Origin: Octopus vulgaris
Taxonomy: Eukaryota
DNA length: 64,000 bases
NCBI GenBank assembly: GCA_951406725.2
Contig: OX597816.1
Coordinates: 54,684,001 to 54,748,000 of the forward strand
Direction: 5' to 3'
Each line of letters opens with the position of its first letter. The stretch's first letter is position 1. Positions 1-64,000 of the stretch are shown here, one piece after another. The notes under the pieces are model-generated. The model searched no databases. It saw only the letters and a list, made by a program, of their open reading frames with translations, and had not been told where the DNA came from. The position numbers and the translations under genes are program-made.

Positions 1-349
1 TGCCATCCACTATTACCTCGGGCCAACTAAAGCGTTGTAAGCGGACTTAATAGACGGAAACTAAAAGAAGCCCGTCGTATACACACACACACACACATAT
101 ATATATGCATATATGTATGTATGCATGTATGCATGTACTTGTGTGTCTGTGTTTGTTCCCCCACCATTGCTTGTCAACAGATGTTGGTGTGTTTACAGCC
201 CCGTAACCTAGCGTCCTCGTAACCGATAGAATAAGTACTAGGCTTAGAAAGAATAAGTCCTGGGGTCGATTTGTTCGATAAAAGGCGGTGCTCCAGCATG
301 GCCGCATTGGAATGACTGAAACAATTGAAAAAATAAAAGAATAAAAGAA
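1..349 (+). mobile_element. tRNA-derived SINE family A, 5' end cut by window
   Basis: Matches the complete copy at 57822-58230: internal TA/TG microsatellite and tail GGCGGTGCTCCAGCATGGCCGCA...TGACTGAAACAA followed by AATAAAAG repeats. Confidence 0.85.
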
Positions 350-462
350 CATCAAGTCGGTTACATAACCTAGATATATTCAACAAGTATTTTGCACTGG
401 ATATGTGGTCAATTTGCAGCACTCAAAACATAAATACTACTCTACCTTACAAAACCACTACC

Positions 463-882
463 TATTTCTTTACTACCCACAAGGGGCTAAACACAGAGGG
501 GACAAACAAGGACAGACAAAGGGATTAAGTCGATTACATTGACCCCAGTGCGTAACTGGTACTTACTTTATCGACCCGGAAAGGATGAAAGGCAAAGTCA
601 ACCTCGGCGGAATTTGAACTCAGAACGTAGCGGCAGACGGAATACCTATTTCTTTATTACCCACAAGGGGCTAAACATAGAGGGGACACACAAGGACAGA
701 CATAGGTATTAAGTCGATTATATCGACCCCAATGCGTAACAGGTACTTAATTTATCGACCCCCAAAAGAATGAAAGGCAAAGTCGACCTCGGCGGAATTT
801 GAACTCACAACGTAACGGCAGACGAAATACCGCTAAGCATCACGCCCGGCGTGCTAACGTTTCTGCCAGCTCGTCGCCTTCC
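463..882 (-). mobile_element. SINE family B, tandem dimer with 15-bp TSD
   Basis: Two units (463-646, 647-882). Minus-strand tRNA-like head with GAGTTCAAATTCC B-box. TACAAAACCACTACC duplicated at 448-462 and 883-897. Confidence 0.85.
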
Positions 883-884
883 TA

Positions 885-1125
885 CAAAACCACTACCACC
901 ACTACCACCACCGCAAACATCACCGTCGCCGCCACCATCACTGTCAGCATTATCACCGCCACCATTACCACTGCCAACACTGCCACTGCCTTCTCTACGA
1001 ACGTCATCACCGTCACTACCTCAACAATTAGCGCCACCAGCACGAGAGAGCAGCAGGAGGGAGGAGGCAGGGAGTGCGAAAGAAAGGAAGGAGGAAAGAG
1101 GAAGAAAGTGGGGAGGGGGGACAGG
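885..1125. repeat. degenerate (ACC)n then purine-rich low complexity
   Basis: Directly visible; produces the Thr/Pro-rich pseudo-ORFs at 799 and 851. Confidence 0.8.
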
Positions 1126-1765
1126 GGTTCAAATGGGTGAAATACCAGCAGATATCAGTAAGAAGGTCGATTGACAATGAAATCTATCTATCAGCTATGT
1201 TTATCAGCATATACATATCTATTACATTCTTAATACACACACACACACACACGCACATGAAGGCGCGCATACGCGTACTCACATGCGCACACACTGATTG
1301 AGATAATCAGACAATCAATAAACAACCCAGATATAAAAGCCGTAAAATTTTGTGATACTCCGGTTTATTTTCAGGCCACAATACTCTCAATAAACTCCCA
1401 ATGAAAGCCTCTCAATGAAATGCTGCTTAGACTGTCTATAGCAATCTTTTCAAGTCGCATTGAACTCCTAACATCATATATCTCTTCTCTCTCTCTCTCT
1501 CTTTGTCTCTATGTCTCTCTGTCTCTTTGTCTACCTCTCTTTCTATTTTACTTCTTGTTCTGACTACAGATATGTAATGACAAATCACCATATTATGGGT
1601 TGTTCCACTTTGAAGTATTAAAACCGTCCTGATGTGGAATCACGAAACCGTTACTTTGCGGTGAGCGCATTTTAAATTCTAGTTCATTGAAACGGGGAAC
1701 AAAGCATATGTTTCGATTAATGGGTGAGTGGTATTATTTCCAAGTAGCGTACGGCACCAACAGAA

Positions 1766-2133
1766 GTGGAGGCGCAATGGCCCAGTGGTAAGGGCAGCGG
1801 ACTCGCGGTTTCGATTCCCAGACCGAGCGTTGTGTGTGTTTATTGAGCGAAAACACCTAAAGCTCCACGAGGCTCCGGTAGGGGGTGTTGGCGACCCCTG
1901 TTGTACTCTTTCACTCCAACTTTCTCTCACTCTTTCTTCCTGTTTCTTGTCCTCGACTTCCTACACAACCGCTGAGCCTGGATGCGCATTCATCCATCCG
2001 TCGATGCTCTCGGTGTCGGGGGTTGACCCGCTTTCTCTTCTGCGGGTCTTACGAATAGCAAAGGACCACGTTTCGGACTTCTCCCACGACACTCTGGGAC
2101 GAAGACCGCTTCGCTCAACAAACAAACAAACAT
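1766..2133 (+). mobile_element. SINE family C with tail type 1 ending (CAAA)n
   Basis: Head TGGAGGCGCAATGGCCCAGTGG...GGTTTCGATTCC shared with 3110 and 31578. Possible TSD CAACAGAA at 1758 and 2134. Confidence 0.8.
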
Positions 2134-2330
2134 CAACAGAAAGAGATGTTCGGGACATTCCCTGGTGCATCGATATGCATAAATACATCCATATATTTCA
2201 ACAGGTATGCATCTACTCATCTGTATTACGCACAAAACCATGCATAAATACATACATGAGTGTCTTTATGCCTAGTTATCAGTAAGCAACATACATATTT
2301 GTATGCATAGATCAAGATAAGTGCATATAT

Positions 2331-2573
2331 GAGTACACCGTCGGTAACGACGACGCGGGTCCCAGCTGATACGATCAACGGAACAGCTTGCTCGTGAAAT
2401 TAATGTGCAAGTGGCTGAGCACTTCAAAGACAAGTGTACTCTTAACGTAGTTCCCGGGGAGATTTAGCGTGACACAGAGTGTGACAAGGCTGGCCCTTTG
2501 TAGTACAGGTACAACTCATTTTTGCCAGCTGAGCGGATTGGAGCAACGTGAAGTAAAGTGTCTTGCCCAAGAG
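2331..2573 (-). mobile_element. 5'-truncated SINE, CORE-like middle plus tail type 3
   Basis: Tail aligns with 31200-31385; minus-strand TTGGGCAAGACACTT resembles the CORE-SINE domain. Confidence 0.7.
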
Positions 2574-3023
2574 TGCTGGGAAGTGGTTAGTACTAGGGTG
2601 TGTGTGGCGTGGTATGGAGTGGTCTGATGTGGAGTGGGGTGGAAATGTGGGTATGACGTGGGGATGCGGGAGTGGGGTTAGGAGTTTGATGTTGGGTGGA
2701 GTGTGGCTGGTAGAAGTATCAATGAGGACAGAAGGTTGGTAGGAGTGAAGAGAGGAAGTAGGTGTCAGATGAAGAGAGGAGGGTAGTTGAGTCCATGTGG
2801 TGCGAAGGAGCGAAGAGAGAAGATTAATTTCTGTTCACTGCGAAGACAATCCGAACACTGCAAAGACAATCCGATCACAGACAGGTGTTGTAGTGAATGA
2901 CCAGTAGAGCGGGAATGGCGCGGGACTGGGGTGCTATTGCCGAGTCTGATATCTCGGAGATGCTCCGCGAACCAGTCATCCAAGCGGCGTCCTCTTTGAT
3001 CGATGTACAGAGCAGGAGATGCA

Positions 3024-3024
<1 letters not shown>
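2574..3024 (-). mobile_element. Penelope-like element 3' fragment (GIY-YIG C-terminus plus C-rich 3' region)
   Basis: LYIDQRGRRLDDWFAEHLRDIR...PVPRH..TGHS...EQKLIFSL....PHGLN resembles the PLE GIY-YIG endonuclease end. Confidence 0.8.
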
Positions 3025-3069
<45 letters not shown>

Positions 3070-3109
3070 GTGTATATATATGCATATATGTATATATATA
3101 TATATATAT

Positions 3110-3413
3110 GTGGAGGCGCAATGGCCCAGTGGTTAGGGCAGCGGACTCGCGGTCGTAGGATCGCGGTTTCGATTCCCAGACCGGGCATTGTGAGTGTTTA
3201 TTGAGCGAAAACACCTAAGGCTCCACGAGGCTCCGGCAGAGGGTGGTGGAGATACCTGCTGTACTCTTTCGCCACAACTTTCTCTGTTGGCCTGCTCGTT
3301 TAGCCAGCGGGGTGGCGTCATTTGAAGGCTAAAAAACAATGCGAAGCGCATTGTGACCAGCGACGTGTAGCAACATCTGATAGCCTGGTCGGTACGGTCA
3401 CGGTCACGGTGAT
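3110..3413 (+). mobile_element. SINE family C with RTE-like tail type 2
   Basis: Full A/B-box head; tail ends GACCAG...CTGGTCGGTACGGTCACGGTCACGGT. Confidence 0.8.
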
Positions 3414-3416
3414 TTG

Positions 3417-3448
<32 letters not shown>

Positions 3449-3870
3449 CGCATGTGTGTATGAAAGTCCACATGCATGTGAGTGTGCTTTGAGAGAATGA
3501 TGCAAACGCAGGCAAGATTAAAGACACGGAGTCGTTCTGCTTTTGTCCCTCTCACCATCACATATGCTACAAACCGTTGCTGAACAGGATGAAAGCCAGT
3601 CACCATCGGAGACAATAATAAAATGCAGTCACCATCGGAGACATATCTCTACAGTTTGCCGTATGAGAATTCGCAAATAATAAATTGAAACAGAAATATC
3701 TGTACCTCTGTTTTCTTTTCTTTTTTTTTTTATTGTATTATACAAACACTATCTCATGTTCCCTCTCTATCCCGCTGTAATTTTGTTTAACCTGTCGTGT
3801 ATGTGTAATAGATATATTTACTTATAGAGAAATACAAATATATACGCATGAACCATACCTGAATACATGC

Positions 3871-3902
<32 letters not shown>

Positions 3903-4599
3903 CGGTAATACACATAGATACGTATCCACATACGCATACATAGACATATTTTTTTATGATCTGCATATGCATAGTCACATGCATTTTATAAACATAAAAG
4001 TACCTCTATACACAGATGTTCAGATTAATTCAGACTCCTATCTGTTTTGTAGCGATCCAATTGATAAATAAGCCAGTGATTTAGGAGTCAATAATATGTT
4101 TTGTCAGTTCAATAGTTAACATTGACAAAGGACTGTTTAAGCAGTTGCTTTTCCTCTTCACAGAGACACAGCTTCCCGCGTAACTTTCATCTTTATAGAA
4201 CTCGTGTATGTGAAATATTTTATATCGTTCCTGCATATCGTCATTGGAAGGAAAATGATAGATGTATATTAAGTATTTTTGTTTCATATTTTTATTAACA
4301 CAGGTACACACGCACACATATGCACACACATACAAACACGCACACAAACGCACGCATACGAATACACACGCGCGTACATACACATATAAACACGCGTATA
4401 CACACATTTCTATACGAATGAATGATCTTTGACGGCTGTTATGGATGCTCTAAATACCTGTACCCAAAAGTTTTCTGCTCAAGGTGTCGTCTGAGCTAAA
4501 GTGTTTTTGAAGGAGTAGCGGTTGTCTAAGAACGCAACTATTCCTTCTCTAGTCTATCGATAGCATCCAATGGAAATGGCAAAGTGGACACAACTTGGC

Positions 4600-5100
4600 G
4601 CTAGCACCCTCACTGTTATTATCTTGAAAATACCAAGAGACGTAAGAGATATCACGGCCTCCTGTATGACACTTTACTGACTCTGACAATTGCTTCTAGA
4701 CTGAAAATATATTTAACGACCTGGACAGGTTGAAAGACAGATCGAGCCCCTGCTCAGTTATACTAATGACTGATAGATAATGCCATTTAATAAGTGTCTC
4801 AGAAAAATTAAGATATGCTTTGTCGGATCCATGTTTGATTTGGAACATACAAATTGATTCTGATTATTGAAAAATAATCTCAATATCCCCTGCAATAGAG
4901 ACTTTCGGAGGGATTTTTCTCTATTTCAGCATGACAACAGTTTGTTTTTCTGCAGTATGGAAATGTGTTTATTAAGCTCCATTCCCATAACCAGGTCACT
5001 TAAAAACTAATTCTTCCTTGCCGACTACATTGGCCATAATATAATTCAGGCCGATTAGAATAAAGATTTAGTTGATTTAGTCGGCCTGGGATAGCATCTA
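4600..5100 (+). mobile_element. possible highly decayed Tc1-like transposase relic
   Basis: Only an FQHDN motif at ~4925 and a weak GSM-like motif upstream. Confidence 0.25.
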
Positions 5101-7000
5101 CTTTAATTCCTAAAGAAGGTACAGTTCAGTAGTGAACATCTGCGGATGAAATAATTATTCGAGTGTTTGTTTTTATTGGAATAATTAGATGATGATCTGT
5201 TTCTAAGAGGCGAAATGAACCTTATCTATATCAAGTGTTCACAGTACCGCTCCGCTATTAAAACAGCTGAGATGTGAGATGTCACAGGAACTGCTAGATG
5301 CTCAGTAAATAAATATTCACTGCTTTTCGTTATATAATATTATTTAAAATTCATTCCCTTTCTCTATTTTGAATAGAAGTTGAGCGTAGACACAACAACT
5401 TTCTATTTACAAATAGGCTGCTGCCAATGAGTAAAGCCATCTATCGGGCGAATTAAGTTGTACTTCGTAAAATCCATGATTGTCTAACTTGTCTCAGCCA
5501 TACGGACACAACACGTATATATATAAATATATGAGTGTGTGTGTGTGTGCGTGCGTACGTGCGTGTGTATGTGTACGTGAGTGTATGTGTGTGTGTGTGT
5601 GTGTGTGCGTGCGTATGTGTGAGTAATAATAATTTTATTGGTGTATGTAACTCACTCGTTTACTGTATTAAGCTCATCTCTCTGACAAAGCTGTAAGCTG
5701 AAAATCGTTTGTCTATCACAGAAATATTTGAAAGTTCACAAGTCTCCATAAAATGTAGAAAGGATGGAATGAACAAGTCAATTTACTACTTCAAAGTACA
5801 ATTGTTTCGCCTTAATTCAAAGAAATTAATCTCGCAGTATCATGTTACGATTTATGCAACTGCTGATAACTTTCCATATGCCATTCTGTTTAACCCGAAT
5901 AAGATTCTTTAGAATTGCATAAAAGATGACAAACTGAACGAACTTAAAGGTTATGGAATATATAAATTTCGATTTAGCGTGTTCACATGATCAGATTTAC
6001 ATAATACAAACAAATCAGTACCAAGAATTTAATTGCTCAAAGAAAACATTTTTTAGTACAGGTGCGATAATTATCAATTGGTTGCCAAGTCTGATACCGG
6101 CAACAAAATTTAATAACACATTTTTTGTAAAGGTTCAAATGACCCTATAAGTTGCATTCCGTTATTAAACATTGATAAAATAATATAAATCCAGTTTTCA
6201 GTAAGAAAATTTGAGAGAGCTCAATTTATTTACAGAAATTAAAGGCTATTTTTATGAAATCATCAGCAGATTTGCACACAAGCCTCGTTCTCACCCATCT
6301 CTATAGCGTGGACTTTGCTTTAGAAGTCAGATTTTCTCAATCTGTTCGCTAAACTGCCATGTCTCCACCTTGTAGATAAATACTTCCTACATTCTGTTCT
6401 TATATAAATTTGTCTAAAACCAACAAATATATTCAACAAAAAGAAAAAAAAACTGTTGATAGATATCCTACGAATGTTCGGCTTTTAAGAATATGCTTTG
6501 AAGTAGAGTTGATCCTCGTGCAGATCTTCAAGAGTGCTTCATGAAGTCTGTTTTGTTTAAGTATTTAGGCAAGTTTCTGGTCTAAAATTACATTGCTCCT
6601 CCCTCACGTTGACAGTATTTGAAAGATGAGTGCCACCACCATTCTATCTCTGACTCAGAAAATATCTTAATGTCTTGAATTCAGCAGATTTATTTAATCG
6701 ACTGGCTTTCATTAAACAAAATTGTGTTGAAAAAAAACTGAGGTCATGTTAGTGCTATCTTAACGTAATGAGGAATAATTTAATTAACTAAGAATAATTA
6801 ATAATGCAGAGAAAAATACCAATATTAATTTAGCCTGATAAATAAATGATATCTGCTATTATTGAACTCGTGATTTGTCTTTTTCACAGAATTTAGGGTC
6901 CCATAACGATAGAGGTGGAAATATGTAAGGTTTTACTGTGAATGCCTTTTTCAAGATGTGGCAATTGTTCTACCAATGCCAGATGATTACATCTTCGACG

Positions 7001-7046
<46 letters not shown>

Positions 7047-8721
7047 ACACACAAAGACACTTGTATGTGTGCTTGTAATTGTGTGTGTTTGTGTGTGAAT
7101 AGCGTCAATGTGTCATCGGGAAGTGAGACGGTGTCGATGACTAAACAAGAAGTCAATGGTTCATATACACATCGAAAACACGTCACTCTCGCTGACCCAG
7201 TACACCTGACCGTTAGTAGCTACACCCAGTTGTATTGCCTTACCACATCAAACACATTCTCTATCATTTCACTTTGAACAATTGTTGAAATGGTCTGCAG
7301 TAACATGTAAAATCATTTTGAAAGGGGAAAGGTACAGTGAATTGCTTAGCAACTCAAATACTCAGCACGGTGAGGTCACCGAGGCAAATAAACTCTAGAT
7401 CACATGACTGCGTGCTTCTTAAAGTGTTGTCTTACAGAGGTCAAAAGGACTGGAATATATGACGCAGTGCATTTGAAAGTATGTTGCTGTAGCAGAGTAA
7501 TCAACAACATCGGAAAATGTGCCTTGAAGAATATGGCTGTGTCTACTTGAAATCTGTTAGTAAGGTAATATAATACATCAATCAGAGCGAATGCCATACA
7601 GAAAACGATAATTTCCTGAGTAATTGACTTAATGCTTATGGTCCAATTCCAAACTACTGAAGGTCTAAAAGACAGATCAGCTTTCCGTTTATTTAAACCC
7701 TACACTTCGGAGTGCAGATGTTGCTATGCCGTAATGAAATTCATAATGAAACCACAGTGTCCGCAGTTCGATCCCGCTGCAAGGTACGACATATATACGT
7801 CATCGCCATGGTTCGGCGAAATCATTGTGAATGGAATTCTGTCCATGGTATCTTGTCGAAAGAATGTAACCCATCCCTCGATTTAGTACGTCCATCACGG
7901 GTCCCTTTAACAATATGGAAACCACTTAATTGTTTTCTACCCTGATAAATGCTTCCTTATCGCATCTTCATTAATCCAAAGAAAAGAAAACAAAATTGAT
8001 ACCGTAAGAAAGCACAAACGTAAACACAAACGTTCATTGTTTGGATACTTTACAATCATTTTTTAATTGTGGTTTTACACCAAGCTTTCTTTTCCTATTA
8101 TTTTCTCATCTTCTTTCATTTAAATAGTTCATTCTTCCAAAATTTAATGATTCTGTGCAAGCTCTATAATTAAGATAAACCATTTATTTCTAAAGAGTTT
8201 ATATTTTCTTTTTAATTTCCAAGTTCTGCAAAGTATTAATAAACGGTTGTTTTTTTGACTGACTTCTTTGCTTTGAGAGAAATTTATCTATTATGTTCTT
8301 GATAGTGGAAAATTTAATTAAAATTCACCACTCTTCGCTCTCACTTATAATTTACAGAGACTCTTCAATACATACGTCTCTGTATAAATATATTTATATT
8401 GTATATTTATCATTGGAATTAGATTAGTTTTTATGGCCAAATTAAGATTGGACATTAAATATTTGTTTAGAATTTCAAGCGGAGTGTTTTTGTGCAGTTA
8501 TACAATGCCAATATTGACGTCAATAAGACCTTGCAACTTACTGTAATTGCTGCACAAAAAAGTGAATTAATGATGCAGTGTAAATTACACGAAAATTACA
8601 ACAATGACAATGTGTTCGATTCTGACGGAGGATCTTAATTTGGTAAACATGCAATTATAAGTGTGTATCTCTATATAATTATAACCAACATATGATATCT
8701 CCAGTAAAGTATCAAATCATC

Positions 8722-9075
8722 GGAAGAGAGAGAAAGAAAGAGAGAGAGGAAAAGAGAGAAAGAGGAAGAAAGAGGAACATAAAGAGAGAGGAAGAGAGAG
8801 AGAGAAATAGAGAGAGAGAGAAAGAAAAAGAGAGAGAAGAAGAGAGAGAAAGAGGAAGAGATGAACATAAAGAGAGAGATGAAAGGAGAGAGAGGAAGAG
8901 AGAGAAAGAGGAAGAGAGAGAGAGAAACTTTAAAAAATACGGAGAGAGTCAATATGAAATGCAGGACTAGCACACATAACAGGCTTTGTGGACAATAAAG
9001 GAAAACCACAAACACACACACACACACCACACACACACACACACACACATACACACACACATACGCACACACAAA
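8722..9075. repeat. (GA)-rich and (CA)n microsatellites
   Basis: Directly visible. Confidence 0.9.
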
Positions 9076-9253
9076 GAATCACAGAGATAAAGCAAGAGGG
9101 GAGGGAGTCAATAACAGTATTTATTTTATGCAAAAGAGAAATTTGTCTTATCGAATTTTATTTTAAGGTAGCAAATAGTTTTCTTCGCTTGGAAAATAGT
9201 GTTCATAGCATCACCCGGTATAAGTTCCCAGGAACTTGTTAAATTATAATTAA

Positions 9254-9768
9254 CTAGCAGTATCGCCCGGCGTTGCTCGGGTTTGTAAGGGAAATAACTA
9301 TATAAGCATTTTTAGAGAGTTACTTCCCTTATAGATGCCAATTCGGGCTTTCTTAGCCATTTCTGTTTTGGTGTCTTCAAGCCATGAAGTCGTTGTTCTA
9401 AAAGAACGCTAGTCTCCTTGACAACGCATTACGACGTTGATTTCTTTACACTCCCTTCCCCACAGCTTCACGGGGGAGGGAAGAAGGGGGAGAAGCAAAC
9501 ACAGGTGCAGGTGTGAGCGTGGACGCCAACTCCGCCGCCATCGACAAACGAAAAATTATGCATTAAAATGGAATAAAAAATGATGTTAAATTATTTTTAA
9601 AATCGTAGACTCATCGTAGACGCGCGCTAATACTCAGACGGGCTCGATATGAATCACGTCTATAAGATACCCGAATTTGGTTAAACTGCACCGCAAAATG
9701 TGGGAGTAGTTAGGAATCTAAATCGAAGGGGACAGACACTCACACAACTACAGTTTTATATATATAGA
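9254..9768 (-). mobile_element. non-autonomous Helitron
   Basis: Minus strand starts TC(TATATATAT), ends with hairpin CCCGAGCAACGCCGGG then CTAG, and sits between A and T with no TSD. Confidence 0.85.
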
Positions 9769-11028
9769 TGTGTCTGTCTGTCATATTATCCATGACTGTG
9801 GAAGTATACTTTCAAGTGTAGCCGTCACGTGACGGGTAACACTCAAGTCAGCTCATATGTTTTAAAGTACTCAATCTAGTGGGCGATAATTATCAATTTT
9901 ATACACAACCGAAAGAGCTAATGATGGTTTCCTGATTCATGATAGTTTAATAAGGCATATTTGTAAAATACATCATGTATCTCCAAGTAATCTTTCAGGG
10001 CCTGTTTATGCGTTAAATATATTTTTAAAACGAAGGACGCTGGACAGTGAGCAGTTTCTCAATTACCAAACCGATTTCGGCATTTATTTTGTTTACCAAT
10101 GGTAAAAAATAAATAATTAAGGGGATTAGGAGAGTTCAAATTTACAAGGGTAAATTCGGAAAAACATATTTAAACGATCAAATGTTCAGATATTCATAGA
10201 AATTTCAATGAGTTTCAAAGAAATAGACATCATTAACTGTTTAAATGTTCGATGACAATCAAAGCAAGTATACACGGTTGAAATTTCAGTGATATTGAAT
10301 TTTCATAAATAAAAGGGACAGAAATAAAGAGAAAGAAAAGAAGCTTTTTTTTACAATTTCTGTCGTAGTCAATATAAAAGCCCTACGTTCATTTCTGTCA
10401 TAGTACATGAAGTTCTTCCTCGTTGGTCACTGGTTTAGATTTCAAAATGTTTTAAGTTGGAATTTTTTAGAATATATAAATGTTTTTACTGGAAAAAATC
10501 AAATTTTGATTCTTGGTAAATTTGTTGACGTCATTTCTTTTCTCGTGGATGTTTTGGTCAAATATTTTTGTTTTGTCAAAATCCTGCGCTCTTGTTTGTT
10601 GACTTCCTGGTAACGTCATTTGTTTATCTAACGTTTTCATTTCTTGTTGACCATTAGAGGTCCACTGCTCTGTTCACTTGCTGATTTATTTTCTGCTTGC
10701 GTTGATTTATTGTTGTCAAAGGACTTGTTAACCCGTTTAAGTGTTCCGGTTGGTTGGTTCCCGTATACATAACTGTTTGTAAACCTGGTTTCGTATTTGA
10801 ATAAATCTATTACAAATTTTAAAACGACTACGAGTTTTGAGATTCAGAAGCATTTTCAAACCCCGAAACAAATTCTCCTACATTCGTTACTGCGTGGGAA
10901 TATACACTTCTTCTCCCCATATATATATATATATATATATATGTAGGTCCCGGGTTGATTCGGGGTTAACCACAGTAAATAAGGTACTCAAAACATAGCA
11001 GAGTAAAATTAATTTATTATATAGAAGG

Positions 11029-11079
11029 AGCTTCTACAGGACTAGAACTGTTTCATTCAAGAGAAATCTTCAGGAAGCT
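11029..11079 (-). ncRNA. type I hammerhead ribozyme in pLTR
   Basis: Reverse complement of 17413-17463. Confidence 0.8.
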
Positions 11080-11701
11080 AGTTAACAAGAATTGTATTGG
11101 CATTTATACATTTAGGCAGGTTTAAAGGGGTGTTGGTGGGGGACTTTTTGGGGGTAGGCATAGCGCAAAATATCATACTTGGGGGAGTGGTCAAGGAGTC
11201 AGAGTTAAATTAGATAGAAGAATAAATAAAAAATAAAAAATTAAAAAATAAAAAATATATATATATATATATATATATAAAAAAAGGGGGATAGAGTTTT
11301 AGGTAAATTCTCACTTATACCTATGCACATATGTATACATATATACACACGCATACAAACATATACATATACATACACACATACATACACACACATATAT
11401 ATATATATACATATATATACACTTACACATACATATACATATCTACACATACACATATATGTATACATACACACACTCACATGCATACACGTATACACAC
11501 ATGTATATATACACACACACGACCACACATACATATACACACAGAAAAATATATATACACATACACACACATACTCACATACACGCATACACACACAAAT
11601 CCACACACACACATGCACACCCAGCACACTAGTCCCTATATACACATATATACACATACACACATATATATATATATACATACACACACATACATATACA
11701 T

Positions 11702-11770
<69 letters not shown>

Positions 11771-12174
11771 CGTGTACCTATGCATATCTACACATACACA
11801 CATATATATATACACATACAAATACAGACCCATTCCCTAATTTTAATTTTATTATCTTCGTTTATTACTTTTGTTATCTTTGGCCGCTTGGTCACAAACA
11901 TCTTGGCTATGACAGCCAGTCCATTTATCTGTCTACTGGAAAACAAGCACTCATTCACTCACGCACACTCTATAGCACGTACACTCACTCATTCGTACAC
12001 TCATACACATACACGCACGCACGCGTTATATTCACATACATCTACATACATTCACGTATATACACATACGTACGCGTACCTACAGATTCATGTCTACACT
12101 CTTAGAAGGCTAGTCTATACATATACACCAATAAATATAAATACACACACATACACGTACACCTACATACAAAT

Positions 12175-12244
<70 letters not shown>

Positions 12245-12464
12245 TCACATATATATACAAATATATACATACACACACATACATACACATATATACACAT
12301 ATACACACATATACACATATATACACACATACACATACATACATATACACACATACACATACATACGTATACATACATACATACATCCATACATCCATAC
12401 ATACATACATTTATACACATACACACACCCACATACATACATATATATACGCGCATATATATAT

Positions 12465-12515
<51 letters not shown>

Positions 12516-12919
12516 CATATATACATATATATTCATACACACACATACACATACATACATACATATACAAATATACGCACACACATACATACATACTCAT
12601 ATACTCATACACACACATACACATGTACATGCGACCCTTACACGCACACACACACGCGCGCGTCCATATATACACATAAGTACACCCATGCGTAAGAGTA
12701 TACATATATCTATGCTTACACATACACACACACACACGCGCCTCCTTATATTCATACTTACATGCATACTCAAAAAATAAGTAAATAGTAAAATATATAT
12801 ACGCGCAGTTATTCATACATGCATACTCAAAAAATAAATAATAAATAATAAATATTAAGTATATGTACGTGCAGTTACCTATTATATAGACGGATACATA
12901 CATATAAACTTACACACAT

Positions 12920-12982
<63 letters not shown>

Positions 12983-13059
12983 TATACATACATATATACA
13001 CATATATATACACATACACACATACATACATATATATATATATACACACACACACACAT

Positions 13060-13090
<31 letters not shown>

Positions 13091-13279
13091 CATACTTACA
13101 CATGTACATATAAATACACACATAGATAACTCTACGTACCTACATATACATAAACACACGAGCGTACGCGTATATGTACATATACACATACACATACACA
13201 CGCATATATATACATACATACATACACATACACACATGTGTATACACATACACACACATACACATATATATACATACAC

Positions 13280-13328
<49 letters not shown>

Positions 13329-13497
13329 TATATACATACATATATATATATACACATACACATACACACACATATATACATGTGTGCAAACATACATACA
13401 TTCTCATACAAGCACACTCACTTACATTTACATATATACACACACTTACACACATATATATACATACACATGTACATACATACATACATTCATAAAT

Positions 13498-13570
<73 letters not shown>

Positions 13571-13654
13571 CATACATACATACACAAACACATACCCATA
13601 CATATATATACACACATATATATACACATGCACATACTTATATCTCTACATACT

Positions 13655-13696
<42 letters not shown>

Positions 13697-13952
13697 CATA
13701 TACACACACACATACATATACCTATATACATGCATATATACACATACATATATATACACATCTACAATTTGTATCTACACTCACATACCTGCACATACAC
13801 ATAACTCTACATACCTACAAATACATCGCCATACTCGCGTACACTCATATATATACACATATATACATATACACACACACATACATATACATATACATAT
13901 ACATATATATAAACATATACACACACAATACACATATACACACACACATACA

Positions 13953-13984
<32 letters not shown>

Positions 13985-13999
13985 CATACATACACACAC

Positions 14000-14050
<51 letters not shown>

Positions 14051-14714
14051 CATACATATATATATATATATACATACATACATACACATATACATACATG
14101 TACATATACACATACACACACACATATATATACATACACATACATATATCAACAATTGAGGGTAAGGTTAATTAGTTATTAATCAATTTCACCAAGTATT
14201 CAGTTGTAAAAGGACCATTATTTTTATGAGTAAACAATGTCTGAGGGAAAATATTCTCTAAGTAGTGGAAGAGGCTAAAAAACTTTATTGGCTGCTATTT
14301 CTAGAAAGTTCAGTATGCGGCAGAGTAATTTACCCCACTAAGCCCTAATTATATAATATTTTATACATACATACACATACATACACACATACATATACAC
14401 ATACATATGCATACACACATATATACATATATACATACATACATCTATACATATATACACACACACACACACACACGCACATACATATATATATATATAT
14501 ATATACACATATATATATATATATTTTTACATACATACACGCACACACACATAATACATGCGTATAATCCTACTATACCCATACATTTCTATACATATAT
14601 ACGATACACATATACAAGCGTGCACATACAATATGTGAAAGGTCTTAGGAGAAAAGGTAATCGGGGGTGCTAGGGGAACGGTGGGATTGGGGGGGTTTTG
14701 TGGGTGGGGTGTCA

Positions 14715-15970
14715 TCAATCTGGTTGCCGGGTAGGTCTATAGTTCTTGTAGTTCGCATACTTCTTATGCATACAATTTGGGGAGTGTTCTGAGATTTTGT
14801 TAAGGAGAGGGCCTTTGGCGAACAAGATCTCTAGGCTCTCCGATATGCAGAGGTCACAGCAGGTATGGCCTCCTGTGTACGAGCGCGCCTTCTGTAGTAG
14901 TTTCCACTTGGTCTTGAAGGGGATGGAGTTCCTTTTAAGGTACCAGATGTGGGCGGCGAGGGTAGTTTGGTTGGATTTATCTTGTCGCCGGAACGAGTGT
15001 GTGTGTGCGTACCAACGGGTCTTAAAGCTGTTTGACGTCATTCCTATGTAGGATTTTCTTTTATCGTCAGGGCCTGATCTTACCTCGCATGTATATACTA
15101 GGTCCCTCTGTAGGCAGTTGTTGTTGAGGGGGCAGGTGGTTTTATCAGGGCAGTTGCAATTGCTATCGGACGTTGGATGGGCCTCGGAAAAAGTAGATAT
15201 GTTAAGTTTTTTCACATTGTTGTTGGCTAGGTTCCTGGCTAGATTGGGCGTGGTAGAGTAGGAGAGTCTAATAGTGTTCTTATTTAGGATAGTGTAGTAC
15301 TTATGTTGGGTGGGGAAGTGTTTCTGTAGGAGAGTGAAGAAGATTTTAGCTACAGGTGTAGCGACCTCACGGTTGAAGGGGGGTTGTACCAGCTAATGTG
15401 TCTTCGTCTATTTTTCCTGGGTTGGCGTGGGGCTATACTAGTATAGGTAATCTTATCTTTGAAGCCACTGCGGGCCAGGGCCTCGTTGTAATAGGGGGCT
15501 GCGGCCTTAAAGATATCTTCCGTGGCGGACAGGCTAGAAATTCTAATTGAGACACTTTTTACTAGGTTATCTAATATATTTTTGGGGTGGTTGGAATTAA
15601 TATCTATATATTTAAGGGATTCATTCGGTTTGTGGTACGGGTAATAAAGTGAGGTTTTTAAGTCGAGGGTGACATCAAGGAAGTTAGCTTTAGTTAAGTT
15701 GGATTCTAAGGTAATCCTAAGGCCTAAGTTTTTAAAGAAGGTGTAAAGATTTTTCCGGAGCCCATCCGTGGTCCTGGGGTTTATTTTGTGGAGGGCGAAA
15801 AGGCCGTCATCGCGGTAAAGACCACCGGAGAGGCCTGTGAATAGGGTTTTCAGCCTATGGAGGATGAAAAGGCCCACTAGGTCACTTATTTCAGCAGAGT
15901 CGTTAGCACCCATGCTGACGTCGAAGGGGGGTCACAGATTTTTTGTTGATCCAGTGGGATCCGTCATAGA
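14715..15970 (-). CDS. PLE reverse transcriptase C-half plus GIY-YIG endonuclease (two frameshifts)
   Basis: FDVSMG..DSAEISDLVGL, GLYRDDGL, NFLDVTL, SNHP, WYNPP, CNC..CPL..C, LVY..SYIGMT, CDLC..E..LLNK..E...C.H. Frameshifts lie in G6 runs at ~15380 and ~15928. Confidence 0.9.
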
Positions 15971-16250
15971 AAAGAAAAGAAAAGAAAAGAAAAGAAAAGA
16001 AAAGAAAAGAAATATATATATGGATATATATATGCGCGTATATATATGTATGTATGTGGGTGTGTGTATGTGTATAAATGTATGTATGTATGGATGTATG
16101 GATGTATGTATGTATACGTATGTATGTGTATGTGGGTATATGTATGTATGTGTATGTGTGTATATATGTGTATATGTGTGTATATGTGTATATATGTGTA
16201 TGTATGTGTGTGTATGTATATATTTGTATATATATGTGAATATATATATA

Positions 16251-16301
<51 letters not shown>

Positions 16302-16705
16302 ATTTGTATGTAGGTGTACGTGTATGTGTGTGTATTTATATTTATTGGTGTATATGTATAGACTAGCCTTCTAAGAGTGTAGACATGAATCTGTAGGTAC
16401 GCGTACGTATGTGTATATACGTGAATGTATGTAGATGTATGTGAATATAACGCGTGCGTGCGTGTATGTGTATGAGTGTACGAATGAGTGAGTGTACGTG
16501 CTATAGAGTGTGCGTGAGTGAATGAGTGCTTGTTTTCCAGTAGACAGATAAATGGACTGGCTGTCATAGCCAAGATGTTTGTGACCAAGCGGCCAAAGAT
16601 AACAAAAGTAATAAACGAAGATAATAAAATTAAAATTAGGGAATGGGTCTGTATTTGTATGTGTATATATATATGTGTGTATGTGTAGATATGCATAGGT
16701 ACACG

Positions 16706-16780
<75 letters not shown>

Positions 16781-17196
16781 ATGTATATGTATGTGTGTGT
16801 ATGTATATATATATATGTGTGTATGTGTATATATGTGTATATAGGGACTAGTGTGCTGGGTGTGCATGTGTGTGTGTGGATTTGTGTGTGTATGCGTGTA
16901 TGTGAGTATGTGTGTGTATGTGTATATATATTTTTCTGTGTGTATATGTATGTGTGGTCGTGTGTGTGTATATATACATGTGTGTATACGTGTATGCATG
17001 TGAGTGTGTGTATGTATACATATATGTGTATGTGTAGATATGTATATGTATGTGTAAGTGTATATATATGTATATATATATATGTGTGTGTATGTATGTG
17101 TGTATGTATATGTATATGTTTGTATGCGTGTGTATATATGTATACATATGTGCATAGGTATAAGTGAGAATCTCCTTATTTACCTAAAACTCTATC

Positions 17197-17231
<35 letters not shown>

Positions 17232-17412
17232 TTTTATTTTTTTATTTTTTATTTTTTATTTTTTATTTATTCTTCTATCTAATTTAACACTGACTCCTTG
17301 ACCACTCCCCCAAGTATGATATTTTGCGCTATGCCTACCCCCAAAAAGTCCCCCACCAACACCCCTTTAAACCTGCCTAAATGTATAAATGCCAATACAA
17401 TTCTTGTTAACT

Positions 17413-17463
17413 AGCTTCCTGAAGATTTCTCTTGAATGAAACAGTTCTAGTCCTGTAGAAGCT
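17413..17463 (+). ncRNA. type I hammerhead ribozyme in inverted pLTR
   Basis: AGCTTC-CTGAAGA-tTTCtcttGAAt-GAAA-CAG..CTG-TA-GAAGCT: 6-bp stem I, canonical core, GUA cleavage triplet. Confidence 0.8.
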
Positions 17464-17474
17464 CCTTCTATATA

Positions 17475-17520
<46 letters not shown>

Positions 17521-17559
17521 TCCTTGTTTCAGCTCAAGTTGATGCTGCACCTTTATTAC

Positions 17560-18330
17560 TCATCCTTTAGTTATTTACAGATCATTTGGTAAATGACGGG
17601 GTTTGATGCTGCTGTCTTCATTCCAGATTGATTTCTGCTGTGAAGTTGCCTCATCAGGGAATCTTGAGACTAGGCAATCCAGTTTAGTTTTGAAAACATT
17701 TGCATCCACACCATGTAGGTCCCTCAGCTCTCTCAGGATGGTATTGAAGAGATGTTAACCCTTGAACCTCGCGCTATTGCAGTATCTGGTTCTGTATTTT
17801 GATGGTCGGGGAGGGACTTTTCAGGTTCTAAGCAATGTCAACGTCTTCTGGTGTTTGTAAAACTTCCATCAACAAAGTTTGGGACAAGTCTTTCCAGATG
17901 TATATTGCAGCATATCTTTCCTGCTTTCTTTCCGGAGATTATAGTCTTAACCTCTCGAGTGTTACTCTGAAGCTAAGTTTCTGCTTCGAGGCTATATTCT
18001 ATGTGTAGCTTTGCTGGACTGCTTTGATTTCTGCTATTAATTTAACACTGTATAGTGACGATAGTTAGCAGCTATTATCATAATGGCTTAGGAAAAATGT
18101 CGTCCAGAGGGCCATCATGGCTCCCTGCTCACTTGTTCTGAAAATTCTAAGAATTCATCCACCCTGCTGCCTATATTTCATTACCAAATTAGTAATATGC
18201 ACTACTCATATCATTGACCGGGTCACAAATTAATTGTGATTCTGGAACAGCGATCCCTCTGATTCCAGTGTATTTTGTCTACATTGCATTAAACTCTGTC
18301 ACCTGATAGTGTAGGGCTTGGAAATTTACA
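17560..18330 (-). mobile_element. CR1-like LINE 3' relic
   Basis: Minus translation RYCNSARFKG..LFN...LRDLHGVDANVFKTKLD..FPDE parallels 30900-31050 and 54570-54705. Confidence 0.7.
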
Positions 18331-18448
18331 TATATTATAATATATTACCCATAATAGATACACACAAATACAGACATACACACACACACATACAGACACA
18401 CACTCACACGCACACATGCATATATATTATTTATTTATAAAATATAAA

Positions 18449-18720
18449 TACTGTGTTGAGTTAAAAGTCTTGCAATATTTTGGGAAACTAATTGCTGTAT
18501 TCTTAAATTTTCAACAAAAGCAGCCTAGTATTCAAAGTGTTGCACTGTTTGAAGACACCTTTCTGCCAGTTCTTTAACCCCATGCTGATACCAGTTTTTG
18601 CCCTTCAACGCCAAGAACTCTGTCGCTGGTGCTGAAGTTTCCACTTCGTTGATGAAGCATCGCAAACGCAGGAAGTGAGCCGTGACTGAAAGAATAGTTC
18701 TCAGCAGTGTGTTATGCATT
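18449..18720 (-). mobile_element. mariner transposon 3' fragment
   Basis: KNWYQHGVKELAERCLQTVQH..EY resembles the mariner transposase C-terminus; TIR-like TACTGTGTTGAGTTAAAAGTC at 18449. Confidence 0.7.
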
Positions 18721-18740
18721 ATTAAATGGAATAATCTTGG

Positions 18741-18795
<55 letters not shown>

Positions 18796-20236
18796 GCATA
18801 CATACATATATATACATACATACATATATATATATTATTATTATTATTATCATTGTCTGAAGATCATGAGAAAATGTGGCACCAGGGGGCCTCACTTCTT
18901 GATCCTTTTCCTCCTACAAGGCACTCAACGACAGTGATATTTTGTACTTGGGGTTTATTCCATAACATGTTAGTTACCCCATAGTTAGGTCAGAGTAGAC
19001 CAAAGAAGATGGTGGTTAAGAGGTCGTGTCACACTCTCCAAAGTCATAGAACTCTCGAACCAGGGTCCCACTAGTTTAAAGTCATATCCAAGACACAGGT
19101 AATATATCTAATATGGTGGCACGTAGAAGAGCGAACATTGAAATTCCAGACAAAAACTATATTTAGCCAAAATTGAATTCGTGAATCAACTGTCACTGTT
19201 AAACCCAAAACTAATGAATATCTTACAAACTATCATGCTTACAATACGAAATTTTTGTGACTAAATATTGAGATTCTAGATTGAAATCAGTTTGCTGAGT
19301 TAATGTAATGATTATTGATTGATAGATAATCACAAAATATGGCAAATCGGTATTTTCATGAAAAATGTTATATGCAGCAGATACGTGTTTATGTTTTTGG
19401 TTTTTAAGTAAGCAGAATCATAATTGTAATTGTAAAGCAAACATTCGAATCAGAGATAGGCTTAGTAATTTCATTATATTGACTCTGATGTTATACTCGC
19501 CTGTTTAAACGAAAGCCGCCAATTTGTAGGAATAACAGTTTCATGCGGCTCTCGTGACTCTACAGGAGAAGATAAAATCTAGATAAATACGAAGAACTTA
19601 ATGATAACTGGCATAAACTACTGTTCTCTTTTGCTTTAACTCTTTACATCGCTTCACTGATGCGTGTTAAAGTTAAGATGTGAGAACGGAATGTATGGAT
19701 GACTGGTTAGATTATCGGAGAAATTCTGAAAATAATCCGAACAAGTAATGTATTATCCCGCGAGAGAAATTTATTTAAGTTAATGTCGTTCGGCTGGCAC
19801 TAACACTTATAAAATTGATATTACTATATAGCCATGAATTAGGAGTGGGTTGGGAGTTTATGCTGGAGGGGAGAAATACATCAGTAATTTTATGATGGAA
19901 GTGAGGTTGAAGGAGTCACTGTGAATAGTGACGGCACGATCAAATTAAAACTTATTAAATTACCACAGTATGAAGTGACTACATGAAAGTTCTCAAGAGA
20001 AGGGAAATGATTTTAATTAGAGTCAATCACACAAAAAGTAGGTAGATATATGTATAGACAGGAAGAAATGTAGCGAAATATTTCCGGTTACTGTGTCTGA
20101 TAAAATCTTAGCATAAAAAGTAGTTCTGATTGTGGAAACTCATTATGATAATCGATATAACCTACATTCTTTCTAATTATTTATAACTAAAACACTCTCA
20201 TACAGGTGTACAGGGGTGTATGTATATATTTGTATA

Positions 20237-20296
<60 letters not shown>

Positions 20297-20690
20297 TACA
20301 TATATATATATATACTCTTTACTCTTTTACTCTTTTACTTGTTTCAGTCATTTGACTGCGGCCATGCTGGGGCACCGCCTTTAGTCGAGCAAATCGACCC
20401 CGGGACTTATTCTTTGTAAGCCCAGTACTTATTCTATCGGTCTCTTTTGCCGAACCGCTAAGTGACGGGGACGTAAACACACCAGCATCGGTTGTCAAGC
20501 AATGCTAGAGGGACAAACACAAACACACACACATATATATACATATATACGACAGGCTTCTTTCAGTTTCCGTCTACCAAATCCACTCACAAGGCATTAA
20601 TCAGCCCGGGGCTATAGCAGAAGACACTTGCCCAAGATGCCACGCAGTGGGACTGAACCTGGAACCATGTGGTTGGTTAGCAAGCTACTT

Positions 20691-22910
20691 TATTTCATAA
20701 CATTTGCCATAAAGGCAGTACATAGAGTAAGTTAGCTTTGCGGGCTGGACGAGGACATTAATGAAGTGAATGATAATGAAAGAAAGATGATGGGGATGGG
20801 AGAAGACAAAAAGCGCTTCTCTAAAACATTGTTCTTTTAAAAACAAACACAAAACGAGGTATTAAACCTCTTACAATTTCTACAACTTTTCAATTTTTGG
20901 ACTTAACAGTCCATTACTAATAACAACATAGTTCAATAATTACATATATAAATACAATACACAAAGCCCCTCCTCCCAGACCTGGCTTACACTTCCCTTA
21001 GGAATGCGCCAGCTCTAGGTCGGGGCCACTCAAGTCGTATCACAATTTGACTCGTCCTCGAAATAAATTGTGCCCTCATCCTCCACCATCCACCACGCCT
21101 CCCTCAGAATGTAATCGAATTCCGAGTTAGCGTCGCCCGGGACCAAGCTATAATCCTCATTGAGCTCCTTCAGCCCAAGCGTCACGTCGAACGCCACGGC
21201 CTCCACAGTTACCTGCGGAAGCCATTCGGGGTCCTGTGTGAAGGCTAAAGGTGCTCCCTTGTGGTGCTTTTCCATCACCTTTTCAATCTCTCCGCCTCTA
21301 TAGAAGAGGATCAATACCTCGTTTTTGCTCGGGTGCGGGATATTCAATTCTTTTGTTGGCGGCACAGTTCCCGCCAACGGTATTTCTTCTCCTGTCGGTG
21401 GCACAACCCCAACCGACGTAGTTCCGGGACATTCCGATGCTGTGTCACCGACAGCCGGTAATGTTCCGTTTCTCTTCCTCTTTTTCTTTCTTTTCTTTTC
21501 AACTGAGGGAGGGTGCATCTCCTCCGTGGCCGGAAGATTCGCCTTTCCCTCCTCATCCCTAGTATCCTTTGGTGAGCACCCATTGTTGCTCACCTTCCTC
21601 TTTCGGCCTCTGTTTGAGGAGTCCTCCGCTTCCTCGGCCGTTTTCATTCCCTCTTCTACAGGGGTTTCACTTAACTGTTCCGGGATCCTATTTTGTTCCC
21701 GGGGACAGTTCTTCTTTATATGGCCGGACTCCAAGCACCGATGACACTTAGGGGGACGACCCTCAAGCATCACCGGGTACCTGCACCTGGCCATTTTCAA
21801 AAAATCTGGAAGAACCAGATTGGCTGATTGGGTCCAAAGGGTCAAAATTGCTTTTGACCCAACCCAAGCAGCCGCAGGAAAAACTTTCACATTAAGGAGC
21901 TTAGTTTCGCTGCCACCCAGACCCCGGCGGATAGTCTCCTCTATCCACTCGGGTTTTATCCCGGGTGGCAGCCCGCAGATCCAAGCTTTCGTCAGTCTCT
22001 TTTTTGGTACGTGGGCAGGAATAAAATTTCCTTACCCTCCAGGGGTTTACTAGCAAATTTGCAAGCCTCTTCAGGGGTGTCAAATAGCAACCACACCGTT
22101 GCATATTTGACACCCCTGGAAATGAATTTAATTGTTGGCAAATACTCTGCCAACTCCTTTTCAATTGCCGTCCTTTCGAATTGGGCGATGGTGTCGAGTG
22201 CCTTGGAGTAGGTTCTCAACACCACCGTCCTATCTTCACGGTCTTTTAACCACATTTCAGGCGGTATAATCTCCCATTCCAAAATTTTGTCATTTTTCAT
22301 TGCCATGTTCCTTTGTTTTGTTTTTTTTAATATATTCAAAATAAACTTAAAAAGCGAGAAGAAAAAAGTTCAAAAGTCCAAATAAAATTTGATAGATTTT
22401 TGAAAGTCAGTAAACTGCAAAACAAAGCAAAAATCTTCTGGCCTTACGGTACTCCCGGCCTGAGTTGAACCTGGAACGCCGCAACTGGAACACAACCTCC
22501 ACAAAAATTGGTCCAAAAGGTAATCCAAAAGTGGCTTATTCTTATAATTTTCTTGCGATATACTCCGACAAAGGAATAAATTCAACAAACCCAACCACAG
22601 CACTGGCCACCGCCAACGGTAATTTTATCAGTAACTGTATTGGGTTTCGAGGATACGCGCCTCCACTGTTTTTTTTTTTCAATAAATACAAAAACGGCAG
22701 CCGCCGAGAGCAGGCGAAATTGTCTCAGAGTTGGACACAACTTACTGAAATAATAATTAGCACGCAATAAATTATGCCCAACTCACAATAAACAAAATCA
22801 CTCACCTCGACAACTTTCCGTTTTTGGTCTTTTTTCTGTAATTGGACGGAGCTGGTTAACTCACGTCCACTCTGGCTCAACAGGAAGCAACTGACTAACT
22901 GCGCATGTGT
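20691..22910 (-). mobile_element. ORF1-only non-LTR retroposon (HAL1-like / Tx1-L1-derived)
   Basis: 15-bp TSD GTTAGCAAGCTACTT at 20676-20690 and 22911-22925; ~600-nt 5'UTR, one ORF, ~340-nt 3'UTR ending at AATAAA; no RT. Confidence 0.8.
21030..22306 (-). CDS. LINE ORF1-like nucleic-acid-binding protein with CCHC zinc knuckle (~425 aa after one frameshift fix)
   Basis: ORFs 21992-22339 and 21030-21890 join if one A is added to the run at ~22000 (YQKKRLTKAWICGLPPGIKPEWIE). Contains CHRCLESGHIKKNC and basic KKRKKKRKR. Confidence 0.75.
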
Positions 22911-22952
22911 GTTAGCAAGCTACTTACCACACAGCCACTCCTGCGCATACAC

Positions 22953-23000
<48 letters not shown>

Positions 23001-23003
<3 letters not shown>

Positions 23004-23214
23004 GGGAGAGTTTGCAAAAAAAGAAACAAAAGATGAAGACAGGTGGTGTACAAAACAAACATATGTATTAGTATAACGCTCAGGAATAGAAAAAGTCTTT
23101 CACGTTTCGAGCCTACGCTTTTCTACAGAAAGGGACTCAGAAAAAAAACAAGGAGATAAACAAAGAGGGAAAAAAGGAGACAAAAAATGTGTAGCGGCTA
23201 ACGATCTATCATGC

Positions 23215-23251
<37 letters not shown>

Positions 23252-23340
23252 ATCCAAACATGAAAACACAAAGAGAAAACACAACAACGCTAGGACGTGG
23301 AACAAGTATAGTATTATTGGACGCTCAGGAAAGAAGGAAA
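23001..23340 (-). mobile_element. two PLE pLTR-like remnants in (AT)n, one with a minimal hammerhead-like motif
   Basis: Minus CTTT-CTGTAGA-aaagcgtaggctc-GAAACGTG-AAAG at ~23097-23132; 23245-23325 recurs inverted at 28835-28915. Confidence 0.55.
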
Positions 23341-23364
23341 TATATATATATATATACACGCATA

Positions 23365-23580
23365 AAGTAATGTTCATCGCCACGTAAACATGGGCGTTCT
23401 ATCAGAACAGACAATGCTGCTCTTTAATGAACGAGTGTCCATCAACGAAGATGACGAAAATGAGGTCGAAATCACGTGGCTTGGCGGTCTCCGAGCTAGA
23501 ATATATATCTAGTACGAAATGTACTGTGTTTAAAATAGCAGTATCGAACATCCATGTTTAGGTGGCGATAAACGTTACTT
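23365..23580. mobile_element. MITE-like element with ~35-bp inverted repeats
   Basis: AAGTAATGTTCATCGCCACGTAAACATGGGCGTTC vs reverse complement AAGTAACGTTTATCGCCACCTAAACATGGATGTTC. Confidence 0.7.
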
Positions 23581-23636
23581 CTCCGAATAAATAGTACTTT
23601 CGGCGCTAATAGAAATTTCCTTAACGAGCTAGTTTG

Positions 23637-23712
<76 letters not shown>

Positions 23713-24179
23713 TTTTAAAGTTTGTCGGTCTTTCTTTCTATTTCCTTTCTCTTCTCTTTTCTTTCTCTTCCTTGTTCCTGTCTTTCTCCCTTTCTTTACG
23801 AAACGAATTTGACATCTTGAATTATCATCAGAATCAGTTACTTGTAATAAAGCTACAAATCAGACAATCTTCAAATACATTCCTTCTTTCTCTCTACTTT
23901 CTTTTCTCTTTTCTGTCCTTCTTCCCTGTCTTCCCAACTTTCTTTCTTTCCTCTCTTCTTTCCTCTTTGCTCTTTCTTATTTTCGATATACGTACTTATA
24001 CATAATAAAAAAATCATCCCCTTTTAGATTTGTATAAAATGGTAAAAAATTTTTTCTATAAAACTTATATCTGAGGAGTTTCCATGATTGAGATGAAAGC
24101 GCTAATAAAGAATTATCCTAAATTCTGACCCCTTCCTTTTCCGTAATATATAAAATCTGTACATCATTTCAAACAATCT

Positions 24180-26640
24180 CCACTCAGAACGCGGAACAAC
24201 TCCGCGCAGAATTATCTGGGAAGTCGAATTTTCCGATCTTTAAACGGACAAACTGTTCACCACTGTAGATAAAGCAGTGAATGATATTCTTGCACGAGGT
24301 ACTCGCCTTAAAAATACCCAAGCGATAAGAACCAACGACACAGACTTTACCAATGAACCACGCCCATCTCAAAGAAAGATTTACAAGAAAGTAACAAAAG
24401 TTGATATACAAAAGCAAAATCCATTGAAACCACAATTCGGGAATAAACTTCTGAATCAACACAAACATGCATATTGGAAAAGCGTTCGATGTAATAACAT
24501 AGCCAACACCTACCGAAATTGGCGAAACAAAGAAATTCAATCCTTCCCAGAAAATTCCCTCATTAAAGAAATAAAAAGTAAAATGCGACAAGGAAAACAA
24601 AAACGATACGTGTAAACTTAGCATTACGCCGTCTGGAAACTGAAATGCCTCTTCGCCAAACACAAAAAGCATGATACGAAGAAAAATTCAAACAATTGCT
24701 ACAGTCATATTTGCTCTCTGAACGAAGTGACAATAAAAGTCAATAAATAGTATAACTATGGAAAGAAGACCACAAAACGAGAAGAGGAAAAATCTACAAA
24801 ATGTGAGAAAACCAACAAAAATGGTTTATTAATTAGGAAATAAACTATGGAGAACAAATCCATTATGAAAGAAAACCACAAGGAAAATCAATACCAAACG
24901 TAGATATCGATGCTAGAGGAACCAGACAAAGGTATGAGGCCTCTAGTCATCGAAAAGTATATGCGGAAATGGCCTCGATATCATCCCAAATTGAAACTAG
25001 AAATCCGTACGCTACAAAACCAAAATATAACTGTAGTATAAACAAATGCACAGAGTATAGATGACAACCATCAACCCATAATGCCACATAACCTAAAGGG
25101 ACGAATCCATGTAGGGAAAGACAGGGAACATATAGACAATATAGAAATAGTAATGCAAATAGACATCATTGAAAGTCTATGACTTACGACTATCAATTTC
25201 AAACATTCCGAATGACCTAACAAGCATCGAAGAAGATGGGAAGAAGACAGACTCTATATCTGATGGAATTTAAACCGAGAACATGAACCTGTCCCTCATC
25301 TAGGAAGAAATCGTAACTCCTGAAACATAAAATGAAGACACAATACTACAACTCTTTTTCAAGGGAGAAAATACTACAAAATATTGACCCTAAAATTATA
25401 AATTTAATCAAAATAGATGCCTCAACAAAAGTGAAATGAGTCTGTTATTGAATGGCTTCAAATGCATCTCTGCATCTACCTCAATTTTATAGAAACAAAG
25501 CAGACTTTGAACACATGCGCCTGATAGAATTCTTTGGCAATAAGAATAAAAATAATGAGTCGATTGTCAACATTTTTTGGCAATAAGAATATAAATGACG
25601 AGTCGATTGTCAGAAATAAATCCCGCTTCACCCCTTACGCGGGGGTGGGTGTGACAAACATTTAGATACATATATGGCTACAATTTCCAAATTCCCTCCC
25701 TCTCAATACTCGTAAATGCAATCAAAATCTTCGTAAAGAAGAAAATGAAGCTTTATTAACACTGAAGAATGACAACCCAAGCATCCTGAAAGAAGCAGAT
25801 CAGGGCAGGGCGATAGGGACTATGGACAGACTATTATAAATGCCAAATATTGGGACAGTTAACAGACTAGAACTGCTATAAAGAATAATCAAGAAATCCG
25901 AAAAATAACAATAATGAATGAAATCAGAACATTAATTAACCAATACACAAACCCTTCATGGTTAAGAAAATACATGACTTCTGTAACTCTGTAATTAAAA
26001 CGAGCAATTTCTACGGATTATCCAAGATCTACAAAAACTCATGAATGCTTTTGTGGATCTTGAAAGCCATACAAAAATATAAATACAGAAAGCTATAAAT
26101 GAACAGAAAAACCATAACATAAAAGATAATAAAATCCACTTACCTCAAATTGCTGGGCCTCAATCCGTAACAAAATAACTAAATGATTTTGTTAAGTGTT
26201 AAGTCCCTTAAATCCTTATGGCCAATATATCGAGCGATATACGGGATGACATCGATTTTCTCACATACATCCCACACACTCTCCCAGAAGGTACTATCCT
26301 TACAAGCTTCGACGTCATTAGCCTTTATATTAATATACCTCACACTTTAGGCCTGTAAGCAATCAAACACTGGATAGAAAACATATAGGAAGGATAAACG
26401 AATGCTTCAAAAAGTAGACTTCATTAATATAGCCACACGCCCAGTACTAGAAGAGAACCCCTTTAGATTTAATAGTAAAATATATCAACAGATAAAGAGC
26501 ACAGCTATGGGTACGAAATTTGCACCCCCATATGATAACCTCGTTACGGGTTTCTTAGAAGAAAGACTATACAAGGAATTGGAGAAAGATTTTCACCAAA
26601 TTTTCCACATTGTTTCGGAAGAACTGAATAGCATTCTTAG
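24180..26640 (+). mobile_element. decayed Penelope-like element RT region
   Basis: KEADQG, FYGL.KI, IRDDIDFL, SFDVISLYINIPH.LG, YQQIKSTAMGTKFAPPY.NL with stops and frameshifts. Assignment of 24180-25400 is less certain. Confidence 0.75.
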
Positions 26641-26799
26641 TTAACCCAAATTTCTAGAGGTATTCTTGTATTCATGAATGCGGCACACTATCATATGCCT
26701 TTTGGTACTCGGAGGTCTTGCTGATCTATATATAGTAGGAAGTTTTTCTTTTCAGAACATTTTCTTATTTCTTGCTAATTCTTTGGTAGTAGATCTCTC

Positions 26800-28600
26800 T
26801 CCTCAACATACTTCTATAAATATTTTAGAACAACAAATGTTAGCAACCTTCACATTAGTGGAAGGCAAGTTATTGGTCAGTCATTGCTTGCTATTTTCCC
26901 TTTATTTCGATCTTTCACTGCCAACACCACGCTGCCTTTTGTCATCCATTCAAGAATGTTTCCTGTCTCATGAAGCGCAGTGGAACATTTCAACCGAAAT
27001 CCCAGGACCAATTCTGATCCCGGAGGTTTCCAGTTTGATATCGCTTTCAAGACAATTTTAAAATATTTTCCTCTGATTGTCGAAGCAGTGCAGTACATAC
27101 ACATATCCAGTGTTGAGGTCTTCATCTTGAGCAGCCACCCATAAACTCTCAGTTTCTTTCTTTAAATTTCCACCCGAGGCCTCTCCCATGATCAGTCATG
27201 AGTTTTCACATTCTTCGAGTCTCTGTGGAACCACACATATAGTTACATTTCTTCTAGCGTTTCGTTTTCTTTTTTCACAAATTATCCTGCTCTTTTATGG
27301 TTTCCTTCACTCAGGCGCAACACTTATTCTGCCTGAATCTATCGCAGTATGTCCTAAGTTATTATTCTACACTCTTCGCAAGATAATTGTTTATTGGTCT
27401 TTGTTTTCCCTACACAGATATGCTTAATATTCTCCTTCCAATCAGATGATTCCTTTTATTGAAGATTGACATTTGGTTTTCTATGAGTGTTCATGGGCAT
27501 TTAGCGTAGCGATTCTCTGTATGGTGTGTGTGTGTGTTTGCGAGTGTATGTGTGACGCATTTCATTCATCTTTAATCTTCTTCATTATTTTGCACTAAAT
27601 CACACTACTAATGAAAGTGCCTTTGTGATTATCGGGTTTATCAGATTCTTTGAATTGAATTTGGTCTTCACTAAATGCAAACTATAATCTTTAAAAATTT
27701 ATGTCTTTTGAGTTTTCTTCGTTTTCTACTGCATATCATCAACTTCCCGTGTTCATAGAGACTAGCATCTGCTGTCATAAAGTTTAGTAATTAGTTCTTT
27801 AAATATGTTTTCATAAAATGAACTCTGTCCTCTCTCTTCATGGCTAAAACTTCATATTTTGTTATACCAAACTCCACTCCAAGATCACTGAAACATATCT
27901 CTACTCTATTGACAAGTGAATTATTCTTTCTTACCAATTTCAAGCTATTTGTGAAGAATAAATGTTGTATGAATCTCTTCCAGGTTTAACACGCATTTTG
28001 ACTTATCTGTCATCGTATTGGGCATTGCTATCATGACAAATAATTAAGGCAACAAGGACTCGCTCTGGAACCTACCTATTTTAATGGTTACACTTCCCAA
28101 TGTTTGCCTGTTCCTCATCAAATGGTGTCCTTACTCATATTGAAATCAAACACGCCAAGCAGAGTCTGCCTTACTTATGGTTCTTCATTATCATTTTGTC
28201 AATAATCATATAGTCTTTGGTACCTTTTGAGTGTTTCTTGCACCTTTCTTTTTCTTTTTTTCTGAAAGATACTTGTTAGTCTCTTTCATAACAGACAGAA
28301 GCACTTGATTGGTCGATAATTTCCAGCTACTTTTCACTTCGTTGGATCATTCATTATCAAAGTTGGATTTCCTTCCACCATTCCACTTCTGTACGATGTC
28401 TTAGACGTTCATTCAAATAGTGTTGCTTGATCTGCTCTTTCTCGGAAGTAAAGCTTAAACCATACATGTATTTGATTCAAGGCGACATATGTACTGATTT
28501 TTTCGTAAGTTACGGTTTTTTCAAATTTCCATCTTGCTGAATTCTCCTCTAAAAATCGTTATGCCACTTTCAATGACTCTATTCCATCATGTATTTCTCC
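26800..28600 (-). mobile_element. R4/Dong-like LINE RT relics (two pieces)
   Basis: WLK...EWMTKG.VVL.VKD..KG..ASND.PITCLPLM near 26850-27130; NYRPIKC..KGAR-like near 28200-28330. Confidence 0.6.
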
Positions 28601-28801
28601 TCTTTCATACCTGCATGTTTTAAAAACCTTCTGCAGTAAACATAAACTTTACTTACATAGCCCCGAGGAAGCTATAAAATATCACGGAAGCACTTAGCTC
28701 CGAGTACAAGAGTACAATACTCCTCATAGAAGAAACAGCTGCAAGTGATCATGTAATTATTGATCTTTTATCATTCATTGATTTACACACACACACATAT
28801 G

Positions 28802-28834
<33 letters not shown>

Positions 28835-28836
<2 letters not shown>

Positions 28837-28915
28837 CGTCCAATAACACTATACTTGTTCCACGTTCTCGCGTTGTTGTGTTTTCTCTTTGTGTTTTCAT
28901 GTTTGGATTAACTTT
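28835..28915 (+). repeat. pLTR-like remnant, inverted copy of 23245-23325
   Basis: Direct sequence match; embedded in (AT)n. Confidence 0.7.
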
Positions 28916-28920
28916 ACATA

Positions 28921-29027
<107 letters not shown>

Positions 29028-29099
29028 GAATCACGTAGATATACATACATGCATATTTACACGCAGAAGATGCACACATACACATATATACACTTAGAA

Positions 29100-29663
29100 C
29101 TATAGATACAATATACATTCCCATCACGCAACCTACGCATAATTAAATGTAAGAATACTTAAAACAACAAACGTCTTTACTGCCTGAAGGATTTCCAAAT
29201 GACAGTTTTATATTGTCCTTCAACGTAATCTATGTGTAACATTTTTAATAAGCCAATTTTGGAGTTATACATTTTTATTACCCATCATGTTGAAACCTTA
29301 TATCAAATATTGAACGCAATAAATTTTATGACAGAGTGACATCATAAATGCCATGTCTGGAACAATTGACACTAGGTGGATCGGGGTTCTGAGCAGCGAG
29401 CTAGCAGAATACAGATGCCTCTCCACCAACTTTACTATTTTTCTAAATAATGGTTTGTAAATGAATGTCTGCATTAATGCATAGTCTTGGAGAAACTTTG
29501 CAAGCTTTACAAATATGTAGATTTTCGTGTATTTTAGGTAATCTGTAGAATAGACTAGGTCTGTATTTAAAATCCGATAAATAGTCAATTTTATTTTTAG
29601 TGAGGCCCTTTCTATGTATTTGAAGTAAGGAGGATAAGTTAACCACTGCAAATACTTTTTTCA
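29100..29663 (-). mobile_element. Penelope-like RT fragment
   Basis: LTKNKIDYLSDF....SLFYRLPKIH motif. Confidence 0.6.
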
Positions 29664-31190
29664 AAGTTCACCGAAATGCGGTACATTTCCTCAAACGTTA
29701 AAGGAAGTAATAATCTGCCCTGTCTACAAAGGAGGAAGCGAAGCAGATACTATAAATTACAGACCTATCTGTCTGATCTCACTTGTCAGCAAGATCATGG
29801 AACGTATTGTCAGAAAACGACTGAGCACGTTCCTATAGTAAAAAAAAACTTGCTTACAGATACGCAACATAATTCCTGTCCTGATATGAGCTGCCTAACA
29901 CAGCTACTACAGCACTTCGACTGGGTACTAAAACAACAGCTCAACCATTCAAATGTGGATGTGATATGTCTCGACTCTGCCAAGGCGTTTGACAATGTTA
30001 ATCATAGGATTATTTGTCACAAATTGCTTTACCTCGGTCTCGCTGGTAAACTGTGAGAGTGGCTGCATGATTTCCTAAGGAGCAAAAGTTACAGAAAATG
30101 GCTCTCTCTCTCTCTCTCTCTCTCCCTCTTTGAAGTGTCACCAAACCTCAGCGGAATCTCCAAGGGAAAAGTGCTGGGTCCACTACTATTTGTGGTTGCT
30201 CTCTCGGACATGCCCTTAGCCATAGTGTCAGCCACACTTACTAGCTACGCCGATAATACGAAAGTATTTCAGGCGGTCAAGGATCCTACTGAATCCTAAG
30301 ATTGCAGAATGACCTGAACGCAATATATAAATGGGCTGATGAGAATAATATGCTGCTCAATAGGGCAAAATTTCAAACACTCCGCTATCAGCCCACAAAC
30401 TACAGCTGAAGTACACGGGACAAGCAGACAATCCCAGTGTTAGAGTCGGTGCGTGACCTAAGAATCCACATGAGCAACGACACAATTTTCCATGTGCACA
30501 TTGCTGAGATGGCAATACTATGCAGATGGGCGGCAGGTTGGATCCTTAGATGTTTCAGGGCCAGGAACTGAGACACAATGTTTTTGCTTTGAAGAACCTC
30601 TGTCCTCAGTCGTCTGGTCTACTGCTCCCAACTGTGGCCCTCACAGAGTGTAAAACTAATTGCGGTACTAGAAGCGATCCAACGCCACTTCACAAAGAAG
30701 AGACACTCAGTAAAACGCATGGGCTACTGGGAGAGATTGAGGGAACTGGGGCTCTGCTCCCTGGAGAGGAGATGTGAGAGATATACGGGTGCTATACACG
30801 TGGAAAATAATGGAGGGTCTGGCTCCATTTTCGGAATTGAAATCTACAACAATCACCTTAACCGGACGGCACTGCACAGTACCAAAGGTACCATCCTCTC
30901 CATCGAGGATACAAACCTAATACTGTAATAGCTTGGATTCAAGGGCCCGCAACGTTTTAATATCATACCTCATCAGGGGGCTTTGTAAGGTGTATACATG
31001 GAAGTCTTCAATTAACATTGAAACAGCTTTTTATCTGTAATTACGGATGAACACACATCGCCTTAGGAGGCACAATGAAGAGCGGCAAGGTTCAACTCGC
31101 TACTTCACCAGAAGCAATACTGGAAAAATACCCGGACACAGTAAAGGCCTCAGACTCTGGCTGAAGCCCATAAAAGTGAAAATATATAAT
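29664..31190 (+). mobile_element. CR1-like LINE, 5'-truncated and decayed
   Basis: CPVYKGG..NYRPICLIS, SCLTQLL, DVICLDSAKAFDNVNH, VLGPLLF, SYADNTK, LCSLERR.ERY. Confidence 0.85.
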
Positions 31191-31199
31191 ATATATGAA

Positions 31200-31577
31200 A
31201 GCACTCCGTCGGTTACGACAATGAGGGTTCCGGTTGATCCGAATCAACGGAACAGCCTGCTCGTGAAATTAACGTGTAAGTGGCTGATCACTCCACAGAC
31301 ACGTGCACCCTTAACGTAGTTTTCGGAGATATTCAGCGTGACACAGAGAGTGACAAGGCCGCCCCCTTGAAATACAGGTACAACAGAAACAGGAAGTAAG
31401 AGTGAGAGAAAGTTGTGGTGAAAGAGTACAGCAGGGATCACCACCATCCCCTGCCGGAGCCTCGTGGAGCTTTTCGATGTTTTCGCTCAATAAACACTCA
31501 CAACGCCCGGTCTGGGAATCGAAACCACTATCCTATGACCGCGAGTCCGCTGCTCTAACCACTGGGCCATTGCACCT

Positions 31578-31579
<2 letters not shown>
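31200..31579 (-). mobile_element. SINE family C with tail type 3
   Basis: Head is the reverse complement of 3110-3280; tail matches 2331-2515. Confidence 0.85.
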
Positions 31580-31632
<53 letters not shown>

Positions 31633-31649
31633 CACATATATATTATATG

Positions 31650-31730
<81 letters not shown>

Positions 31731-31799
31731 ACACATACACATATATATTATATGTAATTATGTATATGAATGTGTGTATATATATGTATATATGTTTAT

Positions 31800-32485
31800 G
31801 TCAGGTCACTTTCGAGTGCGACTGATAACATGTAACCCAGTACAACCTGTTGCATTGTCGGGCCGTCGGCGACTAAACCGGTAACCCCACCAAACTTGCT
31901 TGGTGAGGAGGGTGTTTATTGGACACCCTGCGGGATGAAAAACAAAAGCCGTCAAAGGTCGGAGGAACTCTTGAGAGTCAACGGCCGTCCAATAAATGTG
32001 TAATTTTATATTTACTGTATATCTGCCTTTTTCTCACTAATTTTTATATATTGTTTATTTTTATAGCTTGCTCATTATATAAGTTTTTATATACTTCACA
32101 TATATTTTATGTATATTTTGTATATCAATGTTTATTTATATATATATATATATATATCGTATATTTTATTTATTTATTTATTTATTTATTTTCTCATTAT
32201 ATCAATCTTATCCAGCTTAAGGCTGTATCATGCGCTGGGACATAGAAATAATCGGACTGAATACCCGATCGCCCGGTTAAACCATTGGGAATGAAGGACT
32301 CCTAGCCTTTGTTAGGGCATCCTTCTAGGAGAAGGTAACTCAGGTAACTGGTATAACTCCGACATAAAACCTGCGGCTCAGTAGTTACCGATGATGCTGA
32401 CTTGTTCTTCTTTTCGGATTATGGCTGCTGTTGCTTAGTGAGTGGAATTGACTCAGTGCACAGCCTTTCCTCACTTTAAAAAAAT
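31800..32485 (+). mobile_element. non-autonomous structured retroposon (RTE-5'-like motif, A-tail)
   Basis: GC-rich hairpin blocks around an AT-rich spacer; GGGCATCCTTCTAGGAGAAGGTAACTC resembles RTE 5'UTR motifs; ends CCTCACTTTAAAAAAA. Confidence 0.45.
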
Positions 32486-32569
32486 CTTCTTACACAGACA
32501 TTGAACGATAACAACATTGATTGATTGATTAAATTGAATAACTAATTCATGATTGTTGATAGTGCTGTG

Positions 32570-32714
32570 AGTCTCAGCTGAATGACTGGCTGTAGCCTTA
32601 AAAAGGAAATTGTAGATCTTTAGCTGGGCTAAAAAGTCACATTCAATCACAGCACCCAATAACAGTTAAGCTTCGTGCAGTGGCCATACTCGATAACGAG
32701 GGGGCAGCCATCAT
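32570..32714 (+). mobile_element. RTE LINE 3' end (C2H2 finger plus stem-loop tail)
   Basis: [15 protein letters not shown]; CTCG-ATAA-CGAG hairpin; homologous to 52500-52590. Confidence 0.65.
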
Positions 32715-32718
32715 ATGC

Positions 32719-32760
<42 letters not shown>

Positions 32761-32777
32761 GTATATATATATGTATG

Positions 32778-32864
<87 letters not shown>

Positions 32865-32865
32865 T

Positions 32866-32960
<95 letters not shown>

Positions 32961-34249
32961 ATATGATTGAAAACCTAGACGAGAGTGGAGATTTATTCAC
33001 ATCCAAAGTTTATTGTTAAAATGTTTTACCTACAGCATATATAACAATGACCAGCATACGTTTCTACTGCAGCAACTGCACATTGCTCTGTAAGCTAGCA
33101 TGCATCCTAGTCGTTGCAATGTTTATTGAGGTCCACCACTTACGACGTTTTCAAAGTAAACAAATTCAAACAAGGTTTCTGCGTTGGTATTCAGTTGAAG
33201 TTGATAGCGCTACTTTTGAATCGAATTGAATTCTGGTCCTATAATCACCTCTACTGCTATTACAGTTGAATCGTGGTTTTAAAATGTTTATTTATATTAT
33301 GATTAATTGTAGCAGTTTTGTTTACATTTTACTGTATGGAGTTTCAGAGCCATTTCACTTATTTTTGGTTTAGACACTGAATTTATATTATTGTTATTAT
33401 TATTATAATTATATTTATTAGTATCATTTGCATAAGCATCATTAATTATCACAATCATTATTTTGATTAGTATAATTACTATAGATGGTAAGGTATGTTT
33501 ATTGAAATCGTTTAAATGTATATTTTGTCCAGTGTAAACATTTCATAGTCTGTTCCTCTCTAGTATTTATAAGAGTAAATTTAGAAGTGAAAATTTGGTA
33601 CATTTCTTCCACACAAAATTATATATATTTTTTTCTATATTATAAGATTTTGCATTAATAATTATTTCCCATATAATCGAAAATACTTTGTTACTATCTT
33701 TTAGTGCCTAAATAGCTTACTAAGGCTAGTAGTTTTCATTTTGCTCCTATTTCTAAACGAACTTAAATGACTGATAAAAGTACTTCCCATGCTCTGAGGT
33801 AAACTTACATCTGTACACGTTATTTTTATAGCTACAATAAGAATTAAGCGAACAGATCTTGTTCCTTGCACAATCGCATTTAATAGATCAACTACTTTTA
33901 TTACTAGTATTCACTTCACCTACACTAGATGTGATTTCTATATTCTCCTGACTTTCTTCTAAGCTATTAGTCATTTGCACATTGACAACATTCTGAGTAC
34001 TGCGCTTTTTATGATTCACATCTTCTGCTTCCAAGCTAATGGGGAGTTCACTTCTTGGGTCTCTTCTATTTTATTGGTTGTCAAACCATAGTTTCTATTC
34101 TCGTACCTAGTTGTGTTACTTATGGTTTGTCCTCTCATGTTGATATTATTGTTATTTATTGATCTGTGATTATAACTATGGTTATTATTATTGTTATTGT
34201 TCATATGGGAACTGATAAATTCAACAGCGTTTTGTGCTAGATTTTGGCT

Positions 34250-35278
34250 AATCTATGTTTATTAAAAATTTTATAGTTTTTACTGTCTTTAGGAAACTGT
34301 TTAGTCAATGCTGAATAAAACAATTTTGGCATATTAGAAATTTTGGTTTTCCGAAGGGAATTAAATACCATTCGAGTTATCCATATTACTGAGGTATGTA
34401 TTTCTATTTCAACCTAAGCTTTTTGAAAAAATCTCTACCCTATTCATCTGGTTCTTATCACGGCGTTGGGCTTGCATCATGCTGTTATACTTGACATTAT
34501 ATTTATCGGTCATTTGTATAGTATTATTTACAGAACTTACGTCTGATTGGGACCTCTTTTATTTGGGACAGATTCATGTAAATTTTACTCTTCTTGTTTC
34601 TATGTACTCTATTATTGCATTCTAATTGCACAGACTTCCTATCCTTAACTCTTCCTTCTGTCTCTTCTTTTTGGTTAGTGGTGTTCTTCATGTTATGCAT
34701 ACTATTAAGATTATTGTCAGGATGGTCCATCCCGTTACTTATATTATTTCTACTTTTAATACCGTTATAGAATTTTGATTTTTCTCTTTATTCCATCTTC
34801 TCAAATGCGAAATTGTAAAAGTCTTCATTTAGTTTAAATACTTATTCGTCTGATGAGATGTTAGTAATGCGAATTGTTATATTTTCTACTTTAGATAGGG
34901 TTATACTTTTTGGGGTGATTGCTATTTTTATGAATGTATCTAAGGCTCGTATTCGGTTTATGATATGGCCTGCATATACCTGTACTTAGGTCTAAATTAA
35001 CATCTAGAAAGTTAGCTGAGTCATGCTCTTCTTCTATTGGTATCGAAATACCTACGTATTAAAAAAAATTTACAAAATTTTTTTGTAGATTTTTCTATGC
35101 CCCGGTTTGAAGGGTTAAACAGGGTGAACAATGCATCATCCCTGTATAGGCCCCATTCCTACTTCAGAGAGTTCCTTATACAACCAGAATGAAATCTGAA
35201 TCCCTACTAAGTCAGTTACCTGTACAGAATCTGTCGATCCCATTTTAATATCGAATGGTTCTGATTTATCATTTCTAT
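34250..35278 (-). mobile_element. decayed Naiad-like PLE RT
   Basis: PFDIKMGSTDS.QVTDLVG, LYRDDALF, FLDVNLDL, YHKPNTSLRYIHKNSNHPK; homologous to 15350-15935. Confidence 0.8.
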
Positions 35279-35509
35279 GTGTGCGTTTGTATGTATGTAT
35301 GTATGTATGTATGTATGTATGTATGTATGTATGTATGTATGTATGTATGTATGTATGTATGTTTGTATGTATGTATGTCATTCAGTTTTATTTCAACATT
35401 TACACATATACGTGTGTAAGCATGTATGTATATGATATACTCCTCCGTCGAAGATGAGTTATGAGCGTTCAACTATTTACCGAACGTCCTGCACAAATGA
35501 TCTGTTTAT

Positions 35510-35772
35510 ATACGACGGTTTCTTTCAGTTTCCGTCTACCAAATCCACTCGCAAGACTTTGGTCGTGCCGCACATGAGTCCAATCTCTCCAACAAGTCGA
35601 CGTCGTCTGAACAGGTGCATTGTATACCGCTCGTCAGATGCCGAAGTGATGCCAGAGCAACGGGAACTCAAGTCTTTTGCTCTAGAGCACAAAACATCAG
35701 CCGGTCTAGGAACCGAAATCACGATCGGTAGATCGCGAGTGCAACACACTTGCCACTAGGCTATGCGCCCCA
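35510..35772 (-). mobile_element. adjacent SINE fragments (family A piece plus family C-like head)
   Basis: 35510-35565 matches family A; 35640-35770 resembles 57680-57800. Confidence 0.65.
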
Positions 35773-35803
35773 CATGCATACACACACAAACATACATACA
35801 TAC

Positions 35804-35838
<35 letters not shown>

Positions 35839-35892
35839 TGTATGTATGTATGTATGTATGTATGTATGTATGAATATATGTATAAATGTACA

Positions 35893-36100
35893 TTCTTCTA
35901 TTTGTTTCAATCATTTGACTGCGGCCACGTTGGAGCACCGCTTTTAGTCGAAGAAATCGAGACCCCAGGACTTATTCTTTGTAAGCCTACGTCTTATTCT
36001 ATCAGTCTCTTCTGTCGAATCGCTAAGGTACGTGTGCGAAAACACACCAACATCGGTTGTCAAGCGATGGTGGTGGGACAGACGCAGGAAAACACACACA
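35893..36100 (-). mobile_element. SINE family A 3' half
   Basis: TGTTTCAATCATTTGACTGCGGCCAC...GGAGCACCGC match. Confidence 0.8.
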
Positions 36101-36130
36101 CATACACACAAATATAAATACAAATATATA

Positions 36131-36166
<36 letters not shown>

Positions 36167-36869
36167 TGTATGTATGTATGTATGTATGTATGTATGTATA
36201 TATATGTGTGTGTGTGTGTGTGTGTTTATATATATAGTTCAGAACATCTTTTCCGAATCTATGCTATGATTTAGTTAACTTCTTAAAACAATCAATATTG
36301 TATATAAATGGTTTCCGGCTAAATTTTCCTTGTAGCTATTTGGAATAAACCAGTTTCGATTAGTGTCTTTAGATGAGAGACATTGCAGTTGCAAATTTAA
36401 TTTTGGTGCAGCCGAGTAGAAATGCGTTGTTTATGTCAACTGTTTGCAATTCAAAATATAGCAGTCTGTGCTTAGATAATCTAATTTGTAGGAATAATAT
36501 CTAAATTAATTCTATATTCCTGAGAGCTCTCAGCAAACAAAGTTATATAAACATATACATGTATAAACACATGCAAGCCCATGTATGTGTGCGGTTGTAT
36601 GTATGCAAATATATATGTATGCAAGCATGTATGCATGTGTGTACGAACATATGTATGTATGTCGTTATTGAATTTTATTTAAAGATTTCTTGCCAAAATA
36701 GAATGAGCCGGTTTCTAACCTAGGTTCAAGGTTCCTTCTATGAAATTTCAACATCGGCAACAGGATATTTTTGCATGTATGTTTGTATGTATGTATGTAT
36801 GCATGTATGTATGTATACGTGCTCTGTTTTATGTATATCTCCTCCTGCATATACTTGCATATCTAAAAG

Positions 36870-38765
36870 GTATAAAAGGGATGCAATATGGATAGAGACT
36901 ATCAAGACAGAATTACAAGGAGGAAAGAAACAAAGAAATATTGTCATAAGCATGGGTGATATAACAGAACAAGTGGGTAAAATGCCTAAGTAAAAGCCCC
37001 CGGACTAGATGGGATTCATGGATTCTGGCTTAAGAGATGGCATGCGGTGCATGAAAGACTAGCAGCCCAATGGAATGAGTGTGCCCAGAAAAGTAGAGTC
37101 CCTGTGTGGATGGTGACTGGGAGGACAGCACTTGAAAATGGAAGATAGAAGAATGGAGAATGTTGTGGGAAACTACCGTGCCATAGCATGCCTAAACATA
37201 ATCTGGAAGATACTCACTGGAATATGTGCTGCAAAGACATACACTTTCCTGGCACAGGGAGAAATACTATCAAGGTAACAAAAAGGATGTAGGAAGAGTT
37301 CTCGGGGTACCAAGGATCACCTGATCATCGATAAAACAGTTTTGAGGCATTGTAAAAAACATTGTCCACGGCTTCGATTCACTTTAAGAAGGCATATGAT
37401 ATGATACCTCATTCTTGGATCGTTGTATGCCAGCAGATGTTTGGTGTTGCTGAGAGCTTCACAAATTTTCTGATGCATAGTTTGAAAGAGTGGAAAAACA
37501 AATTGTACTCAAGTAATGTAATCCTTGGAAAAGTTAATATTAAATGTGGAATCTTCCAAGATGACTCGTTTTCACTGTTACTTTTTGTAATTGCACTAAT
37601 ACCTATAACAATGACACTTAGGAAAGTTAAAATGGGTTACCGATGCGTGAAGAAAGGCCCTTCATTGAACCATCTTCTGTTTATGGATGACCTGAACTTG
37701 TTTGAGAAATCTGAAAAATAGATAGATTCCTTAACCAAAACAGTCCAGAAGTGTGGTAGTGACATCGGTATGGAATTTGGGATTACCAAATGCTCAGTAT
37801 TTAAAATGAAAAGAGGGAAGAAAGCTTCCCGTAAAGGATTCCGGTTACCATCAAGAGAGACCATGAACCCGACAATAGTGGGTATAGATATTTGGGGATT
37901 TTAAAGCTGGATGACATTCTACACAGAGAAATGAAAGTTAAGGTCAGCGAGGCATATCAAAAAAGGGTGAAGATGGTGTTGAAATCCAAACTGAATGCCA
38001 AAACTTAGGTTACCGTAATGATTATCTGGGCAGTTACGGTGGTCAGATATAGTGCATCCATCCTCAAATGGACTAAGGAGGAAATATCAACACTGGATAG
38101 AAGGACGAGAAAGTTGATGACGCTGCATAGGGCGCTGCACCCTAAAGCAAACGTAAACAGACTGTATATGAAATGAAGGAATAGTGGCAGAGGACTAATT
38201 AGTATAAACCATTGTATAAAGAGTGAAATGAGAACGCTTACCGAGTATTTGGTAAATAGTGATGAAGACCTACTGCAATATGCTGCGAAAGATATGGATG
38301 TAAATGCTGATGAAATGATGGGCAAGGAAGAGTTTAACCAAAGAGCTGAGGAGAAGAGAAAAGAAAACCTTCTTGAAATGAGAATGCATGGACAGTTTGA
38401 AAGGAATACACAGGACGTTAAGGATAATACAGCATCGTGGTCATGGGTGGAGCGAGGTGATTTGAAGTGTATCACATAAAGCCTGATCGTTGCTGCACAA
38501 AACCAGGCTCTCGTTACCAATTCAGTGAAGTATAACATCTATAGAGTTCTGACACCCAGAAATGCAGGCTCTGTGGAAAGAATGTGGAAAATGTGACCCA
38601 CTTGATAAGCGGATGTGAGAGCCTTCCACAAAAAGAATACAAGCGCCGCCACGATAAAGTGTGTGTGTATCTTCATTGGCTCTTATGACGTAAATACCAA
38701 TATGAAGTAATAGAGAACTGGTATGAGCATGTAAGAAGTAAAGTTATGCAGGAGGATGGACAGGA
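36870..38765 (+). mobile_element. R4/Dong-like (RLE-type) LINE, RT plus CCHC region, decayed
   Basis: [97 protein letters not shown]. Confidence 0.9.
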
Positions 38766-38769
38766 TGTA

Positions 38770-39760
38770 GGAGGTTGGATGCGAACACAACATTAGAGCA
38801 GAAGAAAACAGCAGAGCATGGTATGTAAAAAATGCCACAGAACTCTATTACTACAAGTAAGAAGGTCAGACCTTTTTAGGATAAAAGATTGCAAAGATAA
38901 AGCACTATACAAGCAATTGAAACCGAATGAAACTGAAAATAGGTGGGTATAGAAAAGAATGCATTATCAATTTCGTAGGGATGTTGAAGATAAGACAGAC
39001 AGAGAAAAAAGAAGGCTGTGGATGACTAAAAGTGATTTAAAACCGGAAAGGGAGGTTCTAATCTATGCTGTCCAAGAGTAAGCACTAAGAACATACTACA
39101 TAAAATACAGAATTGACAACACAGCAGAAAATGATAAGTGCAGAATCTGTGGACAAAACGCTAAAATCGTATGGCATATTACCAGCCAATGTACGTCACT
39201 AGCCCAGAAGAAATATAAGAGACGCCACGACAATATAGCCAGACGTGTCCATTGGGGGGCATTCTGCAACAAGTATGGACTTGACAGAGCAAACATTGGT
39301 TCGACCACAAACCGGAAAGCATTGTCTAAAATAGAAATGCAAAGGTCCTATGGCATTTTGTGATTCAGTGCGACCATGAGATTGAGAATAGGAAGATTGA
39401 GAAAGAAAACAAACTATGCTGGATCATAGACATATCACACCCAACTGACAACAAGGTATGTGATAAGAAAGAAAGAAAAGTTGATGGATATGACAGGTTA
39501 GCTTGGGAGGTTCAGCAGTTATGGACGACAAAAAAATTTATTCTAGCATTAACAATTGTCGGAGTGAGCAAAAATCACGAGAAGTACATGGAACAACTAG
39601 GGGCTGCAATAAGGTTGGAGCACTTGCAGAAAACAGCACTGCTTGGAACCGCTGAATACTCCGGATGGCGCTCGAAAAATAAGGGGTGTCAATTTAATTC
39701 CCTGGTAGTGAATAGCTGACATCCTAATACATCTCCAGCGTCAGAAGCTGTACAAAGGCA
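38770..39760 (+). mobile_element. second R4/Dong-like 3' fragment (zinc finger plus restriction-like endonuclease)
   Basis: CRICG..VWHITSQC..YKRRHD, IQCDHEIE, IIDI..P.D, K...Y..L, LQKTALLGTA; followed by (GAT)n/(AAT)n. Confidence 0.85.
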
Positions 39761-39787
39761 ATGATGATAATGATGATGATGATGATG

Positions 39788-39839
<52 letters not shown>

Positions 39840-39840
<1 letters not shown>

Positions 39841-40171
39841 CTAAAACAATACCTGTTGTCATAGGTGCCCTGAGAATGATAGCAAAAGGGGCTGATTGCT
39901 ACCTAACTCAGATACCAGGAAATCCCAGAATGGCAGAAATTCAAAAGATAGTGCTCATGGAAACTGCTCATATCCTACGCAAAATACTTTCTATGTAATC
40001 TCAAGTTTTAAAACAAACATAATTTTCATATGGGGTTTTTTAGGCATTCATTAGAACAACACTAAGTACAAAACCAAATATATGGCGCCCTAGGCATAAC
40101 ACCAACATGAACTTCCAACTTGTTGTCTCTTGAGGTCTCTGTAAATGTAAATGTAAAGCAAATGTCAAACA

Positions 40172-40172
<1 letters not shown>
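39840..40172 (+). mobile_element. third R4/Dong-like 3' fragment with 3'UTR
   Basis: TIPVVIGAL...EIQKIVLMETAHILRKIL*; (AAT)n on both sides. Confidence 0.8.
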
Positions 40173-40252
<80 letters not shown>

Positions 40253-40324
40253 TAATAACAACAACAACAATAACAAACACTTTCAATACAGTTACCATCA
40301 GAGCATCACAACAAAACACAGCAC

Positions 40325-40388
40325 ATACCCAAGGCACACAGAGCTCCGCTCGGTAGTGAGGTGAATGCACGCTTTAAAAATAGAACTA

Positions 40389-40443
<55 letters not shown>

Positions 40444-40545
40444 GTAGTAATAATAATAATACCCAAGGCACACAGAGCTGCGCTCGGTAGTGACGTGAAA
40501 GCACGCTATAAAAATAAAACTACTGAATAATAATAATAATAATAA
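40325..40545 (+). repeat. two ~70-bp modules, each followed by (AAT)n
   Basis: TACCCAAGGCACACAGAGCT.CGCTCGGTAGTGA.GTGAA.GCACGCT...ACTACTG at ~40326 and ~40460. Confidence 0.8.
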
Positions 40546-40639
40546 TGGTTTCAAATTTGGGAACCTGATTAATCGGTTACATCGAACCGCATACTTATTT
40601 TATCGACGCCGAAAAGATGAAAATCAAAGTAGAACACGG

Positions 40640-40965
40640 TGGAGAAAAAGATTGAGAATTACAAACCACTAAAAGATGAGGTTGTGCGAAAGTGAGCAAT
40701 GAAGAATATAAGTGTCATCTCAGTTGTTGTAGGGAGAGTAGGAGCATTAAGAACCAGGTTTGAGAAATGTGTTGGAGCAACTGGGATTGACATGGGAGCA
40801 GAAAACTGTTCAGAAAACTGCTTTATCGGTGACAACACGGAAGTTGAAGTTGGTACTTGGAAGGATCCTCATATAAGACGCAGTGAAACGCTTGACAGCA
40901 GATTGTTGTCTGTTCTTACGAAATTAACTGCAGTAATTGAAGTCGAGTTCTCTGACAAATAAAAT
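40640..40965 (+). mobile_element. fourth R4/Dong-like 3' fragment
   Basis: EKIENY.PLKDEV...VISVVVG.VG...VQKTAL; followed by (AAT)n. Confidence 0.7.
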
Positions 40966-41122
40966 GATAATAATGATAAAAATAATAATAATAATAATAA
41001 TAATACAAAATGCATATTTTTGCCGATCGGCATCGAAAGTGTGCAATCCAAGTGTTGTACTAAATTGCTCTGTCTATTGTTGCAGAGAAGTAGAAACTCG
41101 TAATCTTCCCTTGCCATCACCC

Positions 41123-41123
<1 letters not shown>

Positions 41124-41171
<48 letters not shown>

Positions 41172-41178
41172 CATTATT

Positions 41179-41217
<39 letters not shown>

Positions 41218-41343
41218 ATTGTTGTTGTTGTTGTTATTATTATTATTATTGTTGTTGTTGTTATTATTATTATTATTATTATTACTGTTGTTGTTATTAT
41301 TATTGTTGTTGTTATTATTATTATTGTTATTATTATTGCTATT

Positions 41344-41416
<73 letters not shown>

Positions 41417-41505
41417 GTAGTAGTAGTAGTAGTAGTAGCAGTAGTAGTAGTAATAGTAGTAGTAGTTGTAGTGATAGCTTTAGTATTAGTTTGAGCAGTA
41501 GTTGT
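41124..41505. repeat. compound (TTA)n/(TTG)n/(GTA)n microsatellite
   Basis: Directly visible; explains the poly-Leu ORF. Confidence 0.95.
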
Positions 41506-42457
41506 TGTTTAGGTCCAGGTTACAGTACAAAGCTAACGAGGAAAAATATTCCAGTCATAGCCAACCTTACATTTCAGGGGAACACGCTATCCCTCATTAC
41601 TTGTATGATTTAGCAATCAGTAAGATGCATTTTCGTTGCTTTTTAGGAAGGGAACAGATGAATTCCAAACACATCATGGATTCCTCTTTTGTCATTAAAA
41701 TGACGGCCCGTGTCAAGGCAAGATCTGAACCTGTATCTCTTCATTCACTTGACTAAACAACCTATCTGTCCACACACCACTCTGTCAACTAATGTTAAAA
41801 AAAATAAGCCTGCATTTCTGTTAGAAAGGAAACGTTAATTAAATTCTGTGAACACCAATAAAATGTTTGCAACCATAGCTGATATGAGGAGGTGGCTGAC
41901 ACACCAGTCATTCGCTCCTCTTCCCTCTCCTCTAGTACTAAGTCTATGGTGAAATATGGCATTAAAATTTATGATCGCTATTCATCGATTATTCATCAGT
42001 TTGTGTATCTATAGTAACACGATGACGGTCGTTTCTTATTGGCTTAATAAGCTGTACACTGAAAGACAATATATGCGAGTGGTACCATTAAGAAGGAACC
42101 GTTGTAAATCAAATGTGACAGATCAATAAGTGATATATTTCATGGCACTGCAATATTAATAAACTGTTCGAACGGTGTCAGTGGTATTGTCCTGTTTAGG
42201 TTACAATACTAACTATGCGGGGATTGAAAAATATGGAAGGCTATAACATATTCAGGCAGATTTCGCTACAATTGTAAGCTCATACGCTATCATTGTGTCA
42301 ACTGCAAACTACGGAGCAGTGTACAGTTTCATACAGCCTACTGTGCATTATAAAACACTAATCAGATGTTATGTAGTTTAGTATAAATTCCAAAAGATGA
42401 AAGTCTGTACAGAAACTATAAACTACGGGAGACTTTATAGTTCCTATGTTGACTACC

Positions 42458-42657
42458 TATTTCTTTATTACCCACAAAGGGCTAAACACAGAGAGGACAA
42501 ACAAGGACAGACAAACGGATTAAGTCGATTACATCGACCACAGTGCGTAACTGGTACTTAATTTATCGACCCTGAAAGGATGAAAGGCAAAGTCGACCAC
42601 GGCGGAATTTGAACTCAGAACGCAGCGGCGGACAAAATACCGCAAAGCATTTCGCCC
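42458..42657 (-). mobile_element. SINE family B, 5'-truncated, 7-bp TSD
   Basis: Matches 463-850; GACTACC at 42451-42457 and 42658-42664. Confidence 0.85.
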
Positions 42658-43196
42658 GACTACCGTTAATCCAGACTTTTACTCTCGGTCGGAATTTTCC
42701 TTGCATGAGGAAACGTAATATTTTATTCATCCCTTCAAAGGACAATGTCTCTGAGTCCGTTTTCTATTGGTCAGTGACCCGTTCCTTCTCAACCTCTGTC
42801 CCCATCGTCAGCTTTCATTATCAGTCCACAAACGCCCTGCTCCCATCCCTCCTTTTTTCCACCACTGTCCGCTTTTCTATCTCCTCTATTTCTAACTCCA
42901 GTTTTCAAGATGAGACAAAAATATCTTTCATCACTACGTCTTTTGCCTTCTTCGGTGAATACTAACAGGGTCTCTCTAGTACTAGATCTCTTGATGTCTG
43001 ATAACCATACTTCATGTATCGTCGGTTCTTGCTTTGGATATGTCAGTACTATTGCTATCAGCAACACCGTTTCGAAAAAGGCATACAAAATTTACCATCT
43101 ATAGATTCCACTCTATTTCATTTGCATAATTACGGTCTGTCTAGTCTCTCCTTCTTTCTTTCGCTCTGTCTGCCTGTCTGTCTGTCTGTCTGTCTG

Positions 43197-43242
<46 letters not shown>

Positions 43243-43978
43243 TACTTTATCGCTTTTTATCTGTCTCTATATTCTCTCATTTAATTTAACCAAGTGTGGC
43301 CGTTTGTACTATAGAAACATGTAAGATTTTGGTGAGTTCTATACGAGTCAAAGATGATAATGAATAAATGATATATACTCGTATTAAGTGGCAATATATA
43401 ACGGTAGAAATATTGCTACATTCGTAGACACCTCATTAGTGAAATATATAAAAGGTATCAACGGAAATTAGCAACAAGCGAAATATTACGTACAGATGTT
43501 TATGGCGTCAAACGTGTTTGAACATTTCCGGTTAATGACGCCTTTTATACTGTTTCAGAATTAATTGATCTCACTTGTATAATAATGCTGACTGTATGTA
43601 GTTCCCAGATTGTGTTGAAACTTAATTTAAACAAAATGAAAAATATAGACGAAATGTAGTAAACAAAATTACATTAACAACTTGTTGTAAATGCTATTGG
43701 TAATGCATTCGAATGTTTTCCGTTCATTTACCTCGGGTATGTAGTGTTTGTAAGGGGTGGCGATAATCATTGGAAATATTAAAAAAACATTGAACAGAAA
43801 AAAATGTGATTCTTTGGCTTGTCCGTACATTGGTGATTAAAATAATGTTTGAAGTAATAAATGCTTATGTATACATGCTTACTCACGTACAGACATTCAT
43901 ATATACGTGTGTTTGTGCATGTGTGCGTGTGTGTGTGAATATCTCTGTATATATATATATACAAACACGCATATATAA

Positions 43979-44013
<35 letters not shown>

Positions 44014-45845
44014 AACACACACACACACACATATATATGTGTAAATATATGTGTATGTATGTAGTTTGTGTGTGTATGTATGTATGCAAATCAGATTCAC
44101 TTAACTAGTGTTGGCGTAAAGTTTCACAGAAAGAAAGAACTCTAGGACTTGTGTATTCAGTACCGTTTCGTATTTAGAAATTTAGTGTCTTATTTGTGAT
44201 ATGATAGAAGATCTAGATAACTATTAATTAGACATATCAAAGACCTAGGTTTAATTATACCTTAGAGCTTTACAGAAATTTTGGCATGTATTTGCAGTTT
44301 TTGAAACTCTTAATTGTCTCTGATATGGAAATAAGAAACAATGACCACAGGCTTTTGCAACAAGTGTTAGATTCAACTCAGAGACACCCAATATACGTGA
44401 TTGATTTTCCACAAGTTAATCAGGCAAAGTAGTTTATAGTGAAATCCTGTCAACGCCTCACTTGTTCAAGTTGAAATTTCATTAATAATGGAATCTCCGA
44501 CACATAAATTTATCCAAATAAAATTCTCATTTCTAAAATCATGATTTACTAAAAGAAGCGACGATTTTAGCGACGAAAGTCTTAGGAATTAGGACATTCA
44601 AAACTTTTCTAGAACCATTAGTATTCTAGAATTGTTATAACGAAAAGAAAAAGTCTGCTGGTGATGTCATTGTTATCCATTGACGACAAGGAACAAAGCT
44701 ATAATCATTTAAATATTTCATTGTTAACATCTCTGAAGAGTAACATTCGAGCCAGATGTAATTTAAAACTAACGGCTGATGTACAGGTTGGCCTATTTCT
44801 CATGTCTGGTTTACATTCCTTCTTATAATGTCTGATATAACATTAGCATGAAATTCTTGGCAATAATTCCAGTACATGCACGAAGTCATTTGTTTTGGAG
44901 AGGTGAAAATTTTGTAATTAAAATGTAGCCAAGGTGTTTTGAAATGAAAATGAAAGGTGATGGCTGAGTGAACTTCACGGATATTAAAGTTGACCATTTT
45001 TTATTCGTCCCCTATTTTAGCTCCCATATTAGATTGTTGTTGGGGATTAAAAGAACAACATGAATAAACGATCGTTGATTGCATTATGTTTATCCCAGTC
45101 AGTGTCACATCCAAACCATTGAAAGAACGACCCTTATTTTTAAGTTTTGATGCAAAAGCTATTTAAAAGCTCGACATTAACTAAGTAAGCACTATCTTTT
45201 CGTGTGCTTGAAGTTGCAAACATCTGCAGAGATACGCTTTATCAGACACAAAATTATGAATGGAAACTTCCGTAAACGTATGAATGGGTATGGGTGTGTA
45301 TGTGTGAATACGTATGTGTGTGAGTGAAACAAGTGATGCTTTTTTTTTTTTACAAAAATATAATACTGTAAATATCTCTCCGCGTGTATGTACAACCGGC
45401 TACAATGTGTGACAAACAAATACACATATATACATATGTAATTGTGATAATTGTAAATATATATAGATCCCTCTCTATATATGTGTGTGTGCGTATACAC
45501 ACAACACACACACACACACATACACACACACTTAAATACACTTTGATATATTTATATTACATATATAATGTATATACACAGATATATTATATTAATATAT
45601 ACACATAAGTATATGATAAGAGTTTCAGATATTTGTCTTAAACATTGAGACAAACAAATTCATGATTCAGATGTATCACATGAGATATTACTTCATTCAT
45701 ATAACCACATATTTATATTAAGATAGTGATGCCTTAATATAAATCTCTAGCTCATATACGAGCGAAAAAGCAGTTGTTCTATATACTGGGGCCTTATCTC
45801 CATTAAAATTCTCGTATATATATATATATACATACATACAAACAT

Positions 45846-45985
<140 letters not shown>

Positions 45986-47534
45986 TACACGCACACATAC
46001 ACACACACATATCTAAGCTATATGCATACCATGACAAATGATATTTAATCAGGAATACAAACGTAATTATTTGCAAAGAAAATTACAGTTTGCCTTCAGC
46101 TGTCATTGTTGAAAACTTGAAATATTTTATTCTTTCATTGCATCTTTTGCTTACTCCTGTTCTATCTTCCCCGTTCTTCTCATTCCCAATCTGCTTGTTG
46201 TTGTCGCTGTTGTGAATCATGATCACGATTATCATTACGATCATCATGGTGATCATCATCTTCATCATCTTCATTGTCTTTCTCTTCTTGAAATCCTTTT
46301 ATCTTCTTCCGTTTTTACAGTCTTTTTATTACATTGTGATTAATGGTAACAAAAGTCATTGATGACGGTTTTATTCTCTCAAAGACATTTTTCAAGTAAG
46401 ATTAAAACTTGATACACATCTTGGACATGTTTTGGAAAGAAACAGAAAAGAAACCATAAGGAAGCAAATGATAGTTATCTTTCATCATTAGTTTAAAGAA
46501 TCTGAAGAGAAAATATACGAAACGAAAGATTAAATTATATTTCATTATTGAAATCTGCCGGATTTTTCTCCAATAATTGATCTCAATTGTATTTATCATA
46601 TTTCATCTTTTTTTTTTTGTTGCAGTTGGAGATTGATTTTGAAACGGAAATTCCTTGGAGAGTCAAGTTAAGAGTAAAACAGCTGTGTATACCATAGTTC
46701 GTATACTGGAGGAAAAGTTTGATTCTGAAGAAAAGAAAAACATTTTCGCTTTTGTTTTACAGGTACCTTTTTAAGTCACCTGTCGACTCGGGTTCGTATC
46801 TTGGTTTCGTTGTTGTATTACAATGGTTTCCCTTGGTTGCATACTGAATGCGTGTTGTAAAGCATGGAAGTCACAGTTTTACATAATCTTCTATTGTTAT
46901 CCGCTGAATACCATTGATTAACAGTTTACCGTTATTCAACATCTCCTTCACTTGGTATGGAAAAAGCCAGGATAATTTAGTTTCACTGTTTAAAATGGTC
47001 TCCTGTTGTTGCATCGGTATTTCATCATTTGTGAACATATTATGTTATTAGGGATCGAATATTATTAAATCAGAGATGGGACATTAATCATTGATTAATT
47101 TATTTTATTTCCAGACTGGTCTTCAGATTGACAATGTGTATGCATCAATGCCAGGATGTCACTGTGCTCGTTTCAAAGAAATTTATAAAGTAAAGATTAA
47201 ATTACTTCTAAAGTAAAAATATATAAATAAACGTGGCCAATAACGATGAATGTTGTGTGATTTGTTAGGTGCCAGTGGTTAGGCTAAAGAAAGATGTCAT
47301 GTTTCCAAAGTGAATGGGAGGAGAACACGTGACTAGCAATAATACTGGAAAAATTGGCTTCTTACAAAGAATCTCATTTACGCATCAAAGAACATTTTAG
47401 ATAAACAACTACTTGAACAAAAAATGTTGAATCTAGCACAATTGCATTCAAAATTAGAGTTGATGGAGAATGATGTCAAAACAGGGACGACAGATACTGG
47501 TTGCTTAAAATATAATTGTGAAGAATATCCAAGG

Positions 47535-47632
47535 CTGGCTGTGTGGTAGGACCTTTACTTCCCAGGCTCATGGTTCTGGGTTCAGTTCCACTGCCTGGCA
47601 ACTGACCGACCAAAGCCTTGGGAGTGGATTTA
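47535..47632 (+). mobile_element. SINE family A head fragment
   Basis: TGGCTGTGTGGTAG...GGGTTCAGTTCCACTG...GAGTGGATTT. Confidence 0.6.
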
Positions 47633-47819
47633 AGCCTCAGTCACATTAAAAAAAAGAAAAATTATATCAAACTTGGAAATGTTCATTTAATTTAAACATT
47701 ACCAACTATGTGAGAGTAACCGAAAAGATCCAAGAATAAAAAATATATATTTTGTAGGAGTTCAAACATCTAAAGTACTTCGTCATTATTCTCATTGCTT
47801 ATCTAAGAAGGGGAATATA

Positions 47820-48580
47820 TCAAATGGGTGCTTTTCAGGAAAGTGTTGCGTTTGTTTCCAGAGTTCCATTTGGTTCGTTCGAGTTCTTATTCATGCCATT
47901 TGGTTCGTGTGCAATGCCGCCAGCACTTCCGAGCGGATTGTTGATGAAATTGTCCGCGGGATGGATTTTGGTTTTTGCATTTGTAGATGACCTTTTGATA
48001 GGCAGTGATATTGCTAAGCATCATCATCAGCATTCATCTCAGTTATTCCAAGGTCTTCAATCTTACAACGTCATGGTCAACCCCACCAAATGTTCAGCAT
48101 TCAATTTTTCTTTGTATGAACACGTTCGAATTAAACTTCCATTTCTATGAATACGTTTTCCCTGTGTTACAATAAACCTTTTGTTGAAGAAATTGTGAAC
48201 TCTGTGTGTCCTGGTAGTCATTCGTTTCTAACGAATTCAGCATATAACATATTTTAGTCGATCACCAAAAGGACGCACTCGAAGTGCAGATCACTGCCTG
48301 GGCGTACTTCTTCAAGCTCTGCGTACTATTCGCTCCCTCCTCTTTACAACCACTAACACCATGCCTCACGAGAAGCTGTTCAACTTCTGGGATCTCACTA
48401 CCAGAATGGTTAGTGTAGGGTGGGCCTGCGCTCCTGAAGAAACAACCGCGGTTTTCAAAATAAGATCCAGCAATAGAAGAGGTTGAGTTACTTGACTGCA
48501 ATCTACAGTACGGCAGTATATACACTTATCGAGCGGCAAGAAGGAAATGGTTTCGTTGAAGCATCTAGCTCTGGGTTGAG
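47820..48580 (+). mobile_element. Gypsy LTR-retrotransposon pol relic
   Basis: PFGSFEFLFMPFG..NA, FAFVDDLLI, NPTKC (RT); weaker integrase-C-terminal similarity (KEMVSL). Confidence 0.75.
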
Positions 48581-49215
48581 ATGCAAAATTTTCCGATACA
48601 ACGACCGGGCTTGATACCTCGTCGTGCAAATAGGATCCTGTGGACGATTTTGAGGCGGAACACCGGCAGTTGAGACCGGAGTCAGTGTTATCGACTTGAA
48701 GAAGAAGTCAACTGTGCAAAATTTGATAATCTTAAGCAGTTGATAGCTGGCCAACAGCGTCTACACTCATACAACCTGAGAAACCGGATGCTGTGAACTA
48801 TCCGAAATACAGTAATGTCCCATATTATCTCCCCACCATTCCCTGGATAGATACATTTACTACTCACACACTCAGATTCTACAGTTGGAGAATATGTGAT
48901 AAAAATTGCTGTTATTCATACTCAGAATGATTTCCATCGTCTCGCCAACCAGTCGAAGACGAGGCTTTAGAATAATATTTAAACATCGCTAACTCCTGAT
49001 CAGCATGGTTCACAACCCAAACAACTAATAACGGATATCATACCCTCGTTCTTACAAAGCCTATTTACGACCAGTCATTTCCATCTCCTGTATTCAACAA
49101 TCACACTATTTTGATAACCAGAATTCTACACATACATGTTTTTTATGTACACGATTAGAGATCTTAAAGCCTTGCAACATTGCAAAACAATTATTCCATA
49201 CTATATTTTGAATTG

Positions 49216-49583
49216 TGACTGTGTGGTAAGAAGCTTGCTTCGCAAACACATGCTTCCAAGTTCACCTTGGCACCTTGGTCAAGTGTCTTCTAATATAGCC
49301 TTGAGCCGAACAAAGCATTGTGAGTGGATTTGGTAGATAGAAACAGAAAGAAGCTCGTCATATATGTGCATATGTGTGTATGTTTGTGTATGTGTGTGTC
49401 AGAGTTTGTTCCTCACCTCTGCTTAACAACCCATGTTGGTATGTTTACGTCCCCGATTGAATAAGTACCTAGTTTTCAAAAATAAGCCCTGGAGTTGATT
49501 CATCCGATTAAAGATTCTTCAAGACGGGGTTGTAGCATGGCCGCAGTCTAATGACTGAAGCATGTAAAAGAATAAAATAATAA
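49216..49583 (+). mobile_element. SINE family A, diverged full-length copy
   Basis: Head TGACTGTGTGGTAAGAAGCTTG through tail AGCATGGCCGCAGTCTAATGACTGAA. Confidence 0.8.
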
Positions 49584-49669
49584 AAGCAATTGGTTTAAGA
49601 ATTATTATTTGAACAAACCGATAACCAACCACAAGTAGACATTTAAAATATTTCTTGTTCTAAAACACC

Positions 49670-49853
49670 CTAAAATAAGGGAAAATCCGCGAAGTAGAAA
49701 CAGCACCGTACTGAATATTTAAAAAAAAAATTATTTTTATAATTTTTATTATATTTATTTAAAAATAAATACAAAGTAGCACCGCGGAAGAATCGACGTA
49801 AGCTTAAATAATAAACTGCGATAGGTGAGCCGTGATATTGCGAGGGATTAGTG
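49670..49853 (+). mobile_element. Tigger/pogo-like MITE right half
   Basis: Interior matches 51680-51820; end GCGAGGGATTAGTG|TA is an inverted match to CAGTAAACCCTCG at 51629. Confidence 0.6.
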
Positions 49854-50181
49854 TAAATAAATACCCACATATACAATACACACATTAGGCAATACCCTTA
49901 ATTATATTCTCAGTTTATGTTTTATACGATGTATCTAGATTATATCAGCTTTCACTGCTGATACACTGTACCTCAAGACATATCTACTGGAGGATTTGAG
50001 TTTAGTGATGAGAGAGCTCTTAAGACACGTATCAGTTATTCTGTCATCTAGCTATTTACTTCTGCATCTCTAATAATGTTGTTTCATTACGATAAATACG
50101 GACATTGCCATCTGTTAATCGAAGACTATTTTTTTGTTTCAACTAAAGCAAATCTTTATGGTTGATGTGATTTATCTAGTT

Positions 50182-51245
50182 CTAGATCAAGTCAAAATGT
50201 TCGAAATCTAAATAGTGCTTTTCGCGTATTTTCTTCAGAAGCTTAGTACTTATAGTTTGGTAAGCCTTTGCGAAATACATCTGGCGTTGATCGCTCCATT
50301 CTTTTCGAATTGTCACGGGGTTATTGTTATATATTTTGTTGAATACAGAATTAACAGTTTCAAGATGCAAGATTGTCGCATTTACGAAATCCGCAGCATT
50401 GAAGACTGCATTTCTGTGAATATAACCTTGAATTTGGAAAGCAGAAACTAACTTCGAAAATATTAATTTCTCCTCGTAGCAATGTTTGGGTGACCTGCCA
50501 TTGACATGTTTAATTGTAGACCCAATTAGATCTTCCATGGCTGAAATGGAATAGTTGTTGTGGGGTATTTTACTATTTTCTAAAACAGTCTTTTTTTATA
50601 TCTGTTTGTCCAAAGAAATCTGCCCTCTCTTTTACAAATGCTTCTAGTTTGATGATGAAATTATACTTTACAGAACACGATTTGCATAAATTAGTGATCG
50701 GATTCCAGGGCAGGTTGGAATTATCATTGCGTTCAGCGGTTATAAGTTGCAAAAATTCGTGGAATTGGACATCGTTGCCACATGTTACAGAATATGGACT
50801 CTTTCTATTCACATACGTTTGTATTTTTACTCCAAGAGTCGGCCATCTCTCAGGTAAAAATATTTTATCAACCTATGCCGAATAGAGGCGAGTAAAATGG
50901 TTTCGTGTGACAATAAGTCTATTTCGTGTGTTTCCAAATTCCTGAGTTCTTGAAAGATTTGGATGGTTCATCGTATGCATGTGGAAATGCACTGCTTCAA
51001 ATGGATTTATCTCTGTTTTCCGTGTCCCCCCCAGGGCACCCAAAACCCGCATTCAATAGGTGCAAGATACTTTAGGAACTTTGCAGTAAATCAAATCCAA
51101 TGGCCGAAACAGCCACAATTCGTTTGAAATTTATCTCATGAAAACTAAGTTCCTTGCACGTTTCTTGTAATGATTCTTTTTCTTCGTTGAAATTGCGATT
51201 CAAATAAAATTATTGAATCCTGATTCCGAAAACCGAAATATTTAC
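50182..51245 (-). pseudogene. carbohydrate sulfotransferase (CHST11-like, Sulfotransfer_2) catalytic exon, disabled
   Basis: Acceptor TTTTTCAG ending at 51246. Motifs LIYCKVPKVSCTY*MRV, RNHFTRLYSA*VDK, F.EF, W.P...LC..C...Y.FI.KLE and Y.DF..F. Stops at 51053 and 50873 plus about three frameshifts. Confidence 0.85.
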
Positions 51246-51628
51246 CTGAAAAATTGAAAAAAATTGCATTTAGTTGTTATTAACAAATATTGCTTATTCT
51301 TCTAGAGCATTTACGTATAATGATGCTGACTGGACAGGGCTGATATTAATTCCTTCATGAAGGCTGTGGTATTTTAAATGTAAAAAAAAAATGCCTTCAC
51401 TCACGAACTGAAATCGCTTTATACAGAACGGTGACAAGCTAATCTCTTTACGGGAACTTTGGGGCTACTTGATTTGTATAATTACAAAACGTAGCCTAAT
51501 GGTATGGATTATGGTAATTCAAGTATGTAGCGATGTTGTCGAATTCTTCTCTCCCTGAAGCATCCTAATCGATCGAATATAGGATCGCTTAAATATGTAT
51601 CAATGATGCACTGTAGCATTTTGAGTTG

Positions 51629-51825
51629 CAGTAAACCCTCGACTATCGCGGGTGTTACGTTCCAGATCCCCATATCCGCGATAAGTGAAAATCCCCGAAA
51701 TAGAAACAATACTGTGCTATATATTTTTTAAAATTATTTTTATAATTTGTATATATTTATTTTATTATAAATGCAAAGCAACACCACGGGGGAAACGGCG
51801 TAAGCTTAAATGATAAATAATAAAT
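51629..51825 (+). mobile_element. Tigger/pogo-like MITE left half
   Basis: Starts CAGTAAACCCTCGACTATCGCGG; interior is a direct repeat of 49670-49815. Confidence 0.6.
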
Positions 51826-52499
51826 TAATAATTATTCTAGTTTTGAAATTTATTGCGATATTTTGTAAATCTCTCCAGTTGAAATACAGAATAATTTGTA
51901 AAATGGGAGTCTTTACAATAAAAACCATTCCCTAAGTACAGAATGTCCACTTCATTTACCTTAGTCTTTTCTTCGCATTGCAATATATTTCTTCACTCAG
52001 CATGGATTCTTCTCGGTCTTTATCTCACACTGGAATATATTTCTCAACCCAAGCTTTTTTTCGTTCTTAGGAATGGATCTGTTAATACATACACTTATTG
52101 ATCTATTGATCACCCTTAATTTTTTACCAGCTGAACTAAAGCGCTCGCGTACAGGTCTATCAATGAACTTATAAGACTTCATTCACTTCTTTAATTCTTT
52201 AATCATGGAATTACATAACGCAGTTACTTCTCATTAGCATTGATAACTATGAATATCCTTAATTAAGTATCTGTCTTTCTGTATCGCTTCCCCTTGATCT
52301 CTCTGATGACGACATATTTGTATCACGTGAATTCGTCACGCATTAACATGACCCACTCGCTCAGGTATTCCATAAACAGCTGTAAGACACTCTGCTTAGG
52401 GACCATAACTGTTTTATACTTCGTATTTTTGTAACTTATTATGAAGTAAATATCCTTGAATAGCACCAGATGTATGTATATAGATAATGTTTGATCTAT

Positions 52500-52765
52500 A
52501 TGATGGCTGCCCCCTCGTTATCGGGTATGGCCATTGCACGAAGCTTAACTGTTATTGGTGCTGTGATCGAATGTGACTTTTTAGCCAATGTCTTGTATAG
52601 AATTGGCAACTAAAACCTTTACCGGTAATAGCCGGCTGTAGTTGTAACTGGGCTTAATGTACTTTTGCATGCCGTTTAAGTCCTCCTGCCGAATTACTAC
52701 ATGCAAACAAAACATACATAAGTGTGGTGGGTGTTCTAATTCCTCAGAAAATACAAAAAGCATTT
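52500..52765 (-). mobile_element. RTE LINE 3' end with two degenerate C2H2 fingers
   Basis: C.NSAGGLKRHAKVH...FSCQF...LKSHIRSQH*; tail homologous to 32625-32714. Confidence 0.7.
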
Positions 52766-53663
52766 TAAGGGATGGAAAATTCTAACTTTGTGAATTATCT
52801 CATTATTCGCCTGTTCGGCAGAAATATATGAAAATTTATACAACATTTCTGTTGACATGTTGAAACATTGAACACTCTTAATGTACCGAGGAAGTGAAAT
52901 ATCTCTTGTACAACACCAAATTTCCCACTAAGTAATTCTTTCCCGATCACTGGCGCGCTTCACTGCCTTGTTGATTATCTGTAAAACAATATGAAGTAAG
53001 TGATTGTAACAAGATGTACAGTAAAAGCCTTATGTTAAATGTCAATATAAATAGCACTAGAGTTCTATAGCCGAGTGGTTGGAGGTTAATAGCATCTCTC
53101 TAGCCACAACAGAAATGTCTAGAAAGTATATGAATTGACAATAAGATCTTTGGCCTCTAAAATCATGACATTGTTTCGGAGTTGTAAGAAATATACAATG
53201 ACGAAGCAGACCATTCTTTTAAAAATGAAAATCAAACATTTTAAGAGCGGGATTGATGAAAGATGCGTAGCGCAAAACAGGAAATCGTGGTGGGAAAACA
53301 ACAGAGAATGAATGACAGATTCGAAGGAATAGCTTTCTGAGCGAATACCAATGTATTCAGTAATACCAGTGTAATCGATTGGAATTGTTGATACGAACTA
53401 CTTTAAAATGTTTGTCATTCTTTACAAATAACGAATGACTCATACGAATAATATCTAACAGAGACTTCTGTATTACCTCTTATTCATTTCTTATTAGGTT
53501 AATAATTGTACTTGAATGCACGATGTCTTTCCACAAAGTCGTTGTTGTGATGCAGCTTAACTGTTGTTTAAAGTGCTGCAGTTTTCACGGCGATTTAAAT
53601 TTAATTTCACTATTTGTGTTGATATATTTTGACACTGAGTTTCATAGGAAATATTTGTAGACA

Positions 53664-53785
<122 letters not shown>

Positions 53786-54259
53786 TATGAGTATGTTTAT
53801 ATATATATATGTAAATTTATATAAATAAGGATAAGATCGTTAATTTAAAAATAAAATTACAATTTTATCAAGTGGTCAGCATGGAAAAATAACCTTTGAA
53901 GGTTATATATATATATATACATATGCATATATACATACATATATGTACGTACCTACATCTATATGTATATATACATGCATATATGGGTACAGGATATAAA
54001 AAAAAAACGTCGAACACAATGAGAAACGAAAACATAAAAACAAAACCATGGAAAAGGACAATTTTTTTAAAACAACGAAAAAACACAGTACAAGACATAC
54101 AACACAAGGAAAATTATCCTTCTTCAGCTGCCTCTGCTTCGTCTACTCCGTGTTTCGAAGGTATTTGTTATTATATGATGGAACGCCACGTATCCACTTT
54201 CAAGTAAGTTTTATCTTACATATACATACACACACACACACATACACACACAAACACAT

Positions 54260-54304
<45 letters not shown>

Positions 54305-54324
54305 ATTAACTGCGGAACTCGAAG

Positions 54325-54865
54325 TGACACAATGAAGCTACACAAAGAAAATAGTCTCAGCGCAACACAACAGCTACCGAGAAAGGCTGAAAGAGTTAAA
54401 ACTCCTCTCTCGAGAACGAACGCGGGAAAGATATATAGCGATATACATCTGGAAAATCCTGGAAGGCCTCGTACCAAAACTTTGCCATCGCAAGTTACGC
54501 AAACAGCAGGGCGAGGCACTACAGTATAATGCCGAAGATCCTAGCGTCGCCATCAAAATGCAGAATCAGATACTGCAACAGCTTCAGTTTCAAGGGCCCA
54601 TAACTCTTTAATATCTTATCAAAATGCCTAAGAGGCCTGCGTGGTGTGGATGTAGGTGTATTCAAAACAAAAGCAGATCGCCTCCTGTCAAGGGTTCAAG
54701 ATGAGCCGAAAGCACAGATGAGGGTAGCAGCCACAATCTTCCTTATTCACCAAATGCCACATATCAGAGGAAGTTCCAAATAATGGTTGTAGCGCAGCCG
54801 ACGGTGGCGCCCCAACATGGCCGCAGCTTTAAAGCTGAAACGATTTAGAGAAATTAAATAAAAAT
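54325..54865 (+). mobile_element. CR1-like LINE 3' fragment with 3'UTR
   Basis: LKELKLLSLE..RERYIAIYIWKILEGLVP, RYCNSFSFKGP.LFNIL, VFK; ends GGTGGCGCCCCAACATGGCCGCAGC..CTGAAAC plus A-rich tail. Confidence 0.85.
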
Positions 54866-54975
54866 ACACACACACACACACACGTATAAAGTATATAGTT
54901 TAATTAGAGCTTGTTATGAACAACAATAACGACAACAACAGCAACAACAACAGCAACAACAACAACAACAATATA

Positions 54976-55540
54976 ATTGCCCTGATGCAGTACCAGACAG
55001 TGGCTCTCATGGCTTCTGATCTTAACTGATTGGAAGTGTTATCATGTACATTGTTTTGTCTTGGTATAAAAGATGGGCTACAACAAATATTCTGCTCAAT
55101 ACCACAGATTTGCTTGTCAGTTGTTTGACCTTAACCAGTTGAGCATGTCCCTTAGTGGCTGACGATATGTGCATCTCTGACCACGAGCAGAAGTAGTGGG
55201 GGAGCATCATAGCCGTGTGTTGAAAGAAATTCTTGGAGGTTTGGATAATTCACCTTTGGAAACATGGGTTGTTCGTTCAACATCCTTAAACAATCTTTAT
55301 TCAGGGACCTTTTGAGCGGGATGGGTTACTCGACCAAACGAAAATTCTAACTGGGCCCCGCATGTGCTGTTTATCTTGATTTGAGATCACCATGTCGCGC
55401 ACATATAGTTGTGATGCATGTGCCTGGTGTACCCTTATCAGACGGGTAGTTATGATGGGTATACTGGGCTTCGTATATTTCACCCCAGTGCCACTTTGAT
55501 GGCATTAACTGCTCTCTAACTCAATAATAATAATAATAAC
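54976..55540 (+). mobile_element. non-coding interspersed element between (AAC)n and (AAT)n
   Basis: ~550-bp higher-GC block with sharp microsatellite boundaries, ending CTCAATAATAAT; no ORF. Confidence 0.5.
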
Positions 55541-55994
55541 AATACCTCACATTAATACAGAAGGAAAATGTAGTGCTCATTGTGAGCTATATGCGAAATA
55601 CTATTATTATGAAGGCAATTCAGTCGAAGACTAACAAAACATAATAGAAATACGCATTCAACATTTATATAAACATATATCCTCTATAAAATGGAAATAA
55701 GATACACAAATATATATAGACAAATATCAATGCCATGCATAAAACACGATTGAATTTAGATAAAAACGATGGAATTTAAGAACATCTAAAATCATATATT
55801 GTATGATGAATTAAAAATTTAACTTACAGACATAATAGTTAAAGACATCATAGTTCTGGAAGGAAAGTGTCACTATAAGAAACATATTTCTTTTTAATGT
55901 TATTATCAGTCGGAATACGCTTGATGCACGTTAGAACTGAGGAAGAAACTACTCGCTGCGTTTTGACACGAAAAATATATCTCTTTTGTTGACT

Positions 55995-56243
55995 GCGCCA
56001 CCTCCCTAGACTGTGAGATGCTAGCATTTCAGGGTAGTTATCTGCTCCTCGGTCACAGACACTAGGAAGACGACGCTTCGGTGAACCGCCGTATAGTACT
56101 ACCAAATACTGTATGGTGACTGGAAAAGCATAAGAGAGCCAATTTCTTCAGTCAGCTCGTTGCATCGTCTGCCTAGTGTCTGTGAACGAAGAAGAGATAA
56201 CTATTCCGAAATGCTAGCATCGAACAGTCTAGATAGGTGGCGC
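55995..56243. repeat. foldback with ~82-bp imperfect inverted arms (MITE core)
   Basis: 55995-56076 vs 56162-56243. Confidence 0.8.
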
Positions 56244-56962
56244 TGCGAGCTGATCTAGATGTATACACACCATTCGTCAACAAACGCAGTGAGTATCTTG
56301 TTCCCCAGTTCGAACGCGCATCAAGCATATTCATTATGATAAATATATCACAGTTTTACTTATCACTGCTTAGCGTTCCCTTCCGTAATATTTCTCTCTT
56401 TTGTCCACCTTTCAAACGTTTCAGAGTATTTTGAAAAGAAGGATTACATTAAGTTGATAAGAGCTACATATCATGGTTTCTTACTTTCTCATAAATCTCT
56501 TTCGGTAATGGACAAGGTATATAGGAAATTGTTTGTAAGAAAGCCCATTGATAGCATTTATTTCATTAAGTGCTAGAACTATATGATGTTATGCCCATAG
56601 TTAAGTTAAATATCTTAAGTTGTCAGAATGAAATACACTAAAGCTCTTATCACCATTCCTTCTCCTGCATGTAAGTCATCTATAACTAAGAAAATTTGTA
56701 AGTATAAGATATACTATTAGAAATACTAACGACTCTATGATTTCACCTATCATTTCGGTAGATGTACATTATAGAGACTACATGATATATTGAAAATATC
56801 GCCGAAAGATAAAAGATGAGATTAATATCCACGATAAGAATATTTCCGGTGACATGATCGTTCTAAGCTAGTGAGTCTGCCGGTGTTTAAAGGTGTAGGG
56901 TTTTTCCATTTATTTATTGTGAGACGTTCGCCCATTTATAAATATTGAAGGCTAATATATAT

Positions 56963-57166
56963 TAGACCCGCGCAGTTGTCGAGTGGTACCCGTGCAAGCG
57001 GAAACGACCACCCGGAAGACCTCCACGCCGGTGGAGTTACGATTTCAGGAGGACGATTGGGATCACATGGATAAGAAAGGCGCGATCCAGAGAGAAGTGG
57101 ACAGCGTGCTGTGACCAGTGGTTTCAAATGGACGCCCGACGGACTGGTCGGTCAAGGTCAAGGTCA
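56963..57166 (+). mobile_element. RTE LINE extreme 3' fragment
   Basis: TRAVVEWYPCKRKRPPGRPPRRWS.DF...W.RKARSREKW; ends (GGTCAA)3. Confidence 0.8.
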
Positions 57167-57589
57167 ATATATATTTATACATAATTATCTATATGTGTGT
57201 ATGTGTTTAATGTATATTTAGAGGCAATTATGCAGATAAACAAATTAGATACGTTAAATATATTCGCCTAATTGCCTCCATATCTGCTCAACTTGATCAC
57301 CCTTACTGCCATACTTTACCCCGTGAAATTTATCCCCGGTAAAGACATCAGGGTCTAAGTTTGGATCACTTGAGCACAAGTAAGTCTTCTACATGGATAT
57401 CATCAGATGATTATAGATATGTACATCGTGTCACGCAGCATACTGCGTTGTTTCGCTGTTTTATTGTTTCGTCAAATTGCCTAGTTTGTCCTGATACGCT
57501 CCGTCGAATAACCCCATCGGAAGGTGTGACTATGTTCGAATAAACTGTGATATAGGCATGGATCAATTTAAAGGATTACATAAATAGAT

Positions 57590-57803
57590 AAATGCTTCCA
57601 GCCATGCCAGTCTCAGTGGAGTACATATTTCCCACCTGATGGGACGTCGGTCCGTCGCAGGGTTGCACATTATTGTCAGCTGAGTGGGCTGGAGCAACGT
57701 GAGATGAAGTGTTTTGTTCAAGAACACAATGCATCGCCCGGTCTAGGAATCGAAACCACAATCTTACGATCACGAGTGGAACAACCCTAACCACGCCTCC
57801 ACT
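57590..57803 (-). mobile_element. SINE with family C-like head, CORE-like middle and a fourth tail
   Basis: Minus TGGAGGCGTGGTTAGGG..GGTTTCGATTCCTAGACCGGGCG; tail AACCCTGCGACGGAC..CGTCCCATC. Confidence 0.65.
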
Positions 57804-57821
57804 TCTAGATTACATTCACTT

Positions 57822-58230
57822 TCTCTTTTCTCTTTTACTTGTTTCAATCATTTGACTGCGGCCATGCTGGAGCACCGCCTTTAATCGAGCAACTCGACCC
57901 CGGGACTTATTCTTTGTAAGCCCAGTACTTATTCTATCGGTCTCTTTTTTGCCGAACCGCTAAGTGACGGGGACATAAACACGCCAGCATCGGTTGTCAA
58001 GCAATGCTAGGGGGACAAACACAGACACACAAACATATACATATATATATATATATATACATATATACGACAGGCTTCTTTCAGTTTCCGTCTACCAAAT
58101 CCACTCACAAGGCATTGGTCGGCCCGGGGCTATAGCAGAAGACACTTGCCCAAGATGCCACGCAGTGGGACTGAACCCGGAACCATGTGGTTGGTTAGCA
58201 AGCTACTTACCACACAGCCACTCCTGCGCC
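57822..58230 (-). mobile_element. SINE family A, complete copy
   Basis: Minus GGCGCAGGAGTGGCTGTGTGGT (A-box), GGTTCAGTCCC (B-box), TTGGGCAAGTG (CORE-like), internal (TA)n and LINE-like tail. Confidence 0.9.
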
Positions 58231-58750
58231 TATGCTAGTATGTAAACCAAAAGTAAAAGTATAAGGAAGGTTATCGGTACATAAATGGACTTCGTATAAC
58301 TGACTTATATATGGGAGAGTGCAAGCTGAAAGCGATTCGATTTCTATTTCTAACAAGCCGAGCACGGAACACACACAGATACCCAACAACTGGACGTACC
58401 ATACTTGAATCTAACACATGAATAACGTATGTGAATATCCTATGTGAATATCTCATGTGAATATTCTGTGCACCACGATATTTCGACCTTTAAGAATATC
58501 AAAGTAACATTTAAAAACCACTGACAGTACATAACTAATAGAAAATGTTAAAGGACAACATATAAAAGCGTAACGCTTTCGATGCACTTTGAAATTTAGC
58601 AGATGTTTCACATTCTATGCAAAAGGGGCAATAATGAAATCCAGCAAAAAATACTTAAAATTATTCTTAGCGGAAAGAATTATATGATATCATGTATAGA
58701 AATTTGTATAACGGTATCTGTTTGTCTGTCTGTTGCCTGTCTGTCTCTGA

Positions 58751-58914
<164 letters not shown>

Positions 58915-59168
58915 AAAACTTTTTTATGTCCTTAACATGTCCCTGTTACCAAAGACTGTATATATGTAATATAGCAATTTGTAACAACCAATGTTTAACG
59001 CAATCAAACTTCTACATGTTACTTTTGACAATCTTTTTCCAAAGAGTGAAGCCGGTAAAGTAAATAAACATCATTTAATTTGCATTTTCAAACCTTCTTT
59101 CGTATATAAATATACATATATATTTGTGCGTGTGTGTGTGTGTGTGTGTACATGTGTGTATGCGTGTA

Positions 59169-59224
<56 letters not shown>

Positions 59225-59235
59225 TGTGTGTGTGT

Positions 59236-59575
59236 ATTGGATTCTCACGTCGTTGAAGTCGACTTTACTCAAATATTTGAACTGAGGAAAATCAGGACTG
59301 ACACCTGGTTCTGTATTCTGATGCTTTGCTTTCCCAGAAAGAAAAGGGAATGCTGCATTGCTTCAGATGGTCTTTTAGTTTGTCTTTGAAGCACAAGAGT
59401 GGCCTTCAAACTGACCTTTCTGTTGGGAATTGACCCAAGAGAAGTTGATTTGGATTTCTGATGCCACTCATACGTGATGCATGATCTGACTATCTTTTGG
59501 TGAGGATGGTTTCAATACCTGATAGGAATTTTGTTAGCACTTCACTGTTACTTATATGGTCACTCGGAGATATTA
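59236..59575 (-). mobile_element. RTE (BovB-like) RT C-terminal relic
   Basis: DHISNSEVL..IETIL..H.SRM...R.PNQLLLGQ...RPLLCFKDKLKD.LK.C.I....WE. Confidence 0.75.
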
Positions 59576-60774
59576 CTTGCATAAATATACATGTGTGTGT
59601 GTGTGTGTGTGTGTATACGCACACACACGTACATTATTTTCTAAATCCAAATGCATGCAAATGCAAAATCATAACTAATGCATGTTCGTTTGTGTGTATA
59701 TATGTAAGTAAATGTATGCCTGTGCTCTCACACACACATACACATATATTTACATATATATCTGTACGTATACATATATATGTACACATATGCATCGCTC
59801 TCTCTGTATGCAAACACAATATATATATATATATGTGTGTGTGTGCGTGTGTGTGTGTGTGTAATATGCATGCATACAAACATTCATATGCACACATATA
59901 CATACGCAAGTGCACTTGGTAATACAGATGGAAGCACAGGTATACTCAAACATACGCATGCGCACATACACCACCATAATGTGTAAACTTGATAGAAATT
60001 CACGGGAAATTTATTACAGTTAAAAAGAAACGAGAGAAAATATCTTTTTTTTTTAATTCATTTTTGACATTAACCATTGTTTGCCTCGTCGCTAATGTCT
60101 CCATTTGTGCCTTATATTAATTTCTCAAAATCATCATATTTCTTCTGTTCTGCCGCTCATATTACCTCTGTTCTGTGAGAACGAGTTTTATATTTTGTCC
60201 ATCTTCACATTTTACACACAACATTTATCCCCCCTCCCACGTAGCCCCCCCTCCCCACCTGATTTTGTTATTTGGTTTTTGCCTAATGCATTTTTTCTAA
60301 TGACCTATTAAATTTAATAGGTTTTCGCGGTTTATTTGTAATCTTCTTTTGTCGCCGGTGGAATGGGATTGGGGTTCTTTGTGATATACTCGAGAAACAC
60401 GCAAAGATATTGAATACAGTAGAATAATAGAAACCTACAGACTTTCATTCCTTCTTATATTTTTCATTTGTAATCCATTTTCCCCTTTATAGATTTAAAA
60501 ACAGTCTTATGGTTGGCTAGTGGAAGTATTCCACAGAGACTAAGTTCCACAGAGACGAAGGTATTGTAAAGTCCCTTCTTCGTTGTCTTGTTGAGTAAGA
60601 AACACAAACAAGTTTCTAAAATGTTGCTATTTGGGTGACATTTTCAGAGCCAAGATAACCTTAGAATATATTCTTTTTTAAGTACTTTTCTAACTCTACA
60701 CTCAAGGAAACACGCCCGCAGATATATAGACATGTGTGTATGTGTGGACGAGGGTGCTTGTACTGAGTTATGTA

Positions 60775-60875
<101 letters not shown>

Positions 60876-62482
60876 ATATTATTCCCCACAAAAGTTACTC
60901 ATTTTTTTTATCGTAAGATACAGCAATTTTGAGAATAATTGCCGGGGATAAAACATATCTGGTTACGAATTCTAGTTACTATATCTTTCATCATTGTTTC
61001 ATATAAATATTAGTTTATTTAAAGGATATGAAAAGATAGGCAAAATGAAAGAAAAATGCCTCTCTTCCTACAAATTAGGCAATTTCCATGGCTAGGTTGT
61101 ATTTTTATCCCTAACACATATCACCGATACCTTCACATAAGATATCAAACACTTTAATATTCATCTCACTTGTTTTACTCGTCACGGTGACTCATTATTC
61201 ACGTTAAAAAATTCTTCTTTTTCTGGTCGCAAATATTTTACTATTGACTTTCTACAGACGATCGTCTTCTCCGAATATATATATATTTCCCTTGATAGTA
61301 GTATTATGTATATATATGAGTCTTTACTTCTAAGGTACGCATAAAGAAATTTCAAATAAATAATCTAAACTCTTGCAATTCAAGTAAAGTTTATAGAAAG
61401 TATATAAAATACTTGTAAATCCAAACTGGTCTGAGACCGTCTTAAATATGGCAACGTTATGTCTGGTACTAAACCTATTGTGTAAAGAATTGTTTGATGA
61501 TAATATTCAGAAATATGATAAATATATTCAGAATTGATTTGTCTTTTATATTTCAGCTTTATTTATGCTTTATTTACATATTTTCTTAAAAGTCAATAAA
61601 ACTTTACTGAAATTGAATATAAATTCATGTGTACAGAATGACGCTATTTCTAAATAAACATATTTCAAACAATATTTTTTTATGAAGTTGAACGTGTTTT
61701 TAATATGAACATATTTTGCTATCTTCCTAACTTTGATTATATTATAATTTTGGTTAGTAATAAATAAAACAACTTGAGTACTTCTTTTATAACTTCAGTT
61801 TTGTTTTATTCTTTCCACTTATCTCTGTGAACATAGTTGCAAGTGGACCTAGACACCAGTTTCTTGCGCTAAATCACTGCTCTCATAAGCTGGCTATTCC
61901 TGTTAACATTTAAGGTGAGGTATGTTGTGTGACAGAAAATAGAGTTATACCAGTAAGGAAAATAGAAAATTGCTTTCGTTTTGTAACTGTTGAAGTAGCA
62001 TTACACAAGTAATTCTCTTTTCCTTGATGACAAAATAATCTCTATTCAAAGACGTTATTTAGTCCAAATTTCTTCTTGATGGTCATCTATGAGATTCATA
62101 TACGTAAAGAACTTTTTGTTCTTTCTCGTACAGAATATTTGTTCCATTTAAAAAGAACCAATCAAAAAGATTAGCAAGATTAGCAAGATTAGTTTGTTAA
62201 TTGTTCATCAAATTCATTAATATCGAGCACATTATGCCCAAAGTTGGTCTTCATAGATTACAGTGAGGGAACATTTCTGAAACAAAATTGCGTTGCTTTT
62301 TACAACTAGCCTTGCCTAGTGAGTTCAGAAATGCCCACATAATTTTTTCTATCACGTCAAATATTTTGTTTCTAAGGAATTCATTATTTCCATAAAAATG
62401 TCGCGTTTGTCATTAAATACAATACTGAAATAAGAAACTAAAACGCAAATCAAATAGTATTTTTTATTGTTTAAAAATTATA

Positions 62483-62764
62483 GGACAAGAGATGTACCTG
62501 CATAGCAAGTGATTTGATCTGAGATCGTGTGCTGAAACGAAAACAATTGCAGCATGGAAGGTATTTGTAAGCTATTTAAGAAACACACAAAAGCCGTTCG
62601 ATTCACTTCAACATTTAAATTTAATTTGTCAAAATATTTTGGTCACTGACAGTGAACAGGTCGCGGTCTTAAAGCGACCAAAATATTTTGACAAATTAAA
62701 CTTAAATGTTGAAGTGAATCGAACGGCTTTTGTGTGTTTCTTAAATGGCTTACAAACACCTTCC
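62483..62764. mobile_element. foldback insertion (likely inverted PLE pLTR pair) with 7-bp TSD
   Basis: Arms 62555-62644 and 62676-62765; AATTATA at 62476-62482 and 62765-62771. Confidence 0.7.
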
Positions 62765-63345
62765 AATTATATGACACAAAATTATTAATTACACAACTTA
62801 GATATTTCTGTCAAACTGGAGTTTCAGCTACTCAAAGGATGAACGTTCTCTTTGTTGCTGTGTGTGAATAATTTGCACTACGACACTTTCTTTGCAGAGA
62901 GCAGCAGTAGTCACCCATCATGTTTGTGTTCTGCCTGCGTTGATACCTAGTCTCCATGCTTTTGATATCTTGATGAAATCCTTCATGTTGCTCAACTCTC
63001 ATTGTTCCAAGATTTTCAGAAATATAGTCGAGATGACAGTGCAGGACATTGACTTTTATACGCATGATGCAACGCAATGCTCGAAATTTGGTTGAGTCTG
63101 TACAAATTCAGCGTAATTTGACTTCTTGTTTCCTAAGAAATCAGATACAACGGTAGCAGAAACATTCCATGTTTCTTCTTCAGTGCGAGATATGGTCTCC
63201 AAGATCTGCAACAACCACCTAACCTGTGGCCCGTCAAACACACCAACCTTAATTTTCTCACAAGGCAAGACCGGAAACTTTCTGCTTAGGAACTTAAAGC
63301 AGTCACCATCCTAGTCGAAGACTGATATGCAATGGGGGAAGCAAA

Positions 63346-63444
63346 AGCTTCCTGGGATCAACCAGCTTCCTGGGATCAACCAGCTTCCTGGGATCAACCA
63401 GCTTCCTGGGATCAACCAGCTTCCTGGGATCAACCAGCTTCCTG
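63346..63444. repeat. 18-bp minisatellite (AGCTTCCTGGGATCAACC), ~5.5 copies
   Basis: Near-perfect copies; encodes (KLVDPR)n in the transposase frame. Confidence 0.95.
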
Positions 63445-64000
63445 TCTAAAACATTTTCTCTCCAGTTTTGAATCCCCTTCTGTCTGGTCATATTTTTCTT
63501 ATCCCTGGGTCACTTCTTGTTCGACTATCCCAATGACACAGAAACCAATGACTCGTAGTAAAACCATATTGTAAACTAAGAAGCAATCCAATGATTTTCA
63601 AGTCTCCACATATCGTCCATTTGTGCTTCTCCTACCTCATCTTTTCAAGCACTATTTTCATGCAACAGACGTTTTTATTTAGCATCACTAAGGAAGCAAA
63701 CACATTGCCGTTAAGTAGATTTTCAACTGTTTTATGAGAAGCCTTCAGTCTTCTGAATAGTATTCACATTCCATGGCAGCCACCAGTCCAGTCCGTTAAC
63801 ATCATTGCAATAAACAAATTCCTCATTTATGCTGAAGAACCATTCTTTTGATGCCTATAAAAGGTGAACTTGGTTCCCGGTGCAAACGGGTTCTTTTCTT
63901 TTTAAACGTGATCCAATCTTGATCACGGACTAAATCATTTAACTTTGCCTGTGTAGAAACGTTTTGGCAGGGCCTCCTGTCCCGCAGTTCCAGGTTACCA

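Follow-up and report, generated by a model that had tools for sequence, protein, structure and literature searches.

The window analysed here is a 64,000-nucleotide stretch of Octopus vulgaris DNA in which the head of a SINE is interrupted by an element with an ORF1-type coding region and neither reverse transcriptase nor endonuclease. The question raised by this locus is whether the element is the truncated remnant of one LINE insertion or belongs to a lineage that spreads without an ORF2 of its own and, if so, by what machinery. The element very probably belongs to an ORF1-only lineage that inserts at a fixed position, one exact base, within an abundant octopus SINE. An L1/Tx1-group LINE of 5.1-5.45 kb occupies the same base, and its ORF2 likely mobilises the short element in trans.

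Structure of the element in the window

The insert was placed between identical 15-mers on the minus strand, and its coordinates bear out the 2,220-bp element described in the first-pass annotation. The following features were assigned.

20691..22910, minus strand: ORF1-only retroposon, 2,220 bp, with a 5′UTR ∼95 bp shorter than that of sister copies (∼2,330 bp)
22911..22925, minus strand: 5′ copy of the 15-bp target duplication; last 5-7 nt often borne by the element family, not by the locus
22307..22910, minus strand: 5′UTR of the window copy, 604 nt
21030..22306, minus strand: ORF1 of the window copy, broken by a one-base loss at 21999; the intact 427-aa counterpart is L007 (P0001)
21765..22228 (approximate limits), minus strand: predicted tandem RRM region of ORF1 (AlphaFold2 model, pLDDT 69; top Foldseek matches are two-RRM proteins, E 2e-4)
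21705..21746, minus strand: single CCHC zinc knuckle, from sequence (Pfam zf-CCHC E 0.007, under the curated cut-off; 11 of 19 relatives match)
20691..21029, minus strand: 3′UTR of the window copy, 339 nt, without poly(A); no ORF2 remnant detected in it
20705..20717, minus strand: 4-bp hairpin common to the autonomous LINEs, with compensatory changes (alignment and fold)
20689..20694, minus strand: AATAAA across the element/target junction, with no poly(A) after it
20676..20690, minus strand: 3′ copy of the 15-bp target duplication, running without break into the SINE body
22926..22946, minus strand: host SINE head with an A-box-like motif at 22927-22937 (motif and comparison with the empty site)
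20321..20675, minus strand: host SINE body with a B-box-like motif at 20649-20659, a microsatellite and a tail (comparison with the empty site)
about 57823..58230, minus strand: uninterrupted copy of the host SINE, 92% identical, used as the empty-site control

The ∼425-aa open frame attributed to the element does not exist in this copy: relative to intact L007, the frameshift at 21999 leaves 104 aa followed by a second frame. The CCHC knuckle was found as described, and the lack of reverse transcriptase and endonuclease was upheld, with no ORF2 similarity anywhere in the 64-kb window. Two other descriptions held in part. The 15-bp duplication stands as a pair of identical 15-mers, but the end of its 5′ copy is often the element's own; the AATAAA reported to end the 3′UTR is present, but spans the junction, and two of its A's fall in the target duplication. 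A chance origin of the duplication was rejected. At least three types of 5′UTR occur among copies that match at 90-96% downstream. Elsewhere in the window, a large inverted repeat was noted at 11012-17480, with 84-98% complementarity between its arms across several hundred bases, and a tandem array with a 9-bp period at 41081-41515.

Host SINE and target site

Comparison with the uninterrupted copy placed the insertion point one base past the A-box-like motif and ahead of the B-box-like motif of a SINE in the same orientation, in agreement with the earlier placement between the A and B boxes. The insertion thereby parts the A box from the B box. The SINE had also been said to have a tRNA head. 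Its box-like motifs and a fold with a tRNA-like acceptor stem and T arm favour this, but no tRNA match was obtained for the head with Rfam at E<=10, nor for the window with ARAGORN; the label therefore rests on the motifs and the tRNA-like stems. The literature search yielded no match between the host SINE and the named octopus SINEs, and no family name was assigned. In locus L020 the host SINE head is abutted, just upstream of 894, by a sequence that we take to be a U6 snRNA-like copy.

Exact-match target sites comprised 779 filled and 94,977 empty sites. Because only ∼0.8% are filled, we read insertion here as a safe-harbour strategy, not as control of the SINE. One SINE variant is over-represented as host of the youngest families, at 8 of 10, compared with 19 among the first 100 empty sites listed. 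More diverged ORF1-only families (L097, L099, L100, L101, L102, L104, L105, L106 and L117) were observed at the same position in a different SINE variant. The distribution of host variants suggests that targeting tracked SINE subfamily turnover.

Copy number and site specificity

The genome was searched with the window element as a DNA query, and at least 40 loci were scored out of 3,130 candidates. Copies were 90-96% identical. All 30 retrieved loci ended at a common 3′ base, and in 26 of them the element ran directly into the SINE body. Specificity was assessed with the terminal 23-mer of the family, which is blind to the flank: it occurred 54 times and was followed by the target word in 49 cases. 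Of 53 distinct flanks, 45 were SINE body, five were the target word followed by other sequence (three of these resemble the start of a neighbouring element) and three lay elsewhere. An 18-mer spanning the junction gave 812 matches, against 21 for the control.

Junctions were classified in 60 loci, the first listed, which together hold 61 junctions and all lie on contig 1; chosen by junction pattern, this sample is unfit to measure specificity. By script, 23 junctions were ORF1-only and 20 ORF2-bearing, the other 18 being short or unclassified; by eye, L062 was recognised as a further ORF1-only copy, giving 24. Continuation into ORF2 was seen in none of the sampled ORF1-only copies. A second search used the Octopus sinensis relative of ORF1 as a protein query; 138 matches were scored, 30 further ORF1 loci were retrieved with 1.5-kb flanks, and ORF2 similarity was found in the flanks of none (0/30). 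The ORF1-only unit is therefore spread in multiple copies with a shared end and without ORF2, as the first-pass annotation had proposed by analogy with HAL1, and its insertion sites are non-random. Neither a single copy, nor the continuation of all homologues into ORF2, nor random flanks was encountered, and the interpretation of the element as an ORF1-only retroposon at SINE heads is supported overall. A one-off truncation was rejected on the multiple copies, their common ends and the lack of continuation into ORF2 in the sampled copies.

Many copies are 5′-truncated to varied lengths and have duplications of ∼7 to 15 bp, as expected of target-primed reverse transcription. Short inserts of ∼140-150 bp at the site in L039, L083, L092, L157, L172 and L176 begin at a near-identical position in the 3′UTR; they are possibly a minimal non-coding derivative or the product of a truncation hotspot. 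In L069 (about 3390-3470) two element 3′ ends lie in inverted orientation at the target site.

A LINE at the same base and a shared 3′ end

L1/Tx1-group LINEs of 5.1-5.45 kb were found at the same base of the SINE, and share the last ∼37 nt with the short element, as anticipated for an autonomous partner with a common 3′ end. The LINE in L038 (5.45 kb) has an intact 467-aa ORF1 and a 1,133-aa ORF2 with endonuclease, reverse transcriptase and zf-RVT domains; the best relative of this ORF2 among solved structures was L1 ORF2p (E 8e-67, compared with 6e-20 for R2). Its family is young, with a mean distance of 0.8%, and open frames of at least 1,133 aa were counted by eye in 14 of the 150 listed ORF2 matches. 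An apurinic-like endonuclease, a reverse transcriptase, a C-terminal zinc domain, a type I ORF1 and a target preference, all features of Tx1-type elements, are present, the preference being read from observed junctions. From its ORF1 type and targeting the partner is best described as Tx1-like. No junction with the SINE target was seen in more distant LINEs (60-66% ORF2 identity; L126-L130). L136 and L143 are counted among the targeting LINEs because of their ORF2 similarity; their stretches showed no junction. At 491-520 of the window, minus strand, there is a 30-nt match to the LINE 3′UTR.

At the DNA level the short element resembles the LINE over its last 37 nt and nowhere else. A 4-bp stem in this region was 93% paired across 45 distinct ends (atypical L069, L075, L080 and L082 excluded), with 13 double changes, ten from C-G to U-A and three other. 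Pairing as high was obtained in 0 of 500 shuffles and in no slid register; related rows inflate this covariation control, and the hairpin is only 4 bp. The stem was present in both minimum-energy folds, while folding z-scores for the whole region (-1.07 and -0.43) were not significant. The terminal eight bases were fixed by the search pattern and hence are no evidence. A shared 3′ stem-loop with compensatory changes would fit 3′ recognition by a stringent-type LINE, a concept taken from PMC3747384, with putative binding by ORF2p.

ORF1 domains, descent and selection

The N-terminal part of ORF1 was modelled with a pLDDT of 69 and matched two-RRM proteins, with the single CCHC knuckle following; the full-length model was poor (pLDDT 41). 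Pfam identified no RRM family in ORF1 and gave zf-CCHC alone. An Atlas search returned clusters with CCHC and ZCCHC3-RBD at 0.88-0.93, which is taken as a lead only. The ORF1 of the partner LINE has a CCHC at the Pfam cut-off and aligns with the modelled RRM region of the short element. An RRM and CCHC layout is that of type I ORF1 (PMC4120745), which has been tied to Tx1 (PMC5203782). Named protein relatives come from Octopus and Argonauta. In Octopus sinensis, the annotation lists one relative among uncharacterised host genes, and an integrase-like gene model includes a fused short piece of ORF1 (P0002, P0003); the lineage thus has an impact on annotation.

A tree of ORF1 was built with 15 outside homologues added. 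The ORF1-only proteins, including that of O. sinensis, formed one clade (support 100/100) on a long branch, which fell outside the ORF1 of the co-located LINEs, with a support of 53/65 at its base. On these sequences the ORF1-only lineage is an old one, with a single origin within the sample. As it does not nest in the partner clade, descent from the present LINE lineage is a candidate origin only. The element may instead have taken its ORF1 and 5′UTR from another Tx1-like lineage and, in the manner of SINEs, acquired its 3′ tail from the SINE-targeting LINE, with the same mechanism of insertion. Such tail capture is a serious possibility, though somewhat short of even chances. It would account for an ORF1 about equally far from the partner ORF1 and from other homologues (22-33% identity) and for the 37 nt that are all the element and LINE have in common, and the joint in L145 between an ORF1-only element and a truncated LINE points the same way; however, a long branch after loss of ORF2 would give the same tree, and the base of the clade has the support of 53/65 given above. 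An ancient deletion and tail capture both appear viable, and 'half-LINE' is not meant to suggest that the element arose by recent deletion from the partner LINE of today.

A division of labour like that of HeT-A and TART, in which the ORF1 of the short element gives the targeting that the LINE needs, is improbable. The two do share arrays and occur in similar numbers at the site, but the LINE retains a full ORF1 with its own CCHC knuckle, and in Tx1-type elements the endonuclease has been reported to set the target (PMC4494074).

Selection on ORF1 was evaluated within and between families. Among 28 copies, private changes seen in a single copy were neutral (292 nonsynonymous, 106 synonymous; ratio 0.98), and shared changes were depleted of nonsynonymous ones (52 nonsynonymous, 33 synonymous; Fisher p 0.034 for changes in at least two copies, p 0.058 for at least three). 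Three within-family pairs gave dN/dS of 0.33-0.59; two loci had too few codons. Between families, 21 comparisons over the N-terminal 205 codons gave dN/dS of 0.09-0.42 at dS of 0.7-2.8; the counts are rough and close to saturation, and every pair includes L007, so that they are not independent. ORF1 is under purifying selection between families, and the within-family signal is marginal.

These values bear on the view that deletion in an autonomous LINE gave rise to the short elements as dead copies, in which ORF1 is a functionless passenger. Most copies are indeed broken, the window copy included, and ORF1 is homologous to the LINE ORF1 (31% identity, E 6e-25). This view is nevertheless very unlikely, given the low dN/dS between ORF1-only families at such dS and the single clade of their proteins. 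Moreover, stop-free frames of at least 413 aa were counted by eye in 33 of the 138 scored matches, and no LINE with an ORF1 close to that of the short element was found among families sampled at about 60-100% ORF2 identity.

Independent insertion and arrays

Divergence of inserts was compared with that of their host SINEs. For the window family, 23 of 30 loci were used, two duplicates and five loci without full SINE flank being excluded; inserts differed by 0.038 (3.8%) and hosts by 0.097 (9.7%), with no Mantel correlation. A sister set (10 loci, 414-aa ORF) gave 0.015 (1.5%) and 0.063 (6.3%), respectively, also with no Mantel correlation; two of its inserts, in hosts that differ by 4%, were the same across 900 nt. 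In the LINE set, hosts were >10x more divergent than inserts and the Mantel correlation was positive (rho 0.60, p 0.001, n=10; one host has an internal deletion). Rare target variants were found on both sides of the insert in L015, L016, L058, L072, L086, L148 and L172. Spread of one or a few insertions by later copying with their SINE or by segmental duplication has the common flanks of L012-L014, the enrichment of young families in one SINE variant and the positive Mantel result of the LINE family in its favour, but is the least credible of the alternatives and was rejected, as host SINEs that differ by up to 15% contain inserts that differ by 0-0.6%, 5′-truncated copies of many lengths have duplications of their own, and unrelated families and LINEs occur at the same base, stacked in tandem.

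Arrays of two or three elements were found in single SINE heads, with ORF1-only elements and LINEs mixed in tandem in L032, L133, L138 and L139. In L140/L141 (G000:C9:2663000-2682000) three 5.45-kb LINEs lie head-to-tail within one SINE head. The L145 joint (G000:C4:127352000-127359500) connects an ORF1-only element, inside its 3′UTR, to a 5′-truncated LINE, and the target word is absent between them.

5′ junction and proposed mechanism

In full-length copies the 5-7-nt end of the 5′ duplication was borne by the family at 6 of 6 informative LINE loci and, for the 5′ type of the window, at 8 of 8 informative loci scored by eye (L004, L005, L019, L020, L113, L116, L153 and L166; degenerate L017 set aside). 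A second 5′UTR type gave a mixed family and locus pattern. From the family-borne end we infer a transcription start inside the upstream duplication and a leader that would help 5′ joining. Read-through by Pol III from the SINE was rejected by inference, the boxes being split and the 5′UTR containing T runs. The 5′ ends of L001, L003, L041, L050, L055, L057 and L097 contain GCGCATG-like or TTCCGG-like words within ∼20 nt of the start, presumably akin to NRF1 and ETS promoter motifs. Assembled contigs from 4 of 24 listed sequencing runs cover the element; this coverage is uninformative on transcription, strand and ends.

Architecture, targeting and selection are established by the observations above. 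For movement of the element, mobilisation in trans by the LINE is favoured and would proceed as follows. The RNA would start inside the upstream duplication and thus have a target-derived leader of 5-7 nt. ORF1p, a predicted RNA-binding protein and putative chaperone, would coat its own RNA in cis, which would be the reason that ORF1 is kept. The LINE ORF2p would bind the 3′ hairpin and terminal motif, and its endonuclease would nick just past the A box and prime reverse transcription there; the exposed T's would pair with the junction A's, so that no poly(A) would be left. At the 5′ end, joining would come about by pairing of the leader with the second overhang. Insertion would regenerate the site, making head-to-tail arrays possible.

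A broader picture can be drawn tentatively and is rather doubtful as a whole: an old, still mobile 'protein-coding SINE', not derived from its present helper, that captured the helper's 37-nt tail and keeps ORF1 in cis with ORF2 in trans, as part of a three-tier system (SINE, SINE-targeting LINE and LINE-dependent half-element) following successive SINE subfamilies.

Comparison with known systems

The literature search gave no description of an ORF1-only element paired with a SINE-targeting LINE; Repbase, Dfam and the published repeat library lie outside this comparison and may already contain these families. The literature compared also included PMC4758252 and PMC8869645. In the 2026 repeat annotation of Octopus vulgaris (PMC13282606) L1-Tx1 is given only as a count, 80 families; the words 'target', 'ORF1' and 'non-autonomous' are absent from its main text.

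Target-specific LINEs of the Tx1 clade include Tx1 in Tx1D, Tx1-Mar in Mariner-N4, Keno in U2 and Kibi/Koshi in microsatellites (PMC4494074). The octopus LINE is likewise an endonuclease-RT LINE at a fixed site within another repeat, but here the target is the promoter region of a SINE; the parts of that account drawn on here contain no SINE target or ORF1-only partner. SINEU-3 of crocodilians, with Tx1-Mar, is similarly a non-autonomous element at the target of a Tx1 LINE (PMC4494074), but it is a non-coding U2 derivative, whereas the octopus element encodes a conserved protein. R2 and R2/R1 SIDEs are non-autonomous and site-specific through a 3′ end in common with the LINE, with a 14-bp TSD at the R1 site, and resemble the octopus element in these respects; they differ in having a 5′ ribozyme joined to the 3′ end and an rDNA target (PMC3414825).

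HeT-A of Drosophila encodes Gag/ORF1 only, is targeted, forms head-to-tail arrays with RT-bearing partners (TART/TAHRE) and has an ORF1 under selection (PMC5537684). The octopus element is alike in its ORF1-only coding, its targeting, its arrays and the selection on ORF1. HeT-A extends chromosome ends, a service to its host, whereas the octopus element forms TSDs at dispersed, internal sites on many contigs and has no known host role.

Insertions of HAL1 are poly(A)-tailed and dispersed, whereas the octopus element has a base-exact site, no genomic poly(A) and a mollusc host. The ORF1 also differs: that of the octopus element is predicted to be RRM-RRM-CCHC (type I), and that of HAL1 is of the L1 coiled-coil/RRM/CTD type (Transposase_22). 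Both are non-autonomous, ORF1-only and multi-copy, HAL1 (half-L1) being a mammalian element that encodes only ORF1p (PMC5753468).

The short element and its LINE bring together an ORF1-only retroposon and a target-specific LINE of Tx1 type, each a known trait, at a SINE promoter target not found reported. With intact young copies of both, a minimal common 3′ signal and a base-exact target, they offer a natural means to ask why ORF1 is retained in some non-autonomous elements. In its way of working the octopus element resembles HAL1 or HeT-A, without belonging to either.
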